Shown here: piece after piece, positions 1 to 64,000 of the stretch
Numbering within the stretch: position 1 is the first letter of the stretch
How the letters are laid out: each line of letters begins with the position of its first letter
Source of the DNA: Oikopleura dioica
Taxonomy: Eukaryota; Animalia; Chordata
DNA: 64,000 nt
Direction of reading: 5' to 3'
Assembly (NCBI GenBank): GCA_907165135.1
Contig: OU015569.1
Coordinates: 1,922,001-1,986,000, forward strand
Notes under the pieces: model-generated
What the model was told of the DNA's origin: nothing
What the model saw: only the letters and a program-made list of their open reading frames with translations
Databases searched by the model: none
Made by a program: the position numbers and the translations under genes

Positions 1-3000
1 TCTCCATTGAGGAAGAAGCCGAAAATTTCGAACATGTGAACATAATTGTTCGATTTACTTAACCCAGTTTTATACAAAGAAAACGCAACCAAAACGTTTA
101 AGATAAATGAGGGACGAAGAGTTTCAAAACTGTTTCTTGTGGCCAAATTGCTCAAATCTTCACCCGTGAAGATATGGCAAAGATCAGCCCGGCGAATGAG
201 CGCAATCAAGAACTCGAGAAACCAGGGAATATTTTCACATGGCCAGTTGCGAGCCATTTTGTGCCGGAAGTAGTCGAATATGACATCGATTAACCAACTG
301 ACTTCTGCACCAGGCTGCGATACGCGAACCTTCCAATCTTTAGTGAGGTTCTTTTTCAATGAATTTGAGTTATGAAGGTTTCGTTGTTTGGTGATTACTG
401 CAAGATCTAGCGGTTATCGTAACCAAAAAGCTTGAGCTCCCCCGGGACGCCAAAACGCAACCGGATTCAATGTTCGGAATACGGGCTATTTCGTTGATCG
501 ACTTTCGATCCGCGAATGAAATGATTCCGAAACTCTAGTTTTTAAACTAGAATTTAAATTCGGTAACATCAGAGCAATTTCTATTTTATGGTTTTGGAAC
601 CTTTCATTTGGTGGGTAATTCGACAGCTGCGATCTTGAGAGAAGTTAGACACATCGTGTTGAAATTGATTACGTTTCTCTGCTCCTGTTTGATCGACTCT
701 GAGGCAAGCATGGGACGGCAGGCCAGTGCCGATCGCCGGATAAACGTAGCCAGTACGTTTTCAGTCTCGCCCGCCTCTGGAAGAAAGCGCTCGTAACTTA
801 AGAATCAGTCATTCAGGATAAATTGAACGAGCGCCTTTTACCTAAAGAGCAGGCCAAAAGCTGACACGGACAAGTAATTGAGATCCTCAAGGGTGTGCGT
901 GTCCTTCGTGTCATTTTCTGACAAATAGAGTCGATACGATTTCCAGCAGTCGACGTGCGTTTTCTCGATCGAACGCTCGGAGGAAGAGAGCGAGTAGAAT
1001 GTAAGGAAGACTTTTTGAATCGTCTTCTTCTCGAGCGAACAAAACAGACTGTGATTCTCCAGCGCCTGCTTCAGGAAGAAAACGGCATTATAAATCAAAT
1101 CAATGGAGACAAAAGAAGCGCTGGATGGCTCTGTCAGCAAGGAGATCTCGCTGTGTAGTAGTTCTAGGAGCTTTGAGATGATTCTCTCCAGTTCAGGCTA
1201 GAGACAGGAGGGTAGAACTGTGAGTCATAGAAGGAATCATACCTGGCGGAGAGCACTTCTTGGAAAGATTAACTGGTTAAATGATAACTGGTCGTTGATA
1301 AGGCGCAGACTGAGCAATGATTTGTAGCAATCAATTTTTTGATGATAAATAACGTTCTGAAGAGATCCATTTTCTTGTGTCTTTTGGGTTAAGTGAATCA
1401 GGTACTCGAGGACGACGGGGAAGGCACACTGGAGATGGTTGCCAAGCTTGCGTTCGCTGAGCGTGAGCAAGTGCGTGAACATAAGTGAGTTGAAATAGCG
1501 GTGCTGTTCGGGGGTGAAGCAGTGTTGAACTGGGATGGAGCAGATGGGCATTCGGGTCGAGATAAATGTGTGGATAATCGAATAACAATGTTGAACATCG
1601 GATAGAATGAGGAAATTCGTATTAGAAACTGAAATATAAATTCTTAAAACAAATAACGGTATTTTTCATCGTTACCAAGTCGAAGAAGAAGTGAGAACAA
1701 TTTTTGAAAGTCTTGAAAGTTGAGATCGAGAGGAGGCGAATTTGAATTTTGAAGTCTCTTCTGAAAGAAATTGAAGATGTCGGTTGAAAGCTGGGCACTG
1801 ATGGTCTCCGAATGCATAGTCGAAAGAAATCGCTCGATCCTGTCGGTGGCAACTGAGAGATTTTCCTTCACAAGGGCTTTTTTCAGTCCACAAGAAAAAT
1901 AAAAAGAATAGATTATTGAGCGAGCCCGTTCCTCGAGAGGCAGATAAGAAAGAATGTTGGGTTCGGTGTTGACTTTGGACTCGCCATCTTTGTACATCTT
2001 TTCCAGCAGCGTGAGAAGAGCAAGCGATTTGTCGCTCTTTGGAAGATCGACCGAAGGACTCAGGACAGAGTCGCAAATGTCTTAAATGAAGATGATGATT
2101 GCTCTGTCAATGTGATGGTTGAAGAAAGGTACCTTTGAGTTTCTCGTCCGAATAGAGTTTGAAGAAATTGATACTGTCTTGAAAGATTGTGAACTTTTGT
2201 GGAAATGAATGCTCGCATGTGAGAATTGTTTTGACGAAGTTGTGGAGCAGGGCCAACGAGTACGGACTGAGGAATTCTTTTTGCTTTAGGAGGGATTGCT
2301 GGAAAAGGCACGAAATCGTGCTCCCCAGAGCAGCCGCGGTGGTGCAGCTTCGCGGCTCAGGAGCAGCAATCTCCAGCGCTCGCAGCAGAGTCACAAAGTT
2401 ATCGCAGCTTTCCCACAAATAGTCGCCGACGATCGGAACCGAAAGCAAAATTGCCTCTTACAAAAAAGTATTTAGCGAGCTTTGAGAATATGGGACTTAC
2501 CAGGGGCGAATTCTTTGCCGGCCTGTCTCGCAAGAAATTTACAGAAGTGAATGAAGTCGGAAGACGATTTGATTTTCTCTTGGAGATTTTGAAGAAGTTT
2601 TTTTTCCGAGTTTGTGCCTGATGTTTGACGGAAGAGGCGGCACAGCGTAAGAAGAAGTTGTTCCTTTTCTTTTTTGAAGAGGGAAAAGTGTTCGGTGAAA
2701 TTTTCCTGCTGCCCTGACATAATTTCGTTGATTTTAGGGTTAGACGCGTTAAAACGATAAAAACCGGGAAGCCTGGTTTTCGCTAGTTACCTATCAAATA
2801 GAGGAAATCCATGAATACTTCTATGACCGTTTCCTCTTCATTCGGACTAAGGAGACAAACAGACGAATCGAGAATCTTCTGATAAAGACAGCCATCCCAT
2901 CTGATGAGTCGTTTCGCCACGCTGAGCCAGAGGACTTTCCCCTCGCCGTTCAACTCTGCCGTCGAAAATTCCGAGCAAATGAATTCTGAACAAAACATTC

Positions 3001-3666
3001 CTTTCAAAAATCATATCATAAACTGTTACTGTACCGAAGATGCTTGTAAAGGTCTCGGACGTCTCGCAAATATGACAACCATTGATGAGAATGTAGATGA
3101 CTTTCAAGGTCCAGTACTTGCGCGTGAAAGAATCAGTCGATTTTTGAACGTATTCGAAGAGCTCTTCTGGTTCGTACTAAAACAGAAGTTCAAATAAAAG
3201 AAAAGGAAATGATGAACAACCTTGGCTGCATCTGTGACAAGGCGGACGATTTGCTCTTCTGTTTCTTTCGATTCAGGTGAGGAGGAAGAATTGACGATTT
3301 GCTGGTGAATGTCGGGGATTCGCGTTGCTTGACTTCGATTCTTTTCAGCGATTCACAAAAATAAGGGAGATAATTTTAAATGGAAAAGAAGTTGAGAAAA
3401 TTAACTTTTGAAAAATAATACAAAAATTCCGAAAGTCGGAGTGCTTAACGAAAGCAATTGCATCAAAATAAAACGATTTGATTCTGTGAGAGTGGATTTG
3501 GCTGCACTAGATTGTGCTTATCAAATTGGCTGGATTAGAGATAGCCCTTTAGCGACGTCGAGACGGTTCTCAAGGGGAGGATCACCCGGTTCATTTTCAA
3601 TTCAGTTTCAATCGCTGCCTGACTGTCGAGCGGGTTGTAGAGCTGACTTTGGAGGTTGCTCGACAT
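1..3666 (-). CDS. Large multi-exon protein of unknown identity (probably helical), runs off the left edge; 5' end uncertain
   Basis: Chain of open minus-strand exons (ORFs 2847-3107, 2472-2720, 2107-2448, 1644-1997, 1237-1551, 838-1140, and an open frame from about 340 to 1) separated by short GT-AG gaps. Leu/Phe/Ser-rich, no motif recognised. Candidate ATG at 3666 after a ctctttag acceptor. Confidence 0.55.
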
Positions 3667-4844
3667 CAATCCCCTCTAAAGAGATAAAACGTTAGCCTTT
3701 TTCGTTCTTTTCTTCCTTTTCCTGCTCATGTTGGCCGAAGAGACTGGCCTTGCCAAACTTTTAGTAAGTAGGCATCCGCCAAAATAGACTTTTTATCAAC
3801 TTAGTTCTCCATTTTTAAACTAATTTTGCAAGGACACCAGAATCAGATGTGAATAGGGAGGCGGACTATGTTCACTATCGGTGATTTTTAGAAAGAAAAA
3901 ATAATTGCAGAGGATTGTTAATAATTTCTACTTTTCGCCGATTTTTTCTGTTCTAATTTCCCGAGGTGGAAATTTCTGCACGACTACGGTAATTTGACAC
4001 GACTAAAATCGACTCGTTTTCCGATTTTCCAATTATTTTTTTTGGTACAGTTTACGAGAGACTATCGGTAAGGAAGAGAGGTCTGTGGGTTGAATCTCTT
4101 TCGCGAGCTGGAATTGAGAATCTGGCCGGAGAGAGAGAGAGAGTCGCTCGGGAGCAGCAAGATTGGTAGAGACGCGCCCAATCGCCGCTCTTCTCTCAGT
4201 CTGTCAGTCTTTCTTTCTCGCTTTTCCCTTTCCGAGGACATTTCCCTGTCAATCCACAATAATTGTGGTTTTTCAATCTATACATTCGTTGATTATTTCT
4301 ATTCGCATTTTTTCAACTCACATTAGATTTGCCTTGTCAATCAAATTCGATGATTCTTTTGTGTTAAATATCAATTACTGAAACTACACCGTATCTCATG
4401 CCCAAGAATTATTCACAGGAAGTTTACGGAGAGAAAAACTCATTGAATCCAACAGTTATTGTGGGATTTATCCAAATTTTATACACAATTGATTCGGTGA
4501 GAGCTTAGCTGTATGTTTAATACTTTGTTAATTCTCCTGTTCGTTACTGTGAGAACACAGTAGAGGAGAAAACCGTACTGTTAGATCTTGTGATTGATGA
4601 GACGAATCGTAAGACGCTTAAAAATATTATTGTTTTCAGAGGAACAATATTTTTCATCGAATTTGCGTCCGTAGCAGCTTTGCGTCTTCTCGTAGAGCAA
4701 CAGTTACTAGCATACAGACAGTATTCCGCAGCATGGTAAGACACGCAGCTAGAGACGGACGCTTTCTAGAACGGAGGCTATTTTCGACTAGAAGTTGCGT
4801 CACTTCCCGAAAGTTCGGGAGCCTAAATTATCGAGAGTATCCCA

Positions 4845-7800
4845 ATGACGTTAAATTCTCAGACAAACTTTCCCGTCGGAGGAATTCTGCCCAAGGATGA
4901 GACTGGAGTCGCGCAACTACTCGCCGAGAAACCCTACCTCGACGGGCGAGGACAAATCGTCGCTGTCTTAGATCAGGCAATGGCTTACAAAAAAAAGAAA
5001 ACCATTTTACTAAAAATAATCGTTCAAAACCATGATAAAAGGGCGTAGATCCCGGCGCAGCTGGCCTCATCGTCACTTCTGAAGGAAAACCAAAGGTCAT
5101 TGACGTGATCGACACTACTGGCTCTGGAGATGTGGATACGACCTCTGTGGCGAAAGTCGAAATCGCCGAAGATGGCTCGAAGTTCCTCACTGGCCTTACT
5201 GGCAGAAAACTGGTCCTTCCCGCCGAATGGAAGAACCCGAGCGAGAAGTGGAACGTAGGAGTTATCGACTTGACAAAGATCTTCCCAAGCTACCTAAAGA
5301 ACCGAATGAACAAGACCTGTAAAGACGAGGAATGGTCGCCAGCTTACAACAGCGCGCTCTCGAACGCACAGGACAACGTCAACCAAACTACGAGTTTGGA
5401 CGTTACTGTCCTCAAGAATCAGATGAAAAAAGAAAGCGCCAAGGAAACGTTGGAGGCGCTGAAAAAGCTCAACTCAGGATGGAAGAACCTGAGCTTCATC
5501 GCCGACGTCGTCGTCTGGAACAATGGAGAGGAGCTTGTCGCCGTTCTTGACTCATCGTTTCGCGGCGACTTGAGCTCTTGCAAAGTGATGCGTGATTACG
5601 CCACTGCGCAAGAATGGCACAAGCTCAGCGAGGAGACTCAGGTGGGTTTCAAAATTAGAGGGACAAATGCCTCAATTGAGCCAATCACAAGCTCGTATTT
5701 TTTAAAGGATGCACCCTCTTGAGGATGAAAAAACGCGATAACTCCGATAATATTGAATATATCGGAAATTCCAATGTTCGAGGCAAAGAGCATCAGATTC
5801 TGAACAGATTGATAATTTATTGTCTGGGGGTTCTATGGCTCTGGTCGGAGCTAGAGCAAAAGTAGTTTTGTCCCTCTAATTTTGAAACCCACCTCAGCTC
5901 AACTACAATTTCAAGATTTTCGACGACAAAATGGTCCAGGTCGTTTGCCCCAGCGGCTCTCACGGCACCCACGTCGCCGGAATCGTCGCCGCATATCACC
6001 CAGATGAAGAGGACAAGAATGGCATTGCTCCCGGTGCGCAGATCATTTCCGTCAAGATTGGCGACTCCCGATTGAATACCCTTGAAACGCAGGCAGGTTT
6101 CATTCGAGGCCTCCGAGCGGCTGTTCGTGGCGGTGCTTCCATCGCTAATTTCTCCTATGGCGAGCCGGCTAAATATCCAATGAAGGGCGCTTCAGCGCGT
6201 GAAATCACAGAGTGCTATCTCAAGCATAAAATGCTCTTCATCACATCGGCTGGAAACTCTGGCCCCGCTCTTACAACAGTCGGAGCTCCAGCTTCTATTT
6301 CCGATCATCTTCTTTCCGTCGGTGCTTTTGCCGCGCCCTCCTCCCACTTGCCATGCTATTCGTTGAAGGAACAAGGTCACGAAATCAACTACACGTGGTC
6401 CTCTCGCGGCCCCACCCAGGACGGAGGTGTTGGCGTCAACGTTTCAGCTCCCGGTGTTGCCATTACCGCCGTTCCCACCGCCACGTTAATGAATAATCAA
6501 TTGATGAACGGGACTTCAATGGCGGCTCCCTCTGCTGCCGGCGCCGCTGCTTGTATTCTCAGCTCGTTGAACGGCGAAGAATGGACCCCCGCTGGACTGA
6601 AGCGAGCTATGGAAAATGGCGCACGAACGATTCCAGGCGCTGAGAAAGAAACCCAAGGACGTGGTCTCATTCAGGTCCCCAAGTCTGCCGAAATCATTAA
6701 AAACGTTGATTCCGCGCATTATCAGCTGAAAGTTTCCGGTGGAAAGCGTGGCGTTTATCTTCGAGAACCATGGGAAACCGAAGAGATTCAGACGATTGCC
6801 ATGTCCGTCAAGCCGAGTTTTGTTCACCAAAAACCCAAGTCTGAAATTGTCGCCTTCGAAAAGCATTGTCTCATCAAGAACCCGGCGAAATCTTGGATCC
6901 GGGCTCCTGAATTCATTCATCTGAATTCCGGAGAGAAGCACTTCTCAATCGAAGTGGACCCGACGCGTCTTCCAGCCGGAGATTACCGCTCGGCGCACCT
7001 CACCGTCGTCGAATCCGGCAACGAACAAGAGGTGCTTTTTGTCATTCCTGTGACAGTTGTCAAGCCACTCGAGCTCGATCCAGGCGCAACCAAACAAAAG
7101 GAGCTCAACTTTTCACCTGGACAAATTGAGCGTCAATTCTTCAAAGTCCCAGTCGGTGCTAGCTACGCGAAGGTTTACCCTTTGGTTGTTATAAAACATC
7201 AACTTTGGTTGTTAAGGTCACTGTAGCTGCTACTGGATCTGAGACTGGCCGTTTCATGGTCCACGTCGCCCAGCTTGAAAACGAGAAGCACTTTGATGTA
7301 AAAACCGAAGAAAAGTTCTACTCACTCAACTCCACTGGTAATATCTAGCGTTCAAAACAATATTATAAAATATTCTTCAGAAGCACCAAAAGTGTTTGCT
7401 GTTCCAGTGAGTGAGTGTGGCACAGTGGAGCTTACTCTCGCCAAGTTCTGGTCGTCGCAAGGACAGTGCACTGCGCGCTGGTCGATCGAGTTCGGCGGCC
7501 TCTCCGTGACTAGTCCGACGGATCTAGCTCAATGCGCCAATGAGTTCATCATCAAGTCCCCTCTTCCCGAAAAGATCTTGCCAAAGGCAACTTTCGACCA
7601 GCTCGTCATTCCCATGGCGCCGCAGAATGTTTCCATCTGTCCGATCGAGTCACTTCCATACGATAAACCACTGAACGAGGCCGAGCGAACTTTCCTCGCA
7701 AAAATCGACTACTCCTTCTCTCTCGGCTCCAAAAGTGATATCACGATGAACTGCCCAACCCTCGAAGGGCTCCTCTACGAGTCCGAATTCTCGGAAACTC

Positions 7801-9575
7801 TCATTCATGTCTTCGATTCGCACAATAAGCACGTTTTTACGACAGAAGTTCTTAAGCCATCAAGCTGGAAGGTTAACCTTCCAAAGGCTGACTACAAGGT
7901 GCAAATGCACATCGCTGGTAATTAAAATAAACAAAAAAACTCAATTTTTAATTTTATAAATTTCTCGCAACTAGTTACTAACGATAGTAATTACCTTTTT
8001 GATGATTATACGTTCTTTCATTTTTCGTTTCTCGACTTTTTGTTTCTCTCTTATCTAGGCACGAATTACACGCTGCTGGAATCTCTGAGCAAAAATCTAC
8101 AACTTGATGTTCTCCAAAAACTCTCCAAGCCAGTTGCCGTCGATGCGTTCTGGAAGCATATGGACGCACTGGCGGGTGCACCCAAGGAAAGAATTGAAAA
8201 ATATTTTTCCGTAAAAAAGTCGTGTCTCACAGACGGTGACGTCGCCTTTAGACTTTGACATAAATAATCACTGTGATGGCATTTGGAACTGATTCTAGTT
8301 GTCTTGCAGACTCCGTTCTTTTTTTCAATTTTGCCAAGGCAAAGGACAAAACTCTAAAGCCTAACACACCCGTATCGCTGTACCTGGGCCCTGGAATGAC
8401 GGAGCTGGATCAGTCCGACCTTGCCAAGGCCGAAGGCGGTCGATACTTGAAGGGATCACTCACCATCCTCAAGGATGACGTAACCAAGAAGGTCGAGAAA
8501 CACAGGTACCCTGCTGACAACAGCGGTTTTACGCCCTGTTTATTTGAGCATCATCTCAATGGCGTTGTTGTTTTTGCGCGAGTTGTATCATGTAAAGCGC
8601 TGAGCTCAGCATGTCGCAAGATACTCAAAAGTGATTACTAAACGGATTTCGTTCAGCATTCGAATGAGCCTTCGCCCGCGCGCCAAGTCCAAGACTGACG
8701 CCCCGCCAAAATCTGAAAAGGACAATTCGATCGAAACAATCGAGCGCAACGCGAATGTCAGCTGGGTCAAGGCTGGCCATGGCGGTTCCGACTACTTTAA
8801 AGTTGCCGTCGAGAAGTACCCCGATCATGTCCCTCTCCATCACGTAATTGCTCATTTTCAGACATACTCATCTTCAACGATTTTTTAGGCTAGGTTGCAG
8901 TTTTTGACCAAAGAGTCCAAGGTCGGAGCCCCTGTCACCACTGACGAGGTTGCCAAGCTCTGCGAAGTCATCGAGCAACTTGTTGATTTGAAAACAGCCA
9001 TTTACAATAGCTCCATGAAGGTAATCCAAATTTCATTAAAGGATTCTGAGATGTTCTTTTCAGGGCAAGCTCACCGCTGATGAACAGAAACTGGTAGATG
9101 CGGCTAAAGAAGAAAAGGCGGCTCTTCAGCTTGCCACTGTAACGAAGATCAGAGCGAAGCTTAGCCAACACGAGAAGGGTGGCGATGACTCGGCCGTGTT
9201 AGAGCTACTCAAAAACCTGTTGAGAATGAATGACTTCATCGCAGAGGGCAAAGACAAAGAAGTCCTAAAGATGAATGTAGAAGTTGGAATGCGACTGGGA
9301 TTCCCTGGCCTTTCACTCAAGGTACGTAGATAAATCGTGGTTTACGTCTTAGATCATTAAACTCTTCCGTTGTAACAATTTACGAGCTCCAGGATGTTCG
9401 CATCTCTTTCAATATACATTTTTAGGCTGTCTCGAAGCTAACAGCCGACAGCGACTCAAAAGACCTTGCAAAAACGTTAGCATCACTGTATTCGGACTTG
9501 GGATGGGATTTTGCTGCAACGAACCAAGAGCAGAAGATCGTCGCCGACTTCCCTCATGCCCAGCTCTTTCTCTAA
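4845..9575 (+). CDS. TPP2: Tripeptidyl-peptidase II (S8 subtilase), multi-exon
   Basis: N-terminus FPVGGILPKDETG...DGRG, then VLD.GVDPGA, GKPKVIDVIDTTGSGDV, catalytic HGTHVAG and NGTSMAAP, WSSRGPTQDG and GRGLIQVP, all matching recalled TPP2 motifs. Stop TAA at 9573-9575. Confidence 0.97.
5641..5893. mobile_element. Non-autonomous TIR element (MITE) forming an entire TPP2 intron (5642-5897); introner-like
   Basis: Perfect 27-bp terminal inverted repeat GGTGGGTTTCAAAATTAGAGGGACAAA (5641-5667) versus 5867-5893. Flanked by duplicated TCA (equivalently CTCAG at 5637-5641 and 5893-5897). The GT donor lies in the TIR and the AG acceptor uses the duplicated flank. Confidence 0.92.
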
Positions 9576-10045
9576 ATAGACCCAAAATCGTTATTTCTTT
9601 CTCGTGCTAGGTCCAAGCCTGTCTTTTGTTTTCATAGGCTAGGACTTACTAAGACTCTATATTCCAAAAACCTAGTCACAGCTAAGTACCGCTGTGCCCT
9701 TTTATGCAACTTTAAACATGTTTAAAAAGTAACCTCAAACAAGCGAAACAACCTATAAAGAATAATATCATTTGTCTCTTAGTTCTATTTTTAATTTCGA
9801 ATGCAATGCTTCATATTTTTAAGTTTCTATCTTCTCGAAGTTCACTTTCAAGAAGTCCACAATTCCGGAGTTCATATTGTTCCGTTTCCACTTTTTGATA
9901 TTGAATAAATTTCAAGCTATAAACGTGTGTGAGTGTTAGAGTAGTAGGTTTACCAGCTGTACTAGACTGTCCCCAATGAGACAGTCAGAGCACTGCCGAT
10001 TATTGTTGATGATCTGGAGTTGAAAATTGCAGACGTGAGTTAAGA

Positions 10046-10978
10046 ATGAGCGAAGTTGTGAAGCTGATCTTATGCGGCGACTCGGCTGTTGGCAAATCCA
10101 AATTGGGTAAATAGAAGCTAGATGTCTAGATTTCAGCGGCTCGTAGCTTCACTTTTCATGCTCTCATCAGATCATAATTCACATCCATTTCATCACACTT
10201 AACTAATTTTGCTTTTAAAACACTCTTGTATTCGAAATGCCACGATTTCAAAAGCCGCAAAATAAGAAGAAAATGAGTGTTTACCATTCAGAAAAAAAAT
10301 GAGTGAAATAACATCAATCATTCGTCTTTCAAAACAATCGAAACTAAATTGTCAATCCTAGTCGAGAGATTTCTCATGGACGATTACAGCAAGCACACGT
10401 CCTCGACGTACGCCATCACTAAGTTCACACAAGACGTAGACGTCGATGGTCAAAAAGTGAAGGTGGATCTGTGGGACACCGCAGGACAGGTACTTTCATT
10501 CTATCCAAAGAAGAACAAAGTCAAAATGACCCGTATTTAGGAACGTTTTAAAACGCTCCATTCGGGCTTTTATCACGGTGCGCACGTGGCAATTCTAGTG
10601 TTTGACTCGACGCGCAAAATAACGTATCGAAACCTGCAGGACACGTGGTATCCTGAATTAAGAAAATATCGCGAGAATATTCCAGTTCTAGTTATCGCAA
10701 ATAAAATTGATGAAAATCAAAAAGCAACGACGATCAAATTTAATTTCCCAGCCAAGCACGGGCTCTACATGAATTACACATCTGGTAAAATAAGAAACAG
10801 CTCTGTAGAGAAAAGTATATCACCTTTAGCGGCTGACGGACGAAACGTAGTGAAAGTTTTCCACGACGCACTGCGCGCCGGAGTCAAATACAAGAAAGAC
10901 ACTTCTTTGCACAGCTTCAGCGAAATGATCACACAAGAGCTCGACCAGTGGGACGATTCCGACGAAGATGCAAGTTAA
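10046..10978 (+). CDS. RABL2: Rab-like GTPase 2 (4 exons: 10046-10106, 10362-10489, 10541-10784, 10830-10978)
   Basis: VKLILCGDSAVGKSKLVERFLMD, DLWDTAGQERF, IANKID and SAADGRNVVKVF match the recalled RABL2 sequence. All introns GT-AG and in frame. No CAAX box. Confidence 0.93.
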
Positions 10979-11216
10979 TTACCCTTACTCAGCCTCGCTA
11001 GATTCCCTTCTCTCATTCTTCGTAGCCTTTTCGCTGTTCCGCGAGCCGTTAATTTGTTTCCTTACTATTTCAACTCCCCGTTCGATTTTCTGTTTTGATC
11101 TCCTCACTGTTGCGCCTTTATATTTTTCTAGCAATGATTTTTATTTTTGTTATGTTTGTTAAAATCCTCGTCTTAATATCGTTGATTCTAGTTGCTCGAA
11201 ATCGGTAATGTAAGAG

Positions 11217-14200
11217 ATGTCCGGACGAAGTGAAAGTCGATCCGAAACTCCTAGTGAGAAGGCGCCAGAAAAACCACAAGAAACGGAGAAAATGACTCTT
11301 CCAGAGGTTGTTGTCTCTTTTCTTTTAGTTTCTAAAGACATCTTTCAGGAGAGTAGTGCTCCACCTACTTCTGGAACTCAAGCTGCACCAGAAGCAGCGA
11401 AAAAGGAAACTCCGATAGAACCCTCGCTGGCTCCAAAGATTCCAGCTCTGCAACCGGGCTGGCCTGAAGGTCCCGTGTCTACGCCTAGCAACCCTAATTG
11501 GTCGTCACAACCGACAACGCAGCAGAACCCAGCGACGTCACAGTCAGTAGGTCCCAATTGGGACGTCCACGTTGATCAGTCAAAAGCGTGGGATAGCGAT
11601 GACAAAGGCAAGGCGCCGCCAGCCGCGCCGGGACAGAACCCATGGCCGACTACGTCCGCTTCGCCGGGAACTGACGTCTGGAACCCGTCCCGTCCGAATA
11701 GTAAAGGGATTTAAACACGAAGGTTTTTCATTTGAACTTTAGATTCAGCACAATGGGGGCCACCTCCGCAAGCAACGCAGCAGCATCCGCAACAATCTCT
11801 TCCAACCTCATGGCCACAGCATCCATCGAGTCAGCCGACGAACTCGACGCCAACGCAATCATTGCCCTCCAGTATGCCCTCAACGATCGGTAATACCAGC
11901 CAAATACCGCCGAATCCAGCAAATCCTAACTGGGGTCCGCCATCGCAGCACCCATCTCAGGTACATTTATTATACTCAATTTGAATTTACAGTCGAATTT
12001 TAGCAGAAAAGCCAGCAGCCGGCGCAGAATCCGTCCGGAAGCTCTGCTCAAAACTGGGGACCAGGCCCTTCGACACCCAGTCAAACAGGCGAGAACAGAT
12101 CCGGCCCATGGGGCCCTGGATCTAGCGGGGATGCTCCAGCGACATCAGTGCCTCAGAGCGCTGCTCCTCCAAGCTGGAACACTCCTGGAAGCACACCCAG
12201 TACATCGCAGCCACAAACGCCTAATTGGGGTGCTCAGGGAGAACCCAGAGGTTCTTCATCCAGTTGGGGAACGACAGGTAATTTTAACTTTTCTTTTATC
12301 ATTAACAATAACTTCAAAGGAATCGACGGAATCGGTCTCAGTTCTTTTGGAGACTCCCGTCAACTCAAATTACCAGGTTTAAATCTAGACGAATTCTTAG
12401 TTGACCAAACTGTTTAGACATTTCGCATCTCTCCGAAGAGCAGCAAAAGCTTATCAACAACAACGAGGGCTGGGGTAAACGGCCAATTTCTCAGAGCACT
12501 AAATGGGAAATCTCAGAATCAAGCCAGCATGATTCTAGACCGAGATTACCATCGCAGGCGACTGGAACTGAACTGTGGGATCCGAAAGTAAATAAGATTT
12601 TTTAAATATTATATCATGAATTTATCTCAAGGGCCCTGTGCATATGAACCAACGTGAACAACCGAGCGGTCGAAATCCAATGTGGCCACACGCACCTTCT
12701 GGTCCAGGCGAGCCAAGAGAAAGTTCCTGGCCCAGTAGCCACAATCATCCTGGCAGCGGCATGAGAGTATGACTGAAAACAAACTTCCCAAAGACTAATC
12801 ATGCGTTTCAGTACCCTAGCGACCACTGGCCTCGCGATCCGGTCGCCCATCAGCCCGTTCAACGGCCTCCATGGCCGTCGCAAAATCCATATGACTCGGT
12901 CAGTTGCTAAAATCATTCACAAAAGTTTAAACGATTTTAGGACTGGCCACAGAACAGATCACAGCATAACAATGATCCAAGCCCCTGGGATCCCCCACCA
13001 AGGTGCGTCTTTACACGACTTTCAGCTTCTTTAACCCGTTAAGGCCGTCTTATCCCAATCCTGGAGGTCGCGGCGGATACGGTGGTGGCCGCGACTGGCA
13101 GCATCATGACAAGAGACCGAACGAAAACATCAGTGGCTGGCCAGGCGATGTAGGCTTTATGTTGAAATGGGGTCCGGCATATTTTTTTCACGTTCTAACT
13201 TTAATACTTCTTTCACTTTTGTTAATTTTAAGCTTCTAAGATTATATTTGACGATACGTTTCGTACGTTGATGATCTTCAGGCTATTAAATCACAGGTAT
13301 AGACAGTCAGGCTTTTGAAATAGCTTTAAAGTAGTCCCATCAAGTTGCTTTTACATCTAGCTTTTCTTGATTACGCTCTTCGATTACTAATTAAAGAAAT
13401 GCCGTGCCCAAATGGGAAAACTGATTTTTAACGTTATTTAGTCGAGGAGGCCGAACCCCGGAATGCCGAACTATATAAATGTAAGATTTACTGTTTTTTG
13501 ATCATATACCATGATAACTTTAGATCTCTAATGCGTTGAAATACAACCTGTTACCTGGGAATATTCGCTCACAGATGCAAATGTGCAGCAAAGATACGCT
13601 CGAACAGCTCGACAGACTTTGCCAGATGCTCCTCTCAGAATGGGGCAAGCGAGAGTCACTTGCTAGCAACATGAATGTAAGTCCAAAGCTGTTTCTTTCT
13701 CGCTCCTACTGTCTTTTCAGCAAACTAATTTCACCTCGTATCAACAACGACAGCAAATTGAGCAAATGATTAACCATCATTCAAGCAATGAACAGGTTTT
13801 TGACTATCTGGAAAGAAACGAACTAACTATTTTTGAAGAAACACAGAAGCGATATTATGTCACTATTGAATCCCGGTTTTGGCGGTGGTCACCGTGGTGG
13901 CCATCCTGGAAGCAGGCCGTTCCCTCATATGCCAGACCCGTAAGAAATCTCTTCAAGAGTTCGTTTTCACACTATTTTCAGCGCTTCTAGCTTCCCACAG
14001 GAACCTATTTGGGGATTACCGAAAGAGACACCAAAGCCTCATGATCTTGACCCTGATATGCCGGTAAGAAAATTATTGAAGACTCTAAAAGAGCTGGATG
14101 AATTTCTTATCAACATCATTTAGCCAATTGGTGGTCTCAATTTGAACACTCCAAAACAGAGCGACGTAGTGATACCACCCGCGTTCGTTCCTGGACAGAG

Positions 14201-14513
14201 ATGGGAAGGTGCCAAACCTCAGATGGAGCTCGAAAGAAATAAACCAATCGGAGAGTATCAGCAGAGCATTCCCGCCATCTTCAAGAATACTCCCAGCAGG
14301 GTAAACGATCAACAGTGCTCGCAGCGTCATAGTAAACAATTTTAGGAAAGCAAATGGTCCGATTCTGCGACTTCGGACAGTCCAAGCTGGGGCAACTCGA
14401 ACATGCGCGAGATTTGGAGAGGTGGACCGCGGGGTGGAAGCGGCGGCCACTGGGCTAATCATCCTGACAGTAATCAGACTTGGGGACCGCATGGTAACTT
14501 CAAGCGCAAATGA
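11217..14513 (+). CDS. TNRC6: GW182/TNRC6 family miRNA-silencing protein, multi-exon
   Basis: Long S/T/P/Q/N-rich region with dispersed W motifs (PNW, GWGKRPISQSTKWE, GTELWDP), an M-domain-like segment ISNALKYNLLPGNI...TLEQLDRLCQML (about 13524-13640), a PAM2 motif PPAFVPGQRWEG (about 14175-14210), and a W-rich tail ending at TGA 14511-14513. Confidence 0.85.
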
Positions 14514-16802
14514 TTCAACGCTTTGAATGAAGCTTTTCAGAGTAAAAGACTCCTCCCCGCCTTGGTCTGACCCTAATACGCTACAAGTTCCTCTTGTCAC
14601 CACAAATCCATCCAACTTTAAACAAACTACAAAAAACAACACCAAACTTGAACTGCGATGCACGAACCCCTCGTCTCGGTGCACACCCTTATGTTTAATT
14701 AGCAAATACTCTGCCTAAACGTCTTAATCTCCTTCACTGCTAGAACCAGTCGTGAACCGCGAATTTGCTCAGCCAAAAAAGAGCTCACCTCGGCGAACTT
14801 TTTTCACTTTTGAAAATTCTTTCTTCAAATCTAATCTTCTTGGTATCGTAAAGCGTGGTTTCTTCTCGGTTTCGTGACGGTCCCGAGTCTCGATGAAGGA
14901 GGAGCTCATCCAGTCCCTCCCGATTCCAGCCAAAGACCTTTGCTTGTTCCACCGCCGCTTACCTCATAAATTTTTCGCATTTTATTTTAACCAACCGTTT
15001 CAGACCAGATAATCCCTAAGCACGGCCGTTCTACTGCACCCTGTACTACTTTTTCTACCTGGATTTTCTCAATTTTCCGGGGCTGCTTTTATTGTGCCTA
15101 CCTAACCTATCCGAAACACCAACAACCCAAACACACATCTTTCGGGCATCACTAGAACAACCCCACCAAGTTAGGCAAAATCAATTCTACACTCTAAAAC
15201 ACCCATTCTCGCTAATTGACAAAAACCCACTGACCCAACTCAAACCTTCCCACGAATTCTAACTCGATGCCCAGGACACAACTTAAAATCACCAAAAACC
15301 GTTCATTATAAATTCTCAAAAATTAAAAAAAACAAATTCTAATTCGTCGTCCAAGTGCAGTTTTCAACTGCGCGCTTTCAAGAAAAATCTCAATGAAATA
15401 TAAAATAAAATGCTTTTTTTTTCCATATTATTTTTTCTTGCTGGGGACGCGTCAAGTGAGCTCAACGTTCCGACGAGCTCAAGGGCTTTCTTGGGCTATA
15501 ATTGGCTGCCCCCGATCGCTCTCCGTCCTCGGTGTATATGCCCGGTTATCCCCGGTCGATTTATGATCCATTTATATAAACATGAAGTTTTGAAGCTGCT
15601 TTTACTGTAACGGGAGAATAATAAGCTGCCTCGCCTCAAATATTAAACTCCAGTTATACGCCCCGCATCCAGCAAAGTTTTCAACTTATTTCGTCTTTTT
15701 TTATTCAACCACATATATTTCTAACAATTCGGGCTGTAAGTTCCAAAGTTCGGAGAGTCGCTAAACCTTGACCGCGAAGATGCTAATAAAAAAAAACTTA
15801 AAGCAATCTTCCAGACATTGTAGTTCCATCTTTCAGATGGAGTGTCTCGTAGTGCGCCAAAAAATCCCTTGCCAATGTACTTCTGTCATTCCGAAGAGTG
15901 CTTCAGAAAGCTGTCTGCACTGGGACAACTCATCTCGTTAGTCTCGTGTTTTCGCTGCTCTCCTTACTTACAGTAGTTTGTCGTTTTTACAATTTTCAGT
16001 TTTTTACTCCCTGCGGATTGATCTGTTATCGAGCGTTCAAGCATGGTGAATTCTTCTTTTTTAAATTTCTTTAACGTTATTTTTTGCTTCGTAATCGTGC
16101 TAGGCCTACGTCCGTTCTCGTCTTTCCAACATTTTTCTTTTCCTCTTTTTCGCGCCAGTTGTTTTTCCGAAACTGTTTTTTAAAAAATTTCTCCTATTGA
16201 GACTTTAATTTCCCTACCTTGAATTTTCCAGTGCGGGTTTTGCCATTGATGACATAAGGTGGCTTCTCTGGCTCAGCCCGGCGCGCCCGCTACTGAATGT
16301 AACTTCAACCTTTTTTTCTATTTTTTAAATGTGCATTTTCGTCTTGCGACTATCTATAAAATCAAAATGAAATATTCTGCATTACTCGAAATGTTTGACT
16401 TGTCCTCGCTGCGAAAACAAATGAAAACATCAAAAATCGTTGAGCCTAACCCTGCCCTATCCAAAACGAAAAAGATTGAGCTTCAAACTCTCTGTGCCTA
16501 GTTCACCGACTTAACTGTAGCCCGGCCTCTCGGTCCCGCCCGAAACAACTGCAAACAGGGGCCACACTTTCCAAAGCCAATGCCTACAATTAATCAAGTT
16601 CTGCACTAACTTACTCACTCCTGAAGCAGGGCCCGTTCACTCTGGAGTTTCAAGCTATTTTTTCTTTGATTTCCGTTTGTTTCATTCGTCTGTTTCGCCC
16701 TCTCGTGGAGAAATATATATTTCTTATGCCATCATGTTAAACTGAAACTATATTCATACCCATTATCGCTTCCTTACGCTCCCCGCTTTCAGAACACTCG
16801 AG

Positions 16803-18114
16803 ATGGAGCCCAAAGATCTCAACCTCAAAGTCATGAGGATATCAAAACCGGTTCTTCACGAGCGCGTCCCGATTTTCTCAGAAGAAGACAACGATTTAGA
16901 AGAGTCTGATGCCTCTGGACTTAGTTCTGCTTATTTGATGCCGAACTCTGTTGGCGACTTTTATTTAGGAGAGCCCGCTCATTTCTTGCTATCCATTCAA
17001 AACATGTCTAATCCACCGATTCAGTTCTCCGATGTGAAGGTCACCGTCCAGGTATTTTTCTTTTCATAAAAATAGAACTCAGTCAAATTTTAAAGACAGA
17101 ATCAAGAAACGCCCCACGAACAATAAATGGCGACGTTGCAATAGGCGTACTAGCACCAAATGAGATTCGAACGACACAAGTAAAAATCGACTGCCGTTAT
17201 CCCGAAGAAATGAACATGCTTTGCGCAGTGGAGTACTCACGGGATGGACAGCCGGGCAACTATCGCCGCAAGTATTTGCTCCCAGTTCGAAAGCCTTTTG
17301 ACATTTCTTGGCAATGGACAGCTCTGGCGAAAGGGTCAGCAATGCTCAATGTAATCATCACCAACAAAGTTGTCGGACGTACTGTTCTGTTCCAAACTTG
17401 CGCGCTTAACAACAGTGCAGGGGAGAAAAGGTGCAACATCACAGCGCTAAACAGTGGCGAGAAGAAGCCTATCGAAGTGGACACGGTATTTTCAAGAGGA
17501 TTCATGGTTGAGTCTGTTGATGGCAATGATTTCACCACAGAACTTCTTTCGCTCGATTTGAAATGGTTGCCTTCAAATGGCCAAGTTGGACATATTCAGT
17601 ATTCGCAGATAAAACCAAAGGTATCGTGACAAATCAACTCGAGTTCTCTTCCATGATTTCAAAGGAAATGACTTCACAATCTCGCCAATTAGTTCAGACA
17701 TATCCTAATCTTCTTATTCAAGGTAGAGAAGAGGCCAAAGCTGGAACTTTCGATTCACAACCTGGACGATCAGCCTTTTCCACCCAAGTGCAACGAAGCC
17801 TTTTCATTTTCTGTGTTTATCTGCAATCAGACTGAACGCGTTATGGAAGTCGAAGTGCTTTTAGACAGGTTAACAAATATTATTCCATCTCATTTTGACT
17901 TTGATTTTTCAGTGATGAGAGCGAGTCGATCAAGTGGAACTGCGTTTCAAAGTTTGATCTTGGCAAGCTTGCTCCTTCTGCTCAAAAAACAGTTTCTCTG
18001 AGCGCGATTCCTCTTCTCAAAGGCTTCCACTCACTCCCGTCTATCATCGTCAACGATCACTTGCTGAATCAGACTTACGCCTTCCGCGATTTCTACCGCG
18101 TCCCTGTCTCCTAG
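16803..18114 (+). CDS. TRAPPC13: Trafficking protein particle complex subunit 13
   Basis: LNLKVMRISKPVL, LMPNSVGDFYLGE, and a C-terminal IKWNCVSKFDLGKLAPS...KGFHSLPSIIVNDHLLNQTYAF match recalled TRAPPC13. Stop TAG at 18112-18114. Confidence 0.9.
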
Positions 18115-18257
18115 TCAATTTAGAATTCGGAAATCAATTAAACCCGTCGATATCTTCATCTCTTTCTGTTTCATGCTCATTCTCATTCGTGCGCCGATTT
18201 CTCGCTGTAAATAATAAATAATTAACTTATTCGAAAGTCGCATCTTTCAGTTACACA

Positions 18258-19136
18258 ATGTACGTAGTTGTCATGGTTGGCCTTCCGGGCTCAGGGAAAT
18301 CAACTTTTGCTAAGCAGCTCTCTCAGGCATCAAACTTCAAGCTCTTTGAGCTCGATCAAGTTTTCGAAAATGATCCCTACAGTAAGGGCGATTGACAATT
18401 GACAATTTAAGCTTCACGGTTCAGATGAGAAGATCAATCGCCAATACGTGTTTGATCAGATAGAATCGCAATTCGAGCAATTTTCAAAAAATAACAAAGA
18501 ATTCGGATGCATTGTTGACGATCTCGGTCACCTACGCTCGATCCGGCGTTTTTGGTAGGTCTATGACCTCTTAAATTTCGTTGATAACTCTTCTGAGGTT
18601 CAATCTGGTCTGTGAGCATCAGGATCGTCGAATAATGCAGGGTCAATACAATATTTATGAGCATGATAGTGATTAAGATTGTCTTGATCCTTTTATCAGT
18701 CTTTATTGAAATAGCCACCCCCGCGCATGTATGTAAAGAAAGAAATGGCTTGAGAACACATCCGGTCCCAGCGCAATCAATGGAAAAAATTATCCAAACT
18801 TATGAATCGCCCGGAAACGAATACTTCGAGAAAAACTTAGTGCGCCTCCGCTCCATTGATTCCCTGTCGATCGAGATTGTGCTCCGTGCAATTCGTAGTT
18901 CTGTGTTCATCGAGCTTAGGAAGCAAGAAAAATGCCAGACAGAACAGAGTCAGCAGCACTTAGTTTGGGTTAAAGCATCCTTCTTTGTGATCAAAACTAT
19001 TAGCCATGTAAAGCCCTTTTGAAAGTAGAAATCGCCATTCGGAAAGAAATATCGGAACGAATTAAAAAGTGTTCGTCCCCCTCTTCAAAAAGAAAACTTG
19101 CCAGGAGTCTCAATTCGCTCAAAACTAGACTTTTGA
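18258..19136 (+). CDS. PSTK: L-seryl-tRNA(Sec) kinase-like P-loop kinase (3' end approximate)
   Basis: P-loop VGLPGSGKST, IVDDLGHLRSIRR (PSTK DDN.Y.RSMR-like), CKERNGLRTHPVP...IIQTYESP and HL.ALLKVEIAIRKEISE (C-terminal LH..D..LR..IS-like). Confidence 0.75.
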
Positions 19137-19242
19137 ATGATCCCTCAAACCTTTCTCTTTCCGATTTCAGTCGACTAGCTGACGAGTTAGATTAGGAAAC
19201 GCTGCATTTTAAATGAATTATTTAACGATTTCTTGAGCTAGA

Positions 19243-22200
19243 ATGGCAGACTCGGGCTCAAATCCTGAAGAGGGTTCGATCCCCAACGAATCGGTTCAAT
19301 CAGTTGGCCAGAGTTTCATCGAGCCAACAGGCGAGGAAATCAACGACACCGCCGTTATTGACAGCTTCGAGGACACTGGAAAACCGTCCGTTCCTGTCGA
19401 CGGGAACCAGGCCGCTGGACAAGGCGCTGCTCCACTACCAGGAGTGAGTGGTGCCGCCAATGCTACTAATACGGACTTTTTCAACCAGGTATTGGACTGA
19501 GTAATCTACTTGTTTAATCTATGTATTCGTGGTGCTAAATCAATTTCGCTCACTTTGAGATTCTTGAATCCAAGAATTTCGTGTTTAATCAGTTGTTGTA
19601 TTTGGAATAAAATCAGTATTCGTCCTAATTACTAAGTTCTTTGTTTCAGAAAGTTGTGTTAACAAATAATTTCCTTATCAATCTGTTTCTTCTCAAATTA
19701 GTCCTAGATTCGAAAAGAAACTACTTTACCAACCTCGAAATTCACTAATTCTCTAGAACGCTCATTTGCATTAGCTTTTTTCTACGCATTTGAATTGAGA
19801 TTTTCTTTTTTCTCCCATATTTGGAAAAAAAGACAACGAAATGGGGACAAGTGCGTCTCCAACAGCCCCGACGAAGACAGAGATTAAGCCGTCTCGTGCG
19901 GTTATGCACAACCGTTTTCAGGAAAACTCGTTGATTAAAGACCCAAAGAAAACAAGGCTCATCTCACCGACGATTCGACAACCTAGAGGAACTAAGAAGA
20001 TCAAGCCAAAAGTGTACATTCCAGTGATGATTGGTATCCCAACTCCGGTGCTCGTGAGGCCCGAATTCGACCCCGCACTAGATTTCAATTTTTACGACCC
20101 TTCTCTTTCTCCGCCATTGCCTAGCCCGTTCTTTGACTATGGTTACTCTTCAGGAATTGCGTCTCCTTGGAGCTCAAGTGGTTTCAGCAGTTCTACAAGC
20201 CCCTGTATCTCCCCCTTTTTTTCTCCTAAACCCTGGCACGCCCCGTTCCAGGACTCCCTCAACTCTCAAAACCCCTCACCTAAGAATGCATTTACACCAA
20301 AACAATCCTCTGATGCCGGTTTACTAGCTCCTACGCCTCAAATCGCCGAGAAACCAACTCAGACATTGAACCCGAAGCCCATTCCAATCGCCAAGACCAG
20401 ACCACCTCCGATTATCAAGCCAAAGCTGATTCAACACTCACAACCAAGAACAGCTCTTATTGTCAAGCCAAAGAAAGTTTCCAATCCTAAGCTTATTCCA
20501 AAAGCCACGCAAAAACCACCTCCTGCTGCCAAGCGAAGCTATAGTGCCAGTGTTCGAGGAGTTCAAAAACCCAGACTAAGCCCAGTAAAAGCCCAGAAAA
20601 AACTTACCTACAGCGACAGTGTCAAGCGATCTCTAACTGCCAACCCAGAACAAACCCAAAACAATTCGTACTCAGCCGGCAAACATTCCAATCCCAGAAA
20701 GGATATCAAGAAATCGTCAAAAGGGCAAGTTTATAAACCCCCACATCTCAAGAAGCGCGAAGCTGCTGAAAAAGCCGCTCAAGAGTCTGCCAAAGAAGCC
20801 GCCGAAAGAGCTGCTAAAGAGCCCACTCATGTAGCAGCCGAAGAAGTAAGAAAAGAAGACCCTATAGGTCCAGAAAACTCACCAAAGAAAAAAGAATTTT
20901 TGGCGCTTTGTAAACCCTTCAGGCAGCCGGAAGAACCAATTCTCTACCGCCGTGAGCCACTTCTCAAACCTCCGATGCCTGCACAAGCTCCCAGACAAAT
21001 GGGTTTCGGTGTAAGAACTCACCAATTAATGTCACCGTTCCAGTTCTTCCGCGAACGACAGCAAGCTGAAAAGAGAGGGGTTATTATTACTCCCAATTAT
21101 CGACAGTTATCAAGTTACTGAGATTTCGGTTTTCGCTGATATAAGATAATCAATTTGAATGACAACTACTTCAGTACTTTCCATAAAGAATTTAATTCTA
21201 TTATCTCATCAAAAGCCGTCATCTTCTTTTTTTTTCAGTTATCTCAGACTCTGAGTCAGAGCAAAGCGTTTTTTTTGTAAATTACCCATTTTTTTCATTC
21301 ACTGCATGCGATAATCAATCACAATTAACTAACATTCAATCTCCTAGCTCAGAGTGAGGCTCTCATGCCAATGATTTCTAGCTATGGTGAGTTAACGCCT
21401 TCCTAACTCAACTTTTAGCTGGACATGAGCACGCTGCTTCAAAATCAAGCAACTTTGAGCCTTTTGCAACAACAACAGCAGCTCCTTACCGGCCAAGCTC
21501 CAAACACTGCCCAAACAAATCAAGCAAATCTCTTGCTTGCTGCCCAGCTGGCTCAGCTTCAGTCCCTTATGCCTTGGGCTCCCGCAATGGCACAAACTGC
21601 TCCCCCAGCAGACTTGTATGCACAGCTAGGCGCTACTGCTCAACTGCTTAATCCTTTTATGGGCTTTCCAGTAAGTAAAAACATAAAATTTAAATTTTTT
21701 TCTTTTATGAAGAACTTATGCCAACTAATCTTCTTACAGGCTGATGGCATGTACAATCCGCTAGCAATGAATCCGATGACAGGATGGCCAGGCGCCCCGC
21801 AATCTCAAAACCATCGTCCATCGCAAAAGACTGCCTCTCAGAATGCAAAAAGCTCAAAGTCAGCTGGAAACAGAAGCCAACAGACGCCGAGCACTTCCGG
21901 CAAGTCGCCATTTGGCATGAGCGCGTTGGAGACTCAACTTATCGATATTATCAACGGACAAGCGCAGCAAGGAGAAGGCTCACAAAATGGCGAGGATACC
22001 GATAGATACTCGCGCAAGGTTTTTGTTGGCGGCCTCCCGGTTAGTTCACATTTTGATTTTCCTCCTGTTAAATATCGATTCTTTCCAGCCTGACATTGAC
22101 GAAGATGAGATCCAGGCGTCTTTCCGAAAGTATGGCCCCTTGGTTGTTGACTGGCCTCATAAAAATGAGTCTCGATCGTACTTTCCCCCAAAGGTAAAAA

Positions 22201-23321
22201 CATTTTTTTGTCAAGCTTTTTATCTAATCCTCAAGGGCTACGCCTTCTTGCTCTTCCAAGACGAGGTGTCCGTCCATGGTCTTGTGCAAGTCTGCGTCAA
22301 GGAAGACGACAAATTATTCACGACCATCTCCAGTCCCACGATCAAAGACAAGGCCGTTCAAATTCGACCTTGGAACCTAAGGTACGTATCAATATTCTGA
22401 TCAGCACTTTTCATCTTTATTTAGCGACTCAGACTATGTGATGGATGGTTCGGCGCCTCTCGACCCGAGGAAAACTATTTTTGTTGGAGGCGTTCCTAGG
22501 TAGATTTTTTTCAGTCAAATGAGCGTGGACTTTATTTGAATTAGGCCTCTGCGAGCTGTGGAATTAGCGATCATTATGGAGCGTCTCTACGGTTCTGTTT
22601 GTTACGCTGGAATCGACACGGACCCCGAACTCAAGTACCCAAAAGGCGCTGGACGAGTGGCCTTCTCCTCGCAACAAAGCTACATCGCAGCCATTTCTGC
22701 TCGATTTGTGCAGCTGCAGTACGGCGACATCGATAAGCGCGTAGAAGTAAAGCCTTACGTCCTCGACGACCAAATGTGTGACGAATGCGCCGGGCAGCGA
22801 TGTGGGGGCAAGTTTGCGCCCTTCTTCTGCGCAAACGTGAACTGCCTCCAGGTGAGTTGGCATTGAAAATCCGCCTTGTTCATTTGGGAAATCGACTCAT
22901 AATTAACTTTTGTACTGTACCTATATTTATTTAGTATTATTAATAAATATTTATTTATACAAGAAAAAAAAAACTAATAGCTTCATTCATTAACCTATGC
23001 ATGCGACTCAAGGCTAGTCGGTGCTCGTCACGTAATTCAGAGTGATTAAAATGGAATCCCTTTTAATTACTGAAATTGGTGATTTACAAAAAAACAAACC
23101 TTTCAATTCAAAAGAAATTCTTCATTGAATTGTAGTATTATTGCGAGAACTGTTGGGCGTCTATTCACGCACGGCCCGAGCGTGCCTTCCACAAGCCCTT
23201 GGTGAAGGAATCCACCTACACGAGGTCGAACAGGACCAGCGGGCAGCAGCAACAAGCGAGTGCCCAAAGCGCCGCCGCCGCCACCCAATCCCAACAAGCC
23301 AGCCAGTTCCTGCTCTCGTGA
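19243..23321 (+). CDS. CPEB: Cytoplasmic polyadenylation element-binding protein, CPEB2/3/4 (Orb2) subfamily
   Basis: RRM1 YSRKVFVGGLPPDIDEDEI...VDWPHK..S.SYFPPKGYAFLLF; RRM2 LDPRKTIFVGGVPRPLRAVELA...IDTDPELKYPKGAGRVAF; ZZ finger CDEC.GQRC.GKFAPFFCANVNCLQYYCENCWASIH. Q-rich N-terminal region. Exon 19243-19488 can splice in phase 0 to 21419. Confidence 0.96.
19841..21010 (+). CDS. Candidate alternative first exon of CPEB (390 aa, Pro/Lys/Ser-rich, disordered)
   Basis: Uninterrupted 1.28-kb ORF inside CPEB intron 1, with a strong phase-0 donor GGT|gtaaga at 21010/21011 compatible with the phase-0 acceptor at 21419. Confidence 0.5.
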
Positions 23322-23654
23322 AAGTCATTAGTACTTGATTCTTAAGTTCCTCATCAACTTATTTCTCTGCTAGCTCGTATTGACTTTGCTAGTTTTTAAT
23401 ATCCGAAGTCTTTATTTTTCTTCACAGCGGAGCACTCGTGCCCAAACCCACCCAAACAATTCATTGTCATACTTATTGTCAAGTATAAACCAAAAGTGGA
23501 TTGCCGAACAAATTTGGCCTTGCCAAATTTATACCGTCTTTGGAGCTATCTTTTTGGCTGCTAACCAAAAGACCTTTTACTAGTTTCGGACCTGTCTTGC
23601 TTTTAAAAGACTGTTTTCTAAGAACTGTTTTTGTTTTCATATATTTCTACTTAA

Positions 23655-23922
23655 CGCCGGAACGCATAAAATTTTTTCAACGACGAACGCAGATGGTACC
23701 AATTAATTGGTATGCCCCTTTTACCCCTTTTTGACAATGAAACTGATTAGCTCACTGTATAAATGATATAGATAAATGATTCTCAGACGCTAAGCTTCAA
23801 TTTCATCCCCATATTATACCGATATCATAACATAAATATGAGTAAATATGCGTATTGCCAAATGTGTTGAAATGGCATCGAAGGGCGCTGTACCAATTAA
23901 TTGGTCGCTGTGCGTTTCGGCG
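23655..23922. mobile_element. MITE with TTAA flanks downstream of the CPEB stop
   Basis: TTAA at 23651-23654 and 23923-23926. TIR CGCCGGAACGCA versus CGCCGAAACGCA (11/12). Subterminal palindrome ACCAATTAATTGGT at both ends. Confidence 0.7.
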
Positions 23923-24112
23923 TTAAGCTTAAGCTCGTCTGTTTTTATCAGATACTCGTAATTTTTCATTTTTCTCAAATATATATTTTAATATTTTAAC
24001 AATTTATTTTTGCGCGGTTATTTTGGCCTGTCATCGCCGCAAAAGTTTTTTATATTTACAAAGGCATCTTTTATATTAAAATAAGAATTCTCAAGTGCAT
24101 ACGTTATAATTG

Positions 24113-24120
24113 TGTAAATA
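24113..24120 (+). promoter_or_regulatory. Pumilio-binding element (UGUAAAUA) in the putative CPEB 3'UTR
   Basis: Exact TGTAAATA near U-rich CPE-like motifs (e.g. TTTTTAT around 24046-24052). The extent of the UTR is not proven. Confidence 0.35.
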
Positions 24121-25207
24121 CTATATAAACAAATGGAAAAGCACCTTCTCAACCCCCAAGTGAACAACCCCATGACACTTAATTTTCACTGTGTTACTCC
24201 CCGCTGGTGCAACTTTGCTGATTCATATAAATTTATATCTTTTCGTAGAACAGCTTCTTTTCTCTCTTGTCGTGAAGCATTCAGTTCAGGGTAAGACGTT
24301 TGCTTAGAAAGACTTCGCCAACTGATGATTTTTAGTAAAGCGACTCTAGATCCCCAAAATAGCATTTTCGAATCTAAAAGCTCAATAAATTCATGTTCTA
24401 TAAGAGCTTTAGTTTCCCTTAGCAAAGTTCTCTTCCTTGATTTCAGAATAGATTTTTTAAAACCAAATCTATCTATTTTTATAATGTTAAAAATCTAATT
24501 CTTGGAAAAACACGAAAAGCTCCCGAATCCCCGTTTCCCATATTTTTCTATAATCGTTTTACTAAAACACATCGGTGAAGGGTTGTACTCAAAGCACGTT
24601 CTGCCTATTTATCAGCCCATCGCAAAAACAACAATTACGAAGCAGACCTGTAGAAATTAGCCAGTTGCCGAACTCCTGGAGCTCTAAAGCACTGCTACAT
24701 TACAGAGGAGATTCTAGCTTCTTCAAAGAGTCCATCGCTTATTTTTTGACTGGTCAGTTTTCAAATTTCTTTCTTCAAAAATCTACCCCTTTCACCTTTC
24801 ACACTTGACCAAGTTAGTACAGTAAGACGGATTCTAGCTTTAAATGGCAGCCCTTTTCCCCAGAATGTGACATTTCAATGTGCCCTTATTCTTTTTTCTC
24901 AGCCGCGGATTTTCTATTTTTCCTTCTAAAAACTCTTGCATGAGCTGGCTGCCGAGATTTTTAATTCGAAACTTTTGACTGTTTAAATTACTGAAACTGT
25001 ATAATTCAAAAAATATTGCAAACTAAAAACTTTATTAAAAAAAACAAGAATTCTGGAGTTTTCCGACTCTTCCCACCCGCCAGATGTCTTCCCACAACTA
25101 CTAGATTGATATTTTTCTTATAATCAAAAATAATAAAATAAAAAAGGCTCAAGAAATGCAAAGTGCCTGACAAAGGTGAGAATTTATATATCCGATTCTA
25201 GGATCCG

Positions 25208-25321
25208 CAACCTGTGTAGAAAGCCTGAGTTCAGGGTTTGAGAAAGCTTGCTAAGTTGCTTCATTTTTGTAAAAGCCGGTTAGCTATTCCAAATCCTGAC
25301 TCAGGTTTCCTACACAGGTTG
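25208..25321. mobile_element. 114-bp MITE-like inverted repeat
   Basis: CAACCTGTGTAGAAAGCCTGAGTTCAGG (25208-25235) versus the reverse complement of 25295-25321, CAACCTGTGTAGGAAACCTGAGTCAGG. No clear TSD. Confidence 0.6.
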
Positions 25322-25557
25322 ACGCCCCCAGATCAAAGTGTCTTTCTTTTTCTAACTTGATCTCGCTCTTTGCATTCTTTGTGTCGATTTATACTTATTT
25401 ATAACATTTGTATGTGTATCTCGCCCACTTTTCTACATTTGTAAAACAATTTCTTCGTTTCGGCATCGCTCGATACCGAAATGCTCATGCCTTATAATAA
25501 AAAGCGAAAACAAGAAGTGACTTGGAACGGAACTAATTTCTGTTTCTCTCTTTAGAA

Positions 25558-26534
25558 ATGCAGAAGCCGAAGATGTTGCCAGTTTTGCCGGTTTCGCACC
25601 GCATCGACTACTTGTTCGAAGTCGCCGAGACGGTTTCCATCGAAATGATGAAGGAGCGCGACTGCATGATTCTCCCTGTTGAAGCAGTCGCTGATGAAGT
25701 GGCCAAGTTGCTACCTGATAGGCCGCAAGGCCAGCATTCGATGCGAGCGCCTGGCTATCTCTTCCGCTACATGCTGGATGTACTGTCGCTTATTGCACCT
25801 ACTCCTCGGATCGAGTATCGACTGAAGGCGCGGACAAACCGTTTGCTTCACGATGGCACGCACGTCCACCTCTTGAATCAAAAGTACTGGTTCCCCTCGC
25901 CGACCTCTTTTATCGCTAGGAGTGCATGCCGAGTCAGATTGCCTAATCATATCACCCGTCATGTCTTCGACCTTACAGTAAACTTCCAGTGCATCCAGGG
26001 TTATTGGTACAATCGAAAGAAAGAGAAGGGCTTGCTTCTCACCCCTCTTGGCCAAAGTATCGGTAACGAATCAGTGAGCTTTCTTTTTTATCGTTTGTTT
26101 CAGTCGAAGACTACGGCTGCTTCGCCACCTATTTATTAGAACGCTGCAAGCAATACCGACCGAACTGGAGCGAGGAGGACGTGAAATTATACAAAAAGCG
26201 TTTGATAGGTCAAATTTTGAATATTTTGGAGAAGCAGGTGAATCACACCACGATCGTGGACATGGCCTATTTGACATTTTATTCGTTCTCGCATGTGCCG
26301 ATGATTGTGGACACTGAGCTGATCTACAGACTCACCGAATCGGACGCGAAATTCGAAAGAGACGGGCTCTTTTTGAAGAGAGCGGGATTCAGAGGATTTT
26401 ACGTCAATCCGGGAGAAATGGACGACGAATGGAACTCGCTGGATCCTGAAGAAGACGTAACGGACGACGTAGCGAAATTGGGCGACGATGACATTCTGCA
26501 GTCTTCGATCGTCTCCGAAGAAACATGGGAATAG
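25558..26534 (+). CDS. Hypothetical protein with acidic C-terminal tail (possible upstream exon ending about 25175)
   Basis: Two long open exons (about 25558-26064 and 26140-26534) joined by a GT-AG intron. Globular-looking composition, no recognised motif. Confidence 0.7.
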
Positions 26535-26654
26535 TTCCCTGGATCGCTCTCCAAGAGACTTTTGCCACTTACTGCCCTTAGACTTCATTTATTCCCTCTA
26601 GCTGTACATACACGACTGAAAAAGCAAACCTAGTCGAACTTCCTTTTTATTAGA

Positions 26655-28807
26655 ATGGGCGTCGAAAATGATTCTGCGACGCTGGAAATTAGCAAGAAAA
26701 GGAGACTCGGGTTTGACAAGAAGCAAGCGACGTTTTCGTCTATGTCTTCGTCGCTTATGATGACGTCCGCTCTGCGACAGAAAGAACGATTCAAAGCGTT
26801 CGTAGAATTCTCGACGGCGATAGACGAAAAGCTAAGAAAACTGCATTTGAACATGACCGAGCGGGTGTTTCGGGATATTCTGATGTATGTTTCTGAAGTA
26901 GAAAGCCTCATGGACGCGGAACGAGTGATCGAAGACAGCGTTCGTCTTCTGCCAGTGATTTGCTTCAACACCGGCATCAATCTAGCCGATCACAAGGAGA
27001 CGTTTAAAATCCTCGGCAAATATCTCGAGAAGGAGCTGGGCGAGTCAAACATAAAAGTGTGCAGACTCGCGGCAAGCAAGGTGACGACGCTGAAATCGAC
27101 CTTCGCAAGCATGTGCAACCAGCTGGGCGTCAAGTACTCGGTCGACGCGACGATCACAAACATTGAGAAGCACTTTCGTCAAGAACAACTTCAACTGGAC
27201 GAAGAAGAGCTGCAAAAGACGCAAGAGCCACTGATCGTCATTATTCTGGAAAACTGCGAGGCCATCGACATTCGAATCTTTTCGAAGTTCCTGGAGATCA
27301 TCGCAAATGCGCAGAGCAAGCTCAAGATCATGGTCATCCTCGGAATAGCTACTGACACCGAAATGCTCAAAGATCTAATCCCATATGAAGCGCTTTCGCT
27401 TTGCGATATCAAACAGTTTCGCTGCTTGGCGGCGACGCATTACCTCCAAGAATTCCTCGACGCGGAAGTTATGCATCCTGATTCATACTTCCAACTTTCT
27501 GGTCGCTGTTTCGAGTGGTCCCTTATTGAGTTTCTTAGGTAGCGTACCCATATCGAACTGCATTCGAACTAATCCGTGATTAAGCCATGACTTCTCTGTG
27601 GCAAACTATGCCTCAAAGTTAAAGTTTGCAGCTTTGGCGCATTACTCAAACTACTTTGCTTCTTTCGCTTGTTGGCCTCGAGAAAAGTCACTTGAAATTG
27701 CGAAAACGATCAGCAAACGAGAAATCGCTATTGTCAACTCTCTTCCTTCAGTAAAACAAAGTCCGATTTCCTCGGCAGCGGAGTTCGTCGCAGCAATAGA
27801 AGAATTCTTCGACAACGAGCGAAAGACGCGCATGTTGCTCAAGTGTCTGCTCTCTGTTCAAAGTCACTTCATCGACCCTGTTTTCGGAACGCGCTCGCCA
27901 AATATATATGCGTTCGTTATCGGAAGCGATCTACAAGTCCACCGAATATCGAAAGTTTATTACTTACTACGGAGTCCTCGACTTAAAATCCTTCCAAAAA
28001 TCAATTGAAGAGCTTTGGAAACTCCTTGGGAGCTCCCCAGGGATAGAGAATTTTCCGATGCTTAGTGAAGCCGTTTCCGATACATTTGATCGCTTACAAA
28101 ATGAGGACTTGAACAAATTACTCGAAGACCCCGACCTCAAGGAACCAGAAATTAAGCGGCCGAAGAGAGCAGCGAAGAATGCATTCGAGCTTCAAAAGCA
28201 ACTCAAGGACATGGCGCTACAGAATAAGCCGGGTCCGAAGACCGTTTTTCAGGTACGATTTAGTCAATTATTTTCTTATAAAAACTTTTTCAATAGGAGG
28301 TCAGAAAGGAATTCTGCGGGAGACTAGATAAAATCGTCGAAAAATACTTGAGTAAGGCGCGACAAGAAAAGCCTTTCGCGGAGATTTTCTTCTTTTACAA
28401 ACTCAAACTGGTCGACAACAAGATGGTCCCTCCGATGGTCAATAACATCGAGCGCTCCCTTAAGAATCCGTTTCAATACACTAAGTAAGCGACTCGCTTA
28501 TTTCAAAATATCGAATATGAAATTAAGGGACGAAAAGATGCAACTGGTAAACGCAGATAGCAGTAATCCCAACCTTCCGCCTGTGTGTGTTGCTTTCAAG
28601 CTCTTTACTCAAATGGGTTCGATGGTGAATGTCGCAGACTGGCTTGACTCCTTCAAGTGTATTCTTGAAACCAGAAACAAGAAAATCAAGAAGGAAGACT
28701 TGGATGCCACGTTTTTTCAATCAGTCAGCGATCTTCAGTTTCTCGGCCTTCTGAAACCCACACAGCGAAAAACCGATCACGTCCAGAAAGTCACCTGGGC
28801 ACTTTGA
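26655..28807 (+). CDS. ORC3: Origin recognition complex subunit 3 (one apparent frameshift at about 27925)
   Basis: LPVICFNTGINLADHKETF, LIVIILENCEAID, FLSHDFSVANY, and a C-terminal winged helix PPVCVAFKL...VNVADWLDSF...FFQSVSDLQFLGLLKPTQRKTDHVQKVTW. Confidence 0.95.
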
Positions 28808-28900
28808 ACATTAGAATTCACTTGTTTATCCAATTATCACTGCCTCTCAAATTAAAAACTAGGTCTGTCATCCTTTAGACTCTCAAAGGTCACTTTCAGC

Positions 28901-30264
28901 ATGACTCGGGCGAAATGCAAGGATGGCATCAAGAATATCTTGAAGTTGAGTTCTTGCGGCATCGTTCCACCCGCGTTGTATGTATCTGGTGCGGCTGGTT
29001 GTGGCAAGACGCACATGCTGAAGCAGATCATTGCGGAAAGACGGATGGAGGAGCCAGTCGATGTGGTTTTTATTAAATCGAATGAAATCTATTCTTCGCG
29101 GCTCTTTTACGAAGCCATTGTTAATGGTGTTCATGAGGCGACCGGAAGTGACACAAAACTACCGGTCATTGGCGACAATCCAAGGTGAACATCTATTTTC
29201 CCTCAATTCAGTCGAGTTACTTCTATAAAAGCTCAATGTTCTACGTTGTTGGAGAACTGTTGGCGGCACATGAGCGTCCAGTTTTCGTCGTGATCGAGCG
29301 GGCAGACTTGTTCATCAAGAATCTGCCAGAAGCAGCGACATCCCTCGCTCAACATGAAAAGTTTATACCAGACAATCGCTTGTGCGTCATTTTCGAGTCT
29401 CGAGTTGCCTTTCACTCCGTCATCTATCCAAAATCGGCAGTGTCGCCAGTGATCTTTCCCCTCCCGGAGTACAGCTCTCAAGAAGTTGAAGCTATTCTGC
29501 GCAAAGAGAAGCCCGCTGACATGTCCGACGTGCTCTTTCACAATTTCATTCAAGCGATTATGGGTTATTTCTACTTATCGACGCACGATTTGCGTTTGCT
29601 CAAGTACGTGGTGCAAGAGCAGCTGCCAGTGTATGCAAAGCCCGTGCTAGATGGAGATGTAAGCGAGAACTCGGCGATCTTGCTGTGGCGGAAAATTGAG
29701 CCGACATTCAGAGCGGCAAGAGCAAGTTTGTTCTTGAAGTCGAGTCAAGAGGAAGACAATCATGTGTAAGCTTATAGAACACAAGCATCGTTCTCTTTCT
29801 TACAGCGCTTTAGAATTGACTTGCCTTACTTCTCCAAACACTTGTTGATCGCTTCCTACCTTGCTTCATTCAATCCTCCGAAAACGGACAAAAGATACTT
29901 CCTCAAGAACGCTGGCAAGATTAAAAAGAAACGAACTTTTCGAGGGCCTGAAGTGAAACAGCGACTGATCGGGCCTCTCCAGTTTTCTATGGACCGGCTT
30001 ATTGCCATTTTTGAATCGATTACAGAATCTGAGGACCGCAGTATTTCGATTTTATCACAACTCAGAACTCTCGTTAAGCTCAAGCTTATCACAATTGGTA
30101 AGGAAGTAAGTCGGTGCATTGATTTAAAAATTTACCGTTTAGCTTCGAGCGACACACAAGTTCTTCAACCAAAGATGAAATGCAATTGCTCCGAAGACTT
30201 CATGCGCAAAATTGCCCACTCTGTCCGCTTCGAGTTGGACTCGTATCTTTTCGACAATGTCTAG
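28901..30264 (+). CDS. ORC5: Origin recognition complex subunit 5
   Basis: Walker A LYVSGAAGCGKT, FVVIERADLF, IFPLPEYSSQEV, and C-terminal LPYFSKHLLIASYLASFNPPKTDKRYF...LIGPLQFSMDRLIAIF. Confidence 0.95.
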
Positions 30265-30377
30265 ATATTTTTTGCTTCGTTTCCTAGGCGCATCCAAGTT
30301 ACACTCACAGCCACATTTACAGTTCTTATCGACTTTCTTATTTCAGACCTAACTCGGAGTGAATGATATGATAGTAC

Positions 30378-33332
30378 ATGAATGGCGGTGATAAGATGCT
30401 TTTCGCTGAGCAAGCTGCGCGTTCGGATCCATCCGAGGTAACAAAGAAACTTGGCACTTCAGCTGAACGAGGTCTCTCTTCCGTTCAAGTTACCGAAAAA
30501 CGGCGTCTATATGGAAGCAATGAGCTCAAACCGCCCCAACCACCGCCTATTTGGAAAAGATATTTGAGCCAGTTCAAGGATCCGCTCATCGGATTGCTTG
30601 TTGGCTCGGCCCTTGTCTCGGTCCTGACAGGCCAATTTGATGATGCAATTTCAATCTTCATCGCACTCGTTATCGTCGTCAGTGTTGGCTTCATTCAGGT
30701 AGCGAAAACAATTATTTCAACATTTGATCATCTTTGATTTTCAGGAATACCGATCAGAGCAGGCCCTTGAAAAATTAACAAAATTAGTTCCCCCAAAAGC
30801 GCGTGTTGTGCGCGATGGGCGCGAGGTCGACATGCTCGCTTCTGAACTCGTTTCTGGCGATTTAGTCATTCTCAAAACTGGAGATCGCGTTCCTGCCGAC
30901 ATAAGAATCATCAGCCAAAATGGTTTTCTCGTTGACGAGAGCTCAATGACTGGTGAGCCAGAGCCACAAGCGAAAACCATTGAGTCGATCGTTGTTGTTG
31001 GGACTTCTCAAACTTACAGCAATATGGCCTACATGGGATGTCTTGTCTTATCAGGCAATTGTCGAGGTATCGTCACTGCGATAGGAGAAAGCTCGCAGTT
31101 CGGTGAAATGGTCAAGCTCCTCTCTCAAGAAGAACCCCCGAGGACTCCACTTCAAGTTTCTATGGACAAACTAGGCCAACAACTGTCCTTTGTTTCCTTC
31201 GGCGTCATCGGAGTCATCTTCTTGATAGGCATGATCCAGGGCAAGGGTGTTTTGGAAATGTTCACGATGGGCGTCTCCTTGGCTGTCGCCGCTATTCCAG
31301 AAGGTCTCCCAATTGTCGTTACAGTAACACTCGCTCTTGGTGTATTGCGAATGGCCTCTCACAATGCTGTAGTGCGTCGTCTTCCAGCAGTGGAAACGCT
31401 TGGTAGCGTCGATGTTCTTTGTTCGGACAAAACTGGAACATTGACGAAAGGCGAAATGGCCGTGACTGAAGCTTTACTCTCCGATGGCTCAAGAGCGAGC
31501 ATCGGGCAGTTGGTCATGCTCCATGGTGAAGTTCAGCACGGACGATCACATCCACTCATGGAAGCATTGACGACAGCATGCGTAGTGTGCAACAACGTCC
31601 AGCCGACGTATGGTAAAAAAAGAGGCCTTGGCAATCCAACAGAAGCAGCGTTGATGGGCTTCGCTCAGAAACTAGGACTCGAAGATCTGCGGAATGACTG
31701 GCAACGTGTCAAAGAAATCCCATTCACTTCAGATTCTAAAACGATGGCGGTACAGGCTGTCTACAACAGAGATCCCGATCGCAAGCCATTGTGGTTCGTA
31801 AAAGGTGCACCAGAGATCATCCTCGAAAAATGTTTTCTCTTCCAAACACGGGATGGGCGACAAAATCTAACTACGAAAACAAGGATATCACTAAATGATC
31901 ACGCGACGTATATGATGAATCAGGGTCTTCGTGTTCTAGCAATTGCCAAGGGAGAGAAAACGCCCGACGAGTTAATATTCCTTGGTCTAGTCGGGATTTC
32001 TGATCCACCGCGACCGTCCGCCTCGAAAGCAGTCGCCGAGCTCCGTGAAAGAGGTGTCGAACTCAAAATGATCACTGGAGGTAATTTCAAATCTTATTGC
32101 GAATCTCAATCATATTGTCCTATATTTTCTTTTCAGATGCCCGTGAGACGGCTCTTGCTATCGCTGCCAAGCTTGGAATAGGCCGGGATTTCGCAGTATC
32201 AGGAGAAGAAGTCAGCAATCTGGATGCAACCGAACTGACCCGATTAGCGAACAAAGCAAATGTGTTCTATCGCACATCGCCTCAGCACAAACTTAAAATT
32301 GTCAAAGTATGTTCAATTTGATTATTCATATTCATTAAAATATTTCAGGCGCTTCAACTCTGTGGAAGAACAGTTGGAATGATAGGAGATGGGGTAAACG
32401 ATGCGGTAGCCGTGAAAAAGGCCGACATTGGCATATCAATGGGAGTTAATGGAACTGACGTTTGCCGAGAAGCCGCGGATATGGTTCTTTTAGGTGCTAA
32501 TAAGTATTCCACAAACTTTTTACACATTTTAAGATGATAACTTGCAAACGATCGTTCCAGCGATTGAAGAGGGAAAATCAATTTTCTACAATATCCGCAA
32601 CTTCGTTACTTTTCAGCTTTCTACCTCAATCGCTGCGCTGAGTCTCATCGCTATCTCGACAATACTAGGCCTGCCATCGCCACTAAACGCCATGCAGGTG
32701 CTATGGATTAATATACTTATGGACGGACCTCCAGCACAGAGTCTCGGGCTGGAGCCCAGCGATCCCGACCTTACCAAGGGCAAGCCAAGGCCAAGAGGGC
32801 AAAAACTATTGAACAAGAGCATCATCAAAAGGATACTTATCAATGCTACTTTGATTCTTTGCGGGACACTTTGGGTCCTGACCAGAGAATATCTAGGTAC
32901 ACAAGGTTGGATTTTGTCGTCTCTATAAGCTGTTTTAAGACGATGGGCGGCTTTCTGATCACGAGAGAACAATGACCTTTACCTGCTTCGTTTTCTTCGA
33001 CATGATGAATGCACTTGCCTGTCGATCCCAGACGAAATCAATTCGTCATCTTCCTCCGAATAAACCGCTTTTCATTGCCGTCTCTTTGTCCATCGTCGCT
33101 CAGTGTAAGTTCCTTTGCCATTCAGCGTTTTCTTAAGAGCTCGTATTTAGTACTCGTTGTCTATTGGGCGCCACTGCAGTCCGTGTTCCAAACACAATCA
33201 CTGTCTCTCAAGGACATGATGACGATAGTCGTTATTTCTTCATCGGTGCTAGTGACTTCCGAGTGGATGAAGTACAAGAGCCGTACTCAACGGAAACCTG
33301 CCGGATCGCCTGTGCTGCGTGAAGTCATCTGA
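30378..33332 (+). CDS. ATP2C1: Secretory pathway Ca2+/Mn2+-ATPase (P-type IIA, SPCA)
   Basis: [26 protein letters not shown], phosphorylation motif [32 protein letters not shown], and [18 protein letters not shown]. Confidence 0.96.
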
Positions 33333-33813
33333 AAATAGCTTTAATCAAGATCGAACTGCTCAGAGTTTGAGTGCTGTTTTGAATCGCCAAGTAGTGTCTT
33401 AAGTGAATTTTACCTGCCCAAAGAACTTGCTATCATATTTATATACATATATCTTCTTTTTCATTCATTCTCGACTTGTGCAATATTTAATCTAATAAAT
33501 TTAAAAATATTACATCTTCTTATCGTTTTTTCTCGAGAACTGGCGACAAAAACGACGTATTTCTGTTGTTGCAGGCACACGTCTTTTCAAAGTGCAAGAA
33601 GTAAAATGTGCGTTAGTGTAGAATGGTGTTGTAAATGAATTCGGAAGAGAAACGGCGCAAACTTGAAAGCAACAAAATAGTTCTACCGCCGCTCAGTACA
33701 GTAACACATCGTCAAATTCTGGAGCAATTAGCGACAAGCGACTCTACAAGCATTGAACTCCCCTCTGGATCGGGGACGTCAATATTTACCGTCGAAAAGT
33801 TCCAGCCGGGGAA

Positions 33814-36587
<2,774 letters not shown>

Positions 36588-36891
36588 CTCAAAGTAGTGA
36601 CAGAAAGTGCACATGCCAAATATCTTCAAAATTCTGTTTATTTATTTCAACGACTGGTTTTTTACTGTCTTGATTGAGTGGCGCGTTCTAACTGAAGCTG
36701 GAGTTAGTACTGAGCGAAGCTCAATAAGCTCGACTGTGGAATATTTAACTTATCATTCTTCTTCTTTTTCTGTAGCGCTTGCCTTGCGAAATTCATTCAC
36801 CGAGGGTGCAACAATTCAGTTACTTCATGACTAAAACCTACTGCTTAGAAAAGTGTTCTCAGCTTTCTTCATTCAGAATAACAACAAAAAT

Positions 36892-37379
36892 ATGAATCCA
36901 CTGATAAAACAAGTGCTCCAGCGATTTCTCAAGTCACAGGGACGAAGAATCCTGATGCGCGGCGCGGCTAGACTTGCGGCTGGCCTGGGAGCAGGTTAAC
37001 GCCTGTTTTGAAATAGATTTTTAATAGTTTTCTAGCTGGTGCTGGGGCGGCGGCTAGTGGTGCCGCTGGAGCTGGAGCCGCAGCAGGTGCCAGTGCTGGA
37101 GCTGCTGCCGCCGGGGCAGGAGCCGCTGCTGCTGGGGCTGGAGCAAGTGCTGCTTCTCTCGGAGCTGTTGCCCAAGTCGCCGGTCGAATCCCCGCTGCGA
37201 TGTACCCGATCACTATTCCAGTCATGATGCTCGTCGTGTACGGAAGCGAATACTTAGAAGGCGACGAAAAGAAAGAAACTGTAGTGACAAAAAGCATAAT
37301 CGAGAAGAGACGAGAAAGACTCGCGAAAGAGCAAAGTGAAGATAATAACTCGACTGATAACAAAAGCTTATCTCTGTAA
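36892..37379 (+). CDS. 148-aa Gly/Ala-rich probable membrane protein (exons 36892-36994 and 37036-37379)
   Basis: In-frame splicing across a 41-nt GT-AG intron. Basic amphipathic N-terminus, (AGAAAAG)-like Gly/Ala tract, hydrophobic AMYPITIPVMMLVVY segment and charged tail. Preceded by a ttcattcag acceptor. Confidence 0.75.
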
Positions 37380-37668
37380 AATATATTTTATTTTTCGATT
37401 CAAAGCAAATAAAAAGAAGGATCATGGAAATGCAAACTATTGATTCTTTTTTTTATTTTCTGCATCAGCATTTTGAATATGAAATCATAGAAGAGTTTGA
37501 GGCAACGTAATTCTGGTTTACTCGTACCTTTGCAAGTTTTAGATAGTGTTAGTATTTTCAGTAGTTTATTCATAAAAAAGTCTTCAAAAGTGTGATCAGT
37601 ATCAATGGTTTATGTATCCGTCAAATAAAAATATGGCTAGTTGCAGACCTACTACTTCAGGACGAGAT

Positions 37669-39778
37669 TCAGGCGGAATCGTTCTTCTCAGTTTTCACGT
37701 CCCTAAAACAAAAAAGAATAAATGAGTTTTGATCATTGAAACTTACGGTTCGGAATCGTCGTCGGTCAGGTCGATGAAGTCACCTGTGGCGCCCCTAAAG
37801 ATAAAATAGACTTGGTCTTGATCTGTAAGCACTTACTCTTCGGATGTCGCAGCTTGATCTTGCTCAGAAGTTGGTCCTTCATCTTGTCGGGGAGTTTTCG
37901 ATTGGTCTTGCACAGCAGCTTGATCGAGGCATGAATGCGAGATACTTTCGATGATTTCATAATTTTCCCGCTTCAAGGTGGAAGCATTGTCGATGTTTAG
38001 CTTGCAAACGGGTCGGCCATCGGAAGACGAATACCAAGTTTTCATTATGTCTGGTTGACGGAGTTTGAGGATATGCCGCCCACTACATTTCTTCTTCTGA
38101 CCACCTGTAGCTCTTTTTGAATATATATTATATACTTTAATTGAAGAGTTTCTTTAGAGAACTTACGTGCAGTACACTCTCACTGTATCTGATTCATGGC
38201 GAACTGCGCAGCCATAATATTCTCTTCGTACGCCATTTTCGTCAATTAAGAACTTTCGGCTGCCGTTGTTCTCAGTGACATTAATGAGTTGGGGCATATT
38301 TGGGGACGTTTTAACAGCAGTAGACAAGTTATTTTTCGGCGTATTACTAGTTTCCGCCTTTTTTCTAGAAGCCGCTTTTTGAGCCTTCGGTTTTGATTTC
38401 TCCGACTTTTTTTTCTTGGAGCTGGCTGGAAAAACTTCATCATCAAGAGCAAATTCTTGAGCTCCTTCTTCTTGGGATGCTTGTTCTTGAACTGCAGTTG
38501 TTCGCTTTCGCTTTGATGGTGGGCGGAGCCCTGCTCGTCTAGATGTACCGGAGGTAGTTGGCGCTTCTTGAATGGTTGGTGGACCTGGCGCAGCTGGTTC
38601 AGAAGGAGAAGCTACGCGATTTTTTATTCATTTCCGGGGTGATACCAAAGTTACCTTGAGAAAATTCGGCTGGAGAAGGTGTCGATGAAGGTGTCGACTG
38701 CGATGGTGGGCGGAGCCCTGTTCGTAGAGATGTACCGGAGGTAGTTGGCGCTTCTTGAATGGTTGGTGGACCTGGCGCAGCTGGTTCAGAAGGAGAAGCT
38801 ACGCGATTTTTTATTCATTTCCGGGGTGATACCAAAGTTACCTTGAGAAAATTCGGCTGGAGAAGGTGTCGATGAAGGTGTCGACTGCGATGGTGGGCGG
38901 AGCCCTGTTCGTAGAGATGTACCGGAGGTAGTTGGCGCTTCTTGAATGGTTGGTGGACCTGGCGCAGCTGGTTCAGAAGGAGAAGCTACGCGATTTTTTA
39001 TTCATTTCCGGGGTGATACCAAAGTTACCTTGAGAAAATTCGGCTGGAGAAGGTGTCGATGAAGGTGTCGACTGCGTCGGTAATGGAGCTTTTGAAGCTA
39101 AAAAGCTGTAGATATATTTTGGATATTAAGCCTACCATGAGAGTCATTGATATTTTGTTGACGTCCCTTGTCAACTTGATTTAAAATCATTCGAATGATA
39201 GCTAACTCGTCGTCAATTGGGGGATCATCGTTCTCCTGATACTTTCTCTTCATTGACTCGATTTGCCGGCAGAGACCTGGAATATAGACGGCAAGGGCCA
39301 TTGCTTTTGCCATCGCGAAAAAATATACTTCTCCAAAATCTGGGGAATAATATAGATTTCTATATTTTTCGGCTGTGGTCTGCGTTAGTACGACGAAATA
39401 AGTTTGAATCGTGTGTCAACCTAAGCAAGGAATCGGATTGGCTGTCCGTCACAAGGCATCGAGGGGAATTTTTCCTGCCCGATCAGAAAAGATCGCCGCC
39501 AACAGCTCCTCTGCTGACGCAGCGCTGATATTGAAAATTCTCAGATAAGAAAAAAGCTACACAAATGTAGCGCTTCTGATGACTTTTCAGTGATAAAGAC
39601 CTTATAATCAGTGATTCTTTCATCAGTATTTATTCAAAATGAAGTGTCATTAAAACAATTCAGAAAATATAAAAGAATGGCGCTTACTTGCAATAATTAA
39701 AAAAAGACGTTCATAAAATTTCGAGGTCGTCTCTAGAACATCTGTTATTGACTGGTCGTCTTGATGATTTTCATTCAT
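37669..39778 (-). CDS. Multi-exon protein with a triplicated 48-aa Pro/Ser/Thr unit and a FLYWCH/WRKY-like zinc finger
   Basis: Exons join in frame through GT-AG introns in the 3' half: KFLIDENG..Y...YC-x9-C...HSC, then FIDLTDDD and VKTE before TGA at 37671-37669. Candidate ATG at 39778. The 5' exons are uncertain. Confidence 0.55.
38515..39075. repeat. Tandem array, 3 x 187 bp, each unit 144 nt of exon plus a 43-nt intron
   Basis: Units start at 38515, 38702 and 38889 and are near-identical, including the minus-strand gtaact...cgtag intron. Confidence 0.95.
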
Positions 39779-40780
39779 TCCGAAAATCCGGATATTCCGG
39801 GTCCACAAAAGATGAATTACCATAAGAATTTTTCGGGCAAAAAAATTTTTTTTGAGATATTGGTATATTCTGAAAGCCCGTAAAAAGTTATACAGAATCA
39901 CCAAATTCTAGGGTCAGATGACGTCATTATGACGTCATCGGGCTGATTTGAAAATTTTGTCTTTGGAACGCTTTTTCGAGCCGAAAACGTTTTTTAATTT
40001 TATCTTTCTCGACGGATTTGGATTTTCCATGAAAAACTACGTAGGGACCCGGGATCAAACCATTGAATATCAACCATTACCGACCGGTTCAATTTTTGAA
40101 ACCGGTCGGTTCGAAAAATAAACCTCGGGTCCCTACGTAGTTTTTGATGGCGAACAACATGCCATCAATCGAAAAATCTATTTCCAGCAAAAACCGCCTC
40201 AAAAAGCGTTCCAAAGTCTCATGAATTTGGAGCCTTTTCGGACATTTATTCATCATAAATGACGTCATAATGACGTCATTGAGCCCTAGAAATTTGGGAA
40301 TCGACTAATTTTGACTTGGGCTTTCAGAATATGTTCTTATCTCAAAAAATTTTTTTTCGGCCGAAAAATTCTTATGGTAATTCATCAAAATGTCATTTTC
40401 CAGGTAAATTATTGAATTCTAGTTAGATTTTCAGTTTTAGCTAGCTTTCACATTTGTTCTTTGCAAAACTAATTCTTTATTTTGTAGCATTCGCGAAGCC
40501 GCGGCCGAAGACCATGTCGAAAGCGGCTCAAGTTGCCTGAACTAGGCGCCAAACTCGAGGCTGCAAAAAGGGAAACGAGTTCAAAGTAATCCTGACAAAT
40601 GCAGCCTCAACTAGATTGCCTGACAAAGGCAGCCTCAACTAGATTCTCAAAAAAAGGGAATTCCAAAAACTTTCAAATAAACTTTACTATTTCATCTTCT
40701 CTATCAGATTTTTTCCTCGAAGGAACTCTCCTAGAAGGGACAAAATCTGTTTTGTGTGTTTGTAATTTGTTGCAGGAAAA
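39710..40780. repeat. Dispersed direct repeat copy 1 (interrupted by the fold-back element)
   Basis: Aligns with 43921-44400. The core cattcgcg...gagttcaaag is almost identical, the flanks more diverged. Internal 28-bp tandem GCAGCCTCAACTAGATT. Confidence 0.85.
39811..40386. mobile_element. 576-bp fold-back (long-TIR) element with AAAA target duplication
   Basis: Ends GATGAATTACCATAAGAATTTT...AAAATTCTTATGGTAATTCATC. The arms pair imperfectly to a central ACCGACCGGTT/AACCGGTCGGT hairpin. AAAA at 39807-39810 and 40387-40390. The paralogous site at about 44011-44025 is empty. Confidence 0.9.
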
Positions 40781-40944
40781 TCTAAAAGAAAAAAATGCAA
40801 GCTCGTAGTTACCACATGTAAAAATGCTCATTTGCTTTTTGAAAGGCAGAGATCTGCATAGAAACATGGTTTTAGTTTTAAAATAGCTATTTTATTCAAA
40901 TAAATAAGAATTGAAAATAATTTTTGAACTTAAAAAATACAAAA

Positions 40945-43665
40945 CTACAAGGTAGATAAATTAGATTGAGTTCCATCGCTGAGATCTGCGAGCATGAACG
41001 GGCCGATGGCCATGCTGAAGTTTGTCGAGCTAAAATTAATCGTCAATTTGTGAACGATAGAAAATCATTTTACCTGTTTTGGATAGAACGGCCAACTCGA
41101 GCAGTGTGTTTGCATGCGTCTCCGGTGCACAAGGCGGCAGTGCATTGAAGTGTAGAGTCACGGAGGTGCGTGTTGAGCAAAATCAAGGAGAACTCGACGC
41201 CAGTTGCAGGCTGAGGAGTGTCGAAAGAAGCGTGAGCGTGACCAGAGCTCTCAAGTGCCACTCCGTCTTCGATGATGGGAGTTTGAGTATTGCCAGCAAC
41301 AAGGTAGCACTAGTAGAAATCAATTTCATCATCTTTAATTTTGACACTTACATTTTTGACGCGGATGCCAGTCTGTGAGCCAAGCTCTGGGAACTGATCG
41401 AATGAGTTGGCAGTAGGAGCAAGATTGACGAAGATTTCTTCCCTCACAAGAAGAACTGGGCTTGATCGGGCTCGACGGTGAATTCCAGCACGAGCATCAA
41501 CGCTGAAGAACTTCATCTCTACTTCAAAAGTCTAAAACGATTCATTAAAATATCTACCAAGTCTACTATCTTACCGCTTGATCGGCTTCTACCGAGATCT
41601 TCGGCCACTCAAGAGGGGTAATCGTGGCTGGAGTGAGGTCAACGCCATACTGACACTGGAAGGAGAAGATTGTTGTCACAACTGGAGTAGTTCCTTCAAA
41701 GGTACGAAGAGATCTGACACTGCTTCCAAAGGTAAGTACGCCGTTCTCCACAGCTGGTGCAGAAATCTTGCTGAAGTCTTTTCGCTCGATTCGGAGAGTA
41801 GAAAGTGCTCCACCGTCAGAAAACACCAATTGATTGTCAGTACCAGTTGCAAACTTTGCGTCGCTCTTGAAAATGTGACGGAGGAGGAGATCGTTAGTAA
41901 CCCTATTTTATATGATAAATGCTCGTGCAAAATACTTGTAGACTTACGTGACAGTAATGTGATCACTTGCGCAGTTGAGTTGTGGCTCATCGAAGTTGCA
42001 TCTCTTGCCGAGGAAGTATCTACCTTGTTTGTTGGTGCAAGTGTAGTCGTATCCATCGTGATCTCCATCGGCGCACTCACATCCGTTTTGACAAGGAGAT
42101 AAAGCATTGCAAATGGACTTTCGTTTCTCAGTGCAAATGGCAACTTGGTTCTCCATTTTGCACTCGTGAGTTGATAAGTTGCACTTTGATTGGCAATCCT
42201 GAATACAAATAAATCTACTGCTTAGTTAATCAAAGTACCTCTTGGCAGTTGCTGCCATAAACGCCATCAGGGCATCTGCAGGACATCGAATTGACGCCAT
42301 GAGTACACCATCCTCGTCCACATTTCCTGGTGCATGGAATCATTACTTCGCAATAGGGGCCTTTCCAGCCAGGCGCGCAGCTGCATTGAGCTTCTCCGTT
42401 GATGTTGTTGCACACACCATCGTTGTAGCACTTGGTTTCGACGCAAGGATCACGTGAAGCGCAAGTTGGGCCAAAGTAACCGTCTCGACAGGCGCAGTAA
42501 TTGCCATCTAAAAATCTTTATAAAATTTTATTTCCATATCCAACTTACAGCGTTGAGCGTCATAAACGCAGGGGGCACCATTCTGGCAGATGCCAACATT
42601 TCCACAGCTATCTTGAACGGTACATGTTTTTCCGCTCCAACCTTCGTTGCAAACACAGTAATCATCGGCACTGGAGAGGTCGATGCATCGACCGTTGGTG
42701 GAGCAAATGAGGTCCTCGCCGCACTGTAAATAGTTGAAGGCTTGAGCCTGGTCGCACATAATGCCCTTCCAGCCACTGTCGCAGGAACAGTAATCATCGG
42801 TGTCCTGGGGAGTCTGGATACATTTGCCATGTACGCCACAGTAGTTCAGATCACGGCAAGTGACCGATCCTGCTTGAATGGGTATGTTGCATGAGGCACC
42901 CTGCCAGCCGACATTGCAATCACAGTATGCGTCAGCAGATGGTTTACTGAAGCAACGACCGTGGTTGTTGCAGTAATTCAGATCCGAGCAGCTCTTCTGA
43001 TTTGAAATCGGTTTCGCGTTGGCGCAATTGTCGCCAGTGTATAACGAGTTGCAGATACAGATCGCTTTTGACTGGTTTTCAAAATGTCTCGATTTCCGTT
43101 GAATTTTTGAAATTTCGAAAAACCGCGCCTGAGTCGGGTCCCGTCATCGCGCACTGGCCGTTTCCGTTGCACCAGTTGAGCTCGTCGCAGCTTGATGCAG
43201 TGACCGGATTCACGTCAAAGTCGACTCCACCAGGCGCTTCGGCGCAAAAGTAGAAATTAAACTGCTCATTAAGAGTCCAACACTTGTTCGTGCCTGCCAT
43301 GCAGGTATTACACTCGTCTCTGTTTCTACTTCCGTAAGTGAGGGTGTTGCAAGCCACGCAGTTTATGTTTGGAGCCGCAGTACTCGGAGCTGCTGTACTT
43401 GGTGTATGGGATTCACCAATCGAAAACGCTCGCCCATTTATGCCTTTGAAAATACGTTATCAATTAACTCTGAAAGCCATACTAATTCGAATGAATATTT
43501 TTGATAAAAGAAACAATTCAAATTAATCGAATTATTTTCTTATAAAGATATTTTTTAGTTATCAATATCAGTTTACAATATCTGGTTCTCTTTATTCTGG
43601 TACTCAAACTTACTTGCATTTATCCCGGCGATGAGAGCATTTATGAGTATCCTTACTCTTGTCAT
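40945..43665 (-). CDS. Secreted EGF-repeat + ZP-domain protein (oikosin/uromodulin-like architecture)
   Basis: Signal-like MTRVRILINALIAGINA, Cys-rich N-terminus, several EGF repeats (e.g. CNNINGEAQCSCAPGWKGPYC), ZP-N end FSFQCQY, ZP-C LQCTAALCTGDAC, furin-like RVGR followed by IGPF, and no transmembrane segment. Confidence 0.8.
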
Positions 43666-43920
43666 CTTTGTTGTTGCTGTTGTTGATGGAAAAATTAAAG
43701 ATAAAAAACGTAAACGTTGCCCTTCCTTTCGGACAAAAAAAAAACAAAATAAAAACTCAAAATCAAAAAATTAAAAAGTGGCCCGCACGGGCGGTGAAAA
43801 AACTCAAAGTGAAGAGCGTCGACTTTTGCCGGTGAAAATTTCGACTTGCAACGTAAAAAACATCGATTTCGCGCACGCCAACAGATTTTTTTTTCAAATC
43901 GCACTATTGTTCATGCAACT

Positions 43921-44400
43921 TTCTTAAAATTGCAGGATCGTCTCTAGAACATCTCTTGTTGACTGGGCGTTTTGAGGATTTGCAGTCATTCGGAAATCCG
44001 GATTTTCCGGGTCCAAAAAATGTCATTTCCAGGTAAATTATTGAATTCTAGTCAGATTTTCAGTTTTAGGTGGCTTTCACATTTCTTCTCTGCAGTTCTA
44101 ACTCTTTATTTTGTAGCATTCGCGATGCCGCGGCCGAAGACCATGTCGAAAGCGGCTCAAGTTGCCTGAACTAGGCGCCAAACTCGAGGCTGCAAAAAGG
44201 GAAACGAGTTCAAAGTTATCCTGACAAATGCAGCCTCAACTAGATTGCCTAACAAAGGCAGCCTCAACTAGATTTTCTTAAAAGGGAATTCGAAAAACTT
44301 TCAAATAAACTTTATTATTTCAACTTCTCCAATAGATTCTATTCTAAAAAGGGTATAATCTGATTTTGTCTTTTGCCGTTTATTGCAGGAAAAAATCATA
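43921..44400. repeat. Dispersed direct repeat copy 2 (uninterrupted; contains a truncated paralogue of the 39778 start exon)
   Basis: Aligns with 39710-39810 plus 40387-40780. The minus strand reads MTANPQNAQSTRDVLETILQF* versus MNENHQDDQSITDVLETTSKF in copy 1. Confidence 0.85.
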
Positions 44401-44513
44401 GAAGATACAAGTAGAGCAGGCATGCAGAATTGCTTTCATCTGAAAATAGTTGGGATTTTATGCATGTAGACTTGCATCAATATTATAACGCTAACTTCCT
44501 CGTCTATCCCCAT

Positions 44514-44518
44514 GCCTT

Positions 44519-44562
<44 letters not shown>

Positions 44563-44586
44563 TGTGTTCGATCCACAGTCAAGGCA
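44514..44586 (+). tRNA. tRNA-Phe: tRNA-Phe (GAA)
   Basis: GCCTTGATAGCTCAGTTGGGAGAGCGTCAGACTGAAGATCTGAAGGTCCTGTGTTCGATCCACAGTCAAGGCA: 73 nt, 7-bp acceptor stem, anticodon loop CTGAAGA, GTTCGA T-loop, followed by a T-run Pol III terminator. Confidence 0.97.
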
Positions 44587-45013
44587 TATCTTTTTCTATT
44601 AAAAATTCTAGCGTAGATTGCCTTCGTTTGATTTTGAGCTGCACAAATGCTCTTTCTTGCATGAAAAATTGATTACGACGAATTTTGATTATAATTGTTT
44701 TTATTTTTGTTTTTTTTTTGAACTTGGCCTTTTACGCCGTGTTAGGGTCGTTTCAGATGAAGAAAGAGTGCAAGAATATTTCAAAATAGCTCACAATATG
44801 ACAATGCGATAGAGTATCTGTAAATACGTTTGTACAGTTGGGTTTCGAGGTAGCAGCAGATATATATCCTTAATTTTTGTTTGGACGGTGGCGGTCATTC
44901 GAATTCGAATCGTATGTCAGTGTTACAGTGACTTTATGCCAGAAGCAATTTACAGTGCTAGCTTTGTACATGGCGCTTTGGAACTGGATGAGCGTGGAAG
45001 TGCCCGCTAGAAC

Positions 45014-48000
45014 TCAGAAGAGGTCCTTCTGTTCGGGCTGAACTAATCGTGGCGTAAATAGCCTGTCCGCATGGCTCCTGGTAGCTCTCTTCGTAAGGCG
45101 GGGAGGACCAGTCAGATCACCAACTAAAACGATGATAAGAACTTTAGCTTTTGTAACAAATTTAAATACAGCGTAAAATTGAAAAAAGAGACTTACGTGA
45201 TAAGTTATGAGAAAGCAAGTGGTGGGGAACTCGTCTCGGGAGCATATTTGGGTATGGATGTTCCTTCGGATCAATGAAGACGAACTCGCGAGGCTCAAGG
45301 GCAGCGGAAGAGCTCGGAGAAGCAGCCATAAGCACTTGATCGGTGACACCTGATCCCATCGTATAACTTGACCCTTCGTGCTCGGAAGACTTCATGCTGT
45401 TTTTGTGCTTGACCATGAAAGCGAGAAGAATGACAGCGAAGAGCGACAGAAGTCCAAGCATCACGGCAAGGACGTACCAGATCCAATGATTGTCGACTTG
45501 AGATGGATCGACAGTTGAGACATCGTAAGCGGCACTGAGAATGACTTCGTCGCGGTAGGTCAGAACTGAGGAAAGATCTGACTTGCCAATGAGGGAGTGA
45601 CGGATTTCTTTGACAACGAGCTCTGCCGAAGATTGATGCTTGACGACAACAACGACTACGCCTGCTTGGGCAGACTCGCAATTCAGAGATGTTTTCTTGT
45701 GTTCAGCAACTCGTGCAAGAGACGGAAGGAAATTGAGAGCGCCGCAGACGTCCATCGCATGAACTCCTCGTTCAAGCGAGGAAATTCGAGCAACATCAAA
45801 TTGAATGCGCAGTTCGAGGCAGTAAGGAGCCTTGCACGAAGCGGGCGGTGCCACTGTGTAGGGTAAAGTCTTCTTCTGACAAGTGTAGCGGCTCGAACAA
45901 CGAGAAGAGACGCAGTTTTCGTGAACGTTCGGTGTCTCCAACTTGCATATCTCATCTGAGAGACATGTGGCAGAGGGCGCATGTGGAGAACAGCTAACTG
46001 GACCACAGTCGAGCTTGGAGCAGGAGACGTCGCCATCGTGGCAAGTGCAAGTGTTACACTGCTCGCGCCAGGAATAAGAATGAACAAAGAGCTTTCCTTT
46101 GTAGGCACAGGAACGTTTCGTTGGAGAAGACGAAAGTTTTTCACAATAATTGCCTTCGCGACCGGGAGGACAGAGGCAATCGAAGCCGCCAACTTTGTCG
46201 ACGCAGGTTGAGCCGTAAGCGCATTGATCATTCGCACAATCGTCAATGTCTAAAAATGAGATAAGAATGAAATTGGAATCAAGGAAGACGATTTTTTAGG
46301 TAGATTTTCTTCGTTAGTATTTTACCTTTTCGACAGTCCGCTCCAACAAAGCCAGGTCGGCATTTGCACTCATAATGGTTCATTTTTGAAAGACAAGTTC
46401 CTCCATTGAAACAAGGCTCGGGCTGGCACATGTCAATTTCTATAAATGTGAATAAGAACATGGTATTGACATTTGAAAATCTTACGTTTGTCACAATTGT
46501 CACCAGTGAAGCCAGCTTTGCATCGACATTCGAATTCTTTGCCGTTTTTCGGTACGCAGGTGCCATTTTCACACGAGTTCGCTGAGCATGGCGATTTGGC
46601 GTCTAAAAATGTGAAAATCAACATCTGTAACATTTAATCCGGGAGTTACCGATTTGGCAGAAGGCTCCCTTGGTTCCCTGAGGACATTCGCAGGAAATGC
46701 CTGTCGAGAGCCTCGTGTCCGGAACACATGTTCCAGCGTTGCAAGGGCTCGAGTTTTTACAAATCTCCTCTGCGGTGTAGGCTAAACACGAGTTATTAAC
46801 AGCTCAATCTTGCTTTCCAAGTACCTTTGGTAAACTGGCAAATGTGTCCTTTCCAGCCTTCGGCGCAGCTGCAGCTAAAGTCAGCAGGGTGGCCCGAATC
46901 GCCTCGGATGCATTCTCCACCATTGAGACAAAGGTTTTCGGAGCTAGAGCAGACGTGGTTCTCTTCCTCGCACCGGGAACCAGAAAAGCCAGTTGGACAG
47001 AGACATTCGTAGGAATTGACGCCATCGAGACAAACTCCATTGTTTTGGCATGGGTTTGAAGCGCAATCGTCAATATCTAAAAATAACGTTTGAATACTCA
47101 TTCTGTTAATTATAAATCTACTGAGGGAAAAAACGATGAGAAAATTAATCAGATGAATGAAAAACGTCACACTAGCTATTTCAGTCTGCGAGAAATGGCA
47201 AGTTTGTCGAGCGCTCAAGGTCAAATTTACGATGCTGGGAAGTGATCTGAGCATGGCGGTTCACATGGATCAGGATTCACGAAAACGATTTCGCGACGTT
47301 TGCCATTACGCGGCGACGGATACTGTATAAAGGAGCGCGTTTCGAGGGGCTATTAAATCATTTCCTCGGTGAAATATGATTCTTGGCCGCGGCATGGAAA
47401 AATGTTTCGTTATCGCGTTTACGATGGTGCACCGCTGAATCTGCCTCCGGGCAATGTGCGTGCCCATTTCCGCCGGCGAATTATTTAGGCACAATTATGA
47501 CGCTATAAATTCTCCTCGCCAAAGCGGCACATTAAGCATCTGCCTTTTATGCTCAACAGGGCAATTTCACGCGCGTCGATAGAACATGCGAAAATAAATT
47601 CGCACAGCGTCTACCAGTCTCGCCTTGGACTCCGTAACGTGTTACTTTGACTTTTATGTGAATGGTTTTTGGCTGTGATACCCTTAATATGAAAGGTTTT
47701 TCTGGCGTTAATTTGTGAACATGTGTTGAGTGTGGCTAATTCAAACCGGTCGAAATCATTCAATCAGGTACCCATAAATCTGGTCTCGAATTAAAGAGCA
47801 GCCTCGGCTTTCGATTGAATTTTAAATTTTTAGGGCGACCGCTAAATGGTGTCAAAACGCCAGTAGTGACCGCAGCTACGAGATAGCCGCCGCCTTTCTC
47901 ATTCTTGTTGGAAGAGACTCAAAAAATTAACGAAATCGGCGTTCGCTCTTTAATGAAATTATCAAGGGGCCGTGTTTCGCGAGGCCGAAACTATTCGAAT

Positions 48001-51000
48001 TGATAAAAGTTCAAGGTCTGGACTTTTTGTTCAGCAAACGGAGCGAGCTTTTTTATGTTGACTTTCCCACGAGAATCACTGTTGATTCTGGTCAGAGTCG
48101 TGCAACTCTACGTAAACACGTTGCTGCGCAGTTTCCTGTCATCGTAAGCTCCCTCAAAACTGTGCCAGGTTTCTCCTCCTGTACTTACTTTCTTCGCAGA
48201 AATCTCCAACAAATCCTTCATCGCACTGGCAGCTGAAGCTTTCGAATCCCTGAGCGCGGCAAGTGCCATGGTCGCCGCAGACCTTGGTTGTCAGTCGCTC
48301 TGTTTTGCCCGTGCGAACGTCGGTGAGTCTGGTCTCACATGCGTCAATCACTGAAGAAGAAATTATCGGCGATGATTAATGGCTTTTGCAGGAAGTGGGT
48401 TTGCGCCTCCGTCACAGGGAGGAATTTCCGGGCGCCGTGTTTCGCTGTCGCACGAGCATGACATTTTCGACATTTAAATGTTTAAAATTGAGAGCTGCCA
48501 CTTCTCCTCCTTTCTCGAGCATGCACATTCCTGCATGAGTAGTGAACAAAAGAAAGGGCCATGCAAATGAGGACAAAGTGGAGCTACCGGCTACATATTT
48601 CTAATTTACCGCGCGTTCGTCACTGTGGTCGCCTTTGGAATGCGAGAAAATTAACGGCGAAAGTGATTTTTTCAGAAAAATGTCCCCAGAATAAACTTTG
48701 CGTCTTTTTTTTACCTTCGCAAGACGCATCGGGTTGTGCGCAGTAGTCCTTGACTCGTTCACAGTTTCGCCCTTCAAACTCCTCCTTGCACTGACACTCG
48801 TAGTCGTTAGCAACGTTGAAGCATTTGCCGTCGTTTTGACAGGGATTGGCGGAACAGAAGCCCATCGGAATCTACAAGCAATGATTACAAACAAGCACAC
48901 AAATATTAATACAGCTCGTCTTTTAAGTATTCATAGCTAGTTGAACCGCTAACTAGGCAATTAGGAGTAAATTGAAGCTTGTCTGAAGATTTGCATAATT
49001 CAGCACCCTTCAGGGCGAGAACGCTTGTCCCCGAGGAGAATTTCGGAAATTTATTTCATTTTATTATTTTCGGCTGTATTTGTGCTGAAAGTTACCTCGC
49101 ACTTGCGTCCCGAGAAGCCACTGGGACAGAGGCACTTGAAGTCGCCGACCATATCGCTGCACGTGCCGCCGTTGCTACACGGATTTTGGGCGCACTCGTT
49201 AGTTTCGATCTCGCAGCGCTCGCCTTCGAAACCATTTGGGCACACACACTTGAAGGAGCCGATCGCATCCTGAAGTAATTTCAGTTACGAGCGGAAGTTC
49301 TCAACATCTCTCAACGAGTTCGTTTTCTGCTGAGAAGGCTCTTTTCTCGCCCCGGGCCGGAACGAGTCCCACCCCGAGTGAATTTATAAGCCGAATAAGC
49401 TAATGAAGAGAATATCTGGTATTTGGAAGGATATTCAATTTTTTCCCTGGAAAAGGGCGGTATTATAGCGAATGAATTTTCAAATATTTGGGTGGTATAG
49501 AATGCGTGCACAAAGTGGCCCGTCTGTGGTGTTACACTTACGATGCATGTCGCCCCATTCGCGCACTTTGGAGCGCCGTCTTCGCCCGCCAAGCACTCGT
49601 CGATTTCTGAAAGTGGTTAGGCTACGAATCTCCACAGCCGCTGTCTACCTTTTTCGCAGAAGACGCCTTCGTAGCCGGCCTTGCAGTGGCAGAAGAAAGT
49701 GCCTGCGCTGTTGATGCATCTGTGCGCGTTTTGGCACGGGTTCACCGCTTCTTCGCACTCGTCCACGTCTAAATTACAGTCAGTACAACGGTACATGCGC
49801 GCGCGTCTTGTTTGAACTAAATTAAGTACCCACGGGGATGTTGGGCACGCGCGGGCCATAAATCACGCCTCTGGCACTTGTTTTCACAAATATTATCCTA
49901 CTAGAGGTGAAAGTAGATTAGTTGGATTTATTTCCGCGCTTTAAATCGCTCAATGTTTTCATAATAAATCAAGCAACATTCGCGAGCGCTATTTTAATTG
50001 TTGTGGAGCGAGCGGATGAGCATGAGGCGCAGGGCTGGGCAGGGCCAGATAAATATACATCTTCCGGAATTTACATTTCGGATAAGCCTCAGACGGGGTT
50101 CCGTAAAGATGCATGATTCAGCCTAGGGCACGTAATACAAGGAAGCCTTTATCGTACTTCCCCAGCAGCGTGGTATTTGAATTGGCATTTGCTGGAATGG
50201 AGGCGCAAGATTAGCCAAATTGTCATAAAATTACTCAAAAATTGCTCCACTCTAATACTACCTCTAAATATGAAGACTTTCGTTTTAAAAGAAACAAGTT
50301 CCATACAGAGTTATTTTTCAAGAAGACACTAGAAATGAAGCTCGAACCATTTCGATTCCAGATCTTATTTTATATGAAAAGAGCTCTGTAGTTTGCGAAA
50401 CGCGGAAAAGTATTTATTATTTTGGCGTTTGGCGCGTGTGAGATAAGTCGCCCGTTCTCTCTTTTTCTAAGGCGATCTCGGCGGCCCTTATCGCATTCTT
50501 ATCAGGAGCCATAATTGTCAAAAATTGTCATTTCATCGGGGGATTATGACGAGATCTTGGAAAAATATTCTTCATCGAGCTCATCCCCTTCAATTTACTT
50601 TTTCTAAAGGCCAGTGCTCCGCCGCGCAATTATTTTAAAAAAGTATTTTTTCTGGAACGTCTCCGCACACACAAAAATCTGGCACGTGATCAGATGGGGC
50701 ACGACGTTCGTTTCTTTTCTAAACAAAGGCCGACGGAGTAATTGTCGGATGGCGGGATTATCAGCTAGAGTTCCTCGCGCCCAGGTGGTGCCCCACAGTG
50801 ATAACAAAACTGCGAAATGATATTTTGATAAGGAAAAGACGCCCAGCTGGGTCGGAGAAGTCCGTGACTAGACCTCTTATCGCAAAAATTCCGCGCGAAA
50901 ATTTTCTTCTTAGCAAAAACATAGCCTCTCTTACCTAATTGACAGGTTTTGCCAGTCCATCCAGCGGGACAAGCGCAGACGAAATCGCCCTCGCGATCAA

Positions 51001-54000
51001 GACAAGTTCCGCCATTTTTGCAGGGCGAGTTTGCACACTCATTAATGTTTATGTTGCAGTATGGTCCGGTCCATCCCTCTTTGCAAGAGCACGTGAAGGA
51101 ACCTTCCCTGGTGGCCTCGCACATTCCGTTTTTTCCACAAGGGTTGGAGACGCACGCGTTTGCCTGGTGCTCGCATCGGCGACCTGAAATTAAAAGAATT
51201 AAATCAAAAGTTTCCAGCTTGGAAATTGAAAAATCGATCAGAAAAGAAGGCGGAAATGATAGATAAAATTTGTCGATTCGCCCAATTGGCCACTTTTCGC
51301 TCAAAGCCCGATAAACCTTATAATTGCTGCCTTCATCCGTTAAATGAGGGTTTTCCTCGAGGGGCACCGCTAGACCAAAAATAACAGTCCATAAGTTTAG
51401 CGTTTTTGCTTCTCCTGGCCTTACTGTATTATTAGAATCTACATTCACCCGTGAAAATTAATAATAGATCTGTGCAAAATCTGTTGGGCGAATTTAGGGT
51501 GGTTTATATAAAGGTTATCTGAAATTAACTACGGATCATTAGGGGACTGAGCATTCTGTGTCGGATTCGGTGATTAGCCGTTTCACTTACCGTGGTAGCC
51601 AGGGAGGCAAGTGCAAGTGAAATTGCCGTAAGTATTTTCGCATTTGGACTCGTTCTGGCAGGGATTGGACTCGCACGAGTTCAGGTTGATGTCGCAAAAC
51701 TTGCCGCCCCAGAATGGCGTGCACTTGCAATCGAAGGGTTCGTCACACGTGCCGTGTACGCAGCCTTCCGCAGGAATACACTCGTCGCAGAACTGACCAG
51801 TCCAGCCATGGCGGCATCTAAAAAAGATTTTGAGAAAAATAATATCCAAGGTGTTGTAAAGGGATGAAGGGTGGAACGGAGCTCTTCAATCAGATGGCCC
51901 TTAAAACTTCCACCTTATAAATCGATCATATTTAAGCTGTCAAGCAAGGAGCCCAAAAATTTCAGTGCCCTCATCTTGGCAGACATTCTAGGCATGCTCG
52001 GCTAGGTGACACAATTTCAAAGCTCTCTTCCGACAGATTGTTAGGATTGCGGATCTCCGCTCGCCGATCTGATGGATGAGCTGGATTGGACCTTCTGTCA
52101 CCGAGAAAATGGGAGCAGCTCTGAAAAGTATCTCGCGAAATTGGAGCGACTTAAATCGACGCCAATTACCACCGCCGCCACGCATGTCCGATAACATGGC
52201 ACATTCAACTCGAGTGGATAATTTCTGACAAGTGAGCTACTTTACAGAAAATACCCAAAAGATTCTCGAATGGACGATTTCGAAGGACATCATTTGTTAC
52301 CATACGATTTGTTAATTAATGAGGAGGTGAGGTATTGATTCGATTAAGGGTATCGAAGTCATCTGGCTGACCTCGCCGTGCCCAAATGCGGCTAGCGGGC
52401 TGACAGGTTTAGGCATTTCGCTGTCAATATTCTATTTCCATTCGGTCGCCCTTTGGACATTCGAAATTTCTTCTTCATTAGTAAAATCATATCAAGTCAT
52501 TGAGAACGCGCGGTGGCTGTTAATTTTTAATCCAGCCAGCCGAGCTTTCATTAATTTGGAATTTCGCTGACACGTGATAAAGATGAACCCGTACAGCTCG
52601 GGAGCACCTGTACCAGTGGTCTCCTAAGGACCCGCTGCGAAGATGCCAGTTTTATTTTATCAATTATTATTAAAGAGTATATCGAATTTGAGGCTTACCT
52701 GCATTCGCCAGCTTTCGTACAGTATCCGTGTTCCTGGTGGCACTTCTCGCTGCAAATCGCTGAAAAATGTGATTATGGCTTTTGCGGAAAACGCTTGTGG
52801 GAAAATGCAGAACGCCGCCCACCGAGAGGATGTCTTTCCAACCGGCACTCCAGCCACTTTATCGCGGAAGTGGCGAAGAAGACTTCCCCACGGTTAACGG
52901 TTAATCAAAATGCAACGCCTGTTAATAAGCACTTGATCAGGGCGTATTTTTTAAATTCGAGAATCTTGTTGTATTTTTAGCTCGTTCTGCGCAAGTGGCC
53001 GCTTTTGATTAATGAGAATATTCCTCGCACAGGCGAAACTACGCGCGGATGAGCTTCGCTGATCCTGAAGACGATTAACTTGTCGAATCGGTCATAATTT
53101 CGGGGCGATTTGATTCTAGCGCCAAAGGGTGTACATTCGCCCTCAGAGTAGGCAACTCTCGCAATTGATCAATGACGACAGACGGGGAATGGGCTCGAGT
53201 TTCAACCAGTTCCGGAACCCGCTCCCGCCACTCGATACCGTGACAATCATTTTTTTGATGATTGGCAAACGTGAATTCTAGCGATACTAACTTTACTCGC
53301 GGCTCCTCGTAGCCCGAAAAGAGGAGCATTCGAGTTAAAATTCTTACAGAAGCTGATCGGCACTTTTAATACGCGCTGCTAATAAAACTAGTTGGCTTGG
53401 ATATTTTCCTTTGTCTAGGGTCAAAAATCTGAATGTCGAAATGTTTGCCTAGTAGTCATAAGCGCACACTTTGCTTTCCCACGGGCACTCGAGCATCAGA
53501 AAATAAAGAAGACCTTGGCCGTAATGGAAACGGGCTTTTTTACTCACGTTGATCGCAGTTGTCGCCACCCCAGCCGTCGAGGCAGACTTTCTCGCCGAAG
53601 CGATTGCAGAAGAAGTGGCCGGCTTCGTCGTCGTGGGCCTCGCAAAAGGTTGAACAGCTCATGTCATAGTAGTTGGCGTCACATTCCACCTTCAGCAGAT
53701 ACTCGATTGTGGCCACACTTCCTCGGTGAACTCTTTTCATCCACTCCCCGGTCGGACGGATAGTCTCGCTTTCTTCGGTCCATTCAATCAACTGGGCTTC
53801 TGAATCTTCATCGTAGTCCAGAGCTTCCAGTCGCATGTGGTATCGGTACTGAAGAATAAGATTAGTAACATGACTTTTTCAGATATTCTTGTAAAGTTCG
53901 CCACTGAAGAGTCAATTTCTAAAAAGTGGTCATCGAATGATTTTTATTTCTAAATAGTAGTTTCATCCCCAGGTGGCCGCGATTGTAGCACGTTTTGTGT

Positions 54001-57000
54001 TGATTTTGAAAAGTGGCACCCTCTGTTACGTTGGTGGAGATAAATGGCCGCTTCGTGTACTTGCGACTAATCTGGCTCAAGTCGCGAAAATAGAAACGGT
54101 GAGGACAAAGGACACTCGAATGAGAAGTGAATTTGGATCATCAGGCGTGGTCATCAAGAGGACTCGAAGATCAAAGGCGGCCATAATCCGTGAATTAAAA
54201 ACTCGCCAAGAATTCCCGAGATTTAAAAATTTTCAAGTTGCTCCCAGTTATTTTTACTATTTTTGCTTTACATAGTGTTTGGCCAAGGATGAAAAGGAAC
54301 TTTGTAAGCTGGAGTGACAGTTTCCCAACGCGAGTTTGGACCAGCTGGGCAAATAAGAGAGATGCGCGATAGAACAATATTTGCCCCGTACAAAATAATA
54401 TGTGCTTGGAATACTGTGTTTGACGGGGGCAGGTGTAATAGTTCCAAAAACAATAATCTTTTGGGAAATATTTCCGGCCACTTGAGTCCATCCTCACACG
54501 TGACTTTGAAATGGTCAACGATCAAACTTGGAGGAAAATTGAATTTCGATAAAAAACGGAGCGCCGTTTTTTTTGAGAGGCGATTTTTGTCCCTTATCTA
54601 TATAGCGAGGCTATAATCAATAGCCAGAAATTACAACCCTAACTGGCATGAAATTTCGGAAGTGGTGCTACATTTCCGCCCCGGACGGCAGCCCGTGACC
54701 GATAAGGAAACCATATCTTCAATTCACGGATGCCCTTGCAGAACTAGAAACTCCTCATGAATTCGTTTTCGGAGTTCGCAGTTGAATCTCTTGTTTGCCA
54801 ACGTTTTCAGCAGCGGGGGAGCCGGAACAGCGGAAATGGTTTTATCGAGTTTTGCGCAGAACTCAGCCGCCAGTCCAAAAAAGGTCACTCAGCTGTAGAA
54901 AAATGAAACGAAATGTTCCTTTCAGCGCCAAAAAACGCGCCTTTCTCAAGTTCACGCTACGCCGAATCACAATAATAAACGCATTCATTATTAGGATGCG
55001 AGCCAGTCCAGTTTTTATCAAGTTATGTTTTATCATTAACTATAATGATGCCTATCTGGCCAAAAATCACAAGTAAAGAGGTCTTGTCAAAGTAAACATT
55101 TTATTCAAGAATCCACTTAGTTTTTAACTGGCTGTGAGACTGGCGGCGCTCCAGGAGCAGCGCTAGAATCCCGCGCCAATCCGACAGGAGCACTATGTTC
55201 CTGCCTTCCATTTCTTGACCGTGGTCCATGACACTTATCGCCATAAGCGCGTCATGTAGCAGAAAAAGCCCCTTGCGCGGCGATAAGTTAACTTATCCGC
55301 TCGATACATGCACCGCTCTTTGAAAGTTTCAAATGTCGCGGGGAGGTCCGAATCAGCGCTAGAAAAATGTTCAGCACTTTGTCGAACGCACCGGTTACGC
55401 GAGGCGCGTTTGATCACACCGCCGCGGCGTACGGGCCGCGCGTAAACGGGTTAAGGAATATGCTAGGCAAGTGAATCATGTGACGGATAAGCGGATTAGC
55501 CGGCTGAATTTTTTTCTTTCGTGATTTTTGGAGGCGTACACATTCACCACCGCAATTATGTTACGCCGGGCGCCATCACGCGGTGAGATAAGCCACGCTC
55601 TCGTATAAATAAACCGTCAGATCTCAATCGCCGCACGGTTAACCTCTCGGCGCATACAGAAAGCCAGCAATAACACCCTGTCATCGCAGGGCCCTTTTAA
55701 TTCACTTAACCCTTGAGATAACTTTGAAATCACATTTGCGGCGCTCAATCTCGGCGAGTAACTCGATTCTCTGACTGTAAATACACAGCCAAGGGAAGTA
55801 ATGGTTTTTACGAGTGCGCTAATAGGCGCTCAACCACCGCTCGTAACTCAAATGCGAAATGCAACGCGCTCCCTGTTTACCCTAAGCACCTGCTCCATAA
55901 ATATACTCGCCCTGGAAAGTGTGAAACGGGTCACCTTTTTCAAGAACGAGAAATCCCTGCTATGAACTGAAAATAGAAATTAAAAATTAATGATTTAGGT
56001 ATCTATAAAATCAGTTTTCTAATGATCAAAGTTTCACATGAGTGCGAAAAACCCAGGCTGGTCAGAGCAGGAAGCAATCTCATCCAGATGATAAGCGGCT
56101 TATCCCGGAAGAAAGCTCCCTTTGTGAAAGAAAAAACATCGATGACCATCTGTAGGTCTCAGTGTGTGTGTTTTGCCACATCGCTGAATATCGGAAGTGA
56201 ATAAAACCCAAAACATGGTCTCCGATCCCGCGCCTCGTGAATATTTAGCCGCTTCGGGAAGGAAAAGCAACGAAAAGTACTGAATTTGCCTGCATTAGTC
56301 TATTTAGGCTTGAGCCAATGCACAATTCATAAGTGTGTTTATTGTCCGGGCTTGAATATTTATCCCCTGGAGTGTGCTTCAATAACTGCTGCCTCTTTAT
56401 TCATTTCGAACTGCGCGCCAAGTTGAAGTTCAAGTGCTCTCACAAGGGATTCTTTTTTTTCACTGATAGTCCTGTTTCCAGCGAATTTTACTTTTTTATT
56501 TGAAACGCGGCGAAAATTTCCAAGCTCTAATTCAAGCCTTTTTGATCCGGAAATTTGTTGTTTCAGCGCGAAAGTGAATGTACGCCCTTAATGTTATTTT
56601 TAAGGGGAAATTTGGTGGGAGCTTCCCATCTGTGTTTTCACAAGGGTGGCTTTGAAGGCGCCTGTTTTTGGAAGGTTGTATGTAGAGGGATTAGCAGCCA
56701 AGTGAGCAAAATAAGCATCAGGAATAAAACGAAGCGGACTTGCTCCCGGATCGCAGCCGACCGCGGAACAGCTTCTTGCGGTGCTGTAATGGCACCTTGC
56801 TGCAAATTTGGCGAGTACACAAGCCGAACGTCATAACCCCTAGAAATCAGTTTCGACGGCCAGAAGAAAGATCTCCCGAAAAGGCCTTATCAACTGGATG
56901 CAAATTGATGCGAGAATCGAACTTCAACAATAAGAAGCTCTTTTTATTTTCTGGATTGTTTTAGGGTGCGAGGCAGCGCAGCGGGGATGGCCCGTTCCCT

Positions 57001-58821
57001 TTCTCCACGGACAAAAAGGTTTAATTTACCTTGTCTTTTCGAAATCGAATTCGAAATTAATTTTCTTTGAGAAATTACCCTAACCCTTATAAAAGAAATG
57101 CGCCATGTCAACATTGTGACATTGGCCACATCTGGCGCTATCTCATTAATAACTGTCAGGACTGACTGTAACTTACTCCTGTGCACTGGAGCCTAGCGAA
57201 ATACGGGCTCCTAAGGATCTTAGGTGCGAAGAAGAAATCCGGGATTTCCATCTGCGCGGCCAGCTTTCGCGGTCGGCTTTGGGGTAATATTTTGGCTTTG
57301 GATGAATTATTTTTTCAAAAACTGGGCGAAAAAGAAAGAACTCAAGAATCAAGTCGAAAAGTCACGGGAGTCAACCAGGGGCGTGCTTCATCCCCGGCGA
57401 TAAATTCCCAAATGTCAATGAATCGACCCGAAAATTCCACTCGCGCGCACCGCAAAAAACTAAAGCAAGAAAAATCATAAAAAGAAGGAGGCCAACCGAT
57501 AATTGTATAAAAATATGGGGCGCTGTAGGGAGTCCCTTGAAGTGCCCAATTCGCTTATAGGTTTCGCGGTGGGTAGTCGGCGGCCCATGTCAAATGTCTC
57601 AATCGGGGAGATGTCTCAATCCATCAAATCTTTATCAGAGGCGGTCTCCTGACGCCCTGTCCTTCCAATCACCCAGATCCTTCTCACCGAACAACTCATT
57701 TCACGGTTACCTTGCTTCAGAGCATCATCATTATAAGACTACCCCTTATGTCTAACGATTTAACAATGATTTTAAAGTTGAGTATCTTCAGTAGTACGCG
57801 AGTATTTCTTACAACAAGTCAAATTAGCGTCTAAGGGTAACCAAAGCTGAACGAATATAAAAAGCTCGGTGAATTATTAATTTCAAATCGGATAATTTAA
57901 GCACGTAGAAATACTTGTCCGGATGCTCGATAATCCGGCCTTGCGGATTGTTGTAATTAATTTTCATCAGCAACAGGCCCGACTGAACGGCGATGTCGAT
58001 AATTTGAAAAATTACTGCCTCTGATTAACATTTACTGTGTCCAAGCAGCGAGATTTTTTTTTCTATATCAAATGCTTATCAATAAAAAAAGTTTATCAAG
58101 TGAACCTTGAACCGAGCGGTCGAAAATGTTTCAAGGGGTGACCGTGATTTTGCGCGGTTATACGATAAGCGGTTTTTTAAAAAATGTATAAGGCTAGATT
58201 GAGATATCGAGCGGTGGAACCACTAGTGAGGCGGGCTCCTCGAAATAAGCCGGAAATGGATGGCGGCACCTTCAAAGACTCATTTTGTTTTGTTGGCATT
58301 TTTCATTCAGAGAGCGGCGAGTGAAATTCGATAGTTCGGTTTGGACGACAACCTAACCATAAGAAGACGAGTGCGAAGAGGAGCGATCAGTGGACAGGAA
58401 GAATCAAGCGCGGTTGAAATTCAAAACCTGCTTTTAAAATCACCCAAAAAGAAAAAAAAAGTCGTATTCGATGACCACTTTTGAAAGTAGAATTCCGACT
58501 TCCTTCTTTTTATAAAAAACTTACCATCCAACTTTGGGAGAAAGGAATCTTCATCTGGAATGGAGTTTCTGCTTCGTTAAGATCTAGATGGGCAGGATTC
58601 TCGAAGCTGTTTCCACCGAGAACCGGCGTTTCTGCTTCTCCAAAGGTGCAGCTTCCTTCATCGGCATAAGGCGAGAAGCAAACGCGGAAGAAAGTGTCGC
58701 ACTGGTCGGAACAGATCCTTTTCTTCCTGTGGCTCTGTCCGTCGCAGCATCTACCGTTCTCCGCCGCGTACCCCGCCGAGTTAGTGATCTTTGTGATAAC
58801 CACCGATATCACTCCAGAGCT
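45014..58821 (-). CDS. JAG: Jagged/Serrate-type Notch ligand (first, signal-peptide exon upstream of 58821 not resolved)
   Basis: MNNL/C2 exon 58525-58821 (CCDG...CDTFFRVC), DSL domain ([14 protein letters not shown]...[22 protein letters not shown]), 16 EGF repeats including the interrupted EGF10 (CEVIDAC...VCGDHGTC), a VWC domain ([22 protein letters not shown]), and [27 protein letters not shown]. Confidence 0.95.
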
Positions 58822-61800
58822 CTGAAACCAAGCGGTTAGAAACACAAATACCACCATGAGAAAATACGCCAAAGAAACAAAAATATTTGACTTCAAAAAA
58901 TTATCCTTTCATTTCGCACTTATCGATAAAAAAATAAAATTATCAAAAAAAATTAAACCTGCATGAAATCAAATCCGCGCGAGAAATACAAGTTTTCAAT
59001 CCAATTTTGAGAATATTATGTGGCAACAGGCTCAGAAGGGGATTAAGATGAGCAAAAACACTTCGAAAAATTAAATGGTAGCTGTGACATTTGGGGATGA
59101 TGGAGTAATCCTGTTGCGTCTCCATTCAAATAGAAAATTTGCGTCCACCGACCTTTGAAAAAAAATAAGAAACGGGAAACGCGCGGAGCCGGAAAATTGG
59201 AGGAAAAAAATGAAATTTTCACATGCTTGTACTTTTCGGAAAAGTGGAGCAGATAAAGCGGCCGCTCGTTTATCCGACAGGTCATCACTAAAAGTGCCAA
59301 TTTGTCCGGCACACTGTCAGATACAACACAGCCAAAATACTAAACTAGCCATAATTTTACTATTTAAAAACTTCTAGTCTTTCCTTGAAAAGATTCAAAA
59401 GACCGCTCACTTTTTACAGTACGAATATATTTTAGCATTACAGTTAGCCTCTTTAGAAAGTAATATATCTTTTTTTTTAGCCGTGGAAGAAGATTTACTG
59501 TCCGTTTACTGTTCATACTTGGCCAATAAAAGCCCAACTGTATAGGTCAGCTGTTGATTTATTGTAAGATCGTCAATTTTCATTAAAAAATAAGAAACTT
59601 TTTCAAAGCTGGATTTGCTCCAAACGAAAGAGGAAAAGATTGAAATTTGAAAATTGAAAATTGGATTGGTATTGAATTAGGCGCGCGGAAATGTGGTTTA
59701 TATCGTCAATAAATTGGAAATTTGGCTTGATCAGTCTAAATACTATTTCGAGTGTCCCAAAACAGCGCACTTTCTATTTCCGAAATAATTTACCTGGGCG
59801 CACTTGATGCCGGACAAGGCAGACAGCAGGCGCAGGATAATCTGCTCGGGGCTTTCGAATACTTCCGCTGAGGATCAAAAACTTCCCAAAAAATAATCAT
59901 AAAGCCGCTTTTTTTTGCTTTCAACTTTTTTAATTTCTTTCGGACAAAAACAGTATTCTTAGGGAGAATCGGCAATGTGCTTGCTTTTCAGTCGATAGCC
60001 CATAAAAAGAGATTAATTCCCCGAATCCATGAATTTCGCGAGTTGAACAAAGGCTCCAGTTGAAAATTGGGGAACGAAACTAAAAGGCTCTCCGCTGGGA
60101 GTTGAATAACAGCCGCTGCGACTTAACTAATTGGCAATTAATCCGAATCCGTATTTTGGCCAGTCCCTAAAGAAGGATGAGCTGAGCTAATAAAAATTCA
60201 ATGGGAAGGAATTCTAGCCGCATTCTTCCGCCAGGGATTAATTCAAAAGCGAGACAGTCTGCCCAAAAATCTTACGCCAGGGTCAAGCCCCAGCCAACAA
60301 TTGATTTTTTTACGAATACTGGATTGATTTTTAGAAAATTAGAAAAAAACTCGGCAAACGTAAAATGCGGGCTTGAGTCCGAATTTTCAAAAAGTCAATT
60401 TTATTTGTATTTTTTTTTCAAATTTCTCCATTGATAATTAATTTCTTTCCAAAACAAAATCAGCATGAGGTGGCACGTGACCTTGAAAAGTTGGAGAAAA
60501 GCGGCGTCGTGGGAACGCTCGGGAATAGATCTGCGATATCCGGAGTTATATCGTGTGCGAATTCGTCTTGATCGCATTTTGGATTGAAATCATCGAAAAC
60601 TCATTTCCTTGGAAGGGAGAAAAAACGGTGAATTTAGCGGATTCGGCAGCTTGCTTGAAATCAATTGCCTCTCTCACGAGAAATGTCGAGAGCTGTACCA
60701 TTTGCTTTGTTGAATTTATTAACCGTGGGAAAAGTAGCTGCTCAGAACATCATAAAACCAAGAAAATGAATCGCTCAATAAGCGTTACCAACTCCTTCAA
60801 ATAAAGATAAAATTGACTTTTCGTGAAGAAAAAAATTGCCAAAAGAAAGTTTTTTTGTTTTTGTTATAATTTTTATATAAGAAACTTTCTTAAATTTTTT
60901 TTTACAAAAGAGCTTTTTTTTAAGTTTTAGGCGAATTAGAAAACCTCAAAAGTATATGTGGATGCGGACGGAAGGCGTCCGAGGATGTTTGTTTGAAAGG
61001 TTTAATAATAATCCGGTTGACGCGGCGGGCGATTATCCGCACGAAAAATGTGGCTTAGCCCTTATCACAAGAAAGTCTTTTTTAAGCAAAAATTTATTCG
61101 AAAGCCCGCTCCTTCATGATTGCTTTGCTAATTAACAAATTACAAAGGCAGCTCTTGTTCTTCGGGAATCTTCATAAGTCGAGTTTCTTCTTTTCAAATC
61201 TCTATCTTCAAATTTCAGTTCTAATCTCTTTGTTGTCTCCAAAACTGTTTCTTCCTAAAAGCAGCAAATATGACTGGTATTATTATTACTTCAATAGGAA
61301 TTTATTTCCTCGGAGATTTTTTTTTTCGTGGAGCAAATTTCGAGAAGCGCGGCGCAGTGCGCGCTCGTAGCTCTCCGGCGCCGCCAAGAAAGCGCAAAAA
61401 ATATAGGGCGGCGCATTAGTAGAGCGCAACACCACGCACTTCTAGCGCTACCCTAAGCATATCAAACATGTTGATTCAAATGTTGCATAAGAAAGAAATG
61501 GAAAGACCGTCTTTATTCAACTCTACTTCAAATTAATTGCATTAGCCAAAGTATAGATACCTTCTGACTGTAATTAGTACAATACTGTAATTACACTTCG
61601 TTAATTTGATCTTAAAACTGAAGGCTTTGAAGATTATCGCTTCCGTCCTATTATTATTATAGTGATAATTATTGAAGAAAAGGTGGTCATGATTTTCACG
61701 AGTAGAATAAAAACTGGATATTGGTAGTGTGCGAAATCTAAAACTCGATTTGCGAGTTTGAGGAATTCGCTGGCTCTATTACACATGTTTGTTATTGGGC

Positions 61801-63535
61801 GCACTTCCGGCTCCGGGGAAATTACTCTGAAGAGAGGCTTTACCAAAAAATAACCATCGGAAATTGGCGCCTTTGTGTGTTTTATTAGGACGATTAGCAT
61901 GATTCCTCGCTGGTTATTTTCTCTCTGACTCTAACTTCCTCGTGACGTACGGCTTTAACACCAATTACCGTTATTGCAATCAACTTTACGAGTTTGATTT
62001 TATTGCTTGTTCCATCTAGAATACTTACTTTTATGCTGCTAATTAGGAGAGTTAATGAGATGGACTTCTGATAAACCCTCTCTCTGCAGAAACGAAGAGG
62101 ATTTTATTTCTTTTAAAATGAAGCGATCTACTTTCCGAGTCGAAATTCTATATCTTTGAATCTTTGGCAAAGTTCTGATAGATTAGTTCTCGCTTGAGTG
62201 CTCAAGAATAACAACTGATGGTTGCTCGATGCGAGTATAAGTCGCCCAAGCAGGCCAATTTCATCGTAAACGATGATTTACAACAGGCACGCGCAACACC
62301 TGCCCTACTACAGTAACATACAGTAGCCAAGAAGTGAAATATACCGACGGCGCGCACAAAGGGATGATCTTCTGAGGGTAATCCAGTTTATGGTCCCCTA
62401 TTATCCCCAACATACTGACAATGCGACTCGCGCTGGCTCCCCGCCAACTGCCGATAGATCTCGGCTCCTATCGCCGACGATTTCAGAAAAAAAAACGAAG
62501 CAGGTTCAGAAGAAGGCTGGAAAAAAGCCAAAGTATGGACAAAACGCTCTTAGCGAAATTATTAATGCCCAGCGCTTTCAATTTCGAGTGCTATCGCAAT
62601 TTCAGCCCTGACAAATAAAACAATCAAAAATACTGCAAGACTTGGTCAGAATATTTAAAACTGGAAGGCTTCGATTCCAAGCTTTTAACTTTTTAATTCG
62701 CTGAGTCGATAAGAGCCTGTCATTTTTGTACTTTGAGCGTCAGCTATGTTTATGCCGAGTTTGTCAGAAGTCGCCTTCATTTAGGCTCCCGTAGTCCTTG
62801 ACCCTGTTAGCGCTGCCATGTCCCTATTACTTTATGGGCCATCGGCGCCATGTTTGAAAGTGGCTTCTTGTCTGATCTCGGTTCCGCCCCGCCGCGCGTT
62901 TTGATCTCAATCAGCAGAACTCGCTGCTCAGAAAAGAAACTCTCAGGTACTTTCTACTGGCGCCCATCCAAAATTACTTTCAATCCGAAATCGCTCTTCC
63001 TTGATTCACGAGTAAATTTTCGTTGAATTTTAAACCATTCAACAGTTTAGTCCAACGAACTTCGCTGACGATAAAAGAAGATAATTTATTCATGTCTTTC
63101 GTGAAGCGTCACATCTTTTTTTTACTTTTTTCGTAATTTCACAGTTTTCACAAAATGTTCAATTTTTTTTCTTTCTTTTTCGTTTTTTCTTGTGCCGAAA
63201 ATTCGGATCCGCAAAGTGTCCATTACTTCGAGAGAACACATGATAACGGAAATTCTATTCAAGGGACTCAGAGTGTTCTTGAAGCAGTATGCGAATCCCC
63301 GACAGTGCAAGGAAACTTACCAGGTCGAGTTTTGCTAGCTCTCTTCGTTGATTTCCTCCGTTGAAATCAATTCGAAACTCGAGAAAGGGGTGGATGTGAA
63401 ACTAAAATGGAACTCTCTGGAATCCTGGATAAAAGATCCAAACCAATCAAGATTTATTAATAAGACGATTCTTGTTAGAGAATCTCTCGAAAAATTAAAG
63501 ACGAAAAAATTCATAAATTGGCGAAATCAAGCGTA

Positions 63536-63748
63536 CAGTAAAAACCGCTGGTTTGGGACACCTGAAAATCCTTCTGGTTTGGGACAGTCGGGCGAATTAA
63601 CGATCAAAGGCACGCGGCCACGGGGGTGTTTTTAAACTGACCGCTTTACCCGGAAGGCGAAAGTGGCGCGCGAGAGCAAAAGTGAAAATACTTCTAGTTT
63701 GGGACACGTGGGTGGACTAGGGGTGTCCCAGACCAGCGGTTTTTATTG
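63536..63748. mobile_element. Tc1/mariner(pogo)-type MITE, 213 bp
   Basis: TA at 63534-63535 and 63749-63750. TIR CAGTAAAAACCGCTGGTTTGGGACACC versus CAATAAAAACCGCTGGTCTGGGACACC (25/27). Internal repeats of GTTTGGGACA. Confidence 0.85.
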
Positions 63749-63818
63749 TACAAGAACTCAACGTATCAATTTGTAGGCAAGCTCCTTTCTTAATTATTTC
63801 GTGCTTACGATGTTTAGC

Positions 63819-64000
63819 TGTCGAAGTTGGCGGAGTCGACAAAGAGATGGTTGCGTTTCCCATCAATGGTTCAGTAATGGTCAACGCTGTTATCTGTCAA
63901 CTCGCGGATGATGGTCACAAGTTTAATGACTTTCTTGGAGTTTACTGGCATTATCTGCTTGTTTCACAGCCGTTGGTTTCAAGAACCACATCCTGGATCG
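63819..64000 (+). CDS. Possible exon of a gene continuing beyond the window
   Basis: After a gtttag acceptor, an open frame AVEVGGVDKEMVAFPINGSVMVNAVICQLADDGHKFNDFLGV runs to the edge. No motif recognised. Confidence 0.3.

What the first reader, a model, noticed from the sequence alone, without database searches (positions are those of the whole stretch)
5637..5897. A TPP2 intron that is exactly a DNA transposon (introner-like intron gain)
Seen: the 256-nt intron 5642-5897 consists of a 253-bp element with perfect 27-bp TIRs (GGTGGGTTTCAAAATTAGAGGGACAAA) plus one copy of a duplicated target (TCA, or CTCAG on the alternative boundary). The TIR supplies the GT donor and the duplicated flank supplies the AG acceptor. 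Splicing gives ...GAG ACT CAG|CTC AAC TAC (EETQLNYNFKIFD), with no extra residues against the recalled TPP2 LNYSVNIYD segment. Known: TIR elements with TSDs that are spliced out exactly are the introner mechanism of intron gain, and 3-bp TNA TSDs with G-rich ends are typical of PIF/Harbinger (Tourist) MITEs. Inference: perfect TIRs point to a recent insertion by a possibly active intron-generating family in this genome.
Basis: partly seen in the sequence, partly recalled or inferred. Interest (0 to 1): 0.9.

Follow-up and report, generated by a model that had tools for sequence, protein, structure and literature searches.

The report
Young transposon serving as TPP2 intron
A 253-base jumping element landed recently inside a protein-coding exon of the tripeptidyl-peptidase II gene of the tunicate Oikopleura dioica (Okinawa lineage), and its ends plus the duplicated target form a complete GT-AG intron, so it is a clean but not unprecedented example of a transposon becoming an intron.

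Summary
Window 5641-5893 is a 253-bp element with perfect 27-bp terminal inverted repeats. It is flanked by a duplicated TCA (or CTCAG). Element plus one duplicate equals the 256-nt GT-AG intron 5642-5897.

The window matches the Okinawa O. dioica reference, X-specific scaffold. The deposited TPP2 models (CAG5094699.1 and CAG5094698.1) splice at exactly these borders.

The intron is a lineage-specific gain. Genomic DNA of the Bergen lineage, a second northern-lineage contig and three more distant oikopleurid lineages (five contigs) all read straight through the site.

A poly-A plankton metatranscriptome holds a contig about 99% identical to the window with exactly these 256 nt missing. Its other contigs are spliced at other TPP2 introns.

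One caveat remains. The joined form is identical to an insertion-free allele, and no RNA and DNA from the same animal could be laid. However, the reference animal was a single male, so this X-linked copy is his only one, and TPP2 is under strong constraint (dN/dS about 0.03).

PIF/Harbinger membership and an active intron-making family remain untested. Only diverged relatives of the element were found.

Transposon-made introns are already known, including in Oikopleura and Fritillaria. This scan has flagged similar cases elsewhere in this genome. I class it as a new member of a known kind.

The parts
5042..5641 (+). TPP2 coding exon upstream of the element (residues 40-239 of CAG5094699.1). 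It ends ...GAG ACT CAG.
   Evidence: Exact protein-to-genome mapping; translation.
5637..5641 (+). Left copy of the target CTCAG. The duplicated TCA is 5638-5640. The final G (5641) is either the element's first base or the last base of a 5-bp duplication.
   Evidence: The empty site in the Bergen genome reads AC[G]CAG|CTC.
5641..5667 (+). Left 27-bp terminal inverted repeat. Together with the target it forms the donor CAG|GTGGGT (5639-5647).
5668..5866 (.). 199-bp non-coding core of the element. It has no long ORF, no Rfam family and no tRNA. Its 3' third is related to an element in the Bergen TPP2 intron 10.
5867..5893 (+). Right 27-bp terminal inverted repeat. It contains CTAAT (5876-5880), a consensus-like branch site 18 nt before the AG, and the C-rich run ACCCACC.
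   Evidence: The branch-site reading is inference from the general CTRAY consensus.
5893..5897 (+). Right copy of the target CTCAG (TCA at 5894-5896). It supplies the AG acceptor (5896-5897).
5642..5897 (+). The 256-nt GT-AG intron, equal to the element plus one target copy. As RNA its ends pair in a stem of about 30 bp.
   Evidence: Gene-model mapping. RNA contig joint 5636->5893 with 5 ambiguous bases, which is compatible with 5641/5898. Fold -101 kcal/mol, z = -7.5.
5898..7172 (+). Downstream TPP2 exon. It starts CTC AAC TAC and encodes the catalytic His motif GSHGTHVAG about 20 codons downstream of the junction.
   Evidence: Pfam Peptidase_S8/TPPII annotations of homologues.

Best explanation
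A 253-bp non-autonomous cut-and-paste DNA transposon (a MITE) inserted into the sequence CTCAG in a TPP2 coding exon. This happened in the Okinawa lineage of Oikopleura dioica after it split from the northern lineages, and probably within roughly the last 2 million years. The insertion duplicated TCA. The element starts GGTGGGT and ends ACCCACC, and the target ends in AG. The insertion therefore created CAG|GTGGGT (a good donor) on the left. On the right it created CTAAT..TTTTGAAACCCACCTCAG| (branch-like site, pyrimidine-rich run, acceptor). The spliceosome removes the element plus one target copy (5642-5897), which restores the original reading frame without a scar. Because the ends are symmetrical and the target CTNAG is palindromic, the same signals arise in either orientation. 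Shown here: the anatomy, the absence from relatives, the exact use of these borders in the deposited models, and the existence of the exact joined poly-A RNA in the wild. Inferred: that RNA transcribed from the insertion-bearing allele itself is spliced efficiently.
For: Perfect TIRs and target duplication. All 11 mapped coding exons of CAG5094699.1 (Oidioi.mRNA.OKI2018_I69.XSR.g13790.t2) map exactly on the window, with the intron at 5642-5897 GT..AG. That annotation was made with AUGUSTUS using RNA-seq hints from the same laboratory culture (PMC8008620). The Bergen genome (FN653020.1, protein CBY23139.1) encodes residues 45-889 in one uninterrupted exon, and its DNA aligns across the site without a gap. 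The same holds for a second northern-lineage contig and for the five contigs of three more distant oikopleurid lineages that share the downstream Ras-family neighbour. Metatranscriptome run X1 (oligo-dT) has a 211-nt contig with one difference from the window. It joins 5636->5893 with 5 ambiguous bases, which equals 5641/5898. Other X1 contigs are spliced at the 7173-7216 and 8506-8656 introns, so they are mature mRNA. The reference was a single male and the gene is on the X-specific scaffold, so this is his only copy. TPP2 is strongly constrained between the Okinawa and Bergen lineages (dN 0.05, dS 1.77). The donor and acceptor compare well with the gene's other nine introns.
Against: The joined RNA is letter-for-letter what an insertion-free allele would give. 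It comes from wild plankton of unknown genotype. No RNA from an animal known to carry the element could be read. The three raw-read RNA runs of this species label belong to a diverged lineage, with reads only 90-95% alike and partial. AUGUSTUS would predict this intron from the open reading frame alone, so the deposited model is weak RNA evidence. The roughly 30-bp stem formed by the TIRs buries both splice sites in the folded RNA and could hinder splicing. Other follow-ups in this scan report that similar young elements in exons of this genome are polymorphic (unchecked notes).
Confidence: 0.75

Rival explanations
1. The insertion is a null or strongly hypomorphic TPP2 allele that happens to sit in the reference individual. 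The element is not removed, or only poorly, and translation stops 26 codons into it. The joined RNA seen in plankton comes from animals without the insertion.
For: The joined form equals the empty site. Perfect TIRs indicate a very young and possibly rare insertion. The long TIR stem may mask the splice sites. Unchecked scan notes report polymorphic young elements in other exons of this genome.
Against: The reference male is hemizygous for this X-specific locus and reached adulthood. TPP2 evolves under strong purifying selection (dN/dS about 0.03). Donor, branch-like site and acceptor are all present and at least as good as those of neighbouring introns. The GT/AG pair falls at the only position that restores the frame exactly.
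Confidence: 0.18
2. An old intron at this position was later invaded by a MITE, so the transposon did not create the intron.
For: MITEs of a related kind do sit inside pre-existing introns. A diverged relative lies inside the Bergen TPP2 intron 10.
Against: No intron exists at this position in the Bergen lineage, in a second northern-lineage contig, or in three outgroup oikopleurid lineages. The intron contains nothing except the element and one target copy.
Confidence: 0.02
3. The element is an assembly artefact of the Nanopore-based reference and is absent from the real chromosome.
Against: A precise target-site duplication and perfect TIRs are the signature of transposition, not of misassembly. 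The assembly was polished with Illumina reads from the same male (PMC8008620).
Confidence: 0.03

Closest known systems
Introners: non-autonomous DNA transposons that generate introns (Huff, Zilberman and Roy 2016, cited in PMC13326754; Gozashti et al. 2022, PMC9860276; Gozashti et al. 2025, PMC12130899)
   Same: It is a TIR element with a target-site duplication. Element plus one duplicate is removed as a GT-AG intron. One splice site comes from the element's end and the other is completed by the duplicated target. It is absent from orthologous sites in relatives. The host is an aquatic organism. Gozashti 2022's dataset already lists three small introner families (195-215 nt, 7-15 copies) in a Tara Oceans Oikopleura sp. 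genome.
   Different: Introners are defined at family level, as many near-identical copies forming introns in unrelated genes. Only this one copy could be examined here. The nearest relative found, in the Bergen genome, lies inside an existing intron and is not itself an intron.
MITE-derived non-canonical introns of the larvacean Fritillaria borealis (Henriet et al. 2019, as summarised in PMC11282704)
   Same: The host is a larvacean tunicate. The introns sit at species-specific positions and carry TIRs and target duplications at the exon borders. The intron ends can pair.
   Different: Fritillaria introns are mostly AG-AC or AG-AT and need a modified spliceosome. This one has canonical, consensus-like GT-AG signals.
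PIF/Harbinger (Tourist-like) MITEs
   Same: There is a 3-bp duplication of the form TNA. The target has a palindromic core, CTNAG, resembling the core of the PIF target CWCTTAGWG (from my own knowledge of Zhang et al. 2001). The termini are G-rich.
   Different: The canonical duplication is TTA/TAA, whereas here it is TCA, and a 5-bp CTCAG duplication cannot be excluded. No transposase or Myb-like partner with these TIRs was found. One related end (L006) is not flanked by CTNA.
High intron turnover in Oikopleura dioica (Denoeud et al. 2010; Edvardsen et al. 2004, as cited in PMC11067885 and PMC8008620)
   Same: There are lineage-specific introns in conserved genes. Within this one exon the Okinawa lineage has three introns that the Bergen lineage lacks.
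   Different: Those studies described the pattern. Here the source sequence of one new intron is still intact and identifiable as a transposon.

Membership tests
Introner (transposon-generated spliceosomal intron) | The intron sequence is itself a transposable-element copy with TIRs and a target-site duplication at the exon borders | tested here: met
   27/27 TIRs, TCA/CTCAG duplication, and the intron equals the element plus one duplicate.
Introner (transposon-generated spliceosomal intron) | The intron is absent at the orthologous position in close relatives (recent gain) | tested here: met
   The site is empty in Bergen genomic DNA, in a second northern-lineage contig and in three outgroup lineages.
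Introner (transposon-generated spliceosomal intron) | The element is precisely spliced from RNA of the allele that carries it | tested here: inconclusive
   The exact joined form is present in a poly-A metatranscriptome contig and in the deposited models. The genotype of the RNA source is unknown, and the joined form equals the empty allele.
Introner (transposon-generated spliceosomal intron) | There is a family of near-identical copies forming introns in many unrelated genes | not testable with these tools
   There is one copy in the 64-kb window. No eukaryotic whole-genome search is available. One TIR-only match was found in a metagenome contig and one 69%-identical relative inside a Bergen intron. 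Unchecked scan notes list similar Harbinger-like MITE introns elsewhere in this genome.
PIF/Harbinger (Tourist-like) MITE | A 3-bp TTA/TAA target-site duplication | tested here: inconclusive
   The duplication is TCA (TNA form), or alternatively 5-bp CTCAG. The Bergen relative is flanked by CTAA.../...TGAG.
PIF/Harbinger (Tourist-like) MITE | An autonomous partner with the same TIRs encoding a PIF-type DDE transposase and a Myb-like protein | not tested
   There is no such ORF in the window. The metagenome locus L006 ends about 275 nt inside the element.
Fritillaria-type MITE introns | Non-canonical AG-AC or AG-AT borders | tested here: not met
   The borders are GT..AG.
Tripeptidyl-peptidase II (host gene) | An S8 peptidase domain plus TPPII-specific domains, with orthology to annotated TPP2 | tested here: met
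   Homologues carry PF00082, PF21223, PF21316 and PF12580 and are named tripeptidyl-peptidase 2.

The most novel reading that the evidence does not exclude
The Okinawa lineage of O. dioica carries a currently mobile MITE family built as a self-contained, orientation-independent intron cassette. Each TIR encodes a donor on one strand and a branch site plus pyrimidine run on the other. A preference for the palindromic target CTNAG would make every insertion scarlessly spliceable. Introns would then be born at population time scales in a culturable chordate with a five-day life cycle.
Probability: 0.3. Interest if true: 0.7.

Novelty: new member of a known kind. Interest (0 to 1): 0.5.

Why it matters
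Most introns are too old to show how they arose. Here the source of a new intron is still intact. The pre-insertion state is preserved in sister lineages. The host is a laboratory chordate in which single hemizygous males can be genotyped and their RNA read. That makes the key step directly testable in an animal: whether a fresh transposon insertion in an essential-looking exon is rescued by splicing. Together with the other cases flagged in this genome, it suggests that transposons explain part of Oikopleura's long-known intron turnover. The mechanism itself is already established in protists, fungi and other tunicates.

Tried and rejected
Steps that led nowhere:
- The RNA raw-read runs X9-X11, which carry the same species label, gave only 9-13 partial reads at 90-95% identity. 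They belong to another cryptic lineage and say nothing about this junction. Their variants do not match the outgroup contigs either.
- Exact look-ups of the 431-aa downstream ORF and of the deposited protein found no contig on record.
- A homology search with the 205-aa ORF that reads through into the element found no near-identical protein. The collection therefore shows no other insertion-bearing or intron-retaining contig.
- The first homology search would have caught an Okinawa-lineage empty-site ORF of about 640 aa and found none. The collection simply lacks Okinawa-lineage contigs for this locus.
- A scan for the TIR in viral contigs gave nothing.
- Rfam and tRNA scans of the element gave nothing.
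- The metagenome locus L006 shares only the TIR. The internal alignment to the element is not convincing.

Readings rejected:
- An old intron invaded by a MITE was rejected.
- I considered whether the X1 contigs could be contaminating DNA. This is rejected because they also lack an intron that both lineages share (8506-8656).

Full report
**Observation.** Window 5641-5667 reads GGTGGGTTTCAAAATTAGAGGGACAAA, and 5867-5893 is its exact reverse complement. The 27-mer occurs nowhere else in the 64-kb window even with 3 mismatches, and in none of 100 shuffles. The flanks read CTCA|GG...CC|TCAG. There are two symmetrical readings. One is 27-bp TIRs with a 3-bp duplication of TCA. The other is 26-bp TIRs with a 5-bp duplication of CTCAG. 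GT at 5642 and AG at 5897 bound 256 nt, equal to the element plus one duplicate. Joining 5641 to 5898 gives ...SEETQ|LNYNFKIFD... in frame. Reading through instead hits a stop 26 codons into the element.

**Whose genome and gene.**
- Earlier notes of this scan called the genome Oikopleura dioica, Okinawa reference.
- I tested this. Protein CAG5094699.1 is named Oidioi.mRNA.OKI2018_I69.XSR.g13790.t2 and annotated as tripeptidyl-peptidase II. It maps on the window in 11 blocks of exact identity.
- The coding exons run from 4863 to 9572. There are ten introns: 4977-5041 (GC-AG), 5642-5897, 7173-7216, 7338-7380, 7918-8058, 8187-8338 (GA-AG), 8506-8656, 8844-8888, 9021-9063 and 9322-9425.
- Both deposited isoforms use 5642-5897. 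Of the six cuts that give the same protein, only this one is GT..AG.
- The annotation came from AUGUSTUS with RNA-seq intron hints from the same laboratory culture (PMC8008620). AUGUSTUS could also have predicted this intron from the reading frame alone.

**The intron is a gain.**
- The Bergen-lineage protein CBY23139.1 is about 90% identical. In its genomic locus (FN653020.1, locus L009), residues 45-889 are encoded by one uninterrupted 2.5-kb exon.
- Its DNA aligns across the site without a gap: GAGGAAACGCAG|CTCAACTAC, against the window's GAGGAGACTCAG|CTCAACTAC.
- A second northern-lineage genomic contig (L010) is also continuous across the site.
- The transcripts of two further lineages (L007, L008) are likewise continuous there.
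- Five metagenome contigs come from three more distant oikopleurids. Their TPP2 is 61-67% identical in protein, and the Ras-family gene lies downstream as in the window. They too are continuous across the site, although they have introns elsewhere that the window lacks.
- The intron therefore arose in the Okinawa lineage after its split from the others, dated at about 25 million years ago (PMC11067885). The 'old intron, later invaded' reading is refuted.
- Between the Okinawa and Bergen lineages, dS in this exon is about 1.8. Zero differences across the 54 TIR bases then suggests an age of at most roughly 2 million years. This is a rough inference that assumes a source copy with perfect TIRs.

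**RNA evidence.**
- The run search returned metatranscriptomes that hold part of the gene, plus raw-read runs with the same species label. I laid window 4700-9700 (5,001 letters) on four runs.
- The three raw-read runs gave only a handful of partial reads at 90-95% identity. They are from another cryptic lineage and are uninformative.
- The oligo-dT plankton metatranscriptome X1 gave contigs 95-99+% identical to the window.
- One 211-nt X1 contig has a single difference from the window. It joins 5636 to 5893 with five letters that fit either side, which is exactly compatible with 5641/5898. It has 41 nt on the short side.
- Other X1 contigs skip 8503-8653 (equivalent to the GT-AG intron 8506-8656, which both lineages share) and a 44-nt stretch that matches intron 7173-7216. 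The X1 contigs are therefore mature mRNA, not contaminating DNA.
- So the exact joined form exists as poly-A RNA in wild Okinawa-lineage animals.
- The limit is built into the anatomy. Removing the element plus one duplicate recreates the empty site, so this RNA could come from animals that lack the insertion.

**Arguments that the carrier allele is spliced.**
- The reference was one male and the gene lies on the X-specific scaffold. The insertion-bearing copy was therefore his only TPP2.
- TPP2 is under strong purifying selection (dN 0.05, dS 1.77).
- The splice signals are complete. The donor is CAG|GTGGGT. CTAAT sits 18 nt upstream of the AG. ACCCACC is followed by TCAG|. These compare well with the gene's other introns, which include GC and GA donors.
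- Against this, the TIRs form a stem of about 30 bp that pairs both splice sites (-101 kcal/mol, z = -7.5). This could hinder recognition. Alternatively it could bring the ends together, as proposed for TIR-bounded introns elsewhere (PMC11282704).
- I put 0.75 on efficient splicing, 0.18 on a null or hypomorphic allele, and a few percent on the remaining readings.

**The element's kin.**
- No second copy is in the window.
- One JGI metagenome contig of unknown organism (L006) has GGTGGGTTTCAAAATTAGAGGGAC, followed by unrelated sequence.
- The 1,142-nt Bergen TPP2 intron 10 contains a diverged relative. It is 69% identical over 137 nt and shares the subterminal GAGCTAGAGCAAAAGTA.
- That relative has TIR-like ends, AGGAGGGTTTTCAATTTACTGGG / CCCAGTAAATTCAAAATCTACCT. 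It is flanked by CTAA and TGAG and carries a nested palindromic element.
- The lineage of elements is therefore old in O. dioica, and it is not restricted to making introns.
- Four of the five ends seen are preceded by CTNA and followed by GG. This fits a palindromic CTNAG target, the core of the PIF target as I recall it. On such a target, every insertion in either orientation would give NAG|GTGGGT ... CCCACCTNAG|. With five ends this is only a lead.
- PIF/Harbinger membership is plausible but untested. TCA is not the canonical TTA/TAA, a 5-bp duplication is not excluded, and no transposase partner was seen.

**Comparison with what is known.**
- Transposons that create introns through TIR- and duplication-derived splice sites are established (Huff et al. 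2016; Gozashti et al. 2022, 2025).
- Gozashti 2022's dataset already lists three small introner families in a Tara Oceans Oikopleura sp. genome.
- The 2025 survey adds the tunicate Styela clava.
- Fritillaria borealis has MITE-derived introns, though with non-canonical borders.
- O. dioica's high intron turnover has been known since 2004-2010.
- This scan has flagged many analogous cases in this same genome, none with RNA evidence.
- New here for this locus are the proven empty sites in sister and outgroup genomes, the exact joined poly-A RNA, and the hemizygosity argument.
- It is a new, unusually clean member of a known kind. I found no paper in the held library that describes MITE-made GT-AG introns in O. 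dioica itself.

**Verdict.** The superfamily, the family activity and splicing of the carrier allele remain to be shown. Interest is 0.5.

Noticed in passing
window 7173-7216 and 7338-7380: Two further tiny GT-AG introns (44 and 43 nt) in the same TPP2 exon are specific to the Okinawa lineage. Bergen genomic DNA and a second northern contig align straight across both sites, and the outgroup ORFs are continuous there too. Neither looks like a transposon. The first contains the direct repeat CTTTGGTTGTTA twice. X1 RNA skips the 44-nt one.
   Followed up: partly
window 8187-8338 (Bergen: L009 4834-4970): The GA-AG intron of TPP2 is shared with the Bergen lineage at the same position and with the same GA donor, so it is at least about 25 million years old. 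It is about 87% identical along its whole length, although synonymous sites of the flanking exons are saturated (dS about 1.8). Both lineages keep the end-pairing arms AATTGAAAA / TTTTCAATT, 5 nt inside the donor and 8 nt before the AG. Rfam gives nothing significant. This suggests a constrained structure or an intronic RNA, not a merely decayed transposon.
   Followed up: partly
L009 6340-7324 (Bergen TPP2 intron 10): This intron is 1,142 nt, against 104 nt in Okinawa. The excess is a relative of the MITE studied here. It carries a nested element of about 620 bp that is nearly a perfect palindrome, with 50-nt arms 100% complementary and 226-nt arms 88% complementary.
   Followed up: partly
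window 63533-63751: Another MITE-like unit of 219 bp has 30-nt inverted ends that are 93% complementary (GTACAGTAAAAACCGCTGGTTTGGGACACC...). It does not obviously lie in a coding exon.
   Followed up: partly
window 5759-5791: RNA reads of run X10, from another cryptic lineage, match 33 nt inside the element with two differences and then diverge on both sides. This may be a transcribed relative of the element's core in that lineage.
   Followed up: no
L001-L005 versus window 5042-5641: The three more distant oikopleurid lineages have introns near residues 48, 98 and 161 of the stretch that is one exon in Okinawa and Bergen. They lack the Okinawa-specific ones. Intron positions in TPP2 therefore differ between every pair of larvacean lineages compared.
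   Followed up: partly
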